Part shown: in pieces, positions 1 through 10,740 of the stretch
How positions within the stretch are numbered: the first letter of the stretch is position 1
Layout: the number at the start of each line of letters is the position of its first letter
Virus genome (UHGV): UHGV-1944544
Length of the DNA stretch: 10,740 nucleotides
Reading direction: 5' to 3' (one strand)
Source of the DNA: a virus
Translations under genes and position numbers: made by a program
The notes under the pieces: model-generated
Seen by the model: the letters and a program-made list of their open reading frames with translations, nothing else
Databases searched by the model: none
What the model was told of the DNA's origin: nothing

Positions 1-60
1 GGATACTACATGCGCGCCGGGTTTGGCGTCGCGCTCCAGTTTTAACGGATAGGTAAACAT
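1..60 (-). CDS. hicB: HicB-family antitoxin, N-terminal fragment (gene continues past the window start)
   Basis: Minus-strand ATG at 60-58 translates to MFTYPLKLERDAKPGAHVVS, which fits the HicB N-terminal pattern (M-x-YP-[VL]...G...VS). It sits 30 bp downstream of hicA with an AGGAG Shine-Dalgarno about 7 nt before the ATG. Only 20 codons are visible. Confidence 0.55.
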   Translation of the reverse strand, partial: MFTYPLKLERDAKPGAHVVS

Positions 61-90
61 AGAGAAGCTCCTAGTGAAAAAGGCTGGGGC

Positions 91-273
91 TTAAAGCCCC
101 AGGTCCTTCATTATTTTCTTGCGTAGCGGTTCAGGCATTTCCTTTGAACCGTGGTCCGGGAAAACCGACCGCTTTCCGTTCAGGTTCACTTTCTGATGAC
201 TGCCGCCACCAGGCGCTTTCCTGAACTCTGCCCCTTGCTGGATTAACCAGCGTTTGAACTCTGAATACTTCAC
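91..273 (-). CDS. hicA: HicA-family mRNA interferase toxin (60 aa)
   Basis: Translation MKYSEFKRWLIQQGAEF...GSHQK...GKRSVFPDHG...EPLRKKIMKDLGL matches HicA hallmarks (MKxSEFxRWL, conserved His, RSV.P.H, EPLRK.I.K.LGL). GTG start at 273 with AAGGA about 5 nt upstream. Followed by the hicB fragment in the canonical hicA-then-hicB order. Confidence 0.85.
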   Translation of the reverse strand: MKYSEFKRWLIQQGAEFRKAPGGGSHQKVNLNGKRSVFPDHGSKEMPEPLRKKIMKDLGL

Positions 274-345
274 AAGTTTCCTTATGCAATTTATCCATCA
301 TGGGCGATAAGAATAGTAACACAAAAGATATAAAACACAACAAAA

Positions 346-359
346 ATGTTTATAAACAT
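346..359. promoter_or_regulatory. 14-bp perfect palindrome ATGTTTATAAACAT in the divergent region between hicA and the 506 gene; candidate operator
   Basis: Exact reverse-complement symmetry read from the sequence, about 73-86 bp upstream of the hicA start in AT-rich DNA. No convincing -35/-10 could be assigned; function is inferred. Confidence 0.25.
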
Positions 360-505
360 AACTTCCTTGTTTGGTGGTTGCGTTTTTGGAAAAGCATTTC
401 CGCATATGAAAAAACATCAGCATATGGTGAAAACAACGAAAAATTACTGATGAAATCACACACTGGATAAGCTGCCACGAAATCGGAAACCTTTTGCGGT
501 GAATC

Positions 506-2191
506 ATGGCAACGAAAGACAAAAACAAGGGCTTTCTGTCGGCATTGAAGAAAGCCTTCAGCGGTGGTGATGTTACGCCTGCCGATCCGGTCGTATTTGC
601 GAGCGGGCATAGCGTCGTTGCTCGTTCTGGCCTGTCCGCCTTGCGTCCTGGCATCCTGGGGAGCAATAGCGATGGCATGACAAGCGCGGCGGATACTGTA
701 TCTATATCGGCAGAATTACCGAGTGACCGCCTGCAAAAATACAACATACTGGAGACGATGGCGAAAAGCCCGACTATCTCCACAGCATTAAACATTCACA
801 TTGCGCATTCTCTGGCTCCATCAAAAAAAACAGGCCTCGCATTTATTCTCTCTCCGAAAAATGGGGCGGATAAGGAGGCTGTAAGTCGATGTGAGGAATT
901 GACCGCTGATTTAAGCTCAATGATTAATGATGGCCTGCCATCGTGGGCCATGATCATGGCTATTTTCGGTGTGTCGTATATCCGTCCATATGCAGAGCAA
1001 GGGAAGGGGATAACTGGAATTGAGTCGAGCTATTACACGCTCCCTCATTTCGTTCAGGAGTTTTATCGCGGTAGCCAACTTGTCGGATTCAGCGGTGATT
1101 ATATTCTGGATACGCATACTTTGCGCAGAGTTATAACCGAACCGTGGAATCTGGTTTCCATGAAAAACCCGTACTGGATGCCTCAGCATAAAGTAATGCC
1201 AGTAACTTACGGCACTAACGGCTATTCCTTGCTTAGTGAACAGCAGGACAAGCCGTTAATGGAGACGCAGAACTACGGTACGTCGTTTCTTGAATACAGT
1301 TATGAACCCTACCTGAATTTATGTGCCGCGCTTGCTGCGCTGAAAGCAACGCGAAACAACGCTGCAAAAATTGATCGCCTGATTGCACTCACAACGAACA
1401 CGATAGATCCGGTAAACGCGGCGAATTATACGCGCGGGGTCAGCCAGGCACTGAAGCGTCATAGCGACCTCGTAGCGCAACGGTCGATTAATTCTAATGC
1501 TCTCCCATCTGTACTTAACCATCTGATACCCGTCATGGGGGATGGGAAGAACGGGATCACCATTGATACGCAATCTATACCCGCAGATATCAGTGGTATC
1601 GAAGACGTTATGTTTCATCTCCGACAGCTCGCGGCAAGCCTCGGTATTGACGCAACAATGCTTGGCTGGGCTGATCAGATGAGTGGTGGACTTGGAGAAG
1701 GCGGTTGGCAGCAAACAGCTATCCAGGCCGCCTTACGCGCGAACTGGATCAGACAGGCCGCCCAGCGGACTATTTATCGGCTTCATGACATTCACCTCGC
1801 TTATAAATACGGGAAGGTTTACACCGAAAAAAACCGTCCTTATGACGTGCAATTCAACTCAATGAACACAGCTATCCAGGAAGAGGAAAACCGAGAGCTG
1901 GATGCGCGCGCCAACTTCGTAGCTGTCATCTCGCAAATAATGGACCAGATCCAGAACAACCCGAAACTGGCGGGTAGCGACGCGTTTATGCGTTATCTGT
2001 TCACCGAACAGCTTCGTATCGACGATGACACTCTCAACGTAATGATCAAAGAGTTTAAGGCGAATGAATCAGAGCAAAACAACGAGCATGGTATGTACGA
2101 ATCCGCGCCGTTGTCGTCCGGTGACGATCCGGAAAACTGGACGCAAGAACAATTAATCAACTTTGCAAAATTTGTGATGAGCAATAATTAA
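506..2191 (+). CDS. hypothetical protein (561 aa), first gene of a two-gene operon
   Basis: Long uninterrupted ORF from ATG 506 with a weak GGTGA Shine-Dalgarno. Its stop lies 13 bp before the next ATG. No Walker A or other catalytic motif recognised; the N-terminal ~80 aa are Gly/Ser/Ala-rich. A resemblance to phage portal proteins is speculative. Confidence 0.7.
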   Translation: MATKDKNKGFLSALKKAFSGGDVTPADPVVFASGHSVVARSGLSALRPGILGSNSDGMTSAADTVSISAELPSDRLQKYNILETMAKSPTISTALNIHIAHSLAPSKKTGLAFILSPKNGADKEAVSRCEELTADLSSMINDGLPSWAMIMAIFGVSYIRPYAEQGKGITGIESSYYTLPHFVQEFYRGSQLVGFSGDYILDTHTLRRVITEPWNLVSMKNPYWMPQHKVMPVTYGTNGYSLLSEQQDKPLMETQNYGTSFLEYSYEPYLNLCAALAALKATRNNAAKIDRLIALTTNTIDPVNAANYTRGVSQALKRHSDLVAQRSINSNALPSVLNHLIPVMGDGKNGITIDTQSIPADISGIEDVMFHLRQLAASLGIDATMLGWADQMSGGLGEGGWQQTAIQAALRANWIRQAAQRTIYRLHDIHLAYKYGKVYTEKNRPYDVQFNSMNTAIQEEENRELDARANFVAVISQIMDQIQNNPKLAGSDAFMRYLFTEQLRIDDDTLNVMIKEFKANESEQNNEHGMYESAPLSSGDDPENWTQEQLINFAKFVMSNN

Positions 2192-2204
2192 CCGGAGGGA
2201 AATA

Positions 2205-3203
2205 ATGCAATCACTGAATACCGTTACGGATCGCTTCTCCCTGGTAGAGAAAATCCGCAAACACACACCTCAGAACAATCGCAATTACGTTATCCAGTCG
2301 GTACGAGACACATTCAACTCGCCAGAAACAAAAGAGCGTATCGCACTGGGTGAGATGTATGGTTATTACGGTCATGGTCGCCGGGCGATGCACTATAACA
2401 AAACGAAAAGCCTGGACTTGCCGGAAGTCTCTGTTGTGATGGTAGATGGGAAGCCTGTTGTATTGGAGAACGTGCCGTCAAACAGGACTATCGACATTTC
2501 AATTGACGACAACGGCATTGTTACCCATACACAGGAAATACTGGATACGGACACCGGACGTATTGTTCAGGGTATGATTAATTCTGGCGCAGGTGGTTGG
2601 TCATGGGCTACATCTGGTCCAGATTACTCTGTATCCCTGGTAAAGTCTTTTCACGGTTTTGATTACGTAACAGTGCCTAACTATATCAGCCTCGACAAGA
2701 AAAGCCTGATGCTTGAATCAGCAGAAGAACGCGACGCGGCGATTCATGCGGCACTTATCGAACAAGGTTTTACCGATAATGCTGCTACGGATCTGGTTCA
2801 CCACTTTTCAGCAATGAAGAGTCAGCAAGCCATATTCGAATCAGCACAACGTGAAGTTCTGGAGTCGGAACTGATACATCTTGAAGTGGAAAATATGCAG
2901 CTTCGCGACAAACTACGCGACCAGGCCGCGATGATGGAAAGCCAGGGGGAGAACGCAAAGAAATCCCGCCGTATTTTGCGTGATGCTATCCAGGAAATGC
3001 CTGTTTTTATCAGCGCAGAACAGCGCCGGGCGCTCTGCCGTATGCAGTCAGAGGATGATGCACGCATTGTCGCAGCGATGCTTGAATCCCTGGGGGCTAA
3101 TGCCACTTATGGTCTGCCAATATCAGCCAATAAACAACAAGAAATACCGGTGAAAGAGAACAAGACGGTGACTCCGCTGATCTTTGTGTCTAAGAGGATG
3201 TGA
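2205..3203 (+). CDS. hypothetical protein (332 aa) with a predicted alpha-helical/coiled-coil C-terminal half
   Basis: ATG 2205 preceded by a strong GGAGGG Shine-Dalgarno (2194-2199). The C-terminal region (ESELIHLEVENMQLRDKLRDQAAMMESQ...) is heptad-like and charged. No family recognised. Confidence 0.75.
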   Translation: MQSLNTVTDRFSLVEKIRKHTPQNNRNYVIQSVRDTFNSPETKERIALGEMYGYYGHGRRAMHYNKTKSLDLPEVSVVMVDGKPVVLENVPSNRTIDISIDDNGIVTHTQEILDTDTGRIVQGMINSGAGGWSWATSGPDYSVSLVKSFHGFDYVTVPNYISLDKKSLMLESAEERDAAIHAALIEQGFTDNAATDLVHHFSAMKSQQAIFESAQREVLESELIHLEVENMQLRDKLRDQAAMMESQGENAKKSRRILRDAIQEMPVFISAEQRRALCRMQSEDDARIVAAMLESLGANATYGLPISANKQQEIPVKENKTVTPLIFVSKRM

Positions 3204-3316
3204 GCTAAAAGCTAGCTTAATTTTCTAACACAGTGTGTTTTTATACACTGTTGATCCGACGGCGCGTGATCGAGTAGGATCGCGGTCACTGCTCCGGTAG
3301 CGACTGCCAAAAAAGC

Positions 3317-3340
3317 AAAAGCCGCTGAGAAGCGGCTTTT
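3317..3340 (+). terminator. Rho-independent terminator downstream of the 506-3203 operon
   Basis: Perfect inverted repeat AAAAGCCGCT / AGCGGCTTTT around a GAGA tetraloop, with the GC core followed by TTTT. The flanking A-tract and T-tract make it potentially bidirectional. Confidence 0.55.
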
Positions 3341-3401
3341 GGGTGTATAAATCTCCGGACATAGATTTATACGGTAGATAGATTTTTCACGGTACTATCT
3401 G

Positions 3402-4361
3402 GTGAGTATTTTAAATTCAGTTTCAGTAACTTTCAACACTTCTGAGTATAAAAACAACACTGAATACCACAAAAAAATCAAAGGTCATCAGTTGAGTTTT
3501 TTTGCTCGTCATAGCGGTTTTCTTTCCCCTTCACATAGCGCCATTATTGCCGAGTTCGCCAACCTGGCAGGAGCTACCGATGAATACATGATCCGTCGCT
3601 CATATGCTGATATGTCCGAGATTACAGGACGCAGTATTTCTACTGTGCGCCGGGCATTTACCGAAGCGACGAAGTGCGGAATGCTTGTTAAGCAGCATCA
3701 GGTAGCGAATAACAATGCTCAGGTGTGTAACGTGTACCGGTTTACAACACAATTTCTCCACTTCATTCATGTAGCAATGGAGATAGGGAGTAAGCAGGGC
3801 ATCAAATTTGCCAACGCCACAAAACTGGTTAAGCAGTTGATTTCAAAGGTTCGTTATTTTTTTGAAACTGGGAACCCCCTGTTCAAATTGAACAAGTCCC
3901 CCCATGTTCAAAATGAACAGCCAATAGAAAATAAGAGTCACTCTATAGCCAAAAGAAGAGAAAGATCATGCGCGGTTCAGCCAAAGGCTTCACCAGCAGA
4001 TAGTTCTCAAGCGGATAATGGCTTGCTGGATAAAAAAACAGTAATCAGGGAAGAACATACCAACCACTGCCTGGCGGCAGCAAAAGCGAGAGCTGCAAAG
4101 CGTCGTTCAGACGAGGGGTACGCAAAACGGCAGGCTCTGTATCGTACCGCTGAAAAACTGGCAAAAAAATTTGCATGGTTACGTAGTGCTACCACAGTGA
4201 ATAAGCCCAAACGATCCAGCGCCCTGGATTTCTCTATGGATTATTCTGCTTCCCAGGGATGTGCAACCATCAATGAAGCATTTGACCTGATGAAACAGCG
4301 TGGCTATCGGTCTGAATTTGACCGGGAAGACTGGTCAATTCCGGAGGGCTTTCGGGGATGA
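3402..4361 (+). CDS. helix-turn-helix DNA-binding protein, possibly a replication initiator or regulator; N-terminus uncertain
   Basis: ORF of 319 aa from GTG 3402 with no Shine-Dalgarno. The first in-frame ATG is at 3588, where the nearest AGGAG is 15 nt upstream. HTH-like segment MSEITGRSISTVRRAFTEATKCGMLV, then a basic Lys/Arg-rich C-terminal half. The AT-rich 5' part contains direct repeats. Confidence 0.55.
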   Translation: MSILNSVSVTFNTSEYKNNTEYHKKIKGHQLSFFARHSGFLSPSHSAIIAEFANLAGATDEYMIRRSYADMSEITGRSISTVRRAFTEATKCGMLVKQHQVANNNAQVCNVYRFTTQFLHFIHVAMEIGSKQGIKFANATKLVKQLISKVRYFFETGNPLFKLNKSPHVQNEQPIENKSHSIAKRRERSCAVQPKASPADSSQADNGLLDKKTVIREEHTNHCLAAAKARAAKRRSDEGYAKRQALYRTAEKLAKKFAWLRSATTVNKPKRSSALDFSMDYSASQGCATINEAFDLMKQRGYRSEFDREDWSIPEGFRG

Positions 4362-4501
4362 TGTTGCGATTGACTGTACAATAACCGTGCGGCGGGAATT
4401 TCATCGCTCTAAAATGTATGTTAGAAAATTAAATTGATGTTTCTAATCAAGAATGTATGATTTATATCGTCACTAAAAAACAGCATCTGATAAAAATTCT
4501 G

Positions 4502-4530
4502 TTGATCTTTCTAATGTTCAGGCTTATATT
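4502..4530 (+). promoter_or_regulatory. Candidate sigma70 promoter (-35 TTGATC, 17-bp spacer, -10 TATATT)
   Basis: Hexamers read at 4502-4507 and 4525-4530. It lies about 250 bp upstream of the 4778 ORF and rha, and precedes the alternative-hairpin region at 4581-4620. Confidence 0.3.
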
Positions 4531-4777
4531 CATGCCGTCGTAGCAAATTCTGCGACCGGGTTTAGCAGCCTGAATGTTAGTGCGGACAACCGCAGATATC
4601 CGATATTGCGGTATTTTTGTGTCCGTAAAACCGCGTTACGCCCAAATTATGGTGGGGCGTGATGGGGAGGCTTCGGCCTGCTGGTTTCACTAACGCCAGT
4701 CTGCTAACCCCGTCACGTCCTGCCACCTGTTTAGCAGCGGGTAGCAGGTTGTTAAACCTGTTAGTGAGGCCGTAACT

Positions 4778-5002
4778 ATGGTTAATGCCAATCCTTGCTC
4801 ACGTCCAGAATTCATCTGGCGTTTTCACTCCCTGCAAAAACACTGCGATCACTTCGCAATTGCCGCAACTGAAAAAGAAGCCCGTTCTCTGATCCCGGAT
4901 CAGTATGGCGTTCTCACTGGTCGTTTCTCTACTTCCCCACAACCAAACACCAATCCCTGGTATCGCAATATTACCAATCCCGGCATTGTGGAGGCTCACT
5001 GA
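4778..5002 (+). CDS. hypothetical small protein (74 aa), translationally coupled to the Rha gene
   Basis: ATG 4778 with GAGG 8 nt upstream. Its TGA stop overlaps the rha ATG (TGATG at 5000-5004). No family recognised. Confidence 0.45.
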   Translation: MVNANPCSRPEFIWRFHSLQKHCDHFAIAATEKEARSLIPDQYGVLTGRFSTSPQPNTNPWYRNITNPGIVEAH

Positions 5003-5943
5003 TGGATATCTGCATTCTCGAAAAGCCATCAATGACAAGCATTGAGATCGCGGAGCTGGTGGGAAAACGTCATGACAATGTGAAACGCACTATTGAGACA
5101 TTAGCCAAAGGTGGCGTTATTGTTCGTCCTCAAATTGAGGTTTTCGAAAAAATCAATAACTTAGGACTACGACGTAGTGTTGAGGCTTACGTCTTCGAAG
5201 GCGAGCAAGGCAAGCGCGATAGCATTATCGTCGTCGCGCAGCTCTCTCCCGAATTCACCGCCCGGCTGGTGGACCGCTGGCGCGAACTGGAGAATGCCCG
5301 GGTACAGTTAAAATCAAAAGCCGAAATCCTGGCCGAAATGGCGCAAATGCATCTTGAGCATGAACGCCGGATCAACGCCGTTAATGCCCAGGTAGCCGAA
5401 GTATCCGCACAAGTGTCCAAAGTCGCTGAAACCGTCGAGCAGATCAAGAAAGGCAATATTCCGGAAGGCTACATTGGCTATCGCCAGTTGGCGGCAAAAT
5501 GCGGCCTGACTGAAGCCAAATGCCGCAACCTGGTCAACGCTTACCGGATACCCACTGATACGCATGAGTTTTTGACGCCAGAGGGGGTATTGTCGCGTCG
5601 TACTATTGTGGCCTTATCTCCCTTCATGAATGCCTTTACCCTGATGATGTCGGAGGCTGAACACCGAGGAAAACGCTGGTATCATCCCAGGATGGGGCTA
5701 TTTCAGGCCATTCACCATCCTGTGCCTGAAAGTCCAAAGGCAAACCTGTCGTTGCATACCGCCAGAGAGAAGATTAAAACAGGGTATGCAACCGTATGCC
5801 GTCGAGCATCCTGGCCTGAAAGTGTCTGGGTATGGCCCGAAAGAGGCTCACGGAAAAACTGGCGCACCATTCGCGACGGCAAGATCTGTGCGATTGATTT
5901 ACAGCCAGAAGATGTAGCAGCGACCGACTGGATTGTTAGTTAA
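5002..5943 (+). CDS. Rha-family phage regulatory protein (313 aa)
   Basis: N-terminal SIEIAELVGKRHDNVKRTIE matches the Rha-domain signature (...AE.FGKRHDNV.R.I...). GGAGG Shine-Dalgarno 8 nt upstream of ATG 5002. Confidence 0.8.
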   Translation: MDICILEKPSMTSIEIAELVGKRHDNVKRTIETLAKGGVIVRPQIEVFEKINNLGLRRSVEAYVFEGEQGKRDSIIVVAQLSPEFTARLVDRWRELENARVQLKSKAEILAEMAQMHLEHERRINAVNAQVAEVSAQVSKVAETVEQIKKGNIPEGYIGYRQLAAKCGLTEAKCRNLVNAYRIPTDTHEFLTPEGVLSRRTIVALSPFMNAFTLMMSEAEHRGKRWYHPRMGLFQAIHHPVPESPKANLSLHTAREKIKTGYATVCRRASWPESVWVWPERGSRKNWRTIRDGKICAIDLQPEDVAATDWIVS

Positions 5944-5950
5944 TAGATTT

Positions 5951-5972
5951 GCCCCGGTCATGCCGGGGCTTT
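5951..5972 (+). terminator. Rho-independent terminator after rha
   Basis: GCCCCGG / CCGGGGC 7-bp GC-rich stem with loop TCATG, followed by only TTT, so the U-tract is short. Confidence 0.45.
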
Positions 5973-5999
5973 AACTACTAAGTGACCGGACACAGCAAA

Positions 6000-6320
6000 A
6001 TGTATGCCACGAAAAAAATTGATTTCACTTATTCTTCCGCCACAATTGAGCGGCGCTTCACCCTCATTAGAGAGTTGGAACTGTCAAAAGTCTGGTATCA
6101 AATTCTACTGGATGAAGAGTTCTCACTGATGATAATGGCTGAAAAAGAAGCAATGCCGAATGACCGGCATAAAGTCATTGCCAGCCTTGACCTGGTGACA
6201 AACAGATACTGGGAGACAGAGGAACTGCGTGAAGCGGGAGTAATTCGTGACCTGATGGAGAGTTCCGTTCCCCGCCGCTATCGTGCGGGAAACGAAATCT
6301 CCGTGATTAAAGGGGCTTAA
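6000..6320 (+). CDS. hypothetical protein (106 aa from ATG 6000; the ORF opens at GTG 5982)
   Basis: Open frame with a weak ribosome-binding site, starting only 10-28 bp after the rha terminator. Its TAA stop overlaps the stop of the convergent minus-strand gene. The call as a real gene is uncertain. Confidence 0.4.
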   Translation: MYATKKIDFTYSSATIERRFTLIRELELSKVWYQILLDEEFSLMIMAEKEAMPNDRHKVIASLDLVTNRYWETEELREAGVIRDLMESSVPRRYRAGNEISVIKGA

Positions 6321-6709
6321 AGCTCACCAGCACGCTGTTTTTCAAGCGTAGATTTAACATTGGGCGCTTTCCCTTTAAAAGAATGGAAAGTGCCACATTT
6401 TTCTGTTTTAACCTCGCGCAGAGCTTCGCCATCGGCGTTCTGCCATTGATGAGATAACGTCATATCACCGCGAGAAGGAACATCCAGCGAGTACAACGTG
6501 TAAGTTCCCCCCATCTCGGCATACTCCTGGAACACATAGCTCATTACGTCAGATTCAGTTTTCCGGTGCGCGTTATCGACCTTATTCCCATTCAGAAATA
6601 TGGCGTTCGGATAGATTTTTATATCAAACCTACCGCACTTCACTTGTAAATTCCCGGCGTGAGCGATCAAAGGGAAAGCTGCCAATAAAGCAATAGCTAA
6701 TCTTTTCAA
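6317..6709 (-). CDS. secreted (periplasmic) protein with Sec signal peptide, 130 aa
   Basis: TTG start at 6709 with GGAGG 6 nt upstream. N-terminus MKRLAIALLAAFPLIAHA-GN is a classic signal peptide with an AxA cleavage site. Mature part has two Cys (VKCGRF, TEKCGTF). Lies 20 bp downstream of the preceding gene. Confidence 0.7.
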   Translation of the reverse strand: MKRLAIALLAAFPLIAHAGNLQVKCGRFDIKIYPNAIFLNGNKVDNAHRKTESDVMSYVFQEYAEMGGTYTLYSLDVPSRGDMTLSHQWQNADGEALREVKTEKCGTFHSFKGKAPNVKSTLEKQRAGEL

Positions 6710-6729
6710 TTCTGCCTCCGCTGCGTAAC

Positions 6730-7350
6730 TTATTGCCCGTATTGTTTACACCATTGCTCTGCCATTTGTGGGGCTAAAGGCCCAGCCACTGCGCTGTATT
6801 CTGCTGTTTTGCTTTGCACGCATGAGGCAGATGGTTTTTTATTGCGCTGTTCCTTGAGTTGTTTTTCATAGGCAACGATGGCATCGAAACCAGCTACATC
6901 TTCCTCCCTCATGAACCCTTTCTTGATCAGAAACTGCTGACCTTCCGGCACCAATGCTAGAGCATACAACGGCTGCAACAGCTCCCCCAATCCTTCCCGG
7001 CTATAAACTTGAAACTGCATCCAGCTTTTACTTAACGCTGTCATAGTGTCTTTGGTGGAATAGCCAGCCTTGCGTATAGCCTTGTCTAATCGATCTGCTG
7101 AATACGCAAACAAACAGAAATCGCCCTTTCCTGTAAACCCCGGTTCAACCGGTTGCAACGTGATATTTTCTTTTTCGCAAAAGTCTATAAATTCATCAGG
7201 TCTATCGGTTTTATAGTCCCGCAATACCTTCAGTCCAGCCTCATACTTTGCAGGTAACGCGCCTGCATAGGCAGCATTAAGAGAAACTCCCCCCAATATA
7301 ACCGCGAGCACTGCTCCCAAAACCCTTAACTTCACAAAACCATCCTTCAT
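6730..7350 (-). CDS. secreted (periplasmic) protein with Sec signal peptide, about 207 aa
   Basis: Start placed at the internal ATG (7350-7348), which yields MKDGFVKLRVLGAVLAVILGGVSLNAAYA-G, a signal peptide. The 47 codons upstream in the track ORF are Phe-rich, AT-driven and look non-coding. Mature part has four Cys. Confidence 0.65.
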   Translation of the reverse strand: MKDGFVKLRVLGAVLAVILGGVSLNAAYAGALPAKYEAGLKVLRDYKTDRPDEFIDFCEKENITLQPVEPGFTGKGDFCLFAYSADRLDKAIRKAGYSTKDTMTALSKSWMQFQVYSREGLGELLQPLYALALVPEGQQFLIKKGFMREEDVAGFDAIVAYEKQLKEQRNKKPSASCVQSKTAEYSAVAGPLAPQMAEQWCKQYGQ

Positions 7351-7564
7351 GTAAAAAAACTGAAGTTTTATGTTACAAAAGCAAACATCTACGCCAAAAT
7401 GACCTAGGCCAAATTCAGCGCGAATAAAAAATTCAAAAAAATTGTTGACACTATTCTGGAAATCACAATCTGGACAAAATCCATTACGCAAACGGCTCCC
7501 GTTGAAGGTTCTTTTGACGACTAACTTTCAGCCGATGCGCGGTAGGGAGTCATAACGCCAAAGC

Positions 7565-7589
7565 AGGCCGCCATGTGCGGCCTTTTTTT
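7565..7589 (+). terminator. Strong intrinsic-terminator-like hairpin in the leader of the 7616 gene
   Basis: AGGCCGC / GCGGCCT 7-bp stem with loop CATGT, followed by seven T. Plus-oriented, ending 26 bp before ATG 7616, with no plus-strand gene immediately upstream. Confidence 0.6.
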
Positions 7590-7615
7590 GTGCCTGCTAT
7601 CGTGGAGTAAAAGCC

Positions 7616-8269
7616 ATGCAAAAGATCGCAATATTCAGCCTTTCTACTAACAAGCCGCTGATGGCTACAGCAGTCCTGAAAGACGGCGCGCTTGTAATTG
7701 ACAAAGTAAAGCCGCTCCCTGCATCTGCTATTGAACAAAAACGAAAAATTCCACCAGTAATTGCCGAGCTGCGTAAAAGTGAATTTAAGGTGCTGGTTGA
7801 CGAAATCACGCCAACCATTTCAGCCGGTACAGGTGCCAGCCAGGTAACATTAAAAACACGGCACGCCGACGGCAGAGCAGCGATCATTGTCGGCATGGAG
7901 AGATACCGGGAGCTGAAACTACAAAGGCTGCTATCCCTGCCTGACAAGAACAAAGGGGCATTTGAGATCCCCGACTCTATCGTCGATACCGAATACAACG
8001 GCAACGGTGAAGAGGTTTATCGAGTTAACTGGCAAGATATCCGACCAGAGCACATCCTGATGATTCTGTGCTGCTATGCAACGGTATACCACAATGTTGC
8101 CAGCGCGGATTACCTGAAACAAATGACAGGAGCGGTAGAGAAAGAAAACAAAGCAGGGATAATGGCCTCGTTCCTGTCCATTATCAGCGATCAAAAAGCT
8201 AAAGCAGGAAATACCCAACCAAAATCGCTGGCCGGGCAAGTAATTGATGAAGATACGGTGATACTTTAA
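7616..8269 (+). CDS. hypothetical protein (217 aa)
   Basis: ATG 7616 with GGAG 8 nt upstream. No signal peptide, no transmembrane segment and no recognised motif. Confidence 0.7.
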   Translation: MQKIAIFSLSTNKPLMATAVLKDGALVIDKVKPLPASAIEQKRKIPPVIAELRKSEFKVLVDEITPTISAGTGASQVTLKTRHADGRAAIIVGMERYRELKLQRLLSLPDKNKGAFEIPDSIVDTEYNGNGEEVYRVNWQDIRPEHILMILCCYATVYHNVASADYLKQMTGAVEKENKAGIMASFLSIISDQKAKAGNTQPKSLAGQVIDEDTVIL

Positions 8270-8541
8270 TCAACTCAGTAGCTTTGTTAACTCCCTTAAT
8301 ACCAGGTAGAAGAGTAACAAAAATACTAACGCCAGTATTTGCGTGGTCAACGAGGCGTTCATAAACAGAACAATTAGCTTTAACAATTCGAGAATAACGT
8401 CCATGTCATTCACACTATTTAATTTTTAATCTACAGCCAGCAAACAATGAAGCTGCCCCCCGCATAAAGATTAATGAAAGTCACTTGTTGACAGTCAATA
8501 AATTCAGTGCGGCGAAGAAACTCTGTCTATACGGATAGTGC

Positions 8542-8579
8542 TTGCATTTTGCCCTTTCCGCGTGTAGTGTGTATACACA
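8542..8579 (+). promoter_or_regulatory. Putative higBA promoter with a 12-bp palindromic operator (TGTGTATACACA)
   Basis: Perfect palindrome at 8568-8579 overlapping a candidate -10 (TATACA, 8572-8577), with -35 TTGCCC at 8549-8554 (17-bp spacer); an alternative pairing is TTGCAT 8542-8547 with TAGTGT 8565-8570. It lies 26-37 bp upstream of the higB start. Confidence 0.4.
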
Positions 8580-8604
8580 AGTCACGCACACGGATGGAAT
8601 TATT

Positions 8605-8886
8605 TTGATTAAGTCATTTCGCCATAAGGGGCTTGAACGCTTTTTCAAGACAGGTTCAACCGCAGGCATTCAGACCAAACATGCGGTTAAGCTACGCATT
8701 CAATTGACTGCTCTTAATACAGCTAAACGCCCGGACGATATGTCTGCGCCTGGATGGGAATTACACCCACTAAAGGGGGCGGACCTTAAAGGTCACTGGG
8801 CAATATCGGTAAACGGTAACTGGCGACTTACCTTCCGATTTGAAGGAGAAGACGCAATTCTAGTTGACTATCAGGATTATCATTGA
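8605..8886 (+). CDS. higB: HigB toxin (RelE/ParE superfamily, plasmid-maintenance-killer type), about 93 aa
   Basis: From TTG 8605 the product reads (M)[13 protein letters not shown]...[41 protein letters not shown], matching the HigB signature (MIKSFxHKGL ... HPLKGD..G.W.I.V..NWR.TF.F...DA.I..Y.DYH). GGATGGA Shine-Dalgarno at 8592-8598. The track ORF opens earlier, at TTG 8542. Confidence 0.85.
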
Positions 8887-8894
8887 GGAACACT

Positions 8895-9176
8895 ATGAGT
8901 CGTATGCATAATCCCGCGCATCCAGGCGCGGTTCTTCGTGAATATTTGGGAGACATGTCAGTCACAGACGCAGCTGCTGCATTAGGCATTACTCGCACGG
9001 CACTTTCCCGAATTCTGAACGAAAAAACAGGTATTTCTGCTGATATGGCACTTCGTCTGGAGTCCGCTCTTGGAACCAGTGCCGAAATGTGGACCGGTAT
9101 GCAATCCCAGTATGAGCTTTGGGTTGCTTCGCAAACCGCTCGCCCAAACATCCGTCCATTATTTTCCCACGCATAA
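8895..9176 (+). CDS. higA: HigA antitoxin (XRE-type HTH), about 93 aa
   Basis: From ATG 8895 the product reads [18 protein letters not shown]...[37 protein letters not shown], matching the HigA family (MHNP.HPG ... S...L.GK.GIS..MALRL...GTS.E.W). GAGG Shine-Dalgarno 6 nt upstream; the start is 8 bp after the higB stop. Confidence 0.85.
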
Positions 9177-9181
9177 TTTTA

Positions 9182-9213
9182 CAGCGTCACCAGGCCAGGT
9201 GACGCTGCTTTCC
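9182..9213 (+). terminator. Candidate terminator after higA
   Basis: Perfect 9-bp stem CAGCGTCAC / GTGACGCTG with an 8-nt loop, followed by CTTTCC, a weak U-tract. Confidence 0.4.
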
Positions 9214-9268
9214 CGCATTTCACACCCTGCATACAGTTCCCCACAGGTTATGACTGTGAGGAACTGTT

Positions 9269-9598
9269 ATGAGTTACAGCAGACTCGACGATCGATGCAT
9301 TGAAGACGATGTGCTGCGCGCACTATTCCATCAGGAGATGATCAAGCGGGTATCGGAGTATCACTCCGATAATTTCCAGTACACGATAAAAATTGATGAG
9401 GTTTATCGCTCAGACCTAGCGGCCTATCGCGCCTATGGCAACGCTGATTTGCGCTGGGTATTTCGCGTGCTGGTGGGCCATGAGTCAGAAATGGAAGAAA
9501 TGCCGGTAGGGACAACGTTAACTCTTCCTGACGCAGCATGGCTAAGAAACAAGATTCGCGATTACGCTGGCTCGGCACCGGAGATAGAAAATGCCTGA
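9269..9598 (+). CDS. hypothetical protein (109 aa); C-terminal part tentatively LysM-like / phage tail-protein-X-like
   Basis: ATG 9269 with GAGGAA 5 nt upstream. The C-terminal segment (YRSDLAAYRAYGNADL...MPVGTTLTLPD) resembles the tail-protein-X pattern as recalled from memory, unverified. Its stop overlaps the start of the next gene (ATGCCTGA). Confidence 0.6.
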   Translation: MSYSRLDDRCIEDDVLRALFHQEMIKRVSEYHSDNFQYTIKIDEVYRSDLAAYRAYGNADLRWVFRVLVGHESEMEEMPVGTTLTLPDAAWLRNKIRDYAGSAPEIENA

Positions 9599-10740
9599 CT
9601 TCCAGAAAAATCAGGACGGGCGATATATCACTGACGGCCTGTCCTCTAAGGATTTCACACGCGTATTTGAACTCATCAGGAAAGAGCAAAACCGCAAACG
9701 CCGCCAGGCGCACAGGACACTCACGCCGGGCAGGCTTAGGAATAAATCAGCCGAAGACATTCTTAAGCTGGGGAAAAAGAAAGGCGGCACGTTCTTTACG
9801 CGTGACGATCTGAAAGGCTTCGAAAAGCTGCGAAGCAAAGCACGCGAAAAATATGACAGCAAGACGGCTGGCATTACATACGCACAACTGGTAGCGTCCA
9901 GCCAGGCTATCGATATTAAGCGAGCAAATAACGCCGTAGACGACGGTTCTGGTATCAAAAGAGCTACGCCCGTATCTCTTCGTCACAATGTGATTAATAT
10001 CCGCGTGGAAGCGTCCGATATATCCGTTCACCAGCACCACATTGTCCGGGTACGTTTTGAAGAATGGGATCAGATAGTCGATGACATCGCAGAAGACGAT
10101 AAATCAGCCCTGAAAGTCACAAAATCACTGTGTGCCGGGCGAGTGTCTTTCGACTGTGACTGCGGTCGCCATCAATACTGGTATCGCTACATCGCCACTG
10201 CGGGTAACTTTGCCCTGGCCCCGCCAAAAGAATACGCCTATCCAAAAGTTCGCAACCCTAAGCTGCAAGGCGTCGCCTGTAAACATGTGATCCACTCAAT
10301 GACACGACTACAGTCTGCCAGTTGGCAGATGAGTATTGCTCGCGCCCTGCAAAAAGCTGCAACGCAAGTTGCCTTTGGTGACGATCGCCGCCGCACGACA
10401 AAACACTTCACAAAAGAAGACGAGAAGGCGTTCAATCGAAACCGTAGCAGCAAAACGAATGTTGAGGCAGCTAAACGTGAATGGAAGCTCTATCAGAAAC
10501 GCCAGGCCGCTTTAAGCTCAAAACTGGCAAAGGACAACGGTAAGATCGACAAGCTGCGCGACCAACTGACCAGGGCCAGAAAGTTATCCGACGCACAGAA
10601 AAAACGGGCAGCGGCAAAAGAAGCTGCTTTGCAACGGGAGAAGCAGAAAAACAAGGAACTTCAGCAACGCCTTGCTGATCAGTTCGCACTGAAGAAGCAG
10701 GCGTTCATTGATGCGCTTGTTATGGCAGGAACACCACCAG
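9591..10740 (+). CDS. large hypothetical protein, partial (at least 383 aa, continues past the window end), with a CxC...CxH putative zinc-binding motif and a basic coiled-coil region
   Basis: Frame translated by hand from ATG 9591 to the window end with no stop codon; GGAG lies 7 nt upstream. Cys cluster FDCDCGRH...(38 aa)...CKHVIH encoded at 10155-10295. From about 10390 onward the sequence is Lys/Arg/Gln/Ala-rich and heptad-like. Absent from the supplied track because it has no in-window stop. Confidence 0.7.
   Translation, partial: MPDFQKNQDGRYITDGLSSKDFTRVFELIRKEQNRKRRQAHRTLTPGRLRNKSAEDILKLGKKKGGTFFTRDDLKGFEKLRSKAREKYDSKTAGITYAQLVASSQAIDIKRANNAVDDGSGIKRATPVSLRHNVINIRVEASDISVHQHHIVRVRFEEWDQIVDDIAEDDKSALKVTKSLCAGRVSFDCDCGRHQYWYRYIATAGNFALAPPKEYAYPKVRNPKLQGVACKHVIHSMTRLQSASWQMSIARALQKAATQVAFGDDRRRTTKHFTKEDEKAFNRNRSSKTNVEAAKREWKLYQKRQAALSSKLAKDNGKIDKLRDQLTRARKLSDAQKKRAAAKEAALQREKQKNKELQQRLADQFALKKQAFIDALVMAGTPP

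Follow-up and report, generated by a model that had tools for sequence, protein, structure and literature searches.

A segment of a probable D6-like phage-plasmid, with two toxin–antitoxin cassettes and an atypical join within the antirepressor gene

What kind of mobile element carries two toxin–antitoxin (TA) modules and a phage regulator amid genes of no obvious function? The question is raised by a stretch of DNA of 10,740 nucleotides, here called the window. The original prediction was an integrative defence island or degraded prophage remnant, with an integrase and att sites just outside. That the DNA is mobile and of phage origin agrees with its identity and synteny to D6-like plasmids; an integrative setting is not what was found. 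From sequence comparisons, the window is very probably an approx. 10.7 kb segment of a D6-like (P1-family) Escherichia coli phage-plasmid, with an extrachromosomal backbone. Phage-plasmids of the P1 family are temperate myoviruses that persist in their hosts (Escherichia, Shigella and Salmonella) as circular plasmids of low copy number. Since they replicate as plasmids, such elements would not be expected to have an integrase or an att site. In phage D6, the sole tyrosine recombinase is a Cre-like enzyme whose target site is rox (annotated ‘lox in P1’).

What is the evidence for this assignment? Window positions 2–5707 show 98.7% DNA identity to non-mobilizable E. coli plasmid prophages of approx. 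90 kb (89–94 kb), and positions 5129–10740 show 97.7% identity to non-mobilizable E. coli plasmids of 89–94 kb. Phage D6 is 88.6% identical to the window. Gene content and order in each window half are those annotated in D6, and wherever RefSeq names genes in LR890273 and AP027414, the names agree with those of D6. With tblastn, prt, pro, repL, icd, ant, pmgF, mat, 26 and 25 are 75–99% identical to D6, and RepL, Icd, PmgF and Mat also have remote matches in P1/P7. INPHARED phages, PLSDB and 5,426 complete E. coli genomes contain no record that covers 80% of the window or more. The source contig, of approx. 23 kb, was assembled from a metagenome at low coverage, and its plasmid status is judged from that of its relatives. 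A D6-like plasmid prophage with an ImmI region, a second c4/icd region, higA–higB and a simB homologue has been described (PMC6799933).

At least seven genes had been thought to lack a recognizable function. Two ORFs are indeed without assignment, but eight of the ten non-TA ORFs are P1/D6 backbone genes, so that the supposed cargo is mostly essential phage machinery in conserved synteny. PHROG matches to a portal and to a tail protein are among the evidence. On the plus strand, prt (506–2191) encodes the portal protein of 561 amino acids (phrog_1497, E = 1.8e-225; 94% amino-acid identity to D6 orf22, ‘similar to P1 prt’). It is followed by pro (2205–3203, plus strand), the head-processing protease of 332 amino acids (92% identity to D6 orf21, ‘head processing protease, similar to P1 pro’; ‘head processing protein’ in RefSeq). 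A PHROG label of ‘tail fiber’ for pro conflicts with the D6 and RefSeq annotations and is probably a mislabel. The lytic replication initiator gene repL (3402–4361, plus strand) encodes 319 amino acids, with 95% identity to D6 orf20, a precomputed PF26868 Phage_P1_RepL assignment and 31% identity to P7 RepL (E = 3e-28). Further along the plus strand are a pmgF homologue of putative morphogenetic function (6000–6320; 106 amino acids; 79% identity to D6 orf81, ‘similar to P1 pmgF’; phrog_7349; 40% identity to P7 upf52.1) and mat (7616–8269), a putative maturation control protein of 217 amino acids (85% identity to D6 orf78, and 33% to P1 Mat, E = 3e-36). The homologue of P1 gene 26 (9269–9598, plus strand) encodes a baseplate protein of 109 amino acids (92% identity to D6 orf75, ‘similar to P1 gene 26’; phrog_1269 baseplate wedge). 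The homologue of P1 gene 25 (9591 to beyond 10740, plus strand) encodes a tail protein (96% identity to D6 orf74; phrog_1722, E = 1e-192) and is cut by the window end at 383 of 401 codons; the full gene in contig L004 encodes 401 amino acids.

Could the window nonetheless come from an island of defence or anti-defence genes in a chromosome, or from what is left of a degraded prophage, and carry novel defence genes between its TA modules? There are indeed TA modules and variable slots, defence-type genes occupy equivalent slots in relatives (dCTP deaminase; P1 res/mod beside mat), and two cargo genes have no assigned function. Against this, a search with the whole window finds 798 plasmid and 295 chromosomal places; the top 15 listed records are all plasmids of 89–96 kb with conserved phage synteny (LR890273 and AP027414 inspected); and of the ten ‘cargo’ genes, eight belong to phage structure, replication or immunity. 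In a scan of the ten non-TA window proteins with PADLOC HMMs, none had a significant match. The window has no tRNA genes and no integrase-family protein, and among its proteins there is no Pfam, PHROG or NCBIfam match to an integrase or transposase. No closed genome was seen with the contig integrated beside a tRNA gene and an integrase. Core conservation is found within the phage-plasmid family, where most genes are named syntenic orthologues, but does not extend to the E. coli chromosome. The island reading thus appears highly improbable. Its description of the layout holds in part, with three strand switches counted. Long AT-rich intergenic regions occur at 274–505 and 8270–8604 (335 bp between mat and higB, 39.7% GC), but the longest gap, 4362–4777 (416 bp), has 44.5% GC; the whole window has 47.6% GC.

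The C4 antisense RNA and a1b1 targets of an immI immunity locus take up that longest gap. The two Rfam matches lie exactly between repL and icd: the C4 RNA at 4645–4730 (plus strand; RF01695, 70 bits vs a gathering score of 45, E = 2.4e-12), with loops CACTAAC (4688) and CTGCTAA (4701), and the a1/b1 C4-target elements at 4524–4576 (plus strand; RF03163, c4-a1b1, 53.9 bits, E = 1.4e-11), with TTAGCAG at 4562 and GTTAGTG at 4576. The c4/icd stretch 4502–4889 has approx. 90–92% DNA identity to P1, P7 and related phages. On inspection of the sequence, a second pair of heptamers is found at 4731–4766 (plus strand; TTAGCAG 4731–4737, GTTAGTG 4760–4766); these we take to be the a2/b2 targets, their roles being assigned by analogy from established knowledge of P1 immI. 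The heptamers are complementary to the C4 loops, and b2 abuts the icd Shine–Dalgarno sequence (GAGG), 12 nt ahead of the ATG at 4778. The icd gene (4778–5002, plus strand) is a cell-division inhibitor and leader ORF of 74 amino acids (NCBIfam phage_ICD_like, E = 3e-10; 99% amino-acid identity to D6 orf19, 59% to P7 Icd), and its TGA overlaps the ATG of ant. The predicted Rha regulator is present as a Rha-domain protein of 313 amino acids (5002–5943, plus strand; Pfam Phage_pRha, E = 1.2e-8), but is more precisely the immI antirepressor Ant (phrog_63 ‘anti-repressor Ant’, E = 2e-64).

How might the locus be controlled? An operator-like motif, RTGTTAGAAAAYTAA, has two exact matches in the window vs 0.08 expected. 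Both are candidate C1 operators by motif match: a D6-type site, GTGTTAGAAAATTAA, upstream of repL (3217–3231, minus strand), and a site upstream of the immI operon (4418–4432, plus strand), equivalent to the P1 Op51/Oc4 position. In D6 the motif recurs at places that correspond to operators of P1, being found upstream of c1, lpa, repL, c4, ref, pmgS, the simB-like gene, pdcB and cre, and in both P1 and P7 a C1 operator is annotated where 4418–4432 would lie. The P1 C1-operator consensus is absent from the window. We infer that the motif is a C1 operator. By analogy to P1, the candidate C1-controlled promoter region would drive a single transcript of a1/b1, C4 RNA, a2/b2, icd and ant; processed C4 RNA would pair with a2/b2 at the icd ribosome-binding site, and this pairing would block icd translation and keep transcription from reaching ant. 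When expressed, the Rha-type antirepressor would inactivate the C1 repressor and lead to lytic growth.

The two TA modules had been described as accessory cassettes, and they are real and rare ones that reside in variable slots. The hicAB module is only in part within the window. The hicA toxin gene (91–273, minus strand; 60 amino acids; Pfam PF07927 HicA_toxin, E = 1.3e-9; phrog_353) is present in the ddrB–prt slot, but of the hicB antitoxin only the first 20 codons are inside (1–60, minus strand; translation beginning MFTYPLKLERDAKPGAHVVS, the remainder outside); this fragment aligns with the N-terminus of the HicB of L007 (143 amino acids; PF15970 HicB-like_2 in a precomputed listing). The hicA module occurs in just 16 of 5,426 complete E. 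coli genomes, each time on a plasmid (16 of 16), which also argues against a chromosomal island. All ten genomes that carry an identical HicA place hicA between ddrB and prt, and contigs with identical HicA, approx. 70–93 kb, also encode DarA, DarB, LydB and tail-fibre genes. Where hicAB stands here, D6 has orf23/orf24. The AT-rich gap between the divergent hicA and prt (274–505; 232 bp, 34.5% GC) is a TnpB/IS insertion site in relatives: in CP085065-type plasmids the match ends at window position 264 and restarts at 451, with an annotated TnpB gene in between.

The higBA module is complete. It consists of higB (8605–8886, plus strand, TTG start), a RelE-fold toxin gene (Pfam PF05015 HigB-like_toxin, E = 1.3e-20; also annotated by RefSeq in AP027414), and higA (8895–9176, plus strand), a gene for an HTH antitoxin (Pfam HTH_3, E = 1.7e-10; phrog_1381; annotated HigA in AP027414). 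As an insert, window positions 8489–9208 stand in place of 52 bp of LR890273-type plasmids, and ten of the 5,426 complete E. coli genomes have the window higBA at a cover of at least 80%. This hicAB together with this higBA is in no complete genome. What are the pairs for? By analogy with phd/doc in P1, they are most likely plasmid-addiction modules that act by post-segregational killing. They may also protect against other phages.

A comparison with related strains shows that the pmgF–mat slot, like the TA slots, is variable: D6 has a simB-like gene and orf80, CP122809 a three-gene insert that includes a dCTP deaminase, and P1 has res/mod beside mat. In the window, two genes for predicted secreted proteins reside between pmgF and mat, both on the minus strand. 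One (6317–6709) encodes 130 amino acids, with the signal peptide MKRLAIALLAAFPLIAHA followed by G, and is predicted to be all-beta. The other (6730–7350) encodes approx. 206 amino acids, with a signal peptide ending in LGGVSLNAAYA followed by G, is predicted to be all-helical, and may start at 7350, 7335 or 7491. Sequence, HMM and fold searches for a function of either gave nothing useful. These two small, presumably periplasmic proteins are candidates for lysogenic conversion or superinfection exclusion. Could they form a module, carried by the prophage, for superinfection exclusion or envelope modification, similar in position and compartment to P1 Sim and the D6 SimB-like protein? The slot is identical to that of the D6 simB-like orf79 and orf80, and the 206-amino-acid protein has upstream DNA and a signal peptide in common with orf79, but not the mature part. 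Both proteins have Sec-type signal peptides and conserved cysteines, both lie on the strand opposite to the flanking pmgF and mat, as is frequent in morons, and both families are confined to P1/D6-like contigs. Neither sequence nor profile comparison, however, shows similarity to P1 SimA, SimB or SimC, and the AF2 models are of just moderate confidence. An exclusion module is therefore a tentative suggestion, with the chances against it.

Are the two halves of the window truly neighbours? In each complete relative that was checked, the two loci that meet in the window are separated by 37–54 kb and have direct orientation. They meet within ant, of which there are two paralogues, site A beside repL and site B beside ref. 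All 15 elements that hold both ant sites have them 37–54 kb apart, in direct orientation and with canonical flanks. The ant of the window is a mosaic: as far as 5670 it follows the paralogue of site A, and from 5685 that of site B, with the last A-to-B switch within 5671–5684, as mapped by diagnostic sites against nine site-A and four site-B references. The adjacency repL–c4–icd–ant–pmgF is in no record of INPHARED phages, PLSDB or the 5,426 complete E. coli genomes, so that contiguous halves are not typical of this family. The join is seen only in short-read metagenome or SRA contigs (n = 4), and among the best 80 IMG/VR loci, 19 are canonical site A, approx. 22 canonical site B and none fused. 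It could be natural, the window then being a recombinant that derives from a deletion, or else a chimera made in assembly.

Homologous recombination between the directly repeated ant paralogues would have fused repL–immI(A) to pmgF–mat–tail, and we give this an even chance. The last switch has just 14 bp of identity (5671–5684), shorter than usual assembler k-mers. The same join is found in contig L004 (ENA ERZ1758143), which departs from the window at seven positions, although the two are nearly identical and possibly come from the same reads. Two contigs from other datasets, L021 (Logan SRR22499987; 98.35% identical over window 4455–7614) and L022 (ENA ERZ783162), link an A-type c4/icd to a B-type ant 3' end and pmgF with a crossover elsewhere, at 5230–5291, but they begin downstream of repL, so that the upstream context is not visible. 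A-type and B-type immI have no DNA homology upstream of 4988, and conversion of site B to the A allele would therefore be hard to generate. Gene loss is documented to turn P1-like phage-plasmids into plasmids (PMC10879196). On a canonical circle, a real join would mean excision of approx. 37–43 kb with c1, pacAB, lpa, cre/rox, phd/doc and darB, leaving a plasmid of approx. 50–54 kb with repA/stb, repL, most virion genes and both TA cassettes: a phage-plasmid turning into a plain plasmid, or a rearranged lineage. Such a product would be without repressor, terminase and late activator, and the join is absent from the complete plasmids, genomes and phages searched and from the best 80 IMG/VR loci.

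Alternatively, a short-read assembler may have walked from site A to site B through stretches common to both ant paralogues, the source being a canonical D6-like plasmid or several strains. To this we assign somewhat less than an even chance. The switch is exactly inside a repeated gene pair with identical stretches of 62 bp and 158 bp, all four join contigs are low-coverage short-read metagenome or SRA assemblies (4.7x and 2.5x from SPAdes names), and all 15 two-site elements are canonical. The ant paralogues are naturally mosaic, and an unseen site-B allele with an A-like patch at 5580–5670 would let a chimera form by way of a longer repeat. Among known alleles, however, the final switch has only its 14 bp of identity, and a similar join is present in three datasets with different assembly software, including a Logan contig; to our knowledge, Logan contigs are not extended over unresolved repeat branches.

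How does the window compare with known systems? Like the moron/defence hot spots of temperate phages (P1 res–mod by mat; P2/P4), it has interchangeable cassettes bracketed by conserved genes, pmgF...mat...26, and the cassettes of relatives include TA pairs, a dCTP deaminase operon and a sim-like gene; the non-TA cassettes of the window differ in matching no known defence family (PADLOC). Its TA pairs resemble type II TA systems on plasmid prophages (P1 phd/doc; HicAB; HigBA) in being two-gene, toxin-first operons, in the HicA and HigB/RelE toxin domains and HTH antitoxin in HigA, and in their setting, a low-copy plasmid prophage that already has TA addiction (phd/doc in D6). They differ in that the families are not those of phd/doc, hicB is incomplete in the window and activity is predicted.

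With the P1/P7 immI and L-replicon (c4–icd–ant1/2; kilA–repL), the window shares the C4 RNA and a/b targets recognized by Rfam, the DNA identity at 4502–4889, an icd leader ORF that overlaps the antirepressor start, a homologous RepL (31% to P7) and, as Op51 in P1, an operator-like site upstream of c4. Unlike P1/P7, its antirepressor is of Rha/Roi type and not P1 Ant1/Ant2, with no tblastn match to P7 ant; repL is upstream and not downstream of c4, and without kilA; the P1 C1 operator consensus is missing and the sim genes are not adjacent. Closest are D6 (MF356679/NC_050154) and the D6-like plasmid prophages (pYU39_89, NZ_LR890273.1, NZ_AP027414.1), which share the order prt–pro–repL–c4–icd–ant in the left half and ant–pmgF–[slot]–mat–[slot]–26–25 in the right, with 75–99% protein identity to D6 and 97–99% DNA identity to the closest plasmids. 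In the window, the halves are contiguous, whereas in D6 and all complete relatives they are 37–54 kb apart, and ant is an A/B hybrid. It has hicAB where D6 has orf23/24, two unrelated secreted proteins where D6 has orf80 and the simB-like gene, and higBA between mat and gene 26, whereas the TA genes of D6 lie beyond gene 25.

The window is an ordinary stretch of an already known type of element, and the group of phage-plasmids resembling Escherichia phage D6 (P1 family) gains with it a member or variant. A megablast search with the whole window found matches in 615 PLSDB plasmids and in 799 complete E. coli genomes (864 records); in the latter, 798 matching places are on plasmids versus 295 on chromosomes. 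The best 15 records listed in this search are all plasmid records of 89-96 kb, a circular-plasmid size; the best plasmid matches are circular, non-mobilizable replicons of 89-94 kb, and both plasmids inspected among them are annotated as circular. Positions 2-5707 are 98.7% identical to NZ_LR890273.1 and positions 5129-10740 are 97.7% identical to NZ_AP027414.1, where the annotation reads portal, head-processing protein, lytic replication protein, Icd-like protein, Rha family regulator, phage tail protein and HigBA. Phage D6 itself, which carries stbAB, cre/rox and probably repA, matches 453-5707 at 88.6% identity (megablast). Such plasmid-maintenance genes fall beyond the ends of both the window and the 23-kb source-like contig, and c1, pacAB and lpa are likewise absent from the window.

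The P1-type virion genes prt, pro, 25 and 26 are present with conserved synteny. Their P1 names were taken from the annotated D6 genome, in which orf22, orf21, orf75 and orf74 are annotated as P1 prt, pro, 26 and 25 (92-96% amino acid identity to the window genes), and were confirmed by local tblastn. By tblastn, amino acid identity to D6 is 94% for prt, 92% for pro, 95% for repL (31% to P7 RepL, E=3e-28), 99% for icd (59% to P7 Icd), 79% for pmgF (40% to P7 upf52.1), 85% for mat (33% to P1 Mat), 92% for gene 26 and 96% for gene 25. Pfam and NCBIfam gave no match for prt, pro, pmgF, mat, genes 25 and 26 or two predicted secreted proteins; the six backbone genes were identified via PHROGs and by tblastn against D6, P1 and P7. 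PHROG support extends to the portal (E=1.8e-225), Ant (phrog_63 'anti-repressor Ant', E=2e-64), a tail protein (E=1e-192) and a baseplate protein, and the lytic replicon protein RepL carries the precomputed domain PF26868 (Phage_P1_RepL).

The original prediction was of a defence or anti-defence island or prophage remnant, with its integrase and att sites presumably outside the window. The hicA, higB and higA genes and the Rha-domain open reading frame that it named are all found, and hicB is incomplete, just its first 20 codons lying inside the window. At least seven genes were thought to lack a function; of the ten other open reading frames, eight correspond to named genes of the backbone, which leaves two real unknowns. 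The multiple strand switches amount to three. Long AT-rich intergenic regions exist at 274-505 (34.5% GC) and 8270-8604 (39.7%), against 47.6% for the whole window, and the description does not fit the longest gap, 4362-4777, which has 44.5% GC and is filled by RNA. The integrative setting is not borne out: no window protein matches an integrase or transposase family, no tRNA genes lie within the window, and homologues of the hicA module in complete genomes, like the closest whole-window matches, are on plasmids. Nor were defence genes found among the cargo, as PADLOC HMMs gave nothing significant for the ten non-TA proteins, just two insignificant matches (E about 0.004-0.006). What stands is a phage-derived mobile element with accessory TA modules; what falls is an integrative defence island with unknown cargo. 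This is a textbook case of a phage-plasmid backbone misread as an 'island of unknowns' when the raw sequence alone is available. A C4 RNA, a P1-type portal and RepL together offer a quick diagnostic, and an integrase is then not to be expected. The flagged region does not indicate a new system, and the leads worth pursuing are limited to the junction in the hybrid ant gene and the pair of secreted orphans.

The impression of exchangeable cargo between conserved genes was right if applied to moron slots within a phage-plasmid, because the slots at hicAB, at higBA, between pmgF and mat and beside mat vary among relatives. HicA matches PF07927 and is followed, in toxin-first order, by hicB, whose first 20 codons, 30 nt further downstream, can be aligned to the complete HicB (PF15970) of L007. 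The hicA module occurs in 16 of 5,426 complete E. coli genomes and is plasmid-borne in all of them; D6, in contrast, has two other open reading frames at this place. In plasmids of the CP085065 and CP056699 type, a TnpB (IS200/IS605-type) element interrupts the hicA-prt intergenic region (window 264-451). The HigBA pair is likewise toxin-first, with a RelE-fold HigB (PF05015, E=1.3e-20) and an HTH-XRE HigA (PF01381, E=1.7e-10). Its cassette, 8489-9208, takes the place of 52 bp in LR890273-type plasmids and is present at 80% cover or more in 10 genomes only. The slot between pmgF and mat holds two minus-strand genes for signal-peptide proteins, whereas D6 has orf80 and a simB-like gene there, and in P1 mat is followed by res/mod. 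In some D6-like plasmids, such as NZ_CP122809.1 (1417-3409 of the L023 stretch), three inserted genes, for proteins of 101 aa and 357 aa and for a dCTP deaminase, lie between pmgF and the gene for the 130-aa secreted protein, and are likely a defence cassette. Relatives carry defence-type genes in the pmgF-mat and mat-26 slots, which serve as points of exchange.

How does the window relate to the canonical arrangement of these elements? Two immI-type loci are found in D6-like elements, as also reported in PMC6799933. Site A, beside repL, has the order prt-pro-repL-c4-icd-ant(235 aa)-orf17-CHAP-darB, and site B, beside ref, the order ref-(isrK-like RNA)-c4'-icd'-ant(313 aa)-pmgF...mat-26-25. 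Their orientation is direct and the distance between them 37-54 kb in 15 of 15 elements checked, and a canonical site A is present in 10 of 10 genomes with identical HicA. The window passes from the left flank of site A into the right flank of site B within ant (5002-5943). Diagnostic sites, mapped against nine site-A and four site-B references, are of type A at 4988-5229, shared over the 62 bp of 5230-5291, B-like at 5292-5421, shared over the 158 bp of 5422-5579, again of type A at 5580-5670, shared over the 14 bp of 5671-5684 and of type B from 5685 onward. The B-like patch also occurs in the site-A allele of CP173462, and therefore a single switch from A to B within the 14 bp of identity suffices for the window. 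The 65-aa orf17 (13712-13909 of L001), which follows the 235-aa ant of site A, has homology (33-45% amino acid identity) to the last ~80 residues of the 313-aa Ant of site B (window 5686-5943), and site A therefore holds a split version of the same gene.

Mere acquisition of an A-type immI allele by site B was judged unlikely, because upstream of 4988 the A and B types of immI have no homologous DNA in common. There is about an even chance that the join is a real recombinant, produced by A x B recombination between the directly repeated ant paralogues. The exact hybrid Ant occurs on two contigs (JGI/IMG and ENA). One of them, L004 (ENA ERZ1758143, NODE_1108; 23.2 kb, coverage 4.7x), has seven positions differing from the window, five of which fall at 12-53, within the first 53 bases at the hicB start, a clustering such as noise at a contig end or a branch between strain variants typically produces. 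Two further contigs, L021 (Logan SRR22499987) and L022 (ENA ERZ783162), join A-type c4/icd to B-type ant-3'/pmgF with a switch at 5230-5291; both begin downstream of repL. The other reading, that the join is an assembly chimera, is a serious one, if a little short of even. Besides the window, the join is known from short-read metagenome/SRA contigs only (L004, L021 and L022), and no record covering at least 80% of the window, or of 3900-6700, was found in any collection searched. Among the best 80 Ant loci of IMG/VR, 19 are canonical A, about 22 are canonical B and none is a fused A/B locus. The exact 80-mer across the last ant switch has no match in IMG/VR or JGI metagenome contigs; the window's own contig is therefore absent from these two collections.

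If the join is taken as a real recombinant, A x B recombination on the canonical circle would remove the segment with c1, pacAB, lpa, cre/rox and phd/doc and leave, on the D6 map, about 50-54 kb including repA/stb. The replicon would then lack the C1 repressor gene, pacAB and lpa. The duplicated immI loci of D6-like elements would constitute a built-in deletion switch by which the genome is halved, and a real ant-ant fusion would bear on the decay of phage-plasmids into plasmids; P1-like phage-plasmids are known to turn into plasmids through gene loss (PMC10879196). A wider and rather doubtful proposal is that the fused repL-immI-ant(A/B)-pmgF arrangement marks a real circulating D6-like derivative of ~50 kb, without c1, terminase, lpa and cre, that retains repA/stb and repL along with most virion genes and two TA cassettes. 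It would represent a recurrent, built-in way for a phage-plasmid to become a plasmid (or a helper-dependent element), seen in at least three metagenome/SRA datasets with two crossover points, and the secreted orphans might add a new exclusion module.

Both orphans have a predicted Sec-type signal peptide. The 130-aa protein (6317-6709, minus strand) belongs to a family of 11 clusters only, and the ~206-aa protein (6730-7350, minus strand) to one of seven clusters at 90% identity; a full HMM search found 21 small relatives of the latter among 1.84 billion representatives, none with a significant Pfam domain. Are they counterparts of the P1 Sim proteins? Homology to P1 SimABC or to D6 orf79/orf80 was rejected: neither protein has a tblastn match in the P1 sim region, SimC and the ~206-aa protein align with an hhalign probability of 0.3%, and a shared signal peptide alone remains. 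The ~206-aa protein and the SimB-like orf79 of D6 are alike in a 15-aa signal peptide and upstream DNA, and in nothing else. The conserved upstream region (window 7351-7491) corresponds to D6 72092-72278 (26092-26278 of the D6 stretch L006), and the mature parts are unrelated. This pattern suggests that cassettes were exchanged behind a leader for expression and secretion that stayed fixed. As family-restricted secreted proteins, both may reasonably be considered for functions in exclusion or lysogenic conversion; the best guess is a periplasmic role of this kind, if a rather unlikely one.

A P1-type C1 operator in the window was dropped from consideration, as the consensus ATTGCTCTAATAAATTT has no match there with up to three mismatches; another 15-bp motif, RTGTTAGAAAAYTAA, is present instead. 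It occurs exactly twice, versus 0.08 expected by chance, at 3217-3231 (minus strand) upstream of repL and at 4418-4432 (plus strand) upstream of c4. In D6 it recurs 5' of c1, lpa, pmgS, repL, c4, ref, the simB-like gene, pdcB and cre, at positions that include 198, 4631, 10318, 21263 and 22466. C1 operators are annotated in P1/P7 upstream of ref, mat, c4 and repL, and P1 has them at the c1 and lpa positions as well. The motif is a candidate operator of a D6-type C1 repressor, because several D6 sites (c1, lpa, ref, c4 and repL) match P1 C1-operator positions.

The immI module shows, as far as it can be read from sequence, what would be the full P1-type logic. The longest intergenic gap, 4362-4777, holds by Rfam the C4 antisense RNA at 4645-4730 (RF01695, full length 1-87, 70 bits vs a gathering score of 45) and the a1/b1 targets at 4524-4576 (RF03163, 53.9 bits). 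The C4 loops bear CACTAAC (4688) and CTGCTAA (4701), and the complementary TTAGCAG/GTTAGTG occurs twice, at 4562/4576 (a1/b1, upstream of C4) and at 4731/4760 (a2/b2, downstream). The b2 element extends into the Shine-Dalgarno sequence of icd, 12 nt 5' of the ATG at 4778; the icd open reading frame matches NCBIfam NF033153 (E=3e-10), and its stop overlaps the ant start in TGATG (5000-5004). In a scan for sigma-70 promoters and terminators, promoter-like sites were fewer than chance would give, and the scan carries no weight here. At site B a separate C4 RNA is present (77 bits); what precedes it matches the isrK family of Hfq-binding sRNAs (61 bits) rather than the a1b1 model, and the two matches lie at 4823-4901 and 4946-5033 of L003.

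In P1, C4 pairing blocks icd translation and hence antirepressor expression, and Ant, once made, inactivates the C1 repressor. By analogy, C4 would here pair with its target and block icd translation so that no antirepressor is formed, and Ant, when expressed, would inactivate C1; both the repression of ant by C4 and the antagonism of C1 by Ant are thus roles carried over from P1. The likeness does not extend to the antirepressor itself. The P7 ant has no tblastn match to the window's Ant, and where P1 has Ant1/2, the window instead has an Ant of the Rha/Roi type.

What the first reader, a model, noticed from the sequence alone, without database searches (positions are those of the whole stretch)
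506..3340. Tightly coupled two-gene operon (561 aa + 332 aa) of unknown function next to hicAB
These are the two largest complete genes in the window. They are separated by 13 bp with a strong Shine-Dalgarno, share one downstream terminator, and carry no motif I can assign to a known enzyme or defence family. The second protein is half coiled-coil. Their position beside a TA module in an accessory island fits either a novel phage-defence or anti-phage cargo pair, or a morphogenetic pair (portal-like plus scaffold-like) of a satellite or prophage remnant. I cannot tell these apart from sequence alone.
Basis: partly seen in the sequence, partly recalled or inferred. Interest (0 to 1): 0.65.

Follow-up and report, generated by a model that had tools for sequence, protein, structure and literature searches.

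The report
Phage portal and head-protease genes
The two "unknown" genes are the portal protein and the head-maturation protease of a P1/D6-type phage that lives as a plasmid in E. coli; they are essential, already-annotated virus head-building genes, not a new defence system.

Summary
ORFs 506-2191 (561 aa) and 2205-3203 (332 aa) are the largest complete genes, 13 bp apart with a GGAGG, and a strong hairpin follows at 3316-3341.

P1 prt and pro are essential. Both genes are under strong purifying selection (dN/dS 0.04 and 0.10). There are no PADLOC hits.

One addition of my own: the known P1 capsid cleavage motif (AMLE|S) recurs four times in Pro's helical C-terminal half, and two of the sites are near-invariant. 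This suggests a self-removing protease-scaffold fusion.

Already known; low interest.

The parts
506..2191 (+). prt: portal protein (561 aa) of a D6-like P1-family phage-plasmid
   Evidence: PHROG 1497 'portal protein' E 1.8e-225, residues 1-560 on profile 1-549 of 549. PDB 9ums_C 'Prt' E 2e-167. 48% identity over 543 aa to P1 Prt. 93.9% aa identity to D6 portal, dN/dS 0.044. Annotated 'portal protein' in D6 and in plasmids.
2093..2104 (+). M530-Y-E-S533 in the portal's C-terminal tail: a cleavage-type motif (possible trimming site; inference only)
   Evidence: Motif scan. P1 Prt has ILES at 557-560, and P1 Prt residues 534-569 are not seen in the cryo-EM map (PMC12810830).
2194..2198 (+). Shine-Dalgarno GGAGG for pro, inside the 13-nt prt-pro spacer (2192-2204)
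   Evidence: Sequence read directly.
2205..3203 (+). pro: head-processing (prohead maturation) protease, 332 aa
   Evidence: 92% aa identity to D6 'head processing protease'. 41% identity over 323 aa to P1 Pro, E 3e-85. PHROG 1801 E 6.7e-154 (the family label 'tail fiber protein' is wrong). dN/dS 0.10.
2205..2717 (+). Pro residues 1-171: protease domain with the gp21/assemblin fold. Candidate catalytic residues are His57 (2373-2375), Ser133 (2601-2603) and Asp153 (2661-2663).
2709..2720 (+). M169-L-E-S172: predicted autocleavage site at the protease/helical-domain boundary
   Evidence: M 41/43, E 43/43 and S 42/43 in the family alignment. Same motif as the experimentally mapped P1 gp23 site AMLE|S. 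Aligns with the h-x-E-S column of the gp21 family.
2718..3107 (+). Pro residues 172-301: helical, scaffold-like C-terminal region with further cleavage-type motifs IFES (2832-2843), MMES (2931-2942) and MLES (3078-3089)
   Evidence: AlphaFold helices 173-186, 191-263, 271-278 and 283-300. Four motifs observed against 0.44 expected, P 0.00055. E294 and S295 are each 42/43 conserved.
3108..3200 (+). Pro residues 302-332: disordered C-terminal tail with a conserved L304-P305
   Evidence: pLDDT below 50. L304 and P305 are at least 90% conserved.
3316..3341 (.). GC-rich 11-bp hairpin, the likely terminator after pro (bidirectional type)
   Evidence: z = -5.0.
91..273 (-). hicA toxin gene (context; divergent from prt). 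hicB starts at 60 and runs off the window.
   Evidence: Pfam HicA_toxin E 1.3e-9. The hicB N-terminus matches the L010 hicB.
3402..4361 (+). repL lytic replication initiator (context, downstream neighbour)
   Evidence: Annotated 'lytic replication protein, similar to P1 repL' in D6. Pfam Phage_P1_RepL on the identical-length neighbour.

Best explanation
The pair is prt-pro, the portal gene and the prohead (head-maturation) protease gene of a D6-like member of the P1 family of phage-plasmids.

Mechanism:
- Twelve copies of Prt form the portal ring at one capsid vertex. The ring nucleates procapsid assembly, is the channel through which DNA is packaged and ejected, and is the docking site for adaptor and tail. 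This is shown for the P1 orthologue by cryo-EM and inferred here by 48% identity.
- Pro is co-assembled inside the procapsid. Its N-terminal domain (residues 1-171) is a serine protease of the T4 gp21 / herpesvirus assemblin fold. The fold is shown here on a model. His57 and Asp153 align with gp21 His85 and Asp168. The nucleophile is most likely the invariant Ser133, which is an inference.
- Pro cuts after Glu in hydrophobic-hydrophobic-Glu|Ser/Ala motifs. It removes the ~120-residue N-terminal scaffolding domain of the major capsid protein. The site is AMLE|S in P1 (mapped experimentally) and AMFE|S in D6. It also removes the N-terminus of DarA.
- I further infer that Pro cuts itself at four such motifs (E171, E212, E245, E294). 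This would release and fragment its helical C-terminal half, which acts as a capsid-targeting or scaffolding arm.

Expression: the two genes are translated from one late mRNA (13-nt spacer with GGAGG), ending at the hairpin at 3316-3341.
For: Identity of the locus:
- Megablast gives 87.5% identity to phage D6, over features annotated 'portal protein | head processing protease'.
- 120 plasmids of ~90 kb match, up to 99.8%.
- Synteny is lydAB-hdf-darA-ddrA-ddrB-(hicBA)-prt-pro-repL-icd-ant-darB in D6, in plasmids and on a 92.6-kb scaffold.

Portal:
- PHROG 1497 E 1.8e-225, full length.
- PDB 9ums 'Prt' E 2e-167.
- 48% identity to P1 Prt.
- P1 Prt is modelled as a dodecamer with crown, wing, stem and clip domains (PMC12810830) and is found in virions by mass spectrometry (PMC9024508).

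Protease:
- 41% identity to P1 Pro, E 3e-85.
- Foldseek top hit is gp21.
- Published HHpred places P1 Pro on 5JBL at 99.44% (supplement of PMC9024508).
- My hhalign of the Pro family against a gp21-family profile gives E 7.4e-5. It aligns the invariant N-x-R-x-Y, His and (with a greedier alignment) D-x-V-x-x-P motifs.

Function and selection:
- P1 prt and pro are both essential, EOP <3.4e-6 (PMC10695390).
- dN/dS against D6 is 0.044 and 0.10.

Cleavage motif:
- P1 gp23 site AMLE|SVAAEM.
- D6 capsid protein AMFE|SVAQ, at the aligned position.
- DarA h-h-E|A at residues ~66-69, matching the 1-69 segment missing in cryo-EM.
- Four motifs in Pro (P 0.00055), two of them near-invariant.
Against: - No Pfam or NCBIfam model recognises either protein. 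Peptidase_S77 scores T4 gp21 at 6e-112 but does not score Pro.
- The profile-profile link to gp21 is modest (probability 53-62%).
- That alignment places gp21 Ser140 on the non-conserved residue 137, four residues after the invariant Ser133. The nucleophile is therefore not pinned down.
- Protease activity of P1 Pro has never been shown with purified protein. The original P1 annotation called it a 'putative kinase/phosphatase ... activation of host protease'.
- No P1-type late promoter was found upstream of prt, so the promoter of the operon is unidentified.
- The window's overall arrangement exists only on a low-coverage metagenome contig. I cannot say whether this particular copy sits in a complete, viable phage genome.
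Confidence: 0.95

Rival explanations
1. A novel two-gene anti-phage defence or counter-defence cargo pair carried beside the hicAB toxin-antitoxin module in an accessory island.
For: - There are no Pfam, NCBIfam or PADLOC matches, so the genes look like 'dark matter' by those libraries.
- TA modules flank the region: hicA at 91-273 and higBA at 8542-9176.
- The dar anti-restriction genes are neighbours in related elements.
Against: - Both proteins have full-length, high-scoring orthology to P1/D6 head genes.
- The fold is that of a capsid protease.
- The P1 orthologues are essential for plaque formation and are found in virions.
- The pair is conserved in every D6-like and P1-like genome examined, at the same place in the late region. 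Accessory cargo would not behave this way.
Confidence: 0.01
2. Portal plus scaffold of a phage satellite (capsid-forming PICI-like element) or of a decayed prophage remnant, that is, not part of a working phage.
For: - The window is a crossover between two icd-ant modules that lie ~37-43 kb apart in complete D6-like plasmids. This arrangement is seen only on a 23-kb, 4.7x-coverage metagenome contig. It could be a deletion derivative that has lost about 40 kb.
- In relatives, hicBA or a TnpB gene is inserted just upstream of prt.
Against: - Both ORFs are intact and full length relative to D6 and to the PHROG profiles. They are under strong purifying selection.
- A 99%-identical Pro lies on a 92.6-kb scaffold with the canonical D6 order.
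- D6 itself is a plaque-forming phage.
- The junction falls inside a ~700-bp repeat at low coverage, which is typical of an assembly chimera.
- There are no satellite hallmarks next to the pair. The neighbours are repL, C4 RNA, icd and ant of the P1 type.
Confidence: 0.05
3. Pro is not itself a protease. It is a regulator (kinase/phosphatase) that activates a host protease, as in the 2004 P1 annotation, or a tail fibre protein, as RefSeq and PHROG 1801 label it.
For:
- PHROG 1801 is labelled 'tail fiber protein'.
- No biochemical assay of Pro is published in the papers I could read.
Against: - Published HHpred 99.44% to 5JBL.
- Invariant His, Ser and Asp, with His and Asp on the gp21 catalytic columns.
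- The GenBank D6 record for the same gene says 'head processing protease', while its RefSeq copy says 'tail fiber protein'. That points to an automatic relabelling error.
- No kinase, phosphatase or fibre fold appears among the structural hits.
Confidence: 0.03

Closest known systems
Escherichia phage D6 orf22 (portal, 'similar to P1 prt') and orf21 (head processing protease, 'similar to P1 pro'), GenBank MF356679
   Same: - Same two genes in the same order, with a spacer of the same 13-nt length.
- The same downstream repL.
- 87.5% DNA identity, and 93.9% and 91.6% protein identity.
   Different: - In D6, two small ORFs (orf24, orf23) lie upstream of prt. Here, and in several plasmids, a divergent hicBA module takes that place.
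- Synonymous divergence is substantial (dS 0.43-0.76), so this is a distinct D6-like lineage.
Bacteriophage P1 Prt (portal; PDB 9ums, cryo-EM connector complex)
   Same: - 48% identity over 543 residues, E 2e-167.
- The gene sits immediately upstream of pro.
- It is essential, and it is a virion protein.
   Different: - The N-terminal ~40 and C-terminal ~30 residues are not alignable.
- In P1 prt overlaps pro by 8 nt, has the late promoter LPpro 43 nt upstream and lies next to darB.
- Here there is a 13-nt spacer, no recognisable P1-type late promoter, and repL downstream.
Bacteriophage P1 Pro (predicted prohead protease)
   Same: - 41% identity over 323 residues.
- Same two-part architecture (beta-rich N-domain plus helical C-half).
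- Same GGWSWAT, GHGRR and G-x-DYV-x-PN motifs.
- Recurrent h-h-E-S motifs: 6 in P1 Pro and 4 here.
   Different: - The helical half is poorly conserved in sequence, and the internal motif positions only partly coincide.
- The sites at the domain boundary (E171) and near the C-terminus (E294) are the conserved ones.
T4 gp21 prohead core protease (MEROPS/Pfam Peptidase_S77; PDB 5JBL) and the herpesvirus assemblins
   Same: - Shared invariant N-x-R-x-Y, His and D-x-V-x-x-P motifs.
- Cleavage after Glu in a hydrophobic-x-Glu context. This is established for T4 gp21. For P1 it is shown by the mapped gp23 site.
- An h-x-E-S motif lies ~19 residues after the catalytic Asp in both.
   Different: - Only ~12% identity, and the Pfam S77 model does not score Pro.
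- gp21 (212 aa) has no long helical extension. T4 encodes its scaffold (gp22, gp67, gp68) separately.
- The position of the nucleophilic Ser does not align cleanly.
Protease-scaffold fusions: phage P2 gpO and herpesvirus UL26-type protease-scaffold polyproteins (from my own knowledge, not tested here)
   Same: - N-terminal assemblin-like protease followed by a helical scaffold or capsid-binding region.
- The two parts are separated by autocleavage.
   Different: - No detectable sequence relationship; no Pfam hit to the gpO family.
- A scaffolding role for Pro's C-terminal half is inferred, not shown.
- The P1 literature assigns scaffolding to the capsid protein's N-terminal domain and to DarA.

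Membership tests
P1-family portal protein (Prt) | Full-length sequence homology to P1 Prt, whose structure as the portal dodecamer is solved | tested here: met
   phmmer against PDB: 9ums_C 'Prt' E 2e-167, query 30-528 on chain 42-541. BLASTP gives 48% identity over 543 aa.
P1-family portal protein (Prt) | Membership of the phage portal orthologous group, covering the whole profile | tested here: met
   PHROG 1497 'portal protein' E 1.8e-225, protein 1-560 on profile 1-549 of 549.
P1-family portal protein (Prt) | Conserved gene position immediately upstream of pro in the late region of a P1/D6-type genome | tested here: met
   D6, four plasmids, a 92.6-kb scaffold and P1 itself.
P1-family portal protein (Prt) | Match to a curated Pfam portal family | tested here: not met
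   No Pfam-A or NCBIfam hit at E <= 0.1 / 0.01. The P1-type portal is not covered by those libraries.
P1-family portal protein (Prt) | Forms a 12-mer ring with crown, wing, stem and clip domains at a unique capsid vertex | not tested
   I made no model of this protein. This is shown only for the P1 orthologue (PMC12810830).
Prohead maturation protease of the gp21/assemblin fold (P1 Pro; MEROPS S77-like) | Orthology to P1 Pro / D6 head processing protease | tested here: met
   41% identity over 323 aa, E 3e-85 to P1 Pro. 91.6% identity to D6 orf21. 275 homologues found, named 'head processing protein' wherever a source names them.
Prohead maturation protease of the gp21/assemblin fold (P1 Pro; MEROPS S77-like) | Assemblin-type protease fold | tested here: met
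   [not shown]
Prohead maturation protease of the gp21/assemblin fold (P1 Pro; MEROPS S77-like) | Recognised by the Pfam Peptidase_S77 model | tested here: not met
   PF03420 scores T4 gp21 at E 6e-112. It gives nothing for Pro residues 1-172 or for the Rb1 homologue, even at E <= 10.
Prohead maturation protease of the gp21/assemblin fold (P1 Pro; MEROPS S77-like) | Profile-profile sequence relationship to the gp21 family | tested here: met
   hhalign A1 against A2 (10 gp21-family proteins): E 7.4e-5, probability 62%, 87 columns. N-domain only with a greedier alignment: E 1.4e-4, 133 columns. This is modest support. Published HHpred for P1 Pro gives 99.44% to 5JBL.
Prohead maturation protease of the gp21/assemblin fold (P1 Pro; MEROPS S77-like) | Catalytic His conserved at the family's position | tested here: met
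   His57 is invariant in 43 homologues. It aligns with the invariant gp21 His85, in LGE..H context in both families.
Prohead maturation protease of the gp21/assemblin fold (P1 Pro; MEROPS S77-like) | Catalytic Ser conserved at the family's position | tested here: inconclusive
   An invariant Ser133 (GGWSWAT) exists. However, hhalign puts gp21 Ser140 on the non-conserved residue 137. The tools returned no residue-level structural superposition.
Prohead maturation protease of the gp21/assemblin fold (P1 Pro; MEROPS S77-like) | Third acidic residue and the following D-x-V-x-x-P motif | tested here: met
   Asp153, Val155, Pro158 and Asn159 are invariant or near-invariant in Pro. They align with the invariant gp21 Asp168, Val170, Pro173 and Ser174 with identical spacing. 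This part of the alignment is low-confidence.
Prohead maturation protease of the gp21/assemblin fold (P1 Pro; MEROPS S77-like) | Substrates carry the cleavage motif (after Glu, preceded by hydrophobic residues) | tested here: met
   The mapped P1 gp23 site is AMLE|S (PMC9024508; sequence). The D6 capsid protein has AMFE|S at the aligned position. DarA has h-h-E|A at ~66-69 in both lineages. Sequence evidence only.
Prohead maturation protease of the gp21/assemblin fold (P1 Pro; MEROPS S77-like) | Proteolytic activity on capsid protein | not testable with these tools
   This needs biochemistry or genetics.
Known or candidate anti-phage defence systems (PADLOC-DB) | Either protein matches a defence-system HMM | tested here: not met
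   0 families for both proteins at E <= 0.01.
Protease-scaffold fusion (P2 gpO-like architecture) | N-terminal protease domain, C-terminal helical scaffold region, and a conserved autocleavage site between them | tested here: inconclusive
   The architecture is present. A near-invariant M-x-E-S lies at the domain boundary, and the motif is enriched in the helical half. There is no sequence homology to gpO, and neither cleavage nor scaffolding has been demonstrated.

The most novel reading that the evidence does not exclude
Pro may be a self-destructing protease-scaffold fusion.
- Its helical C-terminal half (residues 172-301) would be the separate scaffold that P1-family phages are said to lack.
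- That half would be targeted to the procapsid interior through the conserved C-terminal tail.
- After assembly it would be cut off and chopped into 33-49-residue peptides at the conserved h-h-E|S sites (E171, E212, E245, E294). These are the same kind of site that Pro cuts in the capsid protein and DarA.
- The portal's C-terminal tail (E532|S533) may be trimmed in the same way.
Probability: 0.35. Interest if true: 0.3.

Novelty: already known. Interest (0 to 1): 0.08.

Why it matters
It matters mostly as a correction. The genes are routine, essential head-morphogenesis genes of a common class of E. coli phage-plasmids, so the locus should not be pursued as a defence-system candidate.

Two smaller points have practical value.
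- Pfam, NCBIfam and PADLOC are blind to the P1-type portal and protease. RefSeq and PHROG 1801 mislabel the protease as 'tail fiber protein'. Automated pipelines will therefore keep flagging this pair as unknown or wrong.
- The conserved cleavage-type motifs in Pro, the capsid protein, DarA and the portal tail give a simple, testable model. It covers how P1-family heads are cleared of internal protein, and whether Pro supplies scaffolding.

Tried and rejected
- Pfam, NCBIfam and PADLOC scans of both proteins gave nothing.
- phmmer and a family profile of Pro against PDB sequences gave only coiled-coil noise such as syntaxin and stathmin.
- hhalign of the Pro family against the single T4 gp21 sequence gave a meaningless 15-column hit. 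It became informative only after I built a 10-member gp21-family alignment.
- I tried the Xanthomonas phage Rb1 'prohead core protein protease' as a bridge to Pfam S77. It matches Pro (E 2e-12) but has no Pfam hit itself.
- A position weight matrix from nine annotated P1 late promoters found no site upstream of prt in the window, in D6 or in the 92-kb scaffold. The sigma-70 scan also found none in 274-505 on the + strand. The operon's promoter stays unidentified.
- The exact Pro protein is not in the contig index.
- The P1 genome paper (PMC523184) is not held.
- I considered a satellite or remnant origin and the defence reading, and rejected both (see rivals).
- I did not model the portal, because a 48%-identical solved structure exists.
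Full report
**Observation**

The window holds ORFs at 506-2191 (+, 561 aa) and 2205-3203 (+, 332 aa). They are its two longest complete ORFs. The spacer is 13 nt (CCGGAGGGAAATA), with GGAGG 6 nt before the second ATG.

An 11-bp GC-rich hairpin at 3316-3341 follows the second gene (z = -5.0 against shuffles). The pattern scan scores it as a terminator only on the minus strand, because on the + strand just four U follow the GC core. hicA is complete at 91-273 on the minus strand (Pfam E 1.3e-9). Only the first 20 codons of hicB lie inside the window.

The AlphaFold model of the second protein is globular to residue ~165 and then almost wholly helical to ~300.

**What the locus is**

- PHROGs places protein 1 in family 1497, 'portal protein', over the whole profile (E 1.8e-225). 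It places protein 2 in family 1801 (E 6.7e-154).
- The DNA is 87.5% identical to Escherichia phage D6, over the features 'portal protein | head processing protease'.
- It matches 120 plasmids of about 90 kb from Escherichia, Salmonella and Shigella, four of them at 99% or more.
- In D6 the genes are orf22 ('similar to P1 gene prt') and orf21 ('similar to P1 gene pro'). The order is lydA-lydB-hdf-darA-ddrA-ddrB-orf24-orf23-prt-pro-repL-icd-ant-...-darB.
- The nearly identical plasmids, and a 92.6-kb metagenome scaffold carrying a 99%-identical Pro, have the same order. In them a divergent hicBA module replaces orf24/orf23. One relative has in addition a TnpB gene between hicA and prt.
- Downstream in the window lie repL (3402-4361), the C4 antisense RNA and its a1/b1 targets (Rfam), icd (4778-5002) and an ant/Rha gene (5002-5943).

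This is the late/immunity region of a P1-family phage-plasmid, not a chromosomal accessory island.

**Portal**

- Protein 1 matches one solved structure, 9ums chain C 'Prt', at E 2e-167. It is 48% identical to P1 Prt over 543 residues.
- The paper that describes the P1 cryo-EM structure models Prt as the dodecameric portal, with crown, wing, stem and clip domains, bound by the adaptor PmgC (PMC12810830).
- Prt is a virion protein by mass spectrometry (PMC9024508).
- prt knock-down abolishes plaque formation (EOP <3.4e-6, PMC10695390).
- Against the D6 orthologue the gene shows dN/dS 0.044.

**Protease**

- Protein 2 is 91.6% identical to the D6 'head processing protease' (dN/dS 0.10). It is 41% identical to P1 Pro (E 3e-85).
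- 275 homologues were found, on phage-plasmid-sized contigs from many Enterobacterales. They are named 'head processing protein' wherever a source names them.
- Sequence searches against PDB gave only coiled-coil noise.
- Foldseek's three best hits are the three 5jbl chains.
- This agrees with a published HHpred result for P1 Pro (5JBL_A, 99.44%; supplement of PMC9024508).
- Pfam Peptidase_S77 does not score Pro, so the relationship is at superfamily or fold level.

I built a 10-member gp21-family alignment from the phage collection. hhalign against the Pro family gave E 7.4e-5.
- The invariant Pro residues N24, R26, Y28 and H57 fall on the invariant gp21 residues N53, R55, Y57 and H85.
- With a greedier alignment, D153, V155, P158 and N159 fall on D168, V170, P173 and S174.
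- The serine is not resolved. gp21 S140 is placed on the non-conserved residue 137, four residues after Pro's invariant S133 in GGWSWAT.

P1 pro is essential. Pro is held responsible for removing 120 residues from the capsid protein gp23 and the N-terminus of DarA.

**A mechanistic addition**

- The mapped P1 gp23 cleavage lies between E120 and S121. In sequence this is NKAMLE|SVAAEM.
- The D6 capsid protein has GKAMFE|SVAQ at the aligned position.
- DarA has DLLE|A (P1, 66-69) and AMFE|A (D6-like, 63-66). This matches the 1-69 segment absent from the P1 map.
- The same hydrophobic-hydrophobic-E-S motif occurs four times in the window's Pro: 169-172, 210-213, 243-246 and 292-295. It occurs six times in P1 Pro.
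- Shuffles of the window's Pro give 0.44 on average, P = 0.00055. The first and last sites are near-invariant across 43 homologues (E171 43/43, S172 42/43, E294 42/43, S295 42/43).
- In eight of ten gp21-family proteins an h-x-E-S motif lies ~19 residues after the catalytic Asp, in the column that aligns with Pro's MLES.

I infer that Pro cuts itself at the domain boundary and within its helical half. The helical half would then be a transient capsid-targeting or scaffolding arm, as in protease-scaffold fusions such as P2 gpO (the comparison is from my own knowledge). The portal tail also carries one such motif (GMYE|S, 530-533). The P1 portal's last 36 residues are not seen in the map. None of this is demonstrated.

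**Rival readings**

- *Defence pair.* No PADLOC hit. The genes are core, essential and syntenic in all relatives.
- *Satellite or remnant.* The genes are intact and constrained. The window as a whole, however, is unusual.
  - Positions 2-5707 and 4988/5129-10740 correspond to two places 37-43 kb apart, on the same strand, in complete D6-like plasmids. The join is inside a ~700-bp repeat formed by two icd-ant modules.
  - No PLSDB plasmid or complete E. coli genome has this join.
  - It is found on one 23-kb metagenome contig at 4.7x coverage.
  - It may be a real deletion derivative or an assembly chimera. Either way it does not change what prt and pro are.
- *Kinase/phosphatase or tail fibre.* These labels come from the 2004 P1 note and from an automatic RefSeq/PHROG name. 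The fold and motif evidence contradicts them.

**What remains open**

- The promoter. P1 has the late promoter LPpro 43 nt upstream of prt. A matrix built from nine P1 late promoters finds nothing upstream of prt here, in D6 or in the 92-kb scaffold.
- The same matrix finds a strong site at 8468-8486 on the minus strand (18.9 bits, 0 of 200 shuffles). It is homologous to P1's bidirectional LP26/LPpmgL region.

**Verdict**

The 'unknown function / possible new defence system' reading is not supported. The 'portal-like plus scaffold-like morphogenetic pair' reading is essentially right, with the second gene being the prohead protease. The pair is already known and annotated in public records, so interest is low. 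The only mildly new element is the proposed autocleavage and scaffold role of Pro's C-terminal half.

Noticed in passing
window 4988-5707 (junction zone inside ant, 5002-5943); whole window: The window reads as a crossover between the two icd-ant modules of D6-like phage-plasmids. The left part (2-5707) and the right part (4988/5129-10740) lie 37-43 kb apart on the same strand in complete plasmids. No PLSDB plasmid or complete E. coli genome has the join. It occurs on one 23-kb metagenome contig at 4.7x coverage (ERZ1758143 NODE_1108). It is either a ~40-kb deletion variant or a repeat-induced misassembly.
   Followed up: partly
window 8468-8486, minus strand: A strong P1-type late promoter (-22 box AAGTGACTT plus -10) scores 18.9 bits, against 18.5-22.9 for P1's own nine, and 0 of 200 shuffles reach it. 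It is homologous to P1's bidirectional LP26/LPpmgL region. Its strong direction points left, antisense to ORF 7616-8269 and towards the minus-strand genes at 6317-7491. higBA sits between it and the gene-26 homologue. Unexplained.
   Followed up: partly
window 4524-4576 and 4645-4730, + strand: Rfam finds the C4 antisense RNA (70 bits) and its a1/b1 target element (53.9 bits) upstream of icd-ant. This is the P1-type immI immunity switch. Here it is placed after repL rather than before kilA-repL as in P1.
   Followed up: no
window 2205-3203 and public records (NC_050154, NC_005856, NC_031129, PHROG 1801): RefSeq copies of P1-family genomes and PHROG 1801 label the Pro orthologue 'tail fiber protein'. 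The corresponding GenBank records say 'head processing protease' or 'Pro'. This is a propagated annotation error.
   Followed up: yes
window 274-505; L002 7573-8742: In Escherichia marmotae plasmid pRHBSTW-00605_3, a TnpB (RNA-guided endonuclease) gene is inserted between hicA and prt. In this window the same intergenic region is only 232 bp with no such insertion. The prt upstream region seems to be an insertion hotspot (orf23/24 in D6, hicBA here, hicBA plus tnpB there).
   Followed up: no
window 8542-9176: A higB (RelE-like, Pfam E 1.3e-20) and higA (HTH_3) toxin-antitoxin pair lies directly upstream of a baseplate gene homologous to P1 gene 26 (9269-9598, PHROG 1269). It is a second TA module embedded in the structural gene region.
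   Followed up: no
window 2093-2104 (Prt residues 530-533): The portal's C-terminal tail carries one capsid-protease-type motif (GMYE|S). P1 Prt has ILE|S at 557-560, and its last 36 residues are invisible in the cryo-EM map. The portal tail may be trimmed by Pro.
   Followed up: no
window 6317-6709 and 6730-7491, minus strand: Two conserved minus-strand genes have no family assignment in Pfam, NCBIfam or PADLOC. The 130-aa product starts with a signal-peptide-like MKRLAIALLAAFPLIAHA. Their function is unknown, and they lie downstream of the late-promoter-like site at 8486.
   Followed up: no

Follow-up and report, generated by a model that had tools for sequence, protein, structure and literature searches.

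A possible Dam-methylation-sensitive repL promoter in the pro-repL spacer of D6-like phage-plasmids and its parallels with the Op53/P53/P53as region of phage P1

P1/D6-like phage-plasmids, frequent in Escherichia, Salmonella, Klebsiella and Enterobacter, carry resistance genes, and it is the silencing versus the firing of their lethal lytic replicon that governs their stability and spread. In phage P1, as described in PMC9948254, the promoter P53 and the operator Op53 control kilA-repL, the promoter P53as yields an inhibitory antisense RNA (Heinrich et al. 1995, as cited in PMC9948254), and oriL maps inside repL. The P1 record AF234172 annotates Op53 over the -10 hexamer, a hairpin terminator just upstream and P53as in the 5' end of kilA, together with three features labelled 'Dam methylation site 1, 2, 3 within the regulatory region of kilA'. 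The P1 sequence displays three GATC in 23 bp, the third of which is inside the -35 hexamer TGGATC of PkilA, i.e. P53 (TGGATC-17-TCTAAT), and all three are kept in 52 of 58 P1-type Op53 regions. The open-access literature searched returned no experimental test of a Dam effect on P53. Elsewhere, SeqA binds the hemimethylated dnaA promoter of E. coli (PMC10073500), and Dam regulates the pIN promoter of IS10 (Roberts et al. 1985, as cited in PMC10073500).

The DNA analyzed here (the window) is a stretch of 10,740 nucleotides from the virus genome UHGV-1944544, which its sequence identifies as a D6-like phage-plasmid related to P1. Over the 801 bp surrounding the feature under study, identity is 99.6% to a 94-kb plasmid of Escherichia marmotae and 87.6% to phage D6, and the same 801 bp show 96-98% identity to 17 E. 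coli phage-plasmid records found and 80-90% identity to the other 81. A first-pass annotation, made from the letters of the window, had drawn attention to three clustered GATC in promoter-proximal regulatory DNA upstream of an 'HTH gene'. Direct reading of the sequence bears out the coordinates of all three (Table 1), and the setting too was recognized correctly, as the sites lie in the control region of a replication gene, namely the 198-bp intergenic spacer (3204-3401) between pro and repL, the latter being the 'HTH gene'. The product of pro is annotated in relatives and in phage D6 as 'head processing protein/protease, similar to P1 pro'. The D6-type RepL is 28% identical to P1 RepL, and RepL homologues carry PF26868 (Phage_P1_RepL). 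Beyond repL lie the C4 region, icd and a gene for a Rha-type antirepressor, which together make up a c4/icd/ant immunity region. The only Rfam matches (C4, a1b1 and isrK-like) fall at 4524-4730; the Rfam search of the intergenic spacer matched no family, and the GenBank record of D6 annotates no feature in it. A minus-strand ORF at 3225-3362 was considered as a coding region and rejected, given that it spans the terminator described below and that the spacing of the two promoter-like hexamers is 17 or 18 bp across lineages.

Table 1. Features of the pro-repL region, in positions of the window; promoters, operators, terminator and antisense RNA are predictions
Feature	Position	Strand	Remarks
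prt (portal gene)	506-2191
pro (head processing protease)	2205-3203	+	ORF; last gene of the late prt-pro unit
C1-type repressor operator CTTAATTTTCTAACACA	3216-3232	+	19-site family; Op53 analogue
Imperfect palindrome ACAGTGTGT-N4-ATACACTGT	3230-3251	.	AT-rich centre; between operator and -35
-35-like hexamer TTGATC (holds first GATC, 3253-3256)	3251-3256	+	Conservation
Inter-hexamer spacer, 18 bp (holds second GATC, 3268-3271)	3257-3274	+	Conservation
-10-like hexamer TAGGAT plus C (third GATC, 3278-3281)	3275-3281	+	Conservation
Short leader of variable sequence, -10 to terminator	3282-3315	+	Sequence not kept between lineages
Predicted antisense RNA, ~92 nt	3310-3401	-	Three hairpins including terminator; covers repL start and leader
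Bidirectional intrinsic terminator	3316-3341	.	11-bp perfect stem, 4-nt loop
Alternative candidate promoter TTGGGT-17-TAGATT	3339-3367	+	Overlapped by inverted repeat; nearer repL
Perfect 10-bp inverted repeat GTATAAATCT-N8-AGATTTATAC	3345-3372	.	Stem-loop in predicted antisense RNA
repL (lytic replication initiator)	3402-4361	+	GTG start; annotated 'lytic replication protein'
Antisense promoter TTGAAA-17-TAAAAT	3408-3436	-	In first repL codons; P53as analogue
Second C1-type operator	4417-4433	-	Upstream of c4/icd/ant immunity region
C4 antisense-RNA immunity region (C4 RNA and a1/b1 targets)	4524-4730		Rfam

The first-pass annotation had further held that the three GATC are far denser than chance. 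This claim is weakly founded: of 2000 shuffles of the window that preserved dinucleotides, 8.25% contained a GATC triple within 29 bp or less, and the near-identical plasmid of 94,247 bp, with its 312 GATC, has one such triple as against 0.98 expected under random placement. Because both the shuffles and random placement yield it, the density of the triple is within the range of chance, and density was dropped as a line of evidence. The window as a whole has 42 GATC versus 39.4 expected, and the tetramers AGCT, CGCG, GCGC and ATAT show equal or tighter triples within it. The density of the cluster is by itself weak evidence, and its location is the non-random part: the tightest GATC triple of the genome is situated in the 198-bp repL control region, which constitutes 0.2% of that genome. 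Comparison of the homologous 95-bp modules from seven independent lineages revealed 18 GATC as against 3.2 expected, with most of the excess contributed by two conserved sites embedded in the hexamers; upon removal of these, 6 GATC are left versus 2.8 expected (P=0.06). No other palindromic tetramer is enriched comparably in the 95-bp modules of these seven lineages. The GATC-bearing segment is GC-rich (59%). Genome-wide, GATC near sites of the operator family number 8 versus 5 expected, with three of the eight coming from the site at 3216-3232, and a general association of GATC with operators was accordingly dropped. Another dense GATC cluster of the genome, in pacA, resembles a pac site, and a cluster near the plasmid rep gene, considered as a marker of oriR, falls inside the next CDS and was likewise set aside.

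Conservation of the region was traced through 19 distinct D6-type sequences and then through further lineages obtained by protein searches and context look-ups, which added Raoultella (L092), Klebsiella (L101), Enterobacter (L094), a metagenome contig (L095) and L100, for a comparison of nine lineages (the window/D6 clade, E. fergusonii, S. dysenteriae/L033, L092, L101, L094, L095 and L100). A scan of genome contigs with single-protein patterns gave no match, and an alignment-based scan recovered P1-type loci only. In the distant lineages RepL is only about 33% identical and the synteny of portal gene, pro, spacer and repL is kept. The blocks invariant in all lineages are the operator core T.CTAA, a CA(C/G)TGTTGAT motif, GTAGGATC and the terminator stem. 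Within the second of these blocks TTGAT is invariant, and it is followed in most lineages by the C that completes the first GATC; this C is present in five of the seven lineages though it is non-consensus at position 6 of a -35 hexamer. The first GATC is kept in the D6 clade, E. fergusonii, L095, L100 and L101, and has changed to TTGATT or TTGATA in L004, L030, L033, L092 and L094, with at least two independent losses. The third GATC, in GTAGGATC/TAGGATC, is invariant among the D6-type variants (19 of 19) and in each of the distant lineages compared, with the bases following it varying between G, A and T; the C that completes TAGGATC is not required by the sigma70 consensus, yet it is invariant down to about 33% identity in RepL. 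In every lineage 17 or 18 bp separate the two hexamers, and the intervening sequence is unrelated between lineages. Within the D6 clade positions 3257-3266 form the most variable stretch of the pro-repL spacer, at constant length. Because the hexamers and their spacing are kept while the sequence between them is unrelated, TTGATC/TAGGAT bears the signature of a -35/-10 pair.

The second GATC is confined to the D6 clade. A lineage may have as few as one GATC or as many as four, their positions shift, and the one on the -10-like hexamer alone is present in all compared modules. Thus, the Enterobacter lineage has two more GATC downstream of the -10 site, giving three within 26 bp, L100 has one more placed 2 nt past the -10 site, L095 has four within 46 bp, and L092 and S. 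dysenteriae/L033 have a single one each. Three loci with another upstream organization, in which repL comes after small ORFs (L093, L096 and L099), have no GATC upstream of repL. The solid signals in these alignments are the Dam site on the -10-like hexamer, found in all, and that on the -35-like hexamer, found in many; the 'cluster of three' is, on this comparison, a lineage-specific elaboration. With a simple sigma70 weight-matrix heuristic TTGATC-18-TAGGAT obtained a score of 5.84 as against 6.02 for P53 of P1; when checked on the P1 region the same heuristic ranked the two experimentally defined promoters first (P53as 9.45, P53 6.02). The element matches the consensus at 4/6 and 4/6 positions, and sites scoring 5.5 or more are encountered about twice per kb per strand. 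The weight-matrix score alone is thus a weak argument, and it is conservation that carries the case for a promoter. The overlap of GATC with the core hexamers, which is the hallmark looked for in a Dam-sensitive promoter, is seen for the first site in TTGATC and for the third in TAGGATC. Transcription would be predicted to start near 3287, judging from the position of the hexamers alone.

When the k-mers of the intergenic spacer were counted across the whole plasmid, the 17-mer at the operator position (Table 1) was the only one to recur. When plasmid NZ_CP099353 was scanned for sites with at most 4 mismatches in 17, this family comprised 19 sites versus 2.7 in shuffles, including several back-to-back inverted ('bivalent') pairs, and its members precede c1 and c4, among others. 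Phage D6, which encodes a C1 homologue, likewise has 19 such sites, found before c1, lpa, c4 and ref, and their positions are as in the C1 regulon of P1. Among the D6 genes is also one for a dmt-like adenine methylase of its own. The D6-type operator core TTTCTAACA resembles the P1 C1-operator core GCTCTAATA, and the full consensus reads ATTAATTTTCTAACACA in the D6 type versus ATTGCTCTAATAAATTT in P1; when up to 3 mismatches are allowed, the genome has no match to the P1 C1 operator consensus. From these observations we infer that the element serves the lytic replicon as its D6-type C1 operator, analogous to Op53 and presumably bound by C1.

Of the repeats listed in the first-pass annotation, the 8-bp palindrome AGCTAGCT at 3210-3217 is indeed present, but it is not kept even in the 99.6%-identical relative and has no significance. 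The ACAGTGT/ACACTGT hairpin (3230-3236 and 3245-3251) and the ATAGATTT direct repeats (3361-3368 and 3378-3385) also exist, but they belong to other elements: the arms of the former flank the operator and the -35-like hexamer, and the latter are arms of hairpins in the predicted antisense RNA. The right arm of the palindrome, CACTGT, is invariant; the left arm is not kept in distant lineages. The palindrome may hold a -10 element TACACT (3244-3249) of an overlapping, operator-occluded promoter, TTTCTA-16-TACACT, and the invariant CACTG 5' of TTGAT suggests either such a promoter (predicted start near 3256) or a protein site. The half-sites GTATAAATC and ACAGTGTAT were tried as a genome-wide operator and rejected, both being unique to the spacer; the repeated motif is the adjacent TTTCTAACA family.

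Besides the operator, the first-pass annotation did not mention the terminator, the perfect inverted repeat or the antisense promoter (running from 3436 to 3408). The terminator stands between the TTGATC promoter and repL in every lineage, with its stem kept and its loop variable, and its T-run is stronger on the minus strand, the plus-strand run having 4-6 T. The inverted repeat shows two covarying (compensatory) base pairs between clades, and its motif is unique in the genome. The antisense promoter has a heuristic score of 9.45, with only 4 sites in the whole window reaching 7 or more, and its sequence is unchanged in the divergent E. fergusonii clade. The positions of this promoter and of the terminator predict the ends of an antisense RNA, which would be the analogue of the P53as RNA of P1; its predicted fold has an MFE of -30.6 kcal/mol (z = -4.4). 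The alternative candidate promoter TTGGGT-17-TAGATT is conserved as well, with a score of 5.5-6.0.

These features are reminiscent of the P1 region in several respects. In both, the region lies directly upstream of a lytic replicon encoding a RepL homologue; its elements, known in P1 and predicted here, comprise an operator attributed to the C1 family, a sigma70 promoter whose -35 hexamer bears a GATC (TGGATC in P1, TTGATC here), a strong antisense promoter directed convergently from within the 5' end of the first gene, and a bidirectional terminator at which the antisense RNA ends. Three GATC in 23-29 bp and an inverted repeat in the leader are common to the two as well. The two regions are, however, unalignable in sequence, their RepL proteins have diverged to the extent noted above, and the D6-type locus has no kilA. 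Whereas the P1 operator lies over the -10 hexamer, the D6-type operator, for all that its 19-site family occupies P1-regulon-like positions, lies about 20 bp upstream of the -35-like hexamer and not over the core promoter. Unlike in P1, GATC are also present on the inter-hexamer spacer and the -10 hexamer of the D6-type module, and the terminator is placed between promoter and gene, as opposed to upstream of the promoter in P1. Taken together, the comparison points to the 198-bp spacer being the functional counterpart of the Op53/P53/P53as region, in which Dam sites have already been annotated in P1. Our main reading, to which we would assign a probability of roughly 0.45, takes the spacer as this counterpart and as containing a methylation-sensitive repL promoter with GATC on its -35 hexamer, spacer and -10 hexamer. 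Sensitivity of the promoter to Dam/SeqA appears plausible.

Under this main reading, C1 bound at 3216-3232 would silence the adjacent promoter or promoters in the lysogen. Upon derepression, plus-strand transcription would start near 3287 and proceed through the short leader and a leaky terminator toward repL, and the ~92-nt countertranscript from the promoter inside the 5' end of repL would oppose the repL transcript. The methylation state is proposed to modulate the promoter because Dam sites overlap both core hexamers; it might do so through the binding of RNA polymerase or through SeqA on a hemimethylated pair or triple of sites. Binding of SeqA is plausible because GATC 10, 15 and 25 bp apart, which are the spacings among the three, fall within the SeqA range. 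The DNA would be fully methylated in the resting prophage, hemimethylated after passage of the fork and under-methylated during rapid lytic replication, and synthesis of the initiator would thereby keep step with replication, in the manner of the E. coli dnaA promoter or IS10 pIN. The dmt-like methylase of D6 could alter the methylation state late in infection. Against the main reading, the presence of a terminator before repL in every lineage implies that the promoter may make a short RNA only, and the second candidate promoter at 3339-3367 lies nearer to repL.

Among the alternatives, one that retains a substantial minority chance of being right is that the GATC are incidental: TTGATC and TAGGATC would be kept as hexamers or as the site of some other protein, the remaining GATC would be there by chance in a free spacer, and Dam would act on the DNA without regulatory effect. 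Such a view accommodates a density that is matched in 8% of shuffles, with about one triple expected per genome, the mutation of the first GATC to TTGATT or TTGATA while TTGAT is invariant, the absence of the second GATC beyond one clade, the non-significant excess outside the hexamers (P=0.06), and the fact that a published Dam effect on P53 was not found in the open-access literature searched. It accounts less well for the C after TAGGAT, which the sigma70 consensus does not demand and which is nonetheless invariant at about 33% RepL identity, for the non-consensus C at position 6 of the -35 hexamer in five of seven lineages, for the new GATC that have arisen beside the -10 hexamer in L094 and L100, and for the three GATC likewise present in the unrelated P53 sequence of P1. 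The position of the terminator gives rise to another alternative, in which the promoter (3251-3280), a transcript of ~55 nt and the terminator constitute a self-contained, C1-controlled small-RNA gene and repL is transcribed from TTGGGT-17-TAGATT. The terminator is about 35 nt past the promoter in all lineages, conservation extends to the downstream candidate promoter (score as given above), and the leaders, which differ by lineage, can each form a small hairpin. Nevertheless, we consider this unlikely: the T-run on the plus strand is short (4-6 T) and termination there is perhaps partial, the 30 transcribed nucleotides are not conserved and hence offer no conserved seed, Rfam finds no family in the spacer, and P1 is without such an RNA.

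The first-pass annotation had itself favoured two models, a methylation switch of the pap/agn43/opvAB type and a SeqA-bound origin. Its broader link to Dam remains plausible, with GATC located on a conserved -35 hexamer, spacer and -10 hexamer and Dam sites annotated in P1, but neither of the specific models fares well. A phase switch, in which a regulator competes with Dam and generates heritable ON/OFF methylation patterns, is very improbable despite the three GATC within 29 bp of regulatory DNA and a neighbouring palindrome and operator that could bind proteins. The GATC are located in the hexamers and the spacer between them, outside the operator and the palindrome; no OxyR-type ATAG-N7-CTAT motif and no Lrp-type site lies over them; and their turnover, with 1 to 4 GATC at varying positions and a single one in some lineages, misfits a switch that needs precise sites. 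Moreover, the gene controlled is a repressor-controlled lytic replication initiator and not one for a surface structure. That the cluster marks oriL or another SeqA-sequestered origin element in the spacer is improbable too, if slightly less so. The spacer does adjoin the gene of a replication initiator, there are four DnaA-box-like matches (8/9) within 3185-3451, an AT-rich stretch (3350-3500) follows, and a short promoter-to-terminator transcript could serve as an activator or primer. However, the DnaA-like matches are not kept in other lineages, iterons and 13-mers are absent, the one tandem repeat present is part of the antisense RNA hairpins, the segment that holds the GATC is GC-rich, and P1 has its oriL inside repL (PMC9948254).

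If Dam/SeqA indeed gates the repL promoter, as the main reading would have it, an epigenetic, replication-coupled layer would be present atop the P1-type control by C1 and antisense RNA, and a role would be provided for the three 'Dam sites' annotated at P53 of P1. A wider generalization, which we regard as rather doubtful, is that throughout the P1/D6 superfamily the repL promoter is epigenetically gated by a universal Dam site on the -10 hexamer and by evolving neighbouring GATC, which would be read by Dam/SeqA. The effect might be in either direction, namely a block of accidental lytic-replicon firing just after the plasmid has replicated and the repressor has been displaced, or a boost of repL on under-methylated lytic DNA; the promoter-terminator unit might additionally furnish a C1-controlled RNA of ~55 nt that interacts with the countertranscript. 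The C1 operator consensus, the conserved promoter module and the predicted countertranscript are of use both in annotation and in the engineering of D6-type vectors.

In relation to the Dam- and SeqA-linked systems described to date, the module shares with the E. coli dnaA promoter and oriC an initiator-gene promoter with clustered GATC, 10-25 bp apart and compatible with SeqA; it differs in having fewer sites, only one in some lineages, and the binding of SeqA here is a conjecture. With IS10 pIN it shares a Dam site overlapping the -10 region, such that methylation could set promoter strength and couple it to passage of the fork, although the element and its function are different and Dam-dependence is in the present case only proposed. 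The likeness to pap, agn43 and opvAB is confined to the clustering of GATC in regulatory DNA, in that Lrp- or OxyR-type sites over the GATC, conserved positions and signs of bistability are all missing. Thus, judged from its sequence and architecture, the pro-repL spacer is a D6-family counterpart of the P1 control region, from which it differs in parts of its architecture, and does not represent a novel type of switch.

The antisense arm of repL control can be outlined from sequence in the window and in distant relatives (Table). In the window, a promoter reading against repL would drive a predicted countertranscript folding into three hairpins, and the stem of this RNA displays covariation between clades. 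Together, these elements are predicted to constitute an analogue of the P53as RNA of P1. In the distant lineages, whose RepL proteins are only about 33% identical, a convergent minus-strand promoter of the form TTGCGC/TTGCGT-16-TATAAT lies ~70 bp upstream of repL in all three scored elements (L092, L094 and L095, from Raoultella, Enterobacter and a metagenome contig), with a conserved GATC in its spacer and an inverted repeat bracketing this site (ATTGCGC-GATC-TGTGCGCAAT). With this GATC, which lies within a predicted antisense promoter, the repL control region has a second Dam site, placed in the antisense arm.

Features of the repL and immI regions and of related elements
Feature	Source	Position	Strand	Remark
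Antisense promoter, near-consensus	window	3408-3436	-	within first repL codons
Predicted countertranscript, three hairpins	window	~3310-3401	-	covers repL start
Promoter element with GATC	L092	2905-2945	-	
Promoter element with GATC	L094	2906-2946	-	
Promoter element with GATC	L095	2987-3027	-	
Variant of this element, GATC kept	L101 (Klebsiella)	~2405-2445		outside scored set
8/9 DnaA-box match	window	3185	-	
8/9 DnaA-box match	window	3241	+	
8/9 DnaA-box match	window	3342	-	
8/9 DnaA-box match	window	3443	-	
Second C1-type operator	window	4417-4433	-	just upstream of a1/b1 and C4 elements
a1/b1 target element of C4 RNA	window	4524-4576	+	Rfam
C4 antisense RNA, P1-type	window	4645-4730	+	Rfam

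A third layout of the lytic replicon is seen in Enterobacter-type and metagenomic elements (L093, L096 and L099), in which repL comes after a pair of short ORFs (67 aa and 77-82 aa), a different terminator lies upstream, and GATC is wholly absent from the upstream region. Four sites within 270 bp of the window (3185-3451) agree with the DnaA box TTATNCACA at 8/9 positions, and none of these sites is conserved in the other lineages.

Other GATC groups occur within genes. The 5' part of pacA in plasmid NZ_CP099353 has five GATCs within ~150 bp (L007 5928-6060), in TGATC(A/C) and GGATCA contexts, and this group is probably the pac site; the pac site of P1 is regulated by adenine methylation. The second-tightest triple of the window is a looser one within icd (4847, 4891 and 4898, spanning 55 bp, 4847-4901). 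Downstream of icd the window element differs from an otherwise 99.6%-identical E. marmotae plasmid (L001), as the Rha-family antirepressor ORF encodes 313 aa in the former (5002-5943) versus 235 aa in the latter (10102-10809).

Genome-wide, both NZ_CP099353 and phage D6 carry a 19-site putative operator family (consensus ~ATTAATTTTCTAACACA), unannotated in their GenBank records, several sites of which form bivalent inverted pairs. As members precede c1, lpa, c4, ref and repL, the family points to a D6-type C1 regulon. The second C1-type operator of the window, together with the C4 RNA and its a1/b1 target, constitutes the immI (c4-icd-ant) region, where a sub-threshold isrK-like Rfam match is also found (4524-4730). 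In the D6-like window immI is situated downstream of repL, whereas in P1 it lies upstream.

Follow-up and report, generated by a model that had tools for sequence, protein, structure and literature searches.

For the lytic replicon of phage P1, the record annotates the repL product as acting "at oriL that is internal to repL", and expression of RepL alone drives the amplification of a plasmid that carries oriL (PMC9948254). The precise P1 oriL sequence and the mode of its recognition by RepL have been described as unknown (PMC9948254). Huan et al. (2023, PMC9948254) reported that synonymous changes in AT2, a 43-bp A/T-rich element at nucleotides 495-540 of repL, lowered RepL-driven amplification about 7- to 11-fold; AT2 was required for RepL-driven replication and was the sole part that was mutated, the C-rich part with the palindromes being left aside (PMC9948254). 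A minimal fragment of P1, termed T5, supported replication in trans (PMC9948254). Judged from its primer, T5 begins at CCCCTCCCCCTGTCAGGATGACG, and it therefore contains the second of the two P1 repeats together with AT2. These repeats, CCCCCATGTCAAAATGATA and CCCCCTGTCAGGATGACG, are placed 24 bp apart directly before AT2. The P1 record also annotates an antisense promoter, P53as or PaskilA, within the 5' end of the gene with which the lytic replicon opens. In phage lambda, the initiator gene O contains four dyad-symmetric iterons together with a 39-bp AT-rich region, in DNA that encodes a flexible linker (PMC6022878; lambda annotation and sequence), and each of these repeats, with its hyphenated dyad symmetry, is bound by a dimer (PMC6022878). 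The iteron initiators of plasmids (Rep_3/RepA, pi, TrfA) likewise combine a winged-helix initiator with repeated sites beside an AT-rich region.

Here the open reading frame at positions 3402 to 4361 of UHGV virus genome UHGV-1944544 is compared with these systems; the window is the whole stretch of DNA that was analysed, 10,740 nucleotides. The frame codes for 319 amino acids plus a stop codon, is initiated by GTG, and its boundaries are the same in the PGAP and the phage D6 annotation. The two features from which the comparison starts are the following.

3402 to 4361, plus strand: repL coding sequence, lytic replication initiator, identified by its homology to P1 RepL.
3402 to 3404, plus strand: GTG start codon, the sole canonical start between the stop codon at 3375 and the family-invariant residue G28.

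A 94-kb plasmid of Escherichia marmotae (NZ_CP099353) shows 99.6% DNA identity, and there a reading frame of the same boundaries is labelled "lytic replication protein". In phage D6 (MF356679, orf20) the region is 91% identical at the DNA level, the same reading frame with the same start is called "lytic replication protein" (repL), and its product shares 95% of its residues with the protein of the window. P1 RepL is far more distant, with 27.8% identity over amino acids 28-319 (tblastn, E 5e-17), the homology extending over the full length and including the domain order and the C-terminal IPxGFRG motif. Among the profile searches, phrog_2418 matched amino acids 11-319 at E 1.4e-129, and a second PHROG family, "replication initiation O-like", was matched more weakly at E 5e-7. 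Homologues that share 98%, 64% and about 32% of their residues carry the Pfam family PF26868 (Phage_P1_RepL), whereas a Pfam search of the window protein itself returned only HTH_36 (amino acids 41-93, E 0.0036), which is below the cut-off. No match was obtained in NCBIfam, and a sequence search of the PDB gave none below E 0.19, the weak ones being GntR and MarR proteins. The RepL family as a whole is small, with 26 cluster representatives that reach E <= 1e-3 among 1.84 billion.

In the window, in the E. marmotae plasmid and in D6, repL has the head genes prt-pro on one side and the c4/icd immunity region on the other. The D6-like plasmid prophages share with D6 and the window the GTG start, the order portal-pro-repL-c4/icd, and identical mid-gene repeats and A-tract; the window differs from D6 downstream, where repL adjoins the other icd-antirepressor module, with a junction near 4988 that may stem from recombination or from mis-assembly. 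In P1, by contrast, repL follows the immI-kilA region, and the layout P53/Op53-kilA-repL is not found here: kilA is absent, the gene upstream is pro, and the D6-type start is GTG. Taken together, we put at roughly 0.8 the probability that the frame is repL, encoding the lytic (vegetative) replication initiator of a D6-like phage-plasmid of the P1 family, that it starts at GTG 3402, and that it carries oriL inside the gene. The gene as such is already known and its public annotation is correct; repL is in fact routine, the label "lytic replication protein" being attached to it in hundreds of phage-plasmids of E. coli and Salmonella. The sequence-only reading had proposed a replication initiator with iterons, and its first half has held, the protein being the initiator of a mobile element and belonging to the P1 RepL family. 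The repeats had been misplaced, those that resemble an origin lying about 470 bp further downstream.

It had also been pointed out that the frame opens with GTG, that a Shine-Dalgarno sequence is lacking, and that the first ATG comes only after 62 codons, all of which is borne out. The closest in-frame stop upstream is at 3375, the first ATG is codon 63 at 3588, and the 20 nucleotides before the GTG hold no AGGA, GGAG, GAGG or AAGG 4-mer. The start position is occupied by ATG in two D6-type variants (L007 and L010) and in the E. fergusonii type, whose protein is 64% identical. Over the first 20 codons the protein is poorly conserved, and yet every synonymous site that can be compared with the E. 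fergusonii type is retained (11/11, p = 1e-4). The elements found at and before the start are listed below.

3219 to 3290, plus strand: element right after pro, recognized by its conservation and composed of TTTCTAA, the inverted repeat ACAGTGT-N8-ACACTGT, TTGATC, about 19 nucleotides and GRGTAGGATCG, with three GATC.
3305 to 3401, minus strand: candidate antisense RNA, alternatively a structured leader of repL, with three hairpins and a terminator at the end (fold -30.6 kcal/mol, z = -4.8).
3316 to 3341, unstranded: G+C-rich hairpin with T-runs on both strands, a bidirectional intrinsic terminator that separates pro from repL, with compensatory changes across lineages.
3361 to 3394, unstranded: 17-bp tandem repeat of 1.9 copies (ATAGATTTATACGGTAG / ATAGATTTTTCACGGTAC) directly upstream of the start (Tandem Repeats Finder).
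3408 to 3436, minus strand: candidate antisense promoter in codons 3-12, TTGAAA (3436-3431), 17 nucleotides, TAAAAT (3413-3408), with 10 of 12 consensus matches.

The conserved patches at the 5' end of the gene coincide exactly with the two antisense hexamers. The E. fergusonii type has identical hexamers at identical spacing around a different spacer sequence, as the sole promoter-like site in the region, and the polymorphisms among D6-type sequences spare the hexamers as well. The minus strand of the E. fergusonii type also offers an equivalent of the structured RNA, with four hairpins (-51.2 kcal/mol, z = -7.7). This arrangement suggests an antisense RNA directed against the repL leader, by analogy with P53as of P1. 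It is also conceivable, if somewhat doubtful, that the first 40-60 nucleotides are conserved for the sake of initiation at a GTG that has no Shine-Dalgarno sequence, an unstructured and A/U-rich start being kept rather than an antisense promoter. The missing Shine-Dalgarno sequence, the A/U-rich start region without significant mRNA structure (z = -0.36) and the frozen synonymous sites of codons 1-20 would all agree with such a requirement. It would not account, however, for conserved patches that are exactly TTGAAA and TAAAAT at a 17-bp spacing, with 8 nucleotides between them that are free to change, nor for the terminator and the strongly structured RNA that follow on the minus strand in both lineages, and P1 has its own antisense promoter at the analogous place.

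Several other candidates in this region were considered and rejected. A hairpin in the 5' mRNA (3444-3507) had a z-score of -0.36 and almost no covariation. The inverted or tandem motif GTATAAATC upstream of the start was dismissed as a D6-type C1 operator, since copies of it are not scattered through the 91-kb genome of D6. The element at 3219-3250 resembles LPlyz, but its reading as a P1-type late promoter is unsupported, the motif being absent elsewhere in D6. The consensus of the P1 C1 operator has no match in the window at three mismatches or fewer, and hence there is no operator of the P53/Op53 type. From the terminator to the start, no sigma-70-like sense promoter for repL was identified. 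The element at 3219-3290 is retained in six of six pro-repL lineages, even though RepL itself is no more than about 30% identical between them.

The second region of the gene that is conserved beyond the needs of its protein is found in its middle, and comprises the following features.

3792 to 3986, unstranded: candidate oriL, codons 131-195, in which synonymous change is suppressed, delimited by third-position identity.
3875 to 3894, unstranded: repeat 1, a C-run followed by the perfect palindrome TGTTCA-AAT-TGAACA (3880-3894); CCCCCTGTTCAAATTGAACA.
3900 to 3919, unstranded: repeat 2, a C-run followed by the perfect palindrome TGTTCA-AAA-TGAACA (3905-3919); CCCCATGTTCAAAATGAACA.
3920 to 3968, unstranded: A-rich tract, 51% A and 65% A+T, ending with AAAGATCA and with GATC at 3964-3967; it aligns with nucleotides 495-540 of P1 repL, that is, with AT2.

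The repeat unit has 20 nucleotides, CCCCC-TGTTCA-N3-TGAACA, and its two copies are 25 bp apart, hence in different reading frames; they are the only two 15-bp palindromes of the form TGTTCA-N3-TGAACA in the whole 10.7-kb window. In a comparison with the E. fergusonii type, identical codons agree in their third position at 39 of 44 sites in codons 131-195, against 59 of 144 elsewhere in the gene (Fisher 9e-9), and the same peak of synonymous conservation was seen independently in three pairs of Klebsiella, Enterobacter and metagenome types (14/14, 15/16 and 14/15). The central zone is thus under constraint at the DNA level. In the other reading frames, no open frame of at least 50 amino acids overlaps the candidate oriL zone. 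Across 11 D6-type sequences plus the E. fergusonii type, neither the four half-sites nor the C-runs show any change; the N3 spacers do vary, a non-synonymous change from AAT to TTT in L010 being one example.

A corresponding survey of the half-sites in the other lineages is compiled below.

E. fergusonii type: TGTTCA/TGAACA.
P1: TGTCA-N3-TGAYR.
Klebsiella, Enterobacter and metagenome types: TGATCA-N3-TGATCR.
Pantoea: RGTCA-N3-TGAMC.
IMG/VR lineage L094: TGTCA / AGTCA-N3-TGAYA.

Paired palindromes 24-25 bp apart and followed by an A-rich run are present in every RepL lineage examined, and all three reading frames are represented, so that the architecture of repeats and A-tract is conserved across these lineages. 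In P1 the C-rich pair occupies the corresponding position within the gene, and the A-rich tract that follows it ends in GATC as well; the half-sites differ, TGTCA/TGAYR in P1 as opposed to TGTTCA/TGAACA in the window, the A-tract of the window has 65% A+T as compared with about 80% for AT2, and P1 has a DnaA box (TTATCCACA) beside its repeats. Within the P1 type itself, none of seven full-length genes, representing six distinct sequences, falls below 97% identity to P1, a diversity too low to be informative. In the window no perfect DnaA box was found, the near-matches being at chance level, and the density of GATC is likewise that expected by chance. GC skew was left out of account, as over these 10.7 kb it mainly reflects the orientation of the genes.

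One may ask whether the repeats are maintained for the peptide which they encode, a tandem P-x-Q-N/S-D (twice), with the origin confined to the A-tract or placed elsewhere. A motif P-x-[CSGD]-Q-[NS]-[DE] with a period of eight residues is indeed present in most P1-like and in more distant RepL homologues. In the window, however, the two DNA copies do not share a reading frame, and the peptides that result, PLFKLNK and PHVQNEQ, are unrelated. The first base of the hexamers falls on codon positions 2 and 3 in the window, on 1 and 1 in P1, and on 3 and 3 in the Klebsiella type, where the palindrome is a different one (TGATCA) in a third frame. Since the palindromes are kept in differing frames and with unlike peptides, the conserved object is the DNA and not the peptide. 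Furthermore, several amino acids of the zone change while its synonymous sites hardly do, the half-sites stay constant around a spacer whose change in L010 alters the protein, and the repeats together with the A-tract encode amino acids 158-189, which fall mostly into a linker predicted to be disordered. An explanation by the peptide is consequently improbable.

By homology with P1, the pair of mid-gene palindromes and the A-rich tract are the likely origin of replication. The palindromes are candidate binding sites of RepL, and the A-tract at 3920-3968, the positional equivalent of AT2, is a candidate DNA-unwinding element. In a plausible sequence of events, RepL dimers would bind, through their winged-helix domains, to the two tandem palindromes (3875-3919) inside their own gene, this binding would promote the melting of the adjoining A-rich tract, and the host replisome would then be loaded at the opened tract. 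The logic of this mechanism would be that of lambda O acting on ori-lambda, an analogy and not a membership. What the two have in common is the architecture, namely an origin, in the window a candidate one, within the initiator gene, with dyad repeats and an AT-rich region in the DNA that encodes a linker; in lambda this linker connects the N-terminal DNA-binding domain with the C-terminal domain, and the AT-rich unwinding region extends over about 40 bp. The proteins themselves show no detectable homology (hhalign probability 0.1% for lambda O against the RepL family profile), the sole link being the PHROG match named "O-like" at E 5e-7. Moreover, lambda has four repeats as opposed to two in the window, and no gene for a P-like helicase loader follows repL in the window. 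The iteron initiators differ in that the window protein lacks a Pfam match to Rep_3 or any other plasmid Rep family, and in that the non-coding DNA of the window lacks an array of at least three direct repeats with a length of 17-22 bp, its repeats being two in number, palindromic and intragenic.

A joint proposal can be formulated, to which we give about even odds: the palindromes with their C-runs would be the RepL recognition sites of oriL, their half-sites (GTCA, GTTCA, GATCA) having co-evolved with the initiator in each lineage, and in the D6 and E. fergusonii types repL would in addition be controlled by an antisense RNA of about 95 nucleotides that arises from the promoter in codons 3-12. 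If this is true, the half-site types would define specificity groups among the lytic replicons of P1-like phage-plasmids. No description of the conserved mid-gene palindromes was found in the literature searched; they offer a modest but cheaply testable candidate for the RepL binding site, and a lead on the RepL-oriL interaction. RepL also serves to raise copy number, both in PAC vectors and in synthetic biology, and the comparative pattern hints at how orthogonal RepL/oriL pairs might be chosen.

The sequence-only reading had favoured another location, in which the first 190 bp or so would be regulatory or iteron DNA rather than coding sequence, translation would start at the ATG at 3588, and the origin would be situated in the 5' part or upstream of it (3204-3600). 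Certain properties of the DNA lend themselves to such a view: the GTG start without a Shine-Dalgarno sequence, the composition of the first 190 bp, which are mildly AT-rich as had been stated (61% A+T, against 53.5% in the rest of the frame), a slight excess of repeated 6-mers in 3402-3591 (12, against 5.5 +/- 2.7 in shuffles), and the frozen synonymous sites of the first 20 codons, which imply that some element of the DNA or RNA overlaps the extreme 5' end. The direct repeats on which the proposal was built fare less well. CATAGCG (at 3510 and 3534) and AACACT (at 3435 and 3456) are located within the frame as described, but only one copy of GTATAAA is (3446), the other lying outside at 3345. 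Four repeated 7-mers, against 1.5 +/- 1.5 in dinucleotide shuffles, are at chance level, about 10% of the shuffles reaching four, and no 8-mer is repeated. The middle of the frame scores as high as its 5' end or higher for short repeats, Tandem Repeats Finder detected no array inside it, and the E. fergusonii-type gene, which is 72% identical, keeps none of the 5' repeat pairs.

Conservation of the N-terminal extension at the protein level had been named beforehand as a result that would speak against the proposal, and it is observed. Upstream of the first ATG, the residues G28, N54, L55, A56 and T59 do not vary even between lineages with an identity of only about 30%, and H45, D60 and Y62 are invariant or nearly so, whereas M63 itself is variable and is replaced by isoleucine in the E. 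fergusonii-type protein. When codons 21-60 are compared with the latter, 15-19 of 20 amino acids are kept in each window of 20 codons, and over codons 21-62 only 14 of 36 identical codons also match in their third position; amino acids that are kept while third positions drift are the signature of protein-coding selection. These conserved residues and this signature, together with the helices predicted for amino acids 19-56 and the GTG/ATG polymorphism at the start, establish that the 5' 190 bp are coding and that translation starts at GTG 3402. Along these lines, the origin function of P1 maps to the second half of repL, which counts against an origin at the 5' end. A non-coding 5' stretch with iterons is therefore largely refuted already, and we consider it very improbable.

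With GTG 3402 as the start and the probable oriL in the middle of the gene, the protein is predicted to consist of three parts: a winged-helix DNA-binding domain (amino acids about 19-157), a disordered linker (about 161-215), and a basic, helical C-terminal part with the IPxGFRG motif. The segments that could be delimited are given below.

3456 to 3872, plus strand: N-terminal folded domain, amino acids 19-157 (AlphaFold), with the winged HTH at amino acids 68-114, that is, nucleotides 3603-3743.
4050 to 4184, plus strand: long basic alpha-helix, amino acids 217-261 (AlphaFold), with conserved AAAKAR and EKLAKKFAW motifs.
4332 to 4358, plus strand: C-terminal W-x-IP-x-GFRG motif.

The claim, also made from the bare sequence, of an HTH followed by a basic tail is supported by the HTH_36 match below the cut-off, by the winged helix of the AlphaFold model, and by the presence of a basic C-terminal half, of whose tail the long helix is the core. 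The winged helix is modelled with helices at 68-75 and 79-91 and with strands at 95-101 and 108-114, which form a beta-hairpin (95-114). Three further helices (19-25, 28-37 and 43-56) belong to the same well-modelled N-terminal domain, while the linker 161-215 has pLDDT values below 50, and a short C-terminal element ends the model. Foldseek returned no match against the PDB at E <= 1e-3. That the protein might be a non-replicative winged-helix transcription regulator, as its mostly MarR/CRP/TFE-type structural neighbours and the weak GntR/MarR sequence matches in the PDB could suggest, is hardly credible in view of its homology, over the full length, to P1 RepL, which only needs to be expressed for plasmids to be amplified, of its PHROG match to O-like initiators, and of the occurrence of the same common fold in the initiators 4pta and DnaD-N. 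In an alignment of 11 sequences, W311, I313, P314, G316, F317, R318 and G319 of the C-terminal motif are invariant, and the further invariant columns of the family alignment are G28, N54-A56, T81, V82, R84 and A85.

The region 3' of repL, the gene of the lytic replication initiator, is a P1-type immI immunity module, which occupies 4524-5943 of the window; two sigma-70-like promoters, at 4434-4461 and 4502-4530, match P51a/b of P1, the distantly related phage.

Features of the immunity module
4434-4461 and 4502-4530, two sigma-70-like promoters, counterparts of P1 P51a/b
4524-4576, a1/b1 targets (Rfam RF03163)
4645-4730, C4 antisense RNA (RF01695, 70 bits)
4778-5002, icd (NF033153)
5002-5943, antirepressor of the Rha/Ant type, 313 aa

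The layout of the window as one piece is absent from PLSDB: of the 595 matching records, none has 80% or more of 3402-8300 together at a single location. The related plasmids carry repL-c4-icd about 50 kb away from the sequence that starts at about 4988, inside icd, with the orientation being the same, and phage D6, whose RepL protein is 95% identical, carries two icd-antirepressor modules. It follows that the window is either a recombinant of two paralogous icd-antirepressor modules or an assembly chimera. Past the antirepressor, the genes within 5982-8269 correspond to the pmgF-orf80-simB-mat region of D6; the three listed here had no matches in Pfam.

Genes beyond the antirepressor
5982-6320, gene matching phrog_7349
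6730-7491, minus strand, gene matching phrog_12786
7616-8269, gene matching phrog_1837, equal in length to D6 mat

At the other end of repL, a candidate antisense RNA is located on the minus strand at 3305-3436. Its conserved promoter falls inside codons 3-12 of repL, and its three hairpins (z = -4.8) end in a terminator. This layout recurs in the E. fergusonii-type lineage, which has a 64% identical RepL, with hairpins of different sequence (z = -7.7). Three copies of the motif AGATTTWT are found immediately 5' of the repL start (3345-3394), forming part of an inverted pair, GTATAAATCT / AGATTTATAC (3345-3372), and of a tandem repeat with a 17-bp unit (3361-3394). This motif is confined to the repL locus and does not spread across the D6 genome.

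An element of about 70 bp, situated directly past the pro stop (3219-3290), is kept in all six pro-repL lineages, although RepL protein identity among them is only about 30%. The element starts with TTTCTAA, continues with an inverted repeat (ACAGTGT-N8-ACACTGT) and a TTGATC that is invariant and, after some 19 nt, closes with GRGTAGGATCG; it includes three GATC sites (3253, 3268 and 3278). After it comes a terminator that shows compensatory changes. In the RepL genes of Klebsiella, Enterobacter and metagenome lineages (L085, L087 and L089), the paired palindromes in mid-repL read TGATCA-N3-TGATCR, which places four Dam (GATC) sites within these putative RepL-binding repeats and hints at methylation-sensitive control of the origin in these lineages.

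For the Pro (head-processing) homologue at 2205-3203, the PHROG match is phrog_1801, a family that carries the label 'tail fiber protein'. Public resources are inconsistent in annotating pro: the P1 gene is a 'tail fiber protein' in RefSeq, and that of D6 is named 'head processing protease'.

What the first reader, a model, noticed from the sequence alone, without database searches (positions are those of the whole stretch)
4362..4777. 416-bp structured non-coding region upstream of the coupled small ORF and rha: promoter, mutually exclusive hairpins, repeated motifs
Several features cluster here. (1) A candidate sigma70 promoter at 4502-4530. (2) TGCGG (4581-4585), CCGCA (4590-4594) and TGCGG (4607-4611) can pair in two mutually exclusive ways; the second pairing is followed by ATTTTTGTG, an attenuator-like arrangement. 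(3) TTAGCAG occurs at 4562-4568 and 4731-4737, with its reverse complement at 4701-4707. (4) Inverted repeat TTAGAAA/TTTCTAA (4422-4448) flanked by direct repeats AATGTATG. (5) A GGAGGC-UUCG-GCCUGC hairpin near 4666-4681. Together these suggest an sRNA or a regulated leader with operator sites controlling the Rha operon.
Basis: seen in the sequence. Interest (0 to 1): 0.5.

Follow-up and report, generated by a model that had tools for sequence, protein, structure and literature searches.

The report
P1-type c4 antisense-RNA immunity leader
The 416-bp gap is the well-known immI control region of a P1/D6-family phage-plasmid: a repressor operator, promoters, a small antisense RNA (c4) and its pairing sites, which together keep a cell-division inhibitor and an antirepressor switched off. 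It is an ordinary member of a known system, with one testable twist in its leader.

Summary
All five observations are in the sequence; one is 1-2 nt off. Together they make up the immI regulatory leader of a D6-like, P1-family phage-plasmid.

- **Rfam hits:** C4 antisense RNA at 4645-4730 (70 bits, threshold 45) and its a1/b1 target motif at 4524-4576 (53.9 bits, threshold 46.7).
- **Homology:** from the -35 hexamer at 4502 onward, the DNA is about 90% identical to the characterised P1 and P7 regions.
- **Repeated TTAGCAG and its complement:** these are RNA pairing sites a1, a2 and a', not protein operators. GTTAGTG(A)/CACTAAC are b1, b2 and b'.
- **Covariation:** in 115 related loci, a1/a'/a2 and b1/b'/b2 change together without exception.
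- **Specificity:** this window combines the P7-type a with the P1-type b.
- **TTAGAAA arm:** it lies inside a probable D6-type C1 operator (4413-4435).
- **"Attenuator":** the second pairing plus U-run aligns with the intrinsic terminator of the IsrK leader RNA. The first pairing is a near-isoenergetic anti-terminator that overlaps b1.

This suggests, but does not prove, that c4 binding promotes leader termination.

Downstream lie an Icd homologue and a Rha-type antirepressor that replaces P1 Ant1/2.

Verdict: a known kind of system. Interest is low to moderate.

The parts
4413..4435 (-). Putative D6-type C1 repressor operator (AATTTAATTTTCTAACATACATT).
   Evidence: A PWM built only from 10 phage D6 sites scores 28.6 here; the D6 sites score 17.5-31.7 on themselves. 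D6 has about 14 such sites, mostly intergenic, upstream of c1, lpa, ref, repL and c4. The P1 operator consensus is absent from the window and from D6.
4434..4461 (+). Upstream promoter-like site, TTGATG-16-TATGAT. It occupies the position of P1 P2c4 (former P51a), and its -35 abuts the operator.
   Evidence: Consensus scan. D6 keeps TTGCTG-16-TATGAT at the same place. In P1 the operator Oc4 overlaps the -35 of P2c4. Function is inferred.
4502..4530 (+). Promoter homologous to P1 P1c4 (former P51b): TTGATC-17-TATATT.
   Evidence: Aligned with the annotated P1 -35 and -10. Homology to P1 and P7 begins exactly here.
4537..4556 (+). Leader hairpin 1 (GUCGUAG-CAAAUU-CUGCGAC).
   Evidence: First hairpin of the Rfam c4-a1b1 and isrK models. 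Present in the minimum-free-energy (MFE) fold.
4557..4572 (+). a1 hairpin. The a1 target site UUAGCAG is at 4562-4568, in and around the loop.
   Evidence: Rfam c4-a1b1, 53.9 bits. Maps onto the annotated P1 a1 site. Covaries with a' and a2 in 115 loci.
4576..4583 (+). b1 target site (GUUAGUG; P1-type).
   Evidence: Maps onto the annotated P1 b1 site. 7-bp complement of b' at 4688-4694. Covaries with b' and b2.
4581..4594 (+). Its 5' arm overlaps the last 2 nt of b1.
   Evidence: -7.0 kcal/mol. It is the MFE element of the nascent leader up to the U-run. Its probability is 0.68 in the free leader and 0.01 when b1 is blocked. The compensatory change 4583-4592 CG->UA is seen in L064.
4589..4621 (+).
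   Evidence: Aligns with the terminator of Rfam isrK (46 bits, E 5e-9, threshold 50). Compensatory changes 4592-4609 GC->AU and 4594-4607 AU->CG/UA occur in divergent loci. IsrK is experimentally a 77-nt RNA ending at this terminator, with partial read-through (PMC4825925).
4581..4627 (+). Long hairpin of the read-through RNA: an outer helix, 4581-4588/4620-4627, enclosing the terminator stem.
   Evidence: MFE -17.9 kcal/mol. Compensatory changes 4583-4625 CG->UA and 4586-4622 AU->GC. The same architecture is seen in L124 and L125. Its role is unknown.
4651..4727 (+). c4 antisense RNA, 77 nt in its mature form by homology. Loop b' is CACUAAC at 4688-4694 and a' is CUGCUAA at 4701-4707. The 5' end is GGU and the 3' end is ...GCCACC.
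   Evidence: Rfam C4, 70 bits against a threshold of 45. Maps onto the annotated P1 c4 RNA and differs from it at only 3 positions. RNase P processing at GGU is reported for P1 and P7 (PMC5320573).
4731..4737 (+). a2 target site (UUAGCAG; P7-type).
4760..4769 (+). b2 target site GUUAGUGA (4760-4767), overlapping the Shine-Dalgarno GAGG (4766-4769) of icd.
   Evidence: The 8-bp complement of 4687-4694 ends 8 nt before the ATG at 4778.
4778..5002 (+). icd: a 74-aa Icd-like cell-division inhibitor, the translationally controlled first cistron.
   Evidence: 61% identity to P1 Icd over 61 aa, E 8e-27. NCBIfam phage_ICD_like, 40 bits against a cutoff of 25. Annotated as Icd-like in matching plasmids.
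5002..5943 (+). Rha-family antirepressor candidate (313 aa). Its start overlaps the icd stop (TGATG).
   Evidence: Pfam Phage_pRha, 35.9 bits against a cutoff of 29.9. No significant similarity to P1 Ant1, E 0.11. D6 annotates the homologues as anti-repressor Ant.

Best explanation
The region is the cis-regulatory leader of an immI-type immunity operon (c4-icd-antirepressor) carried by a D6-like member of the P1 family of phage-plasmids.

Transcription starts at one or two sigma-70 promoters. The upstream one (4434-4461) sits next to a C1-repressor operator (4413-4435). The downstream one (4502-4530) is the homologue of P1 P51b.

The transcript first makes a structured leader that carries two short target sites, a1 and b1. 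A hairpin plus U-run follows, where some transcripts probably stop. Read-through RNA contains the 77-nt c4 RNA, which RNase P cuts out of the precursor.

The two exposed c4 loops, a' and b', pair with a2 and b2 just downstream. Because b2 overlaps the ribosome-binding site of icd, icd is not translated. As in P1, the untranslated message is then prematurely terminated, so the translationally coupled Rha-type antirepressor is not made and lysogeny holds.

The a and b sequences set immunity specificity. Here they are a of the P7 type and b of the P1 type.

What is shown here: identity by covariance model and by 90% DNA homology, site-by-site mapping, and three-way covariation. What is inferred from P1/P7 experiments: processing, translational blockage and polarity.
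For: - **Rfam:** C4 scores 70 bits (threshold 45) and c4-a1b1 scores 53.9 bits (threshold 46.7).
- **Homology:** 87-91% DNA identity to the P1, P7 and RCS47 immI regions from window 4502 to 4889, and 88% to D6 from 4404.
- **Mapping:** every annotated P1 feature (promoter P1c4, a1, b1, c4, a2, b2, icd ATG) maps base for base onto the window.
- **Covariation:** in 115 loci with 3 a-types and 8 b-types, a1 = a2 = the complement of a', and b1 = b2 = the complement of b', with no exception. The same a1-b1 / c4 / a2-b2 layout is found in most of 57 C4-like loci from other genera.
- **Genes:** icd is a homologue of P1 icd. The stop and start codons overlap. The second gene carries a Rha domain.
- **Distribution:** 655 of 665 matching places in E. 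coli lie on plasmids of about 90 kb.
- **Literature:** c4 is a 77-nt RNase P-processed antisense RNA whose b' loop occludes the RBS. Four nucleotides of a'/b' separate P1 from P7 immunity (PMC5320573). Both C1 and c4 are needed to shut off ant (PMC8198154).
Against: - Nothing has been measured for this element: no transcript ends, no processing data and no immunity phenotype.
- The antirepressor is not homologous to P1 Ant1/2, so its antirepressor function is an assumption based on position and annotation.
- The operator is a motif inference from the D6 genome, not a demonstrated binding site.
- The window itself is not colinear with any complete plasmid downstream of about 4988-5707. The operon's second gene may therefore be a recombinant or an assembly join.
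Confidence: 0.9

Rival explanations
1. This concerns the sub-function of a1/b1 and the two exclusive hairpins: c4-responsive transcription attenuation. In the nascent leader the hairpin UGCGG-ACAA-CCGCA forms first and holds the 5' arm of the terminator, so RNA polymerase reads through. When c4 is abundant its b' loop pairs with b1, which overlaps that hairpin by 2 nt. The terminator (4589-4612 plus the U-run) then forms and transcription stops before c4, icd and rha. This would give negative autoregulation of c4 and a second lock on the antirepressor, as in P4 CI/seqA.
For: - The two hairpins are nearly isoenergetic (-7.0 against -7.6 kcal/mol), and the anti-terminator is the MFE element until the U-run is made.
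- Blocking b1 raises the terminator probability from 0.23 to 0.87 in the window, and flips the MFE in 4 of 5 divergent leaders.
- In 23 diverse leaders the median terminator probability goes from 0.75 to 0.97 (Wilcoxon 9e-5). Blocking a1, or a block shifted by 3 nt, has no such effect.
- 13 of 23 leaders have a segment of at least 5 nt complementary to the terminator's 5' arm that overlaps the last 2-3 nt of b1. Its sequence differs between lineages: UGCGG, GGUGG, GGCGC.
- Coordinated changes at 4583, 4592, 4609 and 4625 in L064 keep both structures.
- The authors of the IsrK paper raise the same idea for STnc1160, by analogy with P4 CI (PMC4825925).
Against: - The evidence is thermodynamic prediction only.
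- The leaders are phylogenetically related, so the p-values are optimistic.
- In about half of the diverse leaders, and in phage P1 itself (terminator probability 0.89 when free), the terminator is already favoured without blocking.
- The enterobacterial isrK-type leaders have only a 3-nt segment.
- In the Gifsy-1 system, constitutive STnc1160 did not reduce the IsrK effect.
- I could not retrieve the original P1 papers to see whether this was tested.
Confidence: 0.4
2. This also concerns the sub-function of the leader. Transcripts ending at the terminator form an IsrK-like short RNA of about 80 nt that carries a1 and b1. It acts in trans as a decoy for c4, or as an opener of the long transcript, and so activates icd/rha translation when the promoter fires strongly.
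For: - The leader 4537-4618 matches the isrK model over its full length (46 bits, E 5e-9).
- True isrK and C4 pairs occur in tandem, at threshold, in mEp460 and in the second immI-like module of D6-like plasmids.
- In Salmonella the short IsrK binds the read-through transcript and switches on translation of the downstream ORF and the antirepressor-like AnrP (PMC4825925).
- a1 and b1 are under the same selection as a2 and b2.
Against: - The score is below Rfam's curated threshold of 50.
- The Gifsy-1 first ORF overlaps the C4-like RNA, an architecture different from icd here.
- There are no data on a short leader RNA in P1-like phages.
- This explanation is compatible with the attenuation model rather than exclusive of it.
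Confidence: 0.3
3. a1 and b1 act only in cis. In the unprocessed precursor they pair with a' and b', which keeps c4 inactive or shapes the precursor for RNase P. The hairpin plus U-run is then merely a stabilising structure of the leader.
For: - The complementarity between the a1 hairpin and the a' region extends to 14 of 16 nt (4557-4572 against 4697-4712).
- A4558 occurs only together with U4711, in 21 of 21 cases.
- The IsrK 'structure A' contains such a cis helix, supported by compensatory mutations.
- The long hairpin 4581-4627 is conserved.
Against: - The 4558/4711 association may be linkage with the a-type.
- This model does not explain why a U-run always follows the hairpin, or why a segment overlapping b1 mimics the terminator's 3' arm.
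Confidence: 0.2
4. The repeated TTAGCAG/CTGCTAA motifs are operator sites for a DNA-binding protein (the HTH or Rha protein), as the first reader suggested testing by EMSA.
For: Only the fact that the motif is repeated in direct and inverted orientation.
Against: - The three copies lie in the a1 hairpin loop, the unpaired a' segment of c4 and the a2 site of the annotated P1 system.
- They covary as complements, not as identical copies, in 115 loci, together with a second interleaved trio. That is the signature of RNA-RNA pairing.
Confidence: 0.02

Closest known systems
immI operon of phages P1 and P7 (P51a/b promoters, Op51/Oc4, a1-b1, c4 RNA, a2-b2, icd, ant1/ant2)
   Same: Same order and spacing of promoter, a1, b1, c4, a2, b2 and icd. 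DNA identity is about 90% from 4502 to 4889. The c4 RNA differs from P1 c4 at 3 positions and from P7 c4 at 2. The first cistron, icd, has its stop overlapping the start of the next gene.
   Different: - The specificity is a mosaic: a as in P7, b as in P1.
- The antirepressor is a Rha-domain protein unrelated in sequence to Ant1/Ant2.
- The upstream 140 bp, including the operator, is of the D6 type. The P1 operator consensus is absent.
- The upstream neighbour is repL rather than the sim genes.
First immI-like module of phage D6 (orf20 repL - c4 - orf19 icd - orf18 ant)
   Same: Same gene order (prt, pro, repL, leader, icd, Rha-type ant). 88% identity across 4404-5002. Same operator-like motif and upstream promoter.
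   Different: D6 has a of the P1 type and its own b type (ACUUACG). Both specificity elements therefore differ from the window.
IsrK - STnc1160 - orf45 - anrP locus of Salmonella prophage Gifsy-1 (Rfam isrK RF01394)
   Same: The leader has two hairpins, a single-stranded spacer and an intrinsic terminator. It is followed by a processed C4-like RNA and an antirepressor-like gene expressed through a coupled small ORF.
   Different: The window scores 46 bits, below the isrK threshold of 50. In Gifsy-1 the small ORF overlaps the C4-like RNA, and the short RNA is described as an activator. The two Rfam families isrK and c4-a1b1 overlap on this leader but are not in one clan.
Satellite phage P4 immunity (CI RNA with seqA and seqC)
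   Same: A processed small RNA, cut from the leader of the operon it controls, pairs with one site upstream and one site downstream of itself (as described in PMC4825925).
   Different: In P4 the outcome is premature transcription termination. For P1-type c4 the demonstrated outcome is translational block of icd, and termination at the leader is only my hypothesis here. No sequence comparison with P4 was made.
Antisense-RNA-driven attenuation in plasmids pT181 / pIP501 (from my own knowledge)
   Same: It works like the attenuation hypothesis: binding of a small RNA to a nascent leader decides between an anti-terminator and a terminator fold.
   Different: Those are unrelated sequences. There the antisense RNA is transcribed from the opposite strand of the same DNA, whereas c4 is made from the same strand and acts through two short loops.

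Membership tests
C4 antisense RNA (Rfam RF01695) | Covariance-model score at or above the curated gathering threshold over the full model | tested here: met
   70 bits against 45, model positions 1-87 of 87, window 4645-4730.
C4 antisense RNA (Rfam RF01695) | Long closing stem, UUCG-type tetraloop hairpin, second hairpin whose loop is b', and an unpaired a' segment | tested here: met
   Rfam alignment. The same fold appears in the MFE of the long transcript. Stem pairs vary only by GC<->GU or compensated changes in 61 unique relatives.
C4 antisense RNA (Rfam RF01695) | a' and b' complementary to sites flanking the RBS of the downstream gene | tested here: met
   a'/a2 is 7 bp. b'/b2 is 8 bp and overlaps GAGG, 8 nt before the ATG. 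Covariation holds in 115 loci.
C4 antisense RNA (Rfam RF01695) | Excision from a longer precursor by RNase P to give a 77-nt RNA | not testable with these tools
   Only the sequence context is present: GGU at 4651 and ...GCCACC at the 3' end, identical to P1.
c4-a1b1 motif (Rfam RF03163) | Score above threshold, two hairpins upstream of c4, and a1/b1 complementary to a'/b' | tested here: met
   53.9 bits against 46.7, window 4524-4576. a1 and b1 covary with a' and b'.
isrK Hfq-binding RNA (Rfam RF01394) | Score at or above the gathering threshold (50 bits) | tested here: not met
   46 bits, E 5e-9, full-length alignment of 4537-4618. It is not filed as a member. The architecture is shared.
isrK Hfq-binding RNA (Rfam RF01394) | Short RNA ending at an intrinsic terminator with partial read-through into a C4-like RNA and an antirepressor gene | tested here: inconclusive
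   The hairpin plus U-run is conserved with compensatory changes. No transcript data exist. The simple terminator scan missed it because the loop is 10 nt.
P1/P7 immI operon | Gene order promoter - c4 - icd - antirepressor, with icd and the antirepressor translationally coupled | tested here: met
   The stop and start overlap (TGATG) at 5000-5004.
P1/P7 immI operon | Antirepressor is Ant1/Ant2 | tested here: not met
   BLASTP against P1 Ant1 gives E 0.11. The protein has a Phage_pRha domain instead.
P1/P7 immI operon | C1 operator of consensus ATTGCTCTAATAAATTT at the upstream promoter | tested here: not met
   No match with up to 3 mismatches in the window. D6 has only chance hits at 4 mismatches. 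A related D6-type motif takes its place.
D6-type C1 operator (motif defined here from the D6 genome) | Match to AWATTARTTTTCTAACAYAWAT, in an intergenic position next to a promoter | tested here: met
   Score 28.6 at 4413-4435, abutting the -35 at 4434. Shuffled windows give 0.79 hits at a score of 8 or more. Binding by C1 was not tested.

The most novel reading that the evidence does not exclude
The upstream sites a1 and b1, whose role is only annotated as 'putative' in P1, may be the sensor of an RNA-controlled attenuator. In this reading, c4 pairing with b1 melts a small anti-terminator hairpin (4581-4594), so the IsrK-type terminator (4589-4621) forms. c4 would then throttle its own precursor and the antirepressor operon at the level of transcription, in addition to the known translational block. 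The same three-segment design recurs with different sequences in C4-like loci of Pseudomonas and other genera. That would unify the P1 c4, Gifsy-1 IsrK and P4 CI systems under one mechanism.
Probability: 0.35. Interest if true: 0.5.

Novelty: new member of a known kind. Interest (0 to 1): 0.3.

Why it matters
For annotation, this region should be labelled as c4 RNA with its targets. None of the matching E. coli plasmid records annotate anything there, and some lambdoid records run an antirepressor CDS straight through the isrK and C4 RNA genes.

For biology, the a and b sites are the immunity "address" of P1-family phage-plasmids, which are common carriers of resistance genes. The survey here shows at least 3 a-types and 8 b-types combined almost freely. 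The six sites are interleaved on the DNA, so a single crossover cannot make a new combination. Knowing the type predicts which phage-plasmids can coexist in or superinfect a strain.

The attenuator hypothesis, if confirmed, would give a function to the long-unexplained a1/b1 sites.

Tried and rejected
- **P1 C1 operator consensus.** A search with up to 3 mismatches found nothing in the window, and up to 4 mismatches in D6 gave only chance hits. I replaced it with a motif derived from D6.
- **TTTCTAA copies at 4440-4446 and 4508-4514.** They score below 8 with that PWM, so I do not call them operators.
- **56-bp matches inside 'Rha/antirepressor' CDSs of lambdoid phages.** I first took these for a coding relic. 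They are in fact the isrK terminator and C4 5' end lying inside an over-extended CDS.
- **Predicted long-range helix 4557-4572 / 4745-4760.** It is broken in many relatives, for example CA in 21 and UU in 11 of 61 sequences, so I dropped it.
- **Extended a1:a' helix.** The 4558/4711 association is suggestive but confounded by linkage to the a-type.
- **Small ORFs inside the region** (4300-4437 +, 4577-4726 -, 4690-4815 -). They overlap the RNA elements and were not pursued.
- **Original P1 papers and the D6 genome paper** (PMC312442, PMC41593, PMC196329, PMC523184, PMC5800970). None is held in the library. Statements about Rho-dependent polarity (Biere, Citron and Schuster 1992) therefore rest on my own knowledge.
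Full report
**What is in the sequence**

The gap between the stop of the repL-like gene (4361) and the ATG of the small ORF (4778) is 416 bp, as stated. Only item 4 is shifted by 1-2 nt.

TTAGCAG and its complement occur nowhere else in the 10.7-kb window. The pentamers TGCGG and CCGCA are common, and the promoter match alone is no better than chance. The case for those two items therefore rests on comparison with relatives.

**Identity**

A scan against Rfam at curated thresholds gives two hits:
- C4 antisense RNA at 4645-4730: 70 bits against a threshold of 45, covering the full model.
- The a1/b1 target motif at 4524-4576: 53.9 bits against 46.7.

The DNA is 87-91% identical to the immI regions of phages P1, P7 and RCS47 over window 4502-4889. 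It is 88% identical to phage D6 over 4404-5002. In E. coli complete genomes the region occurs in 537 of 5426 genomes. Of 665 matching places, 655 are on plasmids, typically about 90 kb, and nothing is annotated under the match.

The neighbours are portal, pro, repL, then Icd-like and Rha-family genes. This is the gene order of phage D6, a P1 relative.

I aligned the window with the richly annotated P1 record. Every P1 feature transfers base for base:

| Feature | Window coordinates |
|---|---|
| Promoter P1c4 (former P51b) | 4502-4507 / 4525-4530 |
| a1 | 4562-4568 |
| b1 | 4576-4583 |
| Mature c4 RNA | 4651-4727 |
| a2 | 4731-4737 |
| b2 | 4760-4767 |
| icd ATG | 4778 |

**Specificity sites and covariation**

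GUUAGUG at 4576-4582 is b1, CACUAAC at 4688-4694 is b' (the loop of the second c4 hairpin), and GUUAGUGA at 4760-4767 is b2. The b2 site overlaps the GAGG Shine-Dalgarno sequence 8 nt before the icd start.

P1, P7 and D6 differ from the window exactly at these sites. The window has the P7 form of a (UUAGCAG/CUGCUAA) and the P1 form of b. D6 has the P1 form of a and its own b.

I scanned viral contigs for the invariant c4 core and obtained 114 further loci. These show 3 a-types and 8 b-types in 15 combinations. In every locus a1 equals a2 and is the complement of a', and b1 equals b2 and is the complement of b'. The window's combination occurs in a handful of these loci.

The order on the DNA is a1, b1, b', a', a2, b2. 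A new combination therefore cannot arise by a single crossover.

The upstream sites a1 and b1 are called only 'putative' in the P1 record. Yet they are under the same constraint as the functional a2 and b2.

The same layout holds well beyond this family. I retrieved 57 structurally valid C4-like loci from Pseudomonas, Serratia, Erwinia, Ralstonia and others. Most have both an upstream and a downstream pair of complementary sites at fixed distances.

**The upstream 140 bp**

Homology to P1 and P7 stops at the -35 hexamer at 4502. Upstream of that, only D6 aligns. The P1 C1-operator consensus is absent from both the window and D6.

D6 does, however, have about 14 copies of AWATTARTTTTCTAACAYAWAT. 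Eleven of these contain the exact core TTTTCTAAC, against about 1.3 expected. Most are intergenic, and they lie upstream of c1, lpa, ref, repL and c4, which are places where P1 has C1 operators.

A matrix made from D6 sites alone scores 28.6 at window 4413-4435 on the minus strand. It scores 14.3 at 3214-3236, upstream of repL. Shuffled windows average 0.79 hits at a score of 8 or more.

The right arm (4440-4446) and the third copy (4508-4514) do not score.

The site abuts the -35 of a second promoter-like element, TTGATG-16-TATGAT at 4434-4461. This mirrors P1, where operator Oc4 overlaps the -35 of the upstream promoter P2c4. The -35 regions of the two promoters are a 23-nt direct repeat, 83% identical. 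That C1 binds here is inference.

**The 'attenuator'**

With relaxed thresholds the leader 4537-4618 aligns end to end with Rfam isrK: 46 bits, E 5e-9, against a threshold of 50. The alignment covers hairpin 1, the a1 hairpin, a spacer containing b1, and then a terminator stem and U-run.

True isrK plus C4 tandems, at threshold, occur in lambdoid phage mEp460 and in the second immI-like module of D6-like plasmids.

IsrK of Salmonella prophage Gifsy-1 is experimentally a 77-nt RNA that ends at this terminator. Part of the transcripts read through into a processed C4-like RNA (STnc1160), a small ORF and an antirepressor-like gene (PMC4825925).

Two divergent relatives (L064, L106) keep several structures through compensatory changes:
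- Terminator stem: 4592-4609 GC to AU, and 4594-4607 AU to CG or UA.
- An outer helix, 4581-4588 with 4620-4627: 4583-4625 CG to UA, and 4586-4622 AU to GC.

The two exclusive hairpins are almost isoenergetic, at -7.0 and -7.6 kcal/mol. In the growing transcript the first one is the minimum-energy element until the polymerase has passed the U-run. After that a long hairpin, 4581-4627, takes over.

The 5' arm of the first hairpin overlaps the last two bases of b1. I modelled c4 occupancy by forbidding b1 from pairing, with these results:
- In the window, terminator probability rises from 0.23 to 0.87.
- The minimum-energy fold flips in 4 of 5 divergent leaders.
- In 32 distinct P1-like leaders, most go from 0-0.45 to 0.8-0.95. 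P1 itself is an exception at 0.89 without blocking.
- In 23 leaders from many genera the median rises from 0.75 to 0.97. Blocking a1, or a block shifted by 3 nt, does nothing.

Thirteen of the 23 diverse leaders have a segment of 5 nt or more that mimics the terminator's 3' arm and overlaps b1. Its sequence differs by lineage: UGCGG, GGUGG, GGCGC.

These sequences are related to each other, and the evidence is thermodynamic. I therefore rate c4-dependent attenuation as a hypothesis at about 0.35-0.4. Two alternatives are not excluded and are partly compatible with it: an IsrK-like decoy or activator role for the short leader RNA, and a purely cis role in the precursor.

**Downstream genes**

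The 74-aa ORF is an Icd homologue. It is 61% identical to P1 Icd over 61 residues and scores 40 bits against a cutoff of 25 for NCBIfam phage_ICD_like. Its stop overlaps the start of a 313-aa protein with a Phage_pRha domain. That protein shows no significant similarity to P1 Ant1. D6 annotates the equivalent genes as antirepressors.

**Mechanism**

By homology with P1 and P7, c4 is cut from the precursor by RNase P at the GGU start. Its b' loop covers the icd ribosome-binding site while a' adds specificity. Four nucleotides distinguish P1 from P7 immunity (PMC5320573). C1 and c4 together shut off the antirepressor (PMC8198154). From my own knowledge (Biere, Citron and Schuster 1992), untranslated icd message is terminated in a Rho-dependent way, so ant is not transcribed. 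None of this has been measured for this element.

**Verdict**

This is a member of a textbook system, detectable by Rfam, and c4 homologues have already been noted in D6-like plasmids (PMC6799933). What is particular to this window:
- a mosaic a(P7)/b(P1) specificity;
- a Rha-type antirepressor;
- a D6-type operator.

What may be new is a function for a1/b1 as the sensor of a leader attenuator. Interest is 0.3.

Noticed in passing
window 4988-5707 (inside rha, 5002-5943): The window is not colinear with any complete E. coli genome or PLSDB plasmid. Positions 2-5707 match the first immI module of D6-like plasmids (repL-c4-icd-rha, 235 aa). Positions from about 4988-5129 to 10740 match the region downstream of their second module (313-aa rha). 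The shared rha 5' part is the junction. This is either a real recombinant between the two paralogous rha genes or an assembly join through a repeat.
   Followed up: partly
L124 2415-2605 (E. coli plasmid pEC361_3); D6 record about 75.2-75.9 kb: D6-like plasmids carry a second immI-like module with its own isrK (60 bits) and C4 (75 bits) RNAs. It has a different specificity (a UUGGUC, b GUCAAAGG) and sits ahead of a second icd-like gene and the 313-aa Rha gene. One element therefore holds two orthogonal c4 circuits.
   Followed up: partly
L125 1077-2228 (phage mEp460 gene mEp460_041); same in Stx2a_1447 (L126): The annotated 'Rha/antirepressor' CDS runs straight across an isrK RNA (1437-1513) and a C4 RNA (1538-1625). 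The likely true start is the ATG at 1683, just after the b2 site. The CDS start is probably mis-annotated in these lambdoid records.
   Followed up: partly
window 4524-4618: Two separate Rfam families describe overlapping parts of the same leader: c4-a1b1 (RF03163, in clan CL00128) and isrK (RF01394, in no clan). They look like one homologous element that was curated twice.
   Followed up: partly
Phage D6 genome (L127/L128): e.g. 193-215, 4626-4648, 9066-9088, 10315-10337, 21260-21282, 54201-54223, 64110-64151, 75974-75996, 76630-76652, 80722-80744, 89942-89964: A 23-nt motif, AWATTARTTTTCTAACAYAWAT, recurs about 14 times, mostly between genes. One instance is an overlapping inverted pair. It is probably the D6-type C1 operator set, related to but distinct from the P1 consensus.
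   Followed up: partly
window 3204-3401 (upstream of repL): This intergenic region has a weaker copy of the operator motif (3214-3236, score 14.3). It also has a GC-rich hairpin with a T-run (AAAAGCCGCTGAGAAGCGGCTTTTGGG, about 3318-3344) and an inverted repeat GTATAAATCT...AGATTTATAC (about 3345-3372). The region is conserved in D6.
   Followed up: no
window 8542-9176: A toxin-antitoxin pair. The 8883-9176 ORF is a HigA-family antitoxin (TIGR02607, 97.7 bits). The ORF just upstream corresponds to a gene annotated as a RelE/ParE-family toxin in pEC361_3.
   Followed up: partly
L124 8709-8894 (about 100 nt beyond the right end of the part matching the window): An sroH RNA match (113 bits against a threshold of 80) lies on the D6-like plasmid next to a 'stationary phase growth adaptation protein' gene. 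It is outside the window.
   Followed up: no
window 4558 and 4711, across 61 unique relatives: A at 4558 (a1 hairpin stem) is found only together with U at 4711 (c4 closing stem): 21 AU, 36 GC, 4 GU, and no AC. This hints at an extended a1:a' helix of about 16 nt, but it is confounded by linkage to the a-type.
   Followed up: partly

What the first reader, a model, noticed from the sequence alone, without database searches (positions are those of the whole stretch)
6317..7350. Operon of two Cys-containing secreted proteins on the opposite strand
The two adjacent minus-strand genes (20-bp spacer, GGAGG before the second) both encode clear Sec signal peptides. The mature parts carry 4 and 2 cysteines, suggesting disulfide-stabilised periplasmic proteins. 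Such pairs in mobile islands are often periplasmic inhibitors, immunity proteins or virulence-associated factors. No family recognised.
Basis: partly seen in the sequence, partly recalled or inferred. Interest (0 to 1): 0.4.

Follow-up and report, generated by a model that had tools for sequence, protein, structure and literature searches.

The report
Paired secreted proteins of a phage-plasmid
Two adjacent genes of a P1/D6-like E. coli phage-plasmid encode exported, disulfide-type proteins of unknown fold family that work as a pair (they are fused into one protein in related elements) and sit in the same swappable operon as relatives of phage P1's SimB protein, so they most likely protect the lysogen's envelope against incoming phage, although no function has been tested.

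Summary
Gene A (6730-7335, GTG start; 201 aa) and gene B (6317-6709, TTG start; 130 aa) form a minus-strand operon with a 20-nt spacer and a GGAGG. Both have classical Sec/SPase-I signal peptides. All 4 and 2 mature cysteines are conserved, and both genes are under purifying selection.

The window is a P1/D6-like phage-plasmid. The pair lies between the immI module (C4 RNA, icd, ant, pmgF-like) and mat/baseplate genes.

The main new result is that the slot is modular across related elements:
- A+B
- A fused to mature B
- A + SimB-long
- A-SimB-B
- SimB + A::B
- SimB-long alone (phage D6)

A and B therefore act together, and they share operons with homologues of P1 SimB. The best-supported reading is a Sim-type periplasmic superinfection-exclusion cassette, but this rests on association only (confidence about 0.4). 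I rate it a new variant of a known kind, of moderate interest.

The parts
6730..7335 (-). Gene A. 201-aa precursor; mature form about 177 aa, 19.9 kDa. Exported all-alpha protein with Cys53/74/172/196. It has a core domain (aa ~25-150) and a variable C-terminal tail.
7264..7335 (-). Signal peptide of A (aa 1-24). Predicted SPase I site AYA|GA.
   Evidence: Sequence. Rule-based scan. The character of the signal peptide is conserved in all homologues while its sequence drifts. pLDDT <50 for residues 1-27.
7343..7347 (-). AAGGA ribosome-binding site, 7 nt before A's GTG start.
   Evidence: Read directly from the sequence. Conserved as AAGG in the E. coli/Shigella-group relatives.
7370..7397 (-). 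Candidate weak sigma-70 promoter of the A-B operon: TTGGCG, 16 nt, TAACAT. Inferred, not shown.
   Evidence: The TAACAT block is conserved in 4 of 7 aligned upstream regions. It falls below the threshold of the consensus scan, which found no promoter in 5900-7700. This region is 76% identical to the DNA upstream of D6 orf79.
6715..6719 (-). GGAGG ribosome-binding site of B, inside the 20-nt A-B spacer (6710-6729).
   Evidence: Read directly from the sequence.
6317..6709 (-). Gene B. 130-aa precursor; mature form 112 aa, 12.6 kDa. Exported beta-rich protein with Cys25/Cys105.
6656..6709 (-). Signal peptide of B (aa 1-18). Predicted SPase I site AHA|GN.
   Evidence: In the natural A::B fusions this segment is replaced by a linker, and the B part begins at the residue aligned with the first mature residue of B (ANLAVECG versus GNLQVKCG).
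6153..6170 (-). Terminator-like hairpin about 150 nt downstream of B. It lies antisense inside the pmgF-like gene and is a possible end of the A-B transcript.
   Evidence: Consensus scan only.

Best explanation
Genes A and B are a two-gene accessory (moron-type) operon of a P1/D6-like phage-plasmid. Both products are exported by Sec, have their signal peptides removed, and probably form disulfides in the periplasm. There they act together as a complex. A is the fast-evolving helical subunit and B is the conserved beta subunit.

The operon occupies the plasmid's Sim-type variable slot next to the immI module (c4-icd-ant). The most likely job is superinfection exclusion: in the lysogen's periplasm the A-B complex blocks DNA entry by incoming P1/D6-like phages after they have adsorbed. 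It would do this by binding a part of the phage ejection apparatus or a host envelope factor.

Shown here:
- The operon structure and the signal-peptide features.
- Conservation of the cysteines and purifying selection on both genes.
- Functional coupling of A and B, through natural fusions and conserved adjacency.
- Shared operons with SimB homologues in related elements.

Inferred, not shown:
- Export and disulfide formation.
- Expression in the lysogen.
- The exclusion phenotype and its target.
For: 1. Element and position. The region is 99.2-99.7% identical to ~90-95 kb E. coli plasmids, and 72 of 75 matched places are on plasmids. Gene order matches phage D6. The C4 antisense RNA and its targets lie upstream.

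2. A and B act together.
- They are adjacent in 52 PLSDB plasmids and in many IMG/VR contigs.
- They are fused into one 277-aa secreted protein in Enterobacter phage-plasmids: A core aa 1-150 at 36-40% identity, mature B at 69% identity.
- The fusion is found in 3 protein clusters with 36 member sequences.
- A more distant fusion also exists, P0024/L023.
- The fusion starts B at its predicted mature N-terminus.

3. Link to Sim.
- pS143-4 carries A + SimB-long. The SimB-long protein is 51% identical to P1 SimB over 86 aa.
- L024 carries a tight three-gene operon A-SimB-B, all with signal peptides.
- L023 carries SimB followed by A::B.
- D6 carries only SimB-long, behind the same upstream DNA and a stub of A's first ~12 codons.
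- P1 simC is the superinfection-exclusion gene (PMC2409434). In the P1 record simA and simB are annotated as its putative accessory genes in the same operon. Read directly from the translated sequences, all three P1 Sim proteins have signal-peptide-like N-termini.

4. The A/B-bearing reference plasmid has no SimA, SimB or SimC of its own. A-B therefore replaces rather than supplements them.

5. The slot is interchangeable in the plasmid population: 77 plasmids carry A/B DNA and 59 carry SimB-long. The sim region is one of eight hypervariable regions of P1-like phage-plasmids (PMC9603915).

6. The cassette is dispensable for phage growth. D6 lacks A and B, and the P1 sim genes are non-essential (PMC10695390).

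7. A diverges much faster than B in the same set of plasmids: 51-76% versus 88-97% amino-acid identity. This fits a specificity subunit in an arms race.
Against: - No phenotype has been tested, and the link to exclusion rests on association only.
- The partner that provides the link, SimB, has no demonstrated function itself. The exclusion phenotype of P1 is assigned to simC.
- Neither A nor B shows any similarity to SimC (blastp; hhalign). B shows none to the C-terminal domain of SimB-long.
- No confident promoter was found. No P1 C1 operator and no P1 late-promoter motif are present, so expression in the lysogen is not shown.
- Distant A-like and B-like genes also occur alone. One B-like gene sits next to an Hcp (type VI secretion) gene.
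- The fold searches gave no functional lead.
Confidence: 0.4

Rival explanations
1. A and B are periplasmic protection (immunity-type) proteins against threats other than phage. They would neutralise envelope-targeting toxins such as type VI effectors, colicins or muramidases, and so give the lysogen a competitive advantage.
For: - Small exported proteins with disulfide-type cysteines on mobile elements are typical of orphan immunity genes (general knowledge).
- In another P1-like element, identified by an Lpa late-activator gene, a B-like gene sits beside an Hcp gene and a DUF1493 gene.
- Distant A-like and B-like genes occur alone on plasmids.
Against: - No toxin or effector gene lies next to the operon, either in the window or in the D6-like loci examined.
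- There are no Pfam, NCBIfam or PADLOC hits.
- This reading does not explain the repeated sharing of an operon with SimB next to the immI module.
Confidence: 0.2
2. A and B serve the phage's own lytic cycle from the periplasm. Examples would be control of lysis timing (antiholin or lysis-inhibition type sensing) or modulation of the endolysin/spanin step.
For: - They are phage-encoded periplasmic proteins.
- The operon is divergent from mat (maturation control) and close to baseplate genes.
- No lysogenic promoter or C1 operator was recognised.
Against: - The cassette is absent from D6 and is replaced by unrelated secreted proteins in sibling elements.
- One natural allele carries a nonsense mutation in B.
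- No P1-type late-promoter motif is present.
- The window holds no holin or endolysin gene.
Confidence: 0.15
3. A and B are lysogenic-conversion factors that act on the animal host or on surface properties (virulence, adhesion or colonisation).
For: Carrier strains come from human blood and urine, dogs, pigs and poultry. Secreted prophage morons sometimes have such roles (general knowledge).
Against: - The proteins have a Sec signal only. There is no sign of outer-membrane translocation, no lipobox and no adhesin-like repeats.
- There is no similarity to known virulence factors.
- Isolation sources also include sewage, wastewater, river water and sediment, so the genes appear to track the phage-plasmid rather than a pathotype.
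Confidence: 0.08

Closest known systems
Phage P1 sim operon (simA-simB-simC; SimC = Sim superinfection-exclusion protein)
   Same: - A small operon of signal-peptide proteins with conserved cysteines, next to the immI (c4-icd-ant) module of a P1-family phage-plasmid.
- Dispensable for growth and hypervariable between relatives.
- SimB homologues share operons with A and B in related elements.
   Different: - A and B have no detectable homology to SimA, SimB or SimC.
- The slot lies downstream of ant/pmgF and convergent with them, divergent from mat. In P1, sim is divergent from c4.
- No exclusion phenotype is known for A or B.
Phage D6 orf79 / SimB-long (298 aa annotated, 273 aa real)
   Same: It occupies the same slot, on the same strand, behind homologous upstream DNA. 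It is a secreted protein and is an alternative partner of A in pS143-4.
   Different: It is unrelated in sequence to A and B. D6 keeps only the first ~12 codons of A, as a stub at its annotated start.
T4 Spackle (Sp) and Imm; periplasmic or membrane superinfection-exclusion proteins (from general knowledge)
   Same: The proposed mode of action is the same: a phage-encoded envelope protein that blocks the entry machinery of incoming related phages after adsorption. Spackle is a small exported helical protein that inhibits the tail lysozyme.
Cor / Llp-type phage lipoproteins (T1, phi80, T5)
   Same: They are small beta-rich exported phage proteins that act at the envelope. The best BFVD match of B is a phage 'lipoprotein', with E 2.5e-4 and TM 0.44-0.49.
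   Different: B has no lipobox. The TM-score is below 0.5 and identity is 16%. This is a weak resemblance, not membership.
VtrC / ToxS periplasmic beta-barrel partners (5kev_B, 8u2f_B)

Membership tests
PHROG 12786 (A) and PHROG 13864 (B), unknown function | Full-length match to the family profile | tested here: met
   A: E 1e-101, residues 1-206 on profile 1-207. B: E 1.6e-88, residues 1-130 on profile 1-130.
Sec/SPase I exported proteins | N-terminal basic n-region, 10-15-residue uncharged hydrophobic core, small residues at -3/-1, no lipobox | tested here: met
   Sequences. A rule-based scan flags only A, B and one marginal ORF out of 198 candidate starts. The feature is conserved in all homologues. 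The signal peptide of B is dropped in the fusions. A dedicated predictor and export experiments were not available.
P1 SimC (Sim) superinfection-exclusion protein | Sequence or profile homology to SimC | tested here: not met
   blastp found nothing. hhalign probability is 0.1% for both families. The A/B-bearing plasmid has no SimC by tblastn.
P1 SimC (Sim) superinfection-exclusion protein | Blocks P1 infection after adsorption when expressed; needs signal-peptide processing | not testable with these tools
   This needs plating-efficiency and DNA-entry assays.
P1 sim-type locus (operon context) | Operon of exported proteins beside immI that contains a SimB homologue | tested here: inconclusive
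   The window operon lies beside the immI module but holds no SimB homologue, and neither does the A/B-bearing reference plasmid. Sibling loci combine A and/or B with SimB: pS143-4, L024 and L023.
SimB family | Homology to P1 SimB (aa 28-111) | tested here: not met
   There is no blastp or HMM match of A or B to SimB. As a positive control, D6 orf79 and pS143-4 SimB-long match at 51-52% identity.
Lysozyme inhibitors MliC/PliC, Ivy, PliG | Pfam family match or a clear fold match to a solved inhibitor | tested here: not met
Cor/Llp-type exclusion lipoproteins | Lipobox (L-x-x-C) at the end of the signal peptide | tested here: not met
   The predicted cleavage regions are AYA|G and AHA|G. The first Cys of B is 7 residues after the site.
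Known anti-phage defence systems (PADLOC-DB) | Match to a defence-system protein model | tested here: not met
   No family matched at E<=1 for A, B, P1 SimB, P1 SimC or D6 orf79.

The most novel reading that the evidence does not exclude
A and B are a previously unrecognised two-component (sometimes fused) periplasmic anti-phage module. The helical subunit has no known fold relative. The module mixes and matches with SimB-type proteins at one hot spot of P1-family phage-plasmids. The fast-evolving A subunit would recognise the ejection apparatus of rival phages, for example the tape-measure/transglycosylase or the tail tip, and the complex would stop DNA translocation across the periplasm.
Probability: 0.3. 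Interest if true: 0.6.

Novelty: new variant of a known kind. Interest (0 to 1): 0.42.

Why it matters
Superinfection exclusion by phage P1 (Sim) was described decades ago. To my knowledge its mechanism is still not understood, and the library searches here turned up no mechanistic account.

This locus shows that SimB-type proteins belong to a combinatorial set of exported modules: A, B, SimB, the C-terminal domain of SimB-long, and SimC. Phage-plasmids shuffle these modules at one site.

The natural A::B fusion predicts a physical complex that could be expressed, crystallised and used to fish for its target. P1/D6-like phage-plasmids are common carriers of resistance genes in Enterobacteriaceae. 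What decides which phage-plasmid can enter an already occupied cell therefore matters for the spread of those genes and for phage-based tools.

If the function turns out not to be anti-phage, these are still two orphan periplasmic protein families confined to Enterobacteriaceae phage-plasmids.

Tried and rejected
- Homology of A or B to SimC, and of B to the C-terminal domain of D6 orf79: none by blastp or hhalign.
- Known phages: tblastn of A and B against 50,697 phage records found nothing credible.
- NCBIfam and PADLOC: nothing.
- PDB sequence-profile search: nothing below E 0.7.
- AlphaFold-database fold library: not installed, so afdb50 could not be searched.
- Species-representative genomes (GTDB): a pattern scan with the B-family alignment found no relative. 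The broad A and B alignments were too divergent to make search patterns.
- Regulation: no P1 C1 operator within 3 mismatches, no P1 late-promoter motif, and no consensus sigma-70 promoter at the scan's threshold.
- Phase variation at the G6 run in B. Several database variants of B break right after 'EYAEM'. However, the run is interrupted in other lineages, and the split copy I could inspect has a nonsense mutation instead. These variants are therefore more likely homopolymer sequencing errors or sporadic decay.
- Foreign base composition: the G+C of A and B (0.45-0.47) is not distinct from the window as a whole (0.476).
- The P1 genome paper (PMC523184) is not held in the library.

Full report
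**1. The observation**

Gene B runs from 6709 (TTG) to 6317 and encodes 130 aa. Its GGAGG lies at 6715-6719, 5 nt before the start. Exactly 20 nt separate it from the TAA stop of gene A (6730-6732).

An alignment of upstream regions from relatives shows that the conserved start is the GTG at 7335, giving 201 aa. It has AAGGA 7 nt upstream, and the ATG is missing in the Shigella dysenteriae copy. RefSeq calls the gene from a TTG at 7491 (253 aa). That version would bury the signal peptide and is probably over-extended.

Both N-termini are textbook Sec/SPase I signals:
- A: MKLRVLGAVLAVILGGVSLNAAYA|GALP
- B: MKRLAIALLAAFPLIAHA|GNLQ

Neither has a lipobox. A crude rule-based scan of all 198 candidate start sites of ORFs >=60 aa in the window picked out only these two, plus one marginal antisense ORF inside mat. 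AlphaFold gives pLDDT <50 for just these N-terminal segments.

Mature A (177 aa, 19.9 kDa) has four cysteines and mature B (112 aa, 12.6 kDa) has two. All four of A are invariant in its close relatives. C53 and C74 of A and both cysteines of B are also invariant in distant homologues. A's second pair (C172, C196) sits in the C-terminal tail, which some distant homologues lack.

Pairwise dN/dS is 0.10-0.38 for A and 0.06-0.12 for B, so both are real genes under constraint.

**2. The genetic element**

The region is 99.2-99.7% identical to ~89-95 kb plasmids of E. coli. Seventy of 5,426 complete genomes have a match, and 72 of the 75 matched places are on plasmids. Annotation of these plasmids and of phage D6 shows a P1/D6-like phage-plasmid.

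The gene order in the window is:
- HicA
- portal
- head-processing-like protein
- lytic replication protein
- C4 antisense RNA with its a1b1 targets (Rfam)
- icd
- Rha-type antirepressor
- pmgF-like
- B and A, on the opposite strand
- mat (maturation control)
- HigB/HigA
- baseplate gp26

A-B therefore lies between the immI module and the mat/baseplate genes. It is convergent with pmgF, with the two stop codons overlapping by 4 nt, and divergent from mat.

**3. What the proteins are**

Neither protein matches Pfam, NCBIfam or PADLOC. Both match PHROG families of unknown function over their full length (12786 and 13864).

A word-indexed search of 5.8 billion proteins found only 7 clusters for A and 11 for B. 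An exhaustive HMMER search was then run against 1.84 billion representative proteins, using a combined profile built on the fusion proteins. It found only 41 proteins at E<=1e-3. Those that carry names come from E. coli, Shigella, Salmonella, Enterobacter and Leclercia. The contigs are mostly 88-109 kb, with some up to 169 kb. A pattern scan of one genome per bacterial species found nothing. Both families therefore look confined to Enterobacteriaceae phage-plasmids.

Protein A:
- AlphaFold predicts an all-alpha protein (9 helices, pLDDT 74, pTM 0.64).
- The family has a conserved core (aa ~25-150). Its invariant residues are P28, C53, C74, Y78, G91-Y92-S93, P122, G132 and D146.
- The C-terminal tail is variable. 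It comes in two alternative versions and is absent in some members.

Protein B:
- AlphaFold predicts an antiparallel beta meander or barrel of about nine strands (pLDDT 82.5, pTM 0.73).
- No MliC, PliC, Ivy or PliG appears in the list shown.
- Against predicted viral structures the best match is a phage 'lipoprotein' (E 2.5e-4, TM 0.44-0.49), which is weak.
- Profile searches of PDB sequences found nothing.

The lysozyme-inhibitor suggestion is therefore not supported, and the folds give no functional lead.

**4. The decisive evidence: a modular slot**

I compared the same slot in related elements. The configurations are:

| Element | Content of the slot |
|---|---|
| Window and most E. coli relatives | A + B |
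| Shigella dysenteriae plasmids | A-like + B-like |
| Enterobacter hormaechei p60214CZ_1 and IMG/VR contig L022 | one 277-aa secreted protein: A core (aa 1-150, 36-40% identity) joined by a linker to mature B (69% identity) |
| E. coli pS143-4 | A-like (62% identity) + a 273-aa 'SimB-long' protein; residues 31-116 are 51% identical to P1 SimB |
| IMG/VR contig L024 | tightly packed operon A - SimB (105 aa) - B, all three with signal peptides |
| L023 | SimB followed by an A::B fusion |
| Phage D6 | SimB-long only, behind the same upstream DNA (76% identity) and a stub of A's first ~12 codons at its annotated start |

The fusion is not an assembly error. It occurs in three protein clusters with 36 member sequences on ~84-92 kb contigs. 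A more divergent fusion also exists (P0024). In the fusions, B starts at the residue aligned with its predicted mature N-terminus, and its signal peptide is gone. This independently supports the predicted cleavage site and shows that both parts work in the same compartment.

In PLSDB, 77 plasmids carry A/B DNA, 52 of them with both genes. Another 59 carry SimB-long. The complete plasmid whose A/B genes are identical to the window has no SimA, SimB or SimC. Conversely, no phage record, P1 and D6 included, matched A or B by tblastn. An HMM scan of the half of P1 that holds the sim operon (45-94.8 kb) found SimB but neither A nor B.

**5. Interpretation**

Two things follow directly from the data.

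First, A and B act together. This rests on the natural fusions in at least two lineages and on their conserved adjacency.

Second, they belong to a set of exported modules that phage-plasmids recombine at one hot spot, and that set includes SimB.

In P1, simA-simB-simC is an operon beside the immI module. All three translated products have signal-peptide-like N-termini. simC is the superinfection-exclusion gene (PMC2409434). From my own recollection of Kliem & Dreiseikelmann 1989 and Maillou & Dreiseikelmann 1990, Sim is made as a precursor whose signal peptide is removed, and it blocks P1 infection after adsorption. The sim genes are dispensable for growth (PMC10695390). The sim region is one of eight hypervariable regions of P1-like phage-plasmids (PMC9603915).

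The best-supported reading is therefore that A-B is a Sim-type periplasmic superinfection-exclusion cassette. A diverges far faster than B in the same set of plasmids: 51-76% versus 88-97% amino-acid identity, with dN 0.14-0.40 versus 0.02-0.06. This would fit a specificity subunit paired with a conserved one.

A plausible target is the ejection machinery of incoming P1-family phages. The general analogy is T4 Spackle, which acts on the gp5 tail lysozyme. This last step is inference only.

**6. Why confidence is limited**

- The link to exclusion is by association.
- SimB itself has no demonstrated role.
- A and B show no similarity to SimC, and B shows none to the C-terminal domain of SimB-long.
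- I could not identify a confident promoter. The best candidate is TTGGCG-16-TAACAT at 7397-7370, partly conserved but below the scan threshold.
- There is no P1 C1 operator and no P1 late-promoter motif, so the timing of expression is unknown.
- Distant A-like and B-like genes occur alone.
- In another P1-like element, identified by an Lpa gene, a B-like gene sits next to Hcp and DUF1493 genes. This keeps alive a broader 'periplasmic protection' reading.

A role in the phage's own lysis programme is less likely, because the cassette is absent from or replaced in sibling elements and occasionally decays (nonsense allele). Because both proteins carry Sec signals, they are unlikely to be virion components, which assemble in the cytoplasm.

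**7. Verdict**

The lysozyme-inhibitor and virulence ideas are not supported.

This is best described as a new variant of a known kind. It is a Sim-type accessory locus built from two uncharacterised protein families, one of which has no recognisable fold relative. Interest is moderate. The natural fusion and the combinatorial operons give a clear, testable entry into a superinfection-exclusion system whose mechanism, as far as I know, is still open.

Noticed in passing
window 5129-5707 (inside the Rha/ant gene 5002-5943): No complete E. coli genome holds the window as one piece. Bases 2-5707 match one icd-Rha region of the reference plasmids and bases 5129-10740 match a second icd-Rha region about 43 kb away on the same strand. 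The window is therefore either a recombinant or deletion between two antirepressor paralogues, or an assembly join across the repeat.
   Followed up: partly
window 4524-4576 and 4645-4730 (+): Rfam finds the C4 antisense RNA (70 bits) and its a1b1 target element (53.9 bits). This is a P1-type immI c4-icd-ant module just upstream of the antirepressor.
   Followed up: no
window 7565-7583 (+), and 6317-6320: A conserved G+C-rich hairpin followed by a T-run sits on the + strand just before mat, and its stem is preserved in the divergent Enterobacter loci. It is the only +-strand terminator-like site found in 5900-7700, downstream of the pmgF-like gene, whose stop overlaps B's stop by 4 nt. Read-through from the immI operon would therefore run antisense across B and A before terminating here, which could silence the pair during induction.
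   Followed up: partly
window 6507-6512 (G6 run in gene B, minus strand): Several database variants of B are truncated or frameshifted right after 'EYAEM', at this homopolymer. The run is interrupted in other lineages. One IMG/VR copy (L019) instead has a GAG-to-TAG nonsense mutation. Sequencing error or sporadic decay is more likely than programmed phase variation.
   Followed up: yes
window 6730-7491; L002 (phage D6) 5141-6037: There are two likely start-codon mis-annotations in public records. RefSeq calls A as 253 aa from an upstream TTG. D6 orf79 is annotated from the leftover start of a deleted A gene (VKLMVLGTALAAK...), whereas its own signal peptide begins at MFFIKNGKRF.
   Followed up: partly
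L025 5980-8022 (IMG/VR contig of 95 kb with a P1 Lpa-type late activator): A distant B-like gene stands alone next to a small membrane protein, a type VI secretion Hcp gene and a DUF1493 gene. It is odd cargo for a phage-plasmid and hints that B-like proteins may have roles beyond the Sim-type slot.
   Followed up: partly
window 6730-6880 (C-terminal ~50 aa of A): The tail of A carries the second cysteine pair and comes in two unrelated versions among close relatives...AYEKQLKEQRNKKPSASCVQSK... versus ...ELERSMKQKQAPKQPTAECI.... It is missing in the fusions and in several distant homologues. The two versions do not track the partner gene.
   Followed up: partly
window 8542-9176 (+) and 91-273 (-): A HigB/HigA toxin-antitoxin pair is inserted between mat and baseplate gene 26. 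It is present in some sibling plasmids and absent in others. A HicA-type toxin gene, named from the near-identical region of the reference plasmid, lies at the left end of the window.
   Followed up: no
L003 1787-2581 (P1 simC): P1 SimC gives a sub-threshold Pfam match to the tRNA_anti-like OB-fold family (E 0.0011, 19 bits against a cutoff of 23.5; residues 67-159). This is a possible clue to the fold of the classical Sim protein.
   Followed up: no

Follow-up and report, generated by a model that had tools for sequence, protein, structure and literature searches.

A conserved structured RNA ending in a predicted intrinsic terminator precedes the maturation-control gene mat in P1/D6-type phage-plasmids

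Comparative sequence analysis indicates that the leader between the promoter and mat of a D6-like (P1-related) phage-plasmid, read from a 10,740-nt stretch of the virus genome UHGV-1944544 (hereafter the window), is a conserved structured RNA absent from the described RNA families (Rfam 15). As judged from the loci compared, a terminator-ended folded RNA precedes mat in every P1/D6-type phage-plasmid examined, the P1 group being included by virtue of its architecture. On balance, we lean towards reading the mat leader as a transcription attenuator, either factor-dependent or dose-limiting, from which a small late RNA would also be released.

The gene at 7616–8269 (+ strand) encodes a 217-aa protein that a first-pass annotation had treated as an orphan of no recognisable family. 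This description does not hold, as the protein matches PHROG 1837 (1.4e-89), is 85% identical to D6 Mat, and is ∼33% identical to the maturation-control protein Mat of P1/P7 across 94% of its length (E about 1e-31). No Pfam or NCBIfam match was found for the 217-aa protein, and Mat has no sequence match in PDB or to PacB. Its predicted fold resembles the RNase H-like nuclease domain of the large terminase (TerL) and not a ToxN-type endoribonuclease. A Shine-Dalgarno sequence, GGAG (7604–7607, + strand), lies 8 nt before the ATG, and homologues carry a purine-rich SD-like sequence in the equivalent place. Downstream of mat, D6-like genomes carry genes 26 and 25 in the same orientation, with a gap of just 59 nt in an Enterobacter plasmid (L005), and P1 carries the convergent gene res. 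In P1 genetics, mat is listed as an essential phage gene (PMC10695390).

The intrinsic terminator occupies 7565–7589 on the + strand, where AGGCCGC (7565–7571) and GCGGCCT (7577–7583) enclose the 5-nt loop CATGT (7572–7576) and run into seven T residues (7583–7589). The last stem base, T 7583, doubles as the first T of this run, and the next base is G 7590. The hairpin has an energy of −13.1 kcal/mol and is among the three best sites in a terminator scan of the window, and both the scan and the sequence bear out the earlier placement of a terminator with T7 ending 26 nt before ATG 7616. The ‘7-bp GC stem’ of the first-pass annotation is correct in its seven pairs, although six are G–C and one is A–T. 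With strong hairpins defined by ≥7 perfect pairs, ≥6 of them G–C, and ≥6 T among the next 8 nt, the window contains a single instance on both strands, compared with a mean of 0.007 in dinucleotide shuffles (any qualifying hairpin in 2/300). An in-frame stop at 7553–7555 (TAA) makes the hairpin noncoding here and excludes an in-frame N-terminal extension of Mat through the leader. In the first collection, a hairpin and T-run are kept just 5′ of the mat start at ∼60/∼60 homologous loci. The stem core GCCGC/GCGGC is kept nearly everywhere among homologues, a compensated variant (AAGCCGC/GCGGCUU) occurs in L005 and L034, and pairing in the P1 stem (GCCGCC/GGUGGC) is preserved via G·U, so that 99.5% of terminator cells are paired across 28 distinct sequences. 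The loop is free in sequence and ranges from 3 to 6 nt among lineages, and the spacing from terminator to SD is 20–30 nt in every lineage. The U-tract is interrupted in a Pantoea-type lineage and is poor in some lineages (UUUCGCCUUUU). The hairpin thus has the sequence and conservation of an intrinsic (Rho-independent) terminator, at which both termination and its efficiency are predicted.

Transcription into mat most plausibly begins upstream of this hairpin. As had been noted, the hairpin is not preceded by any gene on the + strand, and the gene next to it (6730–7350) is divergent on the − strand. Promoter and motif scans gave no promoter-like site in the 26 nt between the T-run and the ATG, which supports the earlier view that mat transcripts must pass the hairpin. 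A D6-type late (Lpa-type) promoter is predicted at 7460–7480 (+ strand), with the box AAATCACAATCT at 7460–7471, the −10 element CAAAAT at 7475–7480, and a predicted transcription start at about 7486–7488. The corresponding motif, AWWTCACAMNCT-N3-YANNNT, occurs three times in the window (453, 7460 and 9217; 0.00 expected), also 5′ of the portal and baseplate genes, and five times in D6, and a promoter of this type lies upstream of 9–11 D6 late operons, where it is found 5′ of prt, ddrB, lydA, R, pmgB, 23, 26 and a lysozyme-like gene. All motif copies point toward late genes, and only mat has a leader of ∼135 nt, those of the other late operons being 23–43 nt. D6 encodes Lpa (PF25716, 5e-57), the gene lying outside this 10.7-kb window. 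The late promoter LPmat of P1 occupies the corresponding position before mat with its −22 box and −10, and the box sequence here is unlike the P1 box AAGTGACTT, which marks it as a D6-type version of the late promoter. By its sequence, the mat promoter is of the P1 late pattern, i.e. a −10 plus a box ∼13–15 nt upstream and no −35.

Further upstream, an A/T-rich tract followed by TTGACA (7445–7450; together 7423–7450, + strand) is kept throughout the mat modules, that of P1 included. In the window, 24 nt separate the TTGACA hexamer from the conserved −10, and the spacing among lineages is 18–27 nt; the hexamer thus cannot be its −35 and, with no alternative −10, a role as a sigma-70 −35 was rejected. 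The first-pass annotation had rightly seen that this element lacks a good −10 (none is usable at 16–18 nt), and its proposal of an RNA starting from TTGACA gives way to the late promoter at 7460–7480. Among the other D6 late promoters, an upstream element of the TTGACA type was found only at gene 23. Two operator readings of TTGACACTATT, as a P1 C1 site or as a repressor site present in several copies, were rejected, as the sequence does not recur in D6 or in the window.

The leader RNA covers about 103 nt (7487–7589, + strand), counted from the predicted start through the last U of the tract, and is predicted to fold into a closed domain followed by the terminator. The 5′ strand of the closing helix (7486–7500) comprises P0 (7486–7491) and helix P1 (7494–7500, GGCUCCC), and pairs with the 3′ strand at 7545–7558, which comprises helix P1 (7545–7551, GGGAGUC) and P0 (7553–7558) and shows covariation; P0 is weak in this window, with 3/6 pairs. 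Enclosed by it are hairpin P2 (7503–7530), in which the stem 7503–7510/7523–7530 carries the 12-nt loop CUUUUGACGACU (7511–7522), and the small hairpin P3 (7531–7543, GCCG/CGGU), the least certain helix. The P2 loop is near-invariant as CUUUUGACGA with the core UUUUGRCRA, and reads CUUUUCAAA in phage P1 and JK004. The near-invariant GCGCGG of P3 (7537–7542) is kept except in the most divergent sequence, L069 (GCGCGA). The leader has a fold energy of −37.6 kcal/mol (z = −2.1), and G·U pairs in the helix indicate a structure at the RNA level of the + strand. The only small ORF in the leader (ATG 7535, 6 codons) is absent from D6, and leader-peptide attenuation was rejected on account of its lack of conservation.

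Across 28 distinct sequences, double (compensatory) changes occur in 21/32 leader pairs and 88% of cells are paired. The covariation score of 0.396 compares with 0.141 in shuffles, of which 0/500 reached the observed value, and falls to ≤0.088 when the pairing partners are slid. By helix, double changes are seen in 6/6 pairs of P0, 5/7 of helix P1, 5/8 of P2, and 4/4 of P3, though just 80% of P3 cells are paired; P0/P1, P2 and P3 together have them in 20/25 pairs. These counts were made on model-fitted alignments: RNAalifold independently retains helix P1 and the terminator, plain MAFFT with RNAalifold recovers the terminator alone, and the other helices required structure-guided alignment. 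In each comparison, conservation is higher in the leader than in the mat CDS (94 versus 78%, 80 versus 72%, and 65–69 versus 58–64% identity), and DNA farther upstream is near random.

A covariance model of the D6 group matches the window at 7481–7594 with 134 bits (R1) and 112 bits (R2), and finds the full leader 5′ of mat in 58/58 loci searched. Leader copies number one per genome; no second copy was found in the D6 genome or the window, the other weak matches being plain terminators. A loose DNA pattern scan of IMG/VR listed mostly chance matches, and those confirmed by the covariance model lie without exception (28/28) on mat-carrying contigs. Among 5,426 complete E. coli genomes, 100 have the D6-type leader on plasmids; in PLSDB, it is found on 121 plasmids and the P1-type leader on 697. 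The region 7440–7615 has no Rfam 15 match at E ≤1, and six related loci, among them the P1, JK004 and Pantoea-type leaders, gave only sub-threshold chance matches. The window does contain C4/c4-a1b1/isrK RNAs (RF01695, RF03163, RF01394; immI region) at 4524–4730. These are likewise regulatory RNAs from the same phage family, but differ in locus, structure and function, and none is matched by the mat leader.

In the P1 group (P1, P7, SJ46 and JK004), the parts stand in the same order as in the D6 type, i.e. TTGACA, late box, −10, closing helix, two hairpins, GC hairpin with U-run, SD and Mat start, with a different sequence. The P1 closing helix, CCCGGUAC/GUACCGGG, encloses two hairpins, and the closing helix of the group shows a compensatory A–U to G–C change. 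Shared sequence is limited to short motifs (TTGAC, the CUUUU..A loop and the GCCGC stem), and the D6-group covariance model does not detect the P1-group leader (E about 1), so that homology to P1 rests on architecture only and the two groups could not be united by covariance model. The P1-type plasmid leaders are at least 90% identical and therefore yield no covariation of their own. The P1 record (NC_005856) annotates the leader-equivalent region, 2666–2830 (LPmat/Pmat region and annotated Mat N-terminus), as codons 1–37 of Mat; judged by the order of parts, this record reads the leader RNA region as protein, namely the Mat N-terminus, and the predicted start of P1 Mat is instead ATG 2827.

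The arrangement supports the earlier suggestion of an attenuator with read-through, or of the end of a short RNA, as the hairpin is conserved and appears as the 3′ module of a covarying RNA. In the attenuator model that we favour, the Lpa-type promoter at 7460–7480 would fire late in lytic growth, and RNA polymerase would make ∼100 nt of RNA that folds into a closed three-helix domain consisting of P0/P1, P2 with its CUUUUGACGA loop, and P3 with GCGCGG. On reaching the GC hairpin and U7, most transcripts would stop and be released as a small late RNA, and read-through polymerases alone would reach the SD and ATG 26 nt on, from which Mat would be made. If transcripts are mostly terminated and Mat comes from read-through only, the element acts as a transcription attenuator that would hold Mat output far under the level that a strong late promoter could reach unchecked. 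Where U-tracts are weakest, the lineages start mat at non-ATG codons (GTG, TTG), a combination that fits selection for low Mat output.

A search for conserved pairing of the antiterminator or anti-SD kind gave none: the 5′ region forms duplexes with the 5′ arm of the terminator that are energetically no better than those of shuffles in 11/12 lineages, and transcript folds truncated before the 3′ arm give lineage-specific pairings. A covarying domain lies upstream of the terminator, as is asked of a sensor domain, and its loops and junctions are near-invariant; a classic riboswitch, T-box or leader-peptide attenuator was nevertheless rejected, as the conserved antiterminator pairing with the terminator is missing. 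With no conserved alternative pairing, the domain may instead be a site through which a trans-acting factor adjusts termination or read-through, and for the regulated part of the attenuator model the support accordingly comes solely from loops and junctions whose conservation is otherwise unexplained. The factor is putative, and candidates for it are Mat itself (in a feedback loop) and a phage or host transcription factor. The E. coli S10 leader is subject to ribosomal protein L4-mediated, NusA-dependent attenuation. It too is a structured leader of 100–170 nt with an intrinsic terminator a few tens of nucleotides before the start codon and no mutually exclusive antiterminator helix, the protein acting on leader hairpins to set termination. 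The two share no sequence or structural homology, and the protein here is a nuclease-like phage protein, with putative leader binding, and not a ribosomal protein. By analogy, the closest parallels would be L4 on the S10 leader, or phage antitermination factors that act between a promoter and the first terminator.

A plain dose-limiting terminator has no need of such an elaborate domain, which might just as well reflect an RNA that is functional in itself. It is conceivable, and we give this appreciable if clearly minority weight, that the main product is a ∼100-nt stand-alone late small RNA, either trans-acting or a partner (cofactor, inhibitor or scaffold) of the nuclease-like Mat, with the terminator there to ensure that far more RNA than Mat is produced. 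The nearly invariant loops and junctions and the higher conservation of leader over gene would suit such a product, as would the shape of the RNA, which is that expected of a stable sRNA in running from the foot of the closing helix to a hairpin with U7; no switch helix joins domain and terminator, the leader and mat were never found apart, and the nuclease fold predicted for Mat offers a partner. The terminator nevertheless keeps its leader-like distance of 20–30 nt from the SD in all lineages, and the poor U-tracts of some are badly suited to efficient 3′-end formation. Of Hfq-type sRNA features, the U7 tail is seen, and a complement of the invariant loop is absent elsewhere in the window. 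Type III toxin-antitoxin loci consist of toxI repeats, a terminator and toxN, and resemble the mat module in the order of promoter, structured RNA, intrinsic terminator and protein gene, which gives RNA in excess over protein. This class was rejected, as the leader has no antitoxin-like tandem repeats, the Mat model is TerL-nuclease-like with no ToxN-type endoribonuclease likeness, and P1 mat is an essential gene and not a toxin (PMC10695390). The more specific proposal that Mat binds its own leader RNA, made in excess, and that this RNA guides, scaffolds or restrains Mat during DNA or particle maturation is a speculative one that we think improbable.

Comparably unlikely in our estimation is that the structured domain is a nut/put-like site of processive antitermination: acting by itself or together with Nus factors or a phage protein, it would modify RNA polymerase so that transcripts from its own promoter pass this and subsequent terminators to reach the baseplate/tail genes downstream, and transcripts from elsewhere stop. 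The order of promoter, RNA hairpins, terminator and genes is that of lambda nut and HK022 put, where an RNA element likewise lies between promoter and terminator. At lambda PR′-tR′, a 194-nt ‘6S’ transcript is terminated and Q mediates antitermination; there, as here, a phage promoter would give a short terminated RNA by default and downstream genes via read-through. The mat promoter differs in being of a late, putatively activator-dependent type, with no boxA or known Q/N-like factor. The U-rich P2 loop is loosely boxA-like by eye (gapped), but the consensus GCUCUUUAACAA has no match with ≤3 mismatches in 7481–7615. Genes 26 and 25 do follow mat on the same strand in D6-like genomes, yet gene 26 has its own late promoter, the element is present once per genome and does not head long late operons, and in P1 a single gene lies downstream of the promoter, the convergent res leaving nothing beyond mat to antiterminate. 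A review of P1 describes strong signs of antitermination, with no factor identified (PMC10695390). That the hairpin is a mere insulator against stray upstream transcription, for instance in the lysogen, and is unlinked to the conserved sequence seems highly improbable: the TTGAC/A-tract upstream might drive basal transcription, and Mat, given its predicted nuclease-like fold, may harm a lysogen, but the late promoter is itself upstream of the terminator, so that late transcripts also must cross it, and the terminator is always accompanied by the structured domain, the distance between them being short and conserved. Least credible of all is a palindromic DNA operator at which a dimeric protein blocks transcription into mat. 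Sequence conservation of the half-sites GGCCGC/GCGGCC in most lineages, when one might have expected compensatory drift, does speak for this reading, but the spacer varies from 3 to 6 nt with a free sequence, a T-run always follows the repeat, and variants pair via G·U (the P1 stem, and an A–U to G·U change at the stem base), which is meaningless in duplex DNA.

P1 has long served as a paradigm among phages, and Enterobacteriaceae commonly carry phage-plasmids of the P1/D6 type. An essential and mechanistically unexplained ‘maturation control’ gene is now seen to be preceded by a covariation-supported RNA, which gives a handle on the control of mat and a direct route to test the long-suspected antitermination in P1, and the analysis of the leader also yields a corrected start codon for Mat and a consensus for D6-type late promoters. 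Should the RNA bind Mat, with its predicted terminase-nuclease fold, the finding would gain considerably in importance, as such a partnership, if true, would be a case beyond phi29 of an RNA cofactor acting in the maturation of a tailed phage, or a nuclease restrained by RNA.

The hairpin under study precedes a 217-aa ORF (7616–8269, plus strand) that the first-pass annotation described as an orphan of no recognisable family. Only the Pfam and NCBIfam searches, which gave no match, agree with that description; the ORF is 85% identical to D6 Mat and ∼33% identical to P1/P7 Mat over 94% of its length (E ∼1e-31), and it matches PHROG 1837 at 1e-89. By this homology the ORF is the ‘maturation control’ gene mat, which classical P1 genetics puts on the list of essential genes (PMC10695390). 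The hairpin itself (7565–7589, plus strand) comprises AGGCCGC (7565–7571), a CATGT loop, GCGGCCT (7577–7583) and seven T (7583–7589), followed by the SD sequence GGAG (7604–7607) and ATG 7616. A terminator consensus scan places it in the top three of the window's terminator-like sites. If a hairpin is required to have 7 or more perfect pairs, 6 or more of these G-C, and to be followed by 6 or more T within 8 nt, it is the sole match on either strand; dinucleotide shuffles give a chance expectation of 0.007 matches per window, with any match at all in 2 of 300. The terminator hairpin first noted by eye is thus confirmed by sequence, scan and shuffles; its ‘7-bp GC stem’ does have 7 pairs, but only six of these are G-C, the seventh being A-U. 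The hairpin is non-coding in the window, as the in-frame stop TAA at 7553 shows, and the nearest gene upstream is a divergent minus-strand ORF, in agreement with the earlier statement that no plus-strand gene lies ahead. RefSeq/PGAP records have this divergent gene (6730–7491) start at TTG 7491, so that it overlaps the mat promoter. Profile PHROG 12786 fits the ORF full length from ATG 7350, and the resulting 206-aa product has a signal-peptide-like N-terminus, with a simB-like gene annotated at the same place in D6. Another strong terminator-like hairpin (CAAAAGCCGC-TTCT-GCGGCTTTTG and a T-run; 3316–3341, minus strand) lies in the gap between ORFs 2205–3203 and 3402–4361.

The region is 99% identical to ∼90-kb E. 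coli plasmids and ∼80% identical to the P1-related phage-plasmid D6, and also carries portal, protease and baseplate/tail genes 26 and 25. An immI-type RNA cluster (4524–4730) holds a C4 antisense RNA (4645–4730; RF01695, 70 bits), its a1/b1 target (4524–4576; RF03163) and a sub-threshold isrK-like match (4537–4618), with icd (4778–5002) and a Rha-type antirepressor gene (5002–5943) downstream. A higB-like toxin (PF05015) and HTH antitoxin cassette (∼8490–9240; ORFs 8542–8886 and 8883–9176) is inserted between mat and gene 26, and is missing from a plasmid otherwise 99% identical to the window (NZ_JBWKMP010000003).

We gathered mat loci from annotated phage and plasmid records, IMG/VR, genomes in GTDB, and metagenomes, with Mat identities to the window of 39–100%. 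In every locus examined, a GC hairpin and T-run, usually GGCCGC-loop-GCGGCC, ends 20–30 nt ahead of the mat start. In P1 (NC_005856), GCCGCC-GCU-GGUGGC and UUUUCUUUUUU stand directly ahead of internal ATG 2827, the equivalent of which is the mat start in all non-P1 homologues, including the JK004 and SJ46 records, where the short start is already used. Annotated P1 mat begins 37 codons upstream of this ATG (2716–2829); the extra N-terminal residues have no counterpart in any homologue, their codons span the leader helices and terminator, and the residues, ...RRWWLFFFVGGA, look as expected of a translated terminator. The reference record probably misplaces the N-terminus of P1 Mat. In Pantoea/Citrobacter-type loci (L039–L042 and L045–L070, ∼20–60 nt ahead of mat), interrupted U-tracts (UUUCGCCUUUU, UUUUUGCUUUC) accompany GTG or TTG starts, and lineages with long U-runs have ATG; this pairing of the weakest U-tracts with GTG/TTG starts hints at selection for low Mat output.

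The terminator is the 3′ end of a larger structured leader (∼7487–7589, plus strand). Single-sequence folds of most lineages have one architecture in common: P0/P1 forms a long closing helix; inside it lies hairpin P2, with a 12–13-nt loop in which UUUUGRCRA is nearly invariant; GCGCGG, also near-invariant, sits in a small hairpin or junction; and a short A-rich linker leads to the terminator. A covariance model built from this architecture and D6-group sequences gave exactly one match, directly upstream of mat, in each D6-like, Citrobacter, Enterobacter and Pantoea-type locus (E values 1e-5 to 1e-32). A second model, built from these matches, found the leader in 58 of 58 loci searched, metagenomic ones included. 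The best non-leader match of the covariance model is the 3316–3341 hairpin, via the terminator half of the model. Across 28 distinct sequences (and similarly across 17), 88% of cells are paired and 21 of 32 pairs are changed on both sides (P0 6/6, P1 5/7, P2 5/8, P3 4/4, terminator 1/7), with a covariation score of 0.396 against 0.141 in column shuffles (0/500 reached 0.396) and no more than 0.088 for slid partners, figures that are inflated as the alignments were fitted to the model. RNAalifold, given the same alignment with no imposed structure, still keeps P1 and the terminator, and the helices are readable by eye in unaligned sequences: the closing strands are GGCUCCC/GGGAGUC in the window, and GGUUCCC/GGGAGCC, GUGUUCCC/GGGAACAU, GCGAACC/GGUUCGU and GGUUCUGG/CCAGA(U)ACC in loci L005, L040, L066 and L069, respectively. 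Frequent G·U pairs make the structure specific to the plus-strand RNA. Folding of the window leader gives −37.6 kcal/mol (z = −2.1), and in every comparison the leader is better conserved than the mat coding sequence (94 versus 78%, 80 versus 72%, 65–69 versus 58–64% nucleotide conservation), with DNA further upstream unalignable. A loose pattern scan of IMG/VR with model filtering found the RNA on mat-carrying contigs only; D6 and the window hold one copy each. Neither the window leader nor its relatives match Rfam 15.

The covariance model did not reach P1 (E ∼1), and the P1-type leaders, present in 697 plasmids, share 90% identity or more and so offer no covariation. P1, P7, SJ46 and the more distant JK004 nevertheless have the D6-group order of parts: TTGAC precedes box and −10; next comes a closing helix of 9 bp, which shows compensation from A-U to G-C; one hairpin whose loop is CUUUUCAAA and another after it follow; and GC hairpin, U-run, SD and mat complete the series. 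The two groups appear to have the same architecture and are probably homologous.

Alignment across lineages reveals a conserved TAnnnT-like column (CAAAAT at 7475–7480 in the window, CATAAT in D6, and TAAAGT, TACAGT or TAGAAT in further lineages) preceded by a box, AAATCACAATCT at 7460–7471 in the window. The composite of box and −10 occurs three times in the window (0.00 expected), at 453–473 upstream of the portal gene, at 7460–7480 (mat) and at 9217–9237 (baseplate gene 26). At least 9 sites occur in D6, upstream of a lysozyme-like gene, prt, ddrB, lydA, R, pmgB/sit, 23, 26 and mat, at a distance of 23–43 nt to the start codon. The D6-type consensus, AAATCACA(M)(N)CT-N3-TAnnnT, has a box that differs from the P1 Lpa box, AAGTGACTT. 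As the motif is common to late operons, D6 encodes Lpa, and LPmat, annotated in P1 with a −22 box and −10, occupies the corresponding position, we class the mat promoter as late and activator-type, and predict that transcription begins near 7487. The leader of mat is ∼135 nt, against ∼23–43 nt in all other late operons. The first-pass suggestion of a short RNA from TTGACA at 7445–7450 is not borne out, the promoter being the late type at 7460–7480; the 24-nt distance from TTGACA to the −10 (18–27 nt in other lineages) rules it out as the −35. An A/T tract and TTGACA (7423–7450) are kept upstream of the late promoter in all lineages including P1, and no further operator-like copies exist elsewhere in D6 or the window.

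With a late promoter upstream and none found downstream of the U-tract, mat would be expressed by read-through only, which upholds the early proposal that its transcripts must pass the hairpin, and the default product must presumably be a ∼100-nt terminated RNA. In transcripts truncated before the 3′ arm, the 5′ arm pairs with upstream sequence in certain lineages only, and the window, D6, L005, P1 and JK004 are not among them; 5′ region/terminator-arm duplexes show no energy advantage over shuffles in 11 of 12 lineages, and the leader has no conserved leader peptide, boxA or tandem repeats. As no switch was found, the conserved loops most likely contact a trans-acting factor. We infer the transcription start, 3′ end, efficiency and factor from sequence, and somewhat favour a transcription attenuator whose conserved domain would let a factor, possibly Mat itself, set read-through, an arrangement resembling the S10 leader, on which L4 acts, and phage promoter–RNA–terminator modules.

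A functional small RNA or Mat partner, with the terminator setting the RNA excess as in type III toxin–antitoxin loci, is a tentative second reading that we consider unlikely. A nut/put-like processive antitermination site would fit the layout of the locus and the published remark that antitermination in P1 is suspected but unproven (PMC10695390), but a separate late promoter serves gene 26 and a convergent gene follows mat in P1, and we regard this reading as improbable. That the element is a simple insulator terminator seems very unlikely, and that it is a DNA palindrome is hardly credible. A terminator-containing leader, such as the putative mat attenuator, is a known kind of element; the RNA family itself is absent from the databases searched, and in P1 the leader region is annotated as protein.

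Follow-up and report, generated by a model that had tools for sequence, protein, structure and literature searches.

What are the two open reading frames at the 3' end of this stretch of viral DNA (10,740 nucleotides from UHGV virus genome UHGV-1944544, analysed whole and hereafter called the window), and do they belong with the higBA genes that precede them? A preliminary description had reported a small protein coupled to a large, basic protein with a Cys/His cluster, immediately 3' of higBA, and had taken the large protein for a candidate nucleic-acid-binding effector or regulator of unknown family. The position is as described, with higB and higA directly upstream; the family is a known one.

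Nucleotide matches place the window among D6/P1-like phage-plasmids (88% to phage D6; 97-99% to phage-plasmids of E. coli and E. marmotae). Both ORFs have known homologues in D6/P1-type phage-plasmids, gene 26 for the small one and gene 25 for the large one, and the D6 record itself describes their counterparts as 'similar to P1 gene 26' and 'similar to P1 gene 25'. The pair opens a conserved late morphogenesis operon, 26-25-7-24-6-5. The features of the locus are as follows.

8489 to 9215, plus strand: inserted higB/higA cassette, context lying outside the 26/25 unit (D6 comparison, L001 annotation, TIGR02607).
8605 to 8886 and 8895 to 9176, plus strand: higB and higA, respectively.
9182 to 9207, within the higBA cassette: hairpin with a 10-bp stem.
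9258 to 9263, plus strand: Shine-Dalgarno-like GAGGAA, 5 nt 5' of the ATG of the gene 26 homologue (sequence reading).
9269 to 9598, plus strand: gene 26 homologue, 109 aa, predicted T4 gp53-like, LysM-like baseplate 'plug' (ORF list, PHROG 1269, PDB match).
9580 to 9598, plus strand: 26/25 junction, with GGAG (9580-9583) preceding the ATG of the large ORF (9591-9593), the TGA of the small ORF (9596-9598) and an 8-nt overlap, ATGCCTGA (sequence reading).
9591 to 10740, plus strand: gene 25 homologue ('tail stability'), residues 1-383 of 401, cut by the window end (open frame, PHROG 1722).

The large ORF had been noticed as open from 9591 to the window end and absent from the supplied list, and it does run for 383 codons without a stop to 10739. 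Its absence is a technical artefact rather than biology, because the ORF lister omits ORFs that run off their source. Plasmid pEC361_3 is 99.4% identical to the window and its gene 25 homologue is annotated as 1206 nt encoding 401 aa; thus only 18 codons lie beyond the window. The start-stop overlap between the two ORFs was also read correctly. Since genes 26 and 25 of P1 are set apart by 9 nt, the overlap is specific to the D6-type lineage, whereas the adjacency of the two genes is general: gene 26 lies directly 5' of gene 25 in 21 of 30 distant viral loci and in 52 of 73 bacterial loci. Coupled expression of the pair, as had been suggested, is plausible. P1 has a late promoter, LP26, upstream of 26-25-7-24-6-5; a search for a P1-type late promoter 5' of the gene 26 homologue found none. 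The sole good match to such a promoter points in the opposite direction (minus strand, 8488 to 8468).

A broad group of P1 relatives keeps the order 26-25-7(stopper)-24(terminator)-6-5. In 23 of 31 viral loci gene 7 comes directly after gene 25, and 15 of these 23 show an ATGA overlap. The 99%-identical plasmid carries the gene 7, 24 and 6 homologues after one inserted gene 3' of its gene 25 homologue. Cryo-EM of P1 has given these gene products their roles: plug (gp26), stopper (gp7), terminator (gp24), hub (gp6) and spike (gp5). Membership of a head or packaging module was also considered for the pair, which sits between terminase/portal-like genes and the capsid gene in Acinetobacter ABMM1 and Xanthomonas Rb1. 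This idea was dropped because synteny over about 100 loci identifies the P1 cluster 26-25-7-24-6-5, with the capsid gene after it.

The small protein can be assigned from its sequence as a homologue of P1 gp26, a LysM-like hexameric baseplate 'plug'. It matches PHROG 1269 ('baseplate wedge subunit', E 1e-35) and the 'Gp26' chain of the solved P1 virion structures (PDB 9ay5_S / 9vzk, E 2.4e-18), to which it is directly homologous, and it is 43% identical to P1 gp26 by BLASTP. In the P1 cryo-EM papers, gp26 forms a hexameric plug that lies between hub and wedge and glues the baseplate wedges onto the hub. The motif RPELxAYRxYG...LxWVVL is common to the window protein and T4 gp53; hhalign of the gene 26 family profile against T4 gp53 gives E 2.9e-4 and a probability of 41% over 54 aligned columns. 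The three proteins differ in length (109 aa in the window, 125 aa in P1 and 196 aa for T4 gp53). The earlier guess of a LysM- or tail-X-like partner was close, the protein being of the P1 gp26 type and probably LysM-like and T4 gp53-like. The Pfam LysM and Phage_tail_X models gave no matches, one relative matched Pfam Phage_gp53 (E 0.1 only), and searches of Pfam, NCBIfam and PADLOC with the 109-aa protein gave no matches.

The large protein is assigned, on sequence identity, as the orthologue of P1 gene 25 and D6 orf74, and is annotated 'phage tail protein'. It matches PHROG 1722 over residues 2-382 (E 1.2e-192), is 55% identical to P1 gp25 (BLASTP, E 3e-136) and is 96% identical to D6 orf74. 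Its likeness to P1 gp25 extends over the full length (401 aa, the P1 protein having 404-405 aa) and takes in the position directly 3' of gene 26, the CxC...CKH core and the basic helical C-terminal region. The window lineage differs from P1 in the overlap with gene 26, in the interruption of the operon 3' of gene 25 and in the higBA insertion 5' of the pair. The preliminary description had named, as telling against its proposal, a match to a known family of phage tail proteins, and the searches returned one. Pfam, NCBIfam and PADLOC searches with the window's gene 25 homologue gave no matches, and PDB sequence searches, run with the full gp25 homologue and with profiles of the family (A2) and of the core (A4), returned nothing significant. 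Among database labels, 'tail fiber protein' for the Pro homologue found no support in the searches run and conflicts with the label of its P1 counterpart, 'head processing'.

Within the gene 25 homologue, a predicted zinc-binding core is flanked by basic helical regions, in the arrangement given by alignments and an AlphaFold model (pLDDT 83.5, pTM 0.75).

9591 to 9950, plus strand: predicted N-terminal basic helical region, residues 1-120, pI 10.2 (alignments, AlphaFold helices, charge).
9951 to 10325, plus strand: predicted SWIM-type zinc-finger core, residues ~121-245.
10155 to 10163, plus strand: codons for C189-D190-C191 (TGT GAC TGC), first predicted zinc-ligand pair.
10278 to 10286, plus strand: codons for C230-K231-H232 (TGT AAA CAT), second predicted zinc-ligand pair.
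10377 to 10739, plus strand: predicted Lys/Arg/Gln/Ala-rich helical region, residues 263-383, pI 10.5 (AlphaFold helices, alignment A2, charge).

The cluster first read as CxC-(38 aa)-CxH is exactly C189-x-C191-(38 aa)-C230-x-H232, and the suggested check of its conservation gives a clear result: all four residues are invariant in 127 of 127 homologues. E214, P218, K219, N222 and G227 are likewise invariant in these homologues, which extend down to ~25% identity. In the core, three beta strands and two helices come first; a further strand closes with C189-x-C191, a 38-residue insert with the conserved pattern GRHQYWYRY...E..(F/Y)PK(I/V)RNP..G follows, and C230-K-H232 opens a helix. This is a SWIM-like fold, with beta strands, CxC at the end of a strand and CxH at the start of a helix, and the core is a SWIM-type domain, predicted to bind zinc, composed of CxC, the 38-residue insert and CKH.

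The comparison with SWIM domains (PF04434) supports this assignment and qualifies it. The best structural matches to the core are ZSWIM8 (PDB 9rwz_M) and small 'SWIM-type domain-containing' proteins of phages Motura and BcepSauron. SWIM-type phage proteins were likewise the BFVD matches of the gp25 model; Foldseek against the PDB gave nothing below E 0.2. Common to gp25 and SWIM proteins are the CxC...CxH signature, the placing of CxC at the end of a strand and of CxH at the opening of a helix, and the three preceding beta strands. The gathering score of PF04434, 19.6 bits, is reached by no family member; 9 of 40 members match weakly, the best relative at 17.8 bits (E 0.0024) with both ligand pairs spanned, and the window protein has no match. 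The 38-position model aligns the ligand pairs at ~13 and ~30, so the model expects a spacer much shorter than the 36-38 residues found in gp25, a segment more conserved than any other in the protein. Known SWIM proteins have flanking domains unrelated to those of gp25. A SWIM-type cluster with a longer than typical spacer, as originally read, thus describes the core well, with ligands invariant in every homologue examined and fold searches returning SWIM proteins. Searching the core-domain profile against a database of 5.8 billion proteins returned same-family fragments only and no new domain architecture.

The flanks are strongly charged. The N-terminal region has conserved RR..A.RTLTP and D(I/V)xRANN motifs and an invariant G94. 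The highly basic stretch noted after the cluster has a pI of 10.5, with 33 K+R in the 116 residues from 263 to 378, and is modelled by AlphaFold as three long helices (291-314, 316-331 and 334-378); its length varies among gp25 homologues (alignment A2). The whole protein is 45.8 kDa with a pI of 10.1 and 84 K+R against 46 D+E.

What gp25 does is best approached from P1, where it is the only member of 26-25-7-24-6-5 that has no place in the published virion structures. Two independent cryo-EM studies of P1 did not find gp25, which is missing from the tail-baseplate model, and a published HHpred search assigned it no role. The evidence on its presence and importance can be summarised as (i) two gp25 peptides (8.4% coverage) were detected in CsCl-purified P1 virions, a weak signal that its authors marked as uncertain; (ii) gp7, which subsequently proved to be a structural protein present in 6 copies, was likewise represented by two peptides; (iii) CRISPRi knock-down of gene 25 lowers plating only about 10-fold (EOP 0.11), and amber mutants exist; (iv) the P1 annotation lists genes 7 and 25 under 'tail stability', gene 24 under 'baseplate or tail stability' and genes 5 and 26 under 'baseplate'. 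The loss-of-function phenotype of gene 25 is taken here from the annotation of the P1 record, the original being Walker and Walker 1983. Since gene 25 shares its 'tail stability' annotation with gene 7, gp25 falls into the same class as neck proteins.

We propose, and would give the proposal about an even chance of being right, that gp25 is a very basic, minor or transient low-copy factor which completes the proximal end of the tail, or the neck, and whose zinc-stabilised SWIM core docks a partner. The protein would act as a minor or transient component at the moment when the proximal tail end or neck is completed. The core would dock a neck or tail protein, for which the stopper gp7, the terminator gp24 and the plug gp26 are the candidates. 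The basic helices may bind the tape measure, the end of the DNA inside the central channel, or an acidic partner. Loss of gp25 would then yield tails that form but are unstable or badly joined, which would be the 'tail stability' phenotype of P1 gene 25. Against this proposal stand the weak and author-flagged mass spectrometry signal and the modest loss of plating (EOP 0.11), and absence from the cryo-EM models fits a non-structural chaperone equally well as it fits a minor component that escapes resolution.

Such a chaperone, or scaffold, is a possibility that we think doubtful. It would be purely non-structural, made in step with gp26, would keep acidic gp26 (and gp7) soluble or load them onto the growing tail, and would then be released, traces in the virion being carry-over. 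Its absence from both P1 models would follow, and the start-stop overlap with gene 26 in the window, together with the tight packing with genes 26 and 7 in most lineages, would suit a protein made alongside its client. A strongly basic gp25 is encoded beside an acidic gp26 homologue, variable-length helical regions are typical of scaffolds and chaperones, and Gonzales et al. raise a cofactor role explicitly. However, a dedicated gp26 chaperone should phenocopy the loss of gp26, yet gene 25 is annotated 'tail stability' and gene 26 'baseplate'. Two peptides in CsCl-purified virions equal the number found for gp7, a 6-copy component, and the extreme conservation of the surface-like RHQYWYRY...E..FPK.RNP suggests a specific, permanent binding site.

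It is less probable, and in our judgement unlikely, that gp25 is a pilot or protector at the head-tail junction that binds the end of the packaged DNA, is injected along with it and shields or holds the ends in the new host, as an analogue of T4 gp2 or Mu N. The overall pI of 10.1 and the SWIM finger would suit this role, as would a small helix-turn-helix/HeH-like C-terminal motif in many gp25 relatives, the low-copy signal in virions, the invisibility of gp25 to symmetric cryo-EM and the stopper and terminator encoded by neighbouring genes. T4 gene 2 has similar neighbours, the order being 3 (terminator), 2, 4 (head closure), 53 (gp26-like) and 5, so that T4 gp2, also basic, is encoded, like gp25, among terminator, head-closure, gp53-like and spike genes. 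The T4 record notes it as a low-copy virion protein needed around head-tail joining. This likeness is one of functional analogy only. Homology of gp25 to T4 gp2 was considered and is rejected by hhalign (probability 0.15%, E 0.39); the two have no detectable similarity of sequence or fold, T4 gp2 lacks the Cys/His cluster, and the structural matches of gp25 include no T4-like or Mu-like protein (no T4 protein among the BFVD matches). DNA binding is here deduced from charge alone, and SWIM domains frequently mediate protein-protein contacts. The ends of abortively transduced P1 DNA are reported to be held by a protein, giving a protein-closed circle. If the DNA-end role were true, gp25 would be a non-homologous analogue of T4 gp2 and Mu N and could be the protein reported to close abortively transduced P1 DNA; literature searches on P1 abortive transduction and DNA-end proteins found nothing linking P1 gp25 to DNA ends.

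Very improbable is a regulator of late-gene expression, acting on transcription or translation from within the morphogenesis operon rather than in assembly. A zinc-finger protein that is basic, and whose relatives carry an HTH-like motif at the C terminus, might serve in this way, and gene 25 adjoins mat ('maturation control') in most lineages. The Rb1 homologue has been auto-annotated as an MvaT-like regulator, a label that found no support in the Pfam or NCBIfam searches run. A regulator should give a pleiotropic late defect, against the specific 'tail stability' annotation, and gp25 was detected in purified virions.

The origin of the question, that the pair is an accessory module of higBA and its large protein a nucleic-acid-targeting effector, defence protein or regulator, has its place immediately 3' of higBA and the basic, zinc-finger type of the protein in its favour, but is barely credible: D6 and P1 lack higBA here yet carry the same 26-25 pair, about 100 loci carry the pair in tail/neck clusters without higBA, the suggested defence check with PADLOC matched neither protein, and gene 25 is a genetically defined P1 morphogenesis gene. 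The higBA genes (HigA matches TIGR02607, E 2.5e-28) are a lineage-specific insertion, in whose place D6 has 59 unrelated nt between identical flanks. The gene 25 homologue is neither a defence effector nor functionally tied to higBA; synteny contradicts the accessory-module reading.

Both genes of the pair are already known and annotated for morphogenesis in a common phage-plasmid of E. coli; the second is truncated by the window end, and the pair is ordinary in this setting. The sole new point is the strictly conserved SWIM-type core of gp25, predicted to bind zinc, a modest domain annotation. In P1, a model phage, gene 25 is defined by genetics, and the annotation of a SWIM-type core in its product suggests four residues to mutate and a few candidate partners.

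Judged by its sequence, the locus is that of a P1/D6-type phage-plasmid. The region is 88% identical to Escherichia phage D6 and matches 116 plasmid records, 114 of which are non-mobilizable; the records listed are mostly plasmids of about 90-96 kb from Escherichia, Salmonella and Shigella. Homologues of P1 portal, Pro, replication initiator, Ant and Mat (PHROG 1837) elsewhere in the window fit this reading.

506-2191: portal homologue (PHROG 1497, E 2e-225)
2205-3203: Pro homologue (PHROG 1801)
3402-4361: RepL/O-like replication initiator, following portal and Pro
5002-5943: Ant anti-repressor, following the replication initiator

This left-end layout is closer to that of D6 than to that of P1. 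The PHROG 1801 label 'tail fiber protein' looks wrong for a protein homologous to P1 Pro, which functions in head processing.

The two genes under study lie at the right end of the window.

5 nt 5' of the gene 26 homologue start, plus strand: ribosome-binding site GAGGAA
9269-9598, plus strand: gene 26 homologue, 109 codons (ORF listing)
9580-9583, plus strand: GGAG preceding the gene 25 homologue ATG
9591-9598, plus strand: ATG/stop overlap of the two genes, ATGCCTGA
9591 (ATG) through the final base of the window, plus strand: gene 25 homologue, partial, 383 codons without a stop

Apart from the listed ORF, these were read from the sequence. The preliminary description had proposed an unlisted ORF from 9591 to the window end whose start overlaps the stop of the small gene, and both points hold. 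The ORF is absent from the lists only because frames running off the source go unlisted. In plasmid pEC361_3, which is 99.4% identical over 9200-10740, the gene 25 homologue is annotated with 401 codons, so the window copy is short of only 18.

Both genes have been described and annotated before. D6 orf75 and orf74 are described as 'similar to P1 gene 26' and 'similar to P1 gene 25'. The large protein matches PHROG 1722 ('tail protein', E 1.2e-192) and is 55% identical to P1 gp25 across 356 residues, contradicting the initial assignment to an unknown family. The small protein matches PHROG 1269 (E 1e-35) and the chain 'Gp26' of P1 structures 9ay5 and 9vzk (E 2.4e-18), with 43% identity to P1 gp26. 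RefSeq holds identical or 96-99% identical copies, as 'hypothetical protein' and 'phage tail protein'. P1 gp26 was first tied to T4 gp53 by HHpred (PMC9024508) and is a hexameric 'plug' between hub and wedge in two P1 cryo-EM models (bioRxiv 10.1101/2025.07.21.665459; PMC12810830). The gp26 family profile matches T4 gp53 across a LysM-like motif (E 2.9e-4), and owing to this relation the earlier guess that the small partner is 'LysM/tail-X-like' was near correct.

The CxC-(38)-CxH cluster first noticed in the large protein is present exactly as described (C189-x-C191-(38)-C230-x-H232). Word-indexed searches gave 299 gp25 homologues and exhaustive HMMER searches 437 cluster representatives. Conservation of the four Cys/His positions had been set beforehand as a check; all four, with K231, are invariant in 127 near-full-length sequences reaching down to about 25% identity. 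Within the 38-residue spacer E214, P218, N222 and G227 are also invariant in this set, and K219 is nearly so, being invariant in both the alignment of distant relatives and that of the core domain; no part of the protein is better conserved than the spacer, GRHQYWYRY...E..(F/Y)PK(I/V)RNP..G. An AlphaFold2 model from a 33-sequence input is confident (pLDDT 83.5, pTM 0.75). In chain order it runs through three beta strands and two helices to a strand that closes on CxC; after a helix and a long loop, a further helix opens with CKH. Foldseek against BFVD returned small proteins from phages, several of which bear the name 'SWIM-type domain-containing protein' (probability 1.0, TMt up to 0.61), and against the PDB nothing. 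The Pfam SWIM model did not match the window protein and gave weak matches to 9 of 40 diverse relatives; the top one, at 17.8 bits (threshold 19.6), covers both ligand pairs. Signature, conservation and fold thus establish, below the Pfam cut-off, that the gp25 core is a domain of the SWIM type carrying a long conserved insert, as the SWIM-like reading with a longer spacer had anticipated. We infer that the predicted site binds zinc.

The protein is strongly positive throughout (pI 10.1, net +38). The basic stretch reported earlier corresponds to Lys/Arg-rich residues 263-378 (pI 10.5), predicted to be helical, and the helical tail varies in length. Many distant relatives finish with a short conserved motif, 'FAK..gIs...v..lak', within their last ~25 residues, a part of the protein that lies past the window end in this copy. 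The motif looks like a DNA-binding element of the helix-turn-helix or HeH kind; the putative HTH family UPF0122 of Pfam matches it only weakly (E 0.076). Marginal tblastn matches to the CxC...CKH region (E 0.05-0.3) occur in the large Gram-positive myoviruses Streptococcus phage GXN1, Bacillus phage HSE3 and Listeria phage LIS04, one inside a gene annotated 'tail protein'; these could be fortuitous, or tail gene clusters elsewhere may also contain SWIM-type modules.

Among isolated phages, the gp25 family occurs in P1, P7, D6, SJ46, RCS47, JK004, Acinetobacter phage ABMM1 and Xanthomonas phage Rb1. We found no support for the name 'transcriptional regulator MvaT' under which the Rb1 homologue (8854-9933 of locus L085) is deposited. 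The family is widespread in viral contigs and bacterial genomes, frequently on contigs 70-95 kb in length; the groups represented are Enterobacterales, Vibrio, Pseudoalteromonas, Halomonas, Pseudomonas, Acinetobacter/Psychrobacter/Moraxella, Burkholderiales, Desulfovibrionaceae and Desulfobacteraceae. ORFs were called in 34 distant viral and 80 genome loci and labelled from P1 proteins or profiles built on them. The usual order is [about 500 aa]-mat-26-25-7-24-6-5-23 (capsid)-x-22 (sheath)-21-pmgG. Gene 26 lies immediately 5' of gene 25 in 21/30 viral and 52/73 genome loci, and gene 7 immediately 3' in 23/31 and 31/73, respectively. A further 19 genome loci have an unlabelled 150-220 aa protein directly 3' of gene 25, which as a group matches the gp7 family by hhalign at E 0.005, against 0.3-0.6 for four control families. 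Genes 25 and 7 overlap by 4 nt in 15 of 23 viral loci (distances are approximate, starts being the first start codon). This adjacency and overlap tie gp25 to the stopper gene at least as tightly as to the plug gene.

In P1, late promoter LP26 precedes 26-25-7-24-6-5. The annotation 'tail stability' is shared by genes 7 and 25; gene 24 has 'baseplate or tail stability', and genes 5 and 26 have 'baseplate'. The whole-virion study (PMC12810830) identifies the stopper (gp7), terminator (gp24), hub (gp6), spike (gp5) and plug (gp26) and makes no mention of gp25, which is also not in the tail-baseplate model (bioRxiv 10.1101/2025.07.21.665459). With all its operon neighbours placed, gp25 is the sole product lacking a structural assignment. 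Purified virions yielded two gp25 peptides (8.4% coverage), and HHpred was 'unable to identify possible roles' (PMC9024508). The mass-spectrometry signal is weak and matches that of gp7, which is a genuine component present in 6 copies. CRISPRi knock-down of gene 25 gave an EOP of 0.11, and its authors list the gene among known essential genes that went undetected in their screen.

We propose, at evenly balanced confidence, that gp25 acts in completion of the proximal tail/neck, either as a minor unresolved component or as a transient factor. The predicted zinc-stabilised SWIM core would be a docking module, and the basic helices could engage an acidic partner, the tape measure or a DNA end. 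That gp25 serves gp26 and gp7 solely as a non-structural chaperone is somewhat unlikely. It is unlikely that gp25 pilots or protects DNA ends in the manner of T4 gp2: T4 gene 2 sits in a comparable cluster, 3-2-4-53-5, but gp25 has no homology to gp2. That gp25 would be a DNA-end-binding protein at the head-tail junction is likewise rather doubtful, and a late regulator is very improbable.

An effector or regulator linked to higBA, as first suggested, is scarcely credible. The pair does lie just 3' of higB/higA, but higBA is a 727-nt insertion (8489-9215) where D6 has 59 unrelated nt between identical flanks, P1 and D6 carry the 26-25 pair without it, and PADLOC models matched neither protein; the link is therefore incidental. 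The insert abuts a late-promoter box on its left and carries a hairpin at its right edge (9182-9207, 10-bp stem, no U-tract). The left-hand site, ACAAGTGACTTTCATTAATCT (8468-8488, minus strand), fits the P1 late-promoter pattern ('-22 box' and -10 element) near-perfectly and is directed at a minus-strand ORF (8270-8413) encoding a hydrophobic 47-aa homologue of D6 orf77 (PHROG 38362); a scan of the window found no other match of such quality. Unlike P1, which has LP26 at that position, neither the window (9177-9268) nor D6 (L002 11940-12063) has a P1-type late promoter directly 5' of the gene 26 homologue. The leader CGCATTTCACACCCTGCATACAG (9215-9237) is conserved and common to D6.

The layout mat-26-25-7-24-6-5-23-x-22-21-pmgG recurs in 70-95 kb phages or phage-plasmids of Gamma- and Betaproteobacteria and Desulfobacterota (Bilophila, Desulfovibrio, Desulfosarcina; loci L087-L117 and L169-L248). 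The P1 morphogenesis layout is far older and wider than the Punavirus genus. Neither the SWIM-type zinc-finger core of gp25 nor its standing as the single unassigned member of a broadly conserved P1-related operon appears to have been stated in the P1 papers examined here (PMC9024508, PMC12810830, bioRxiv 10.1101/2025.07.21.665459). Rather than a new kind of system, the two together provide a useful annotation with clear experiments.
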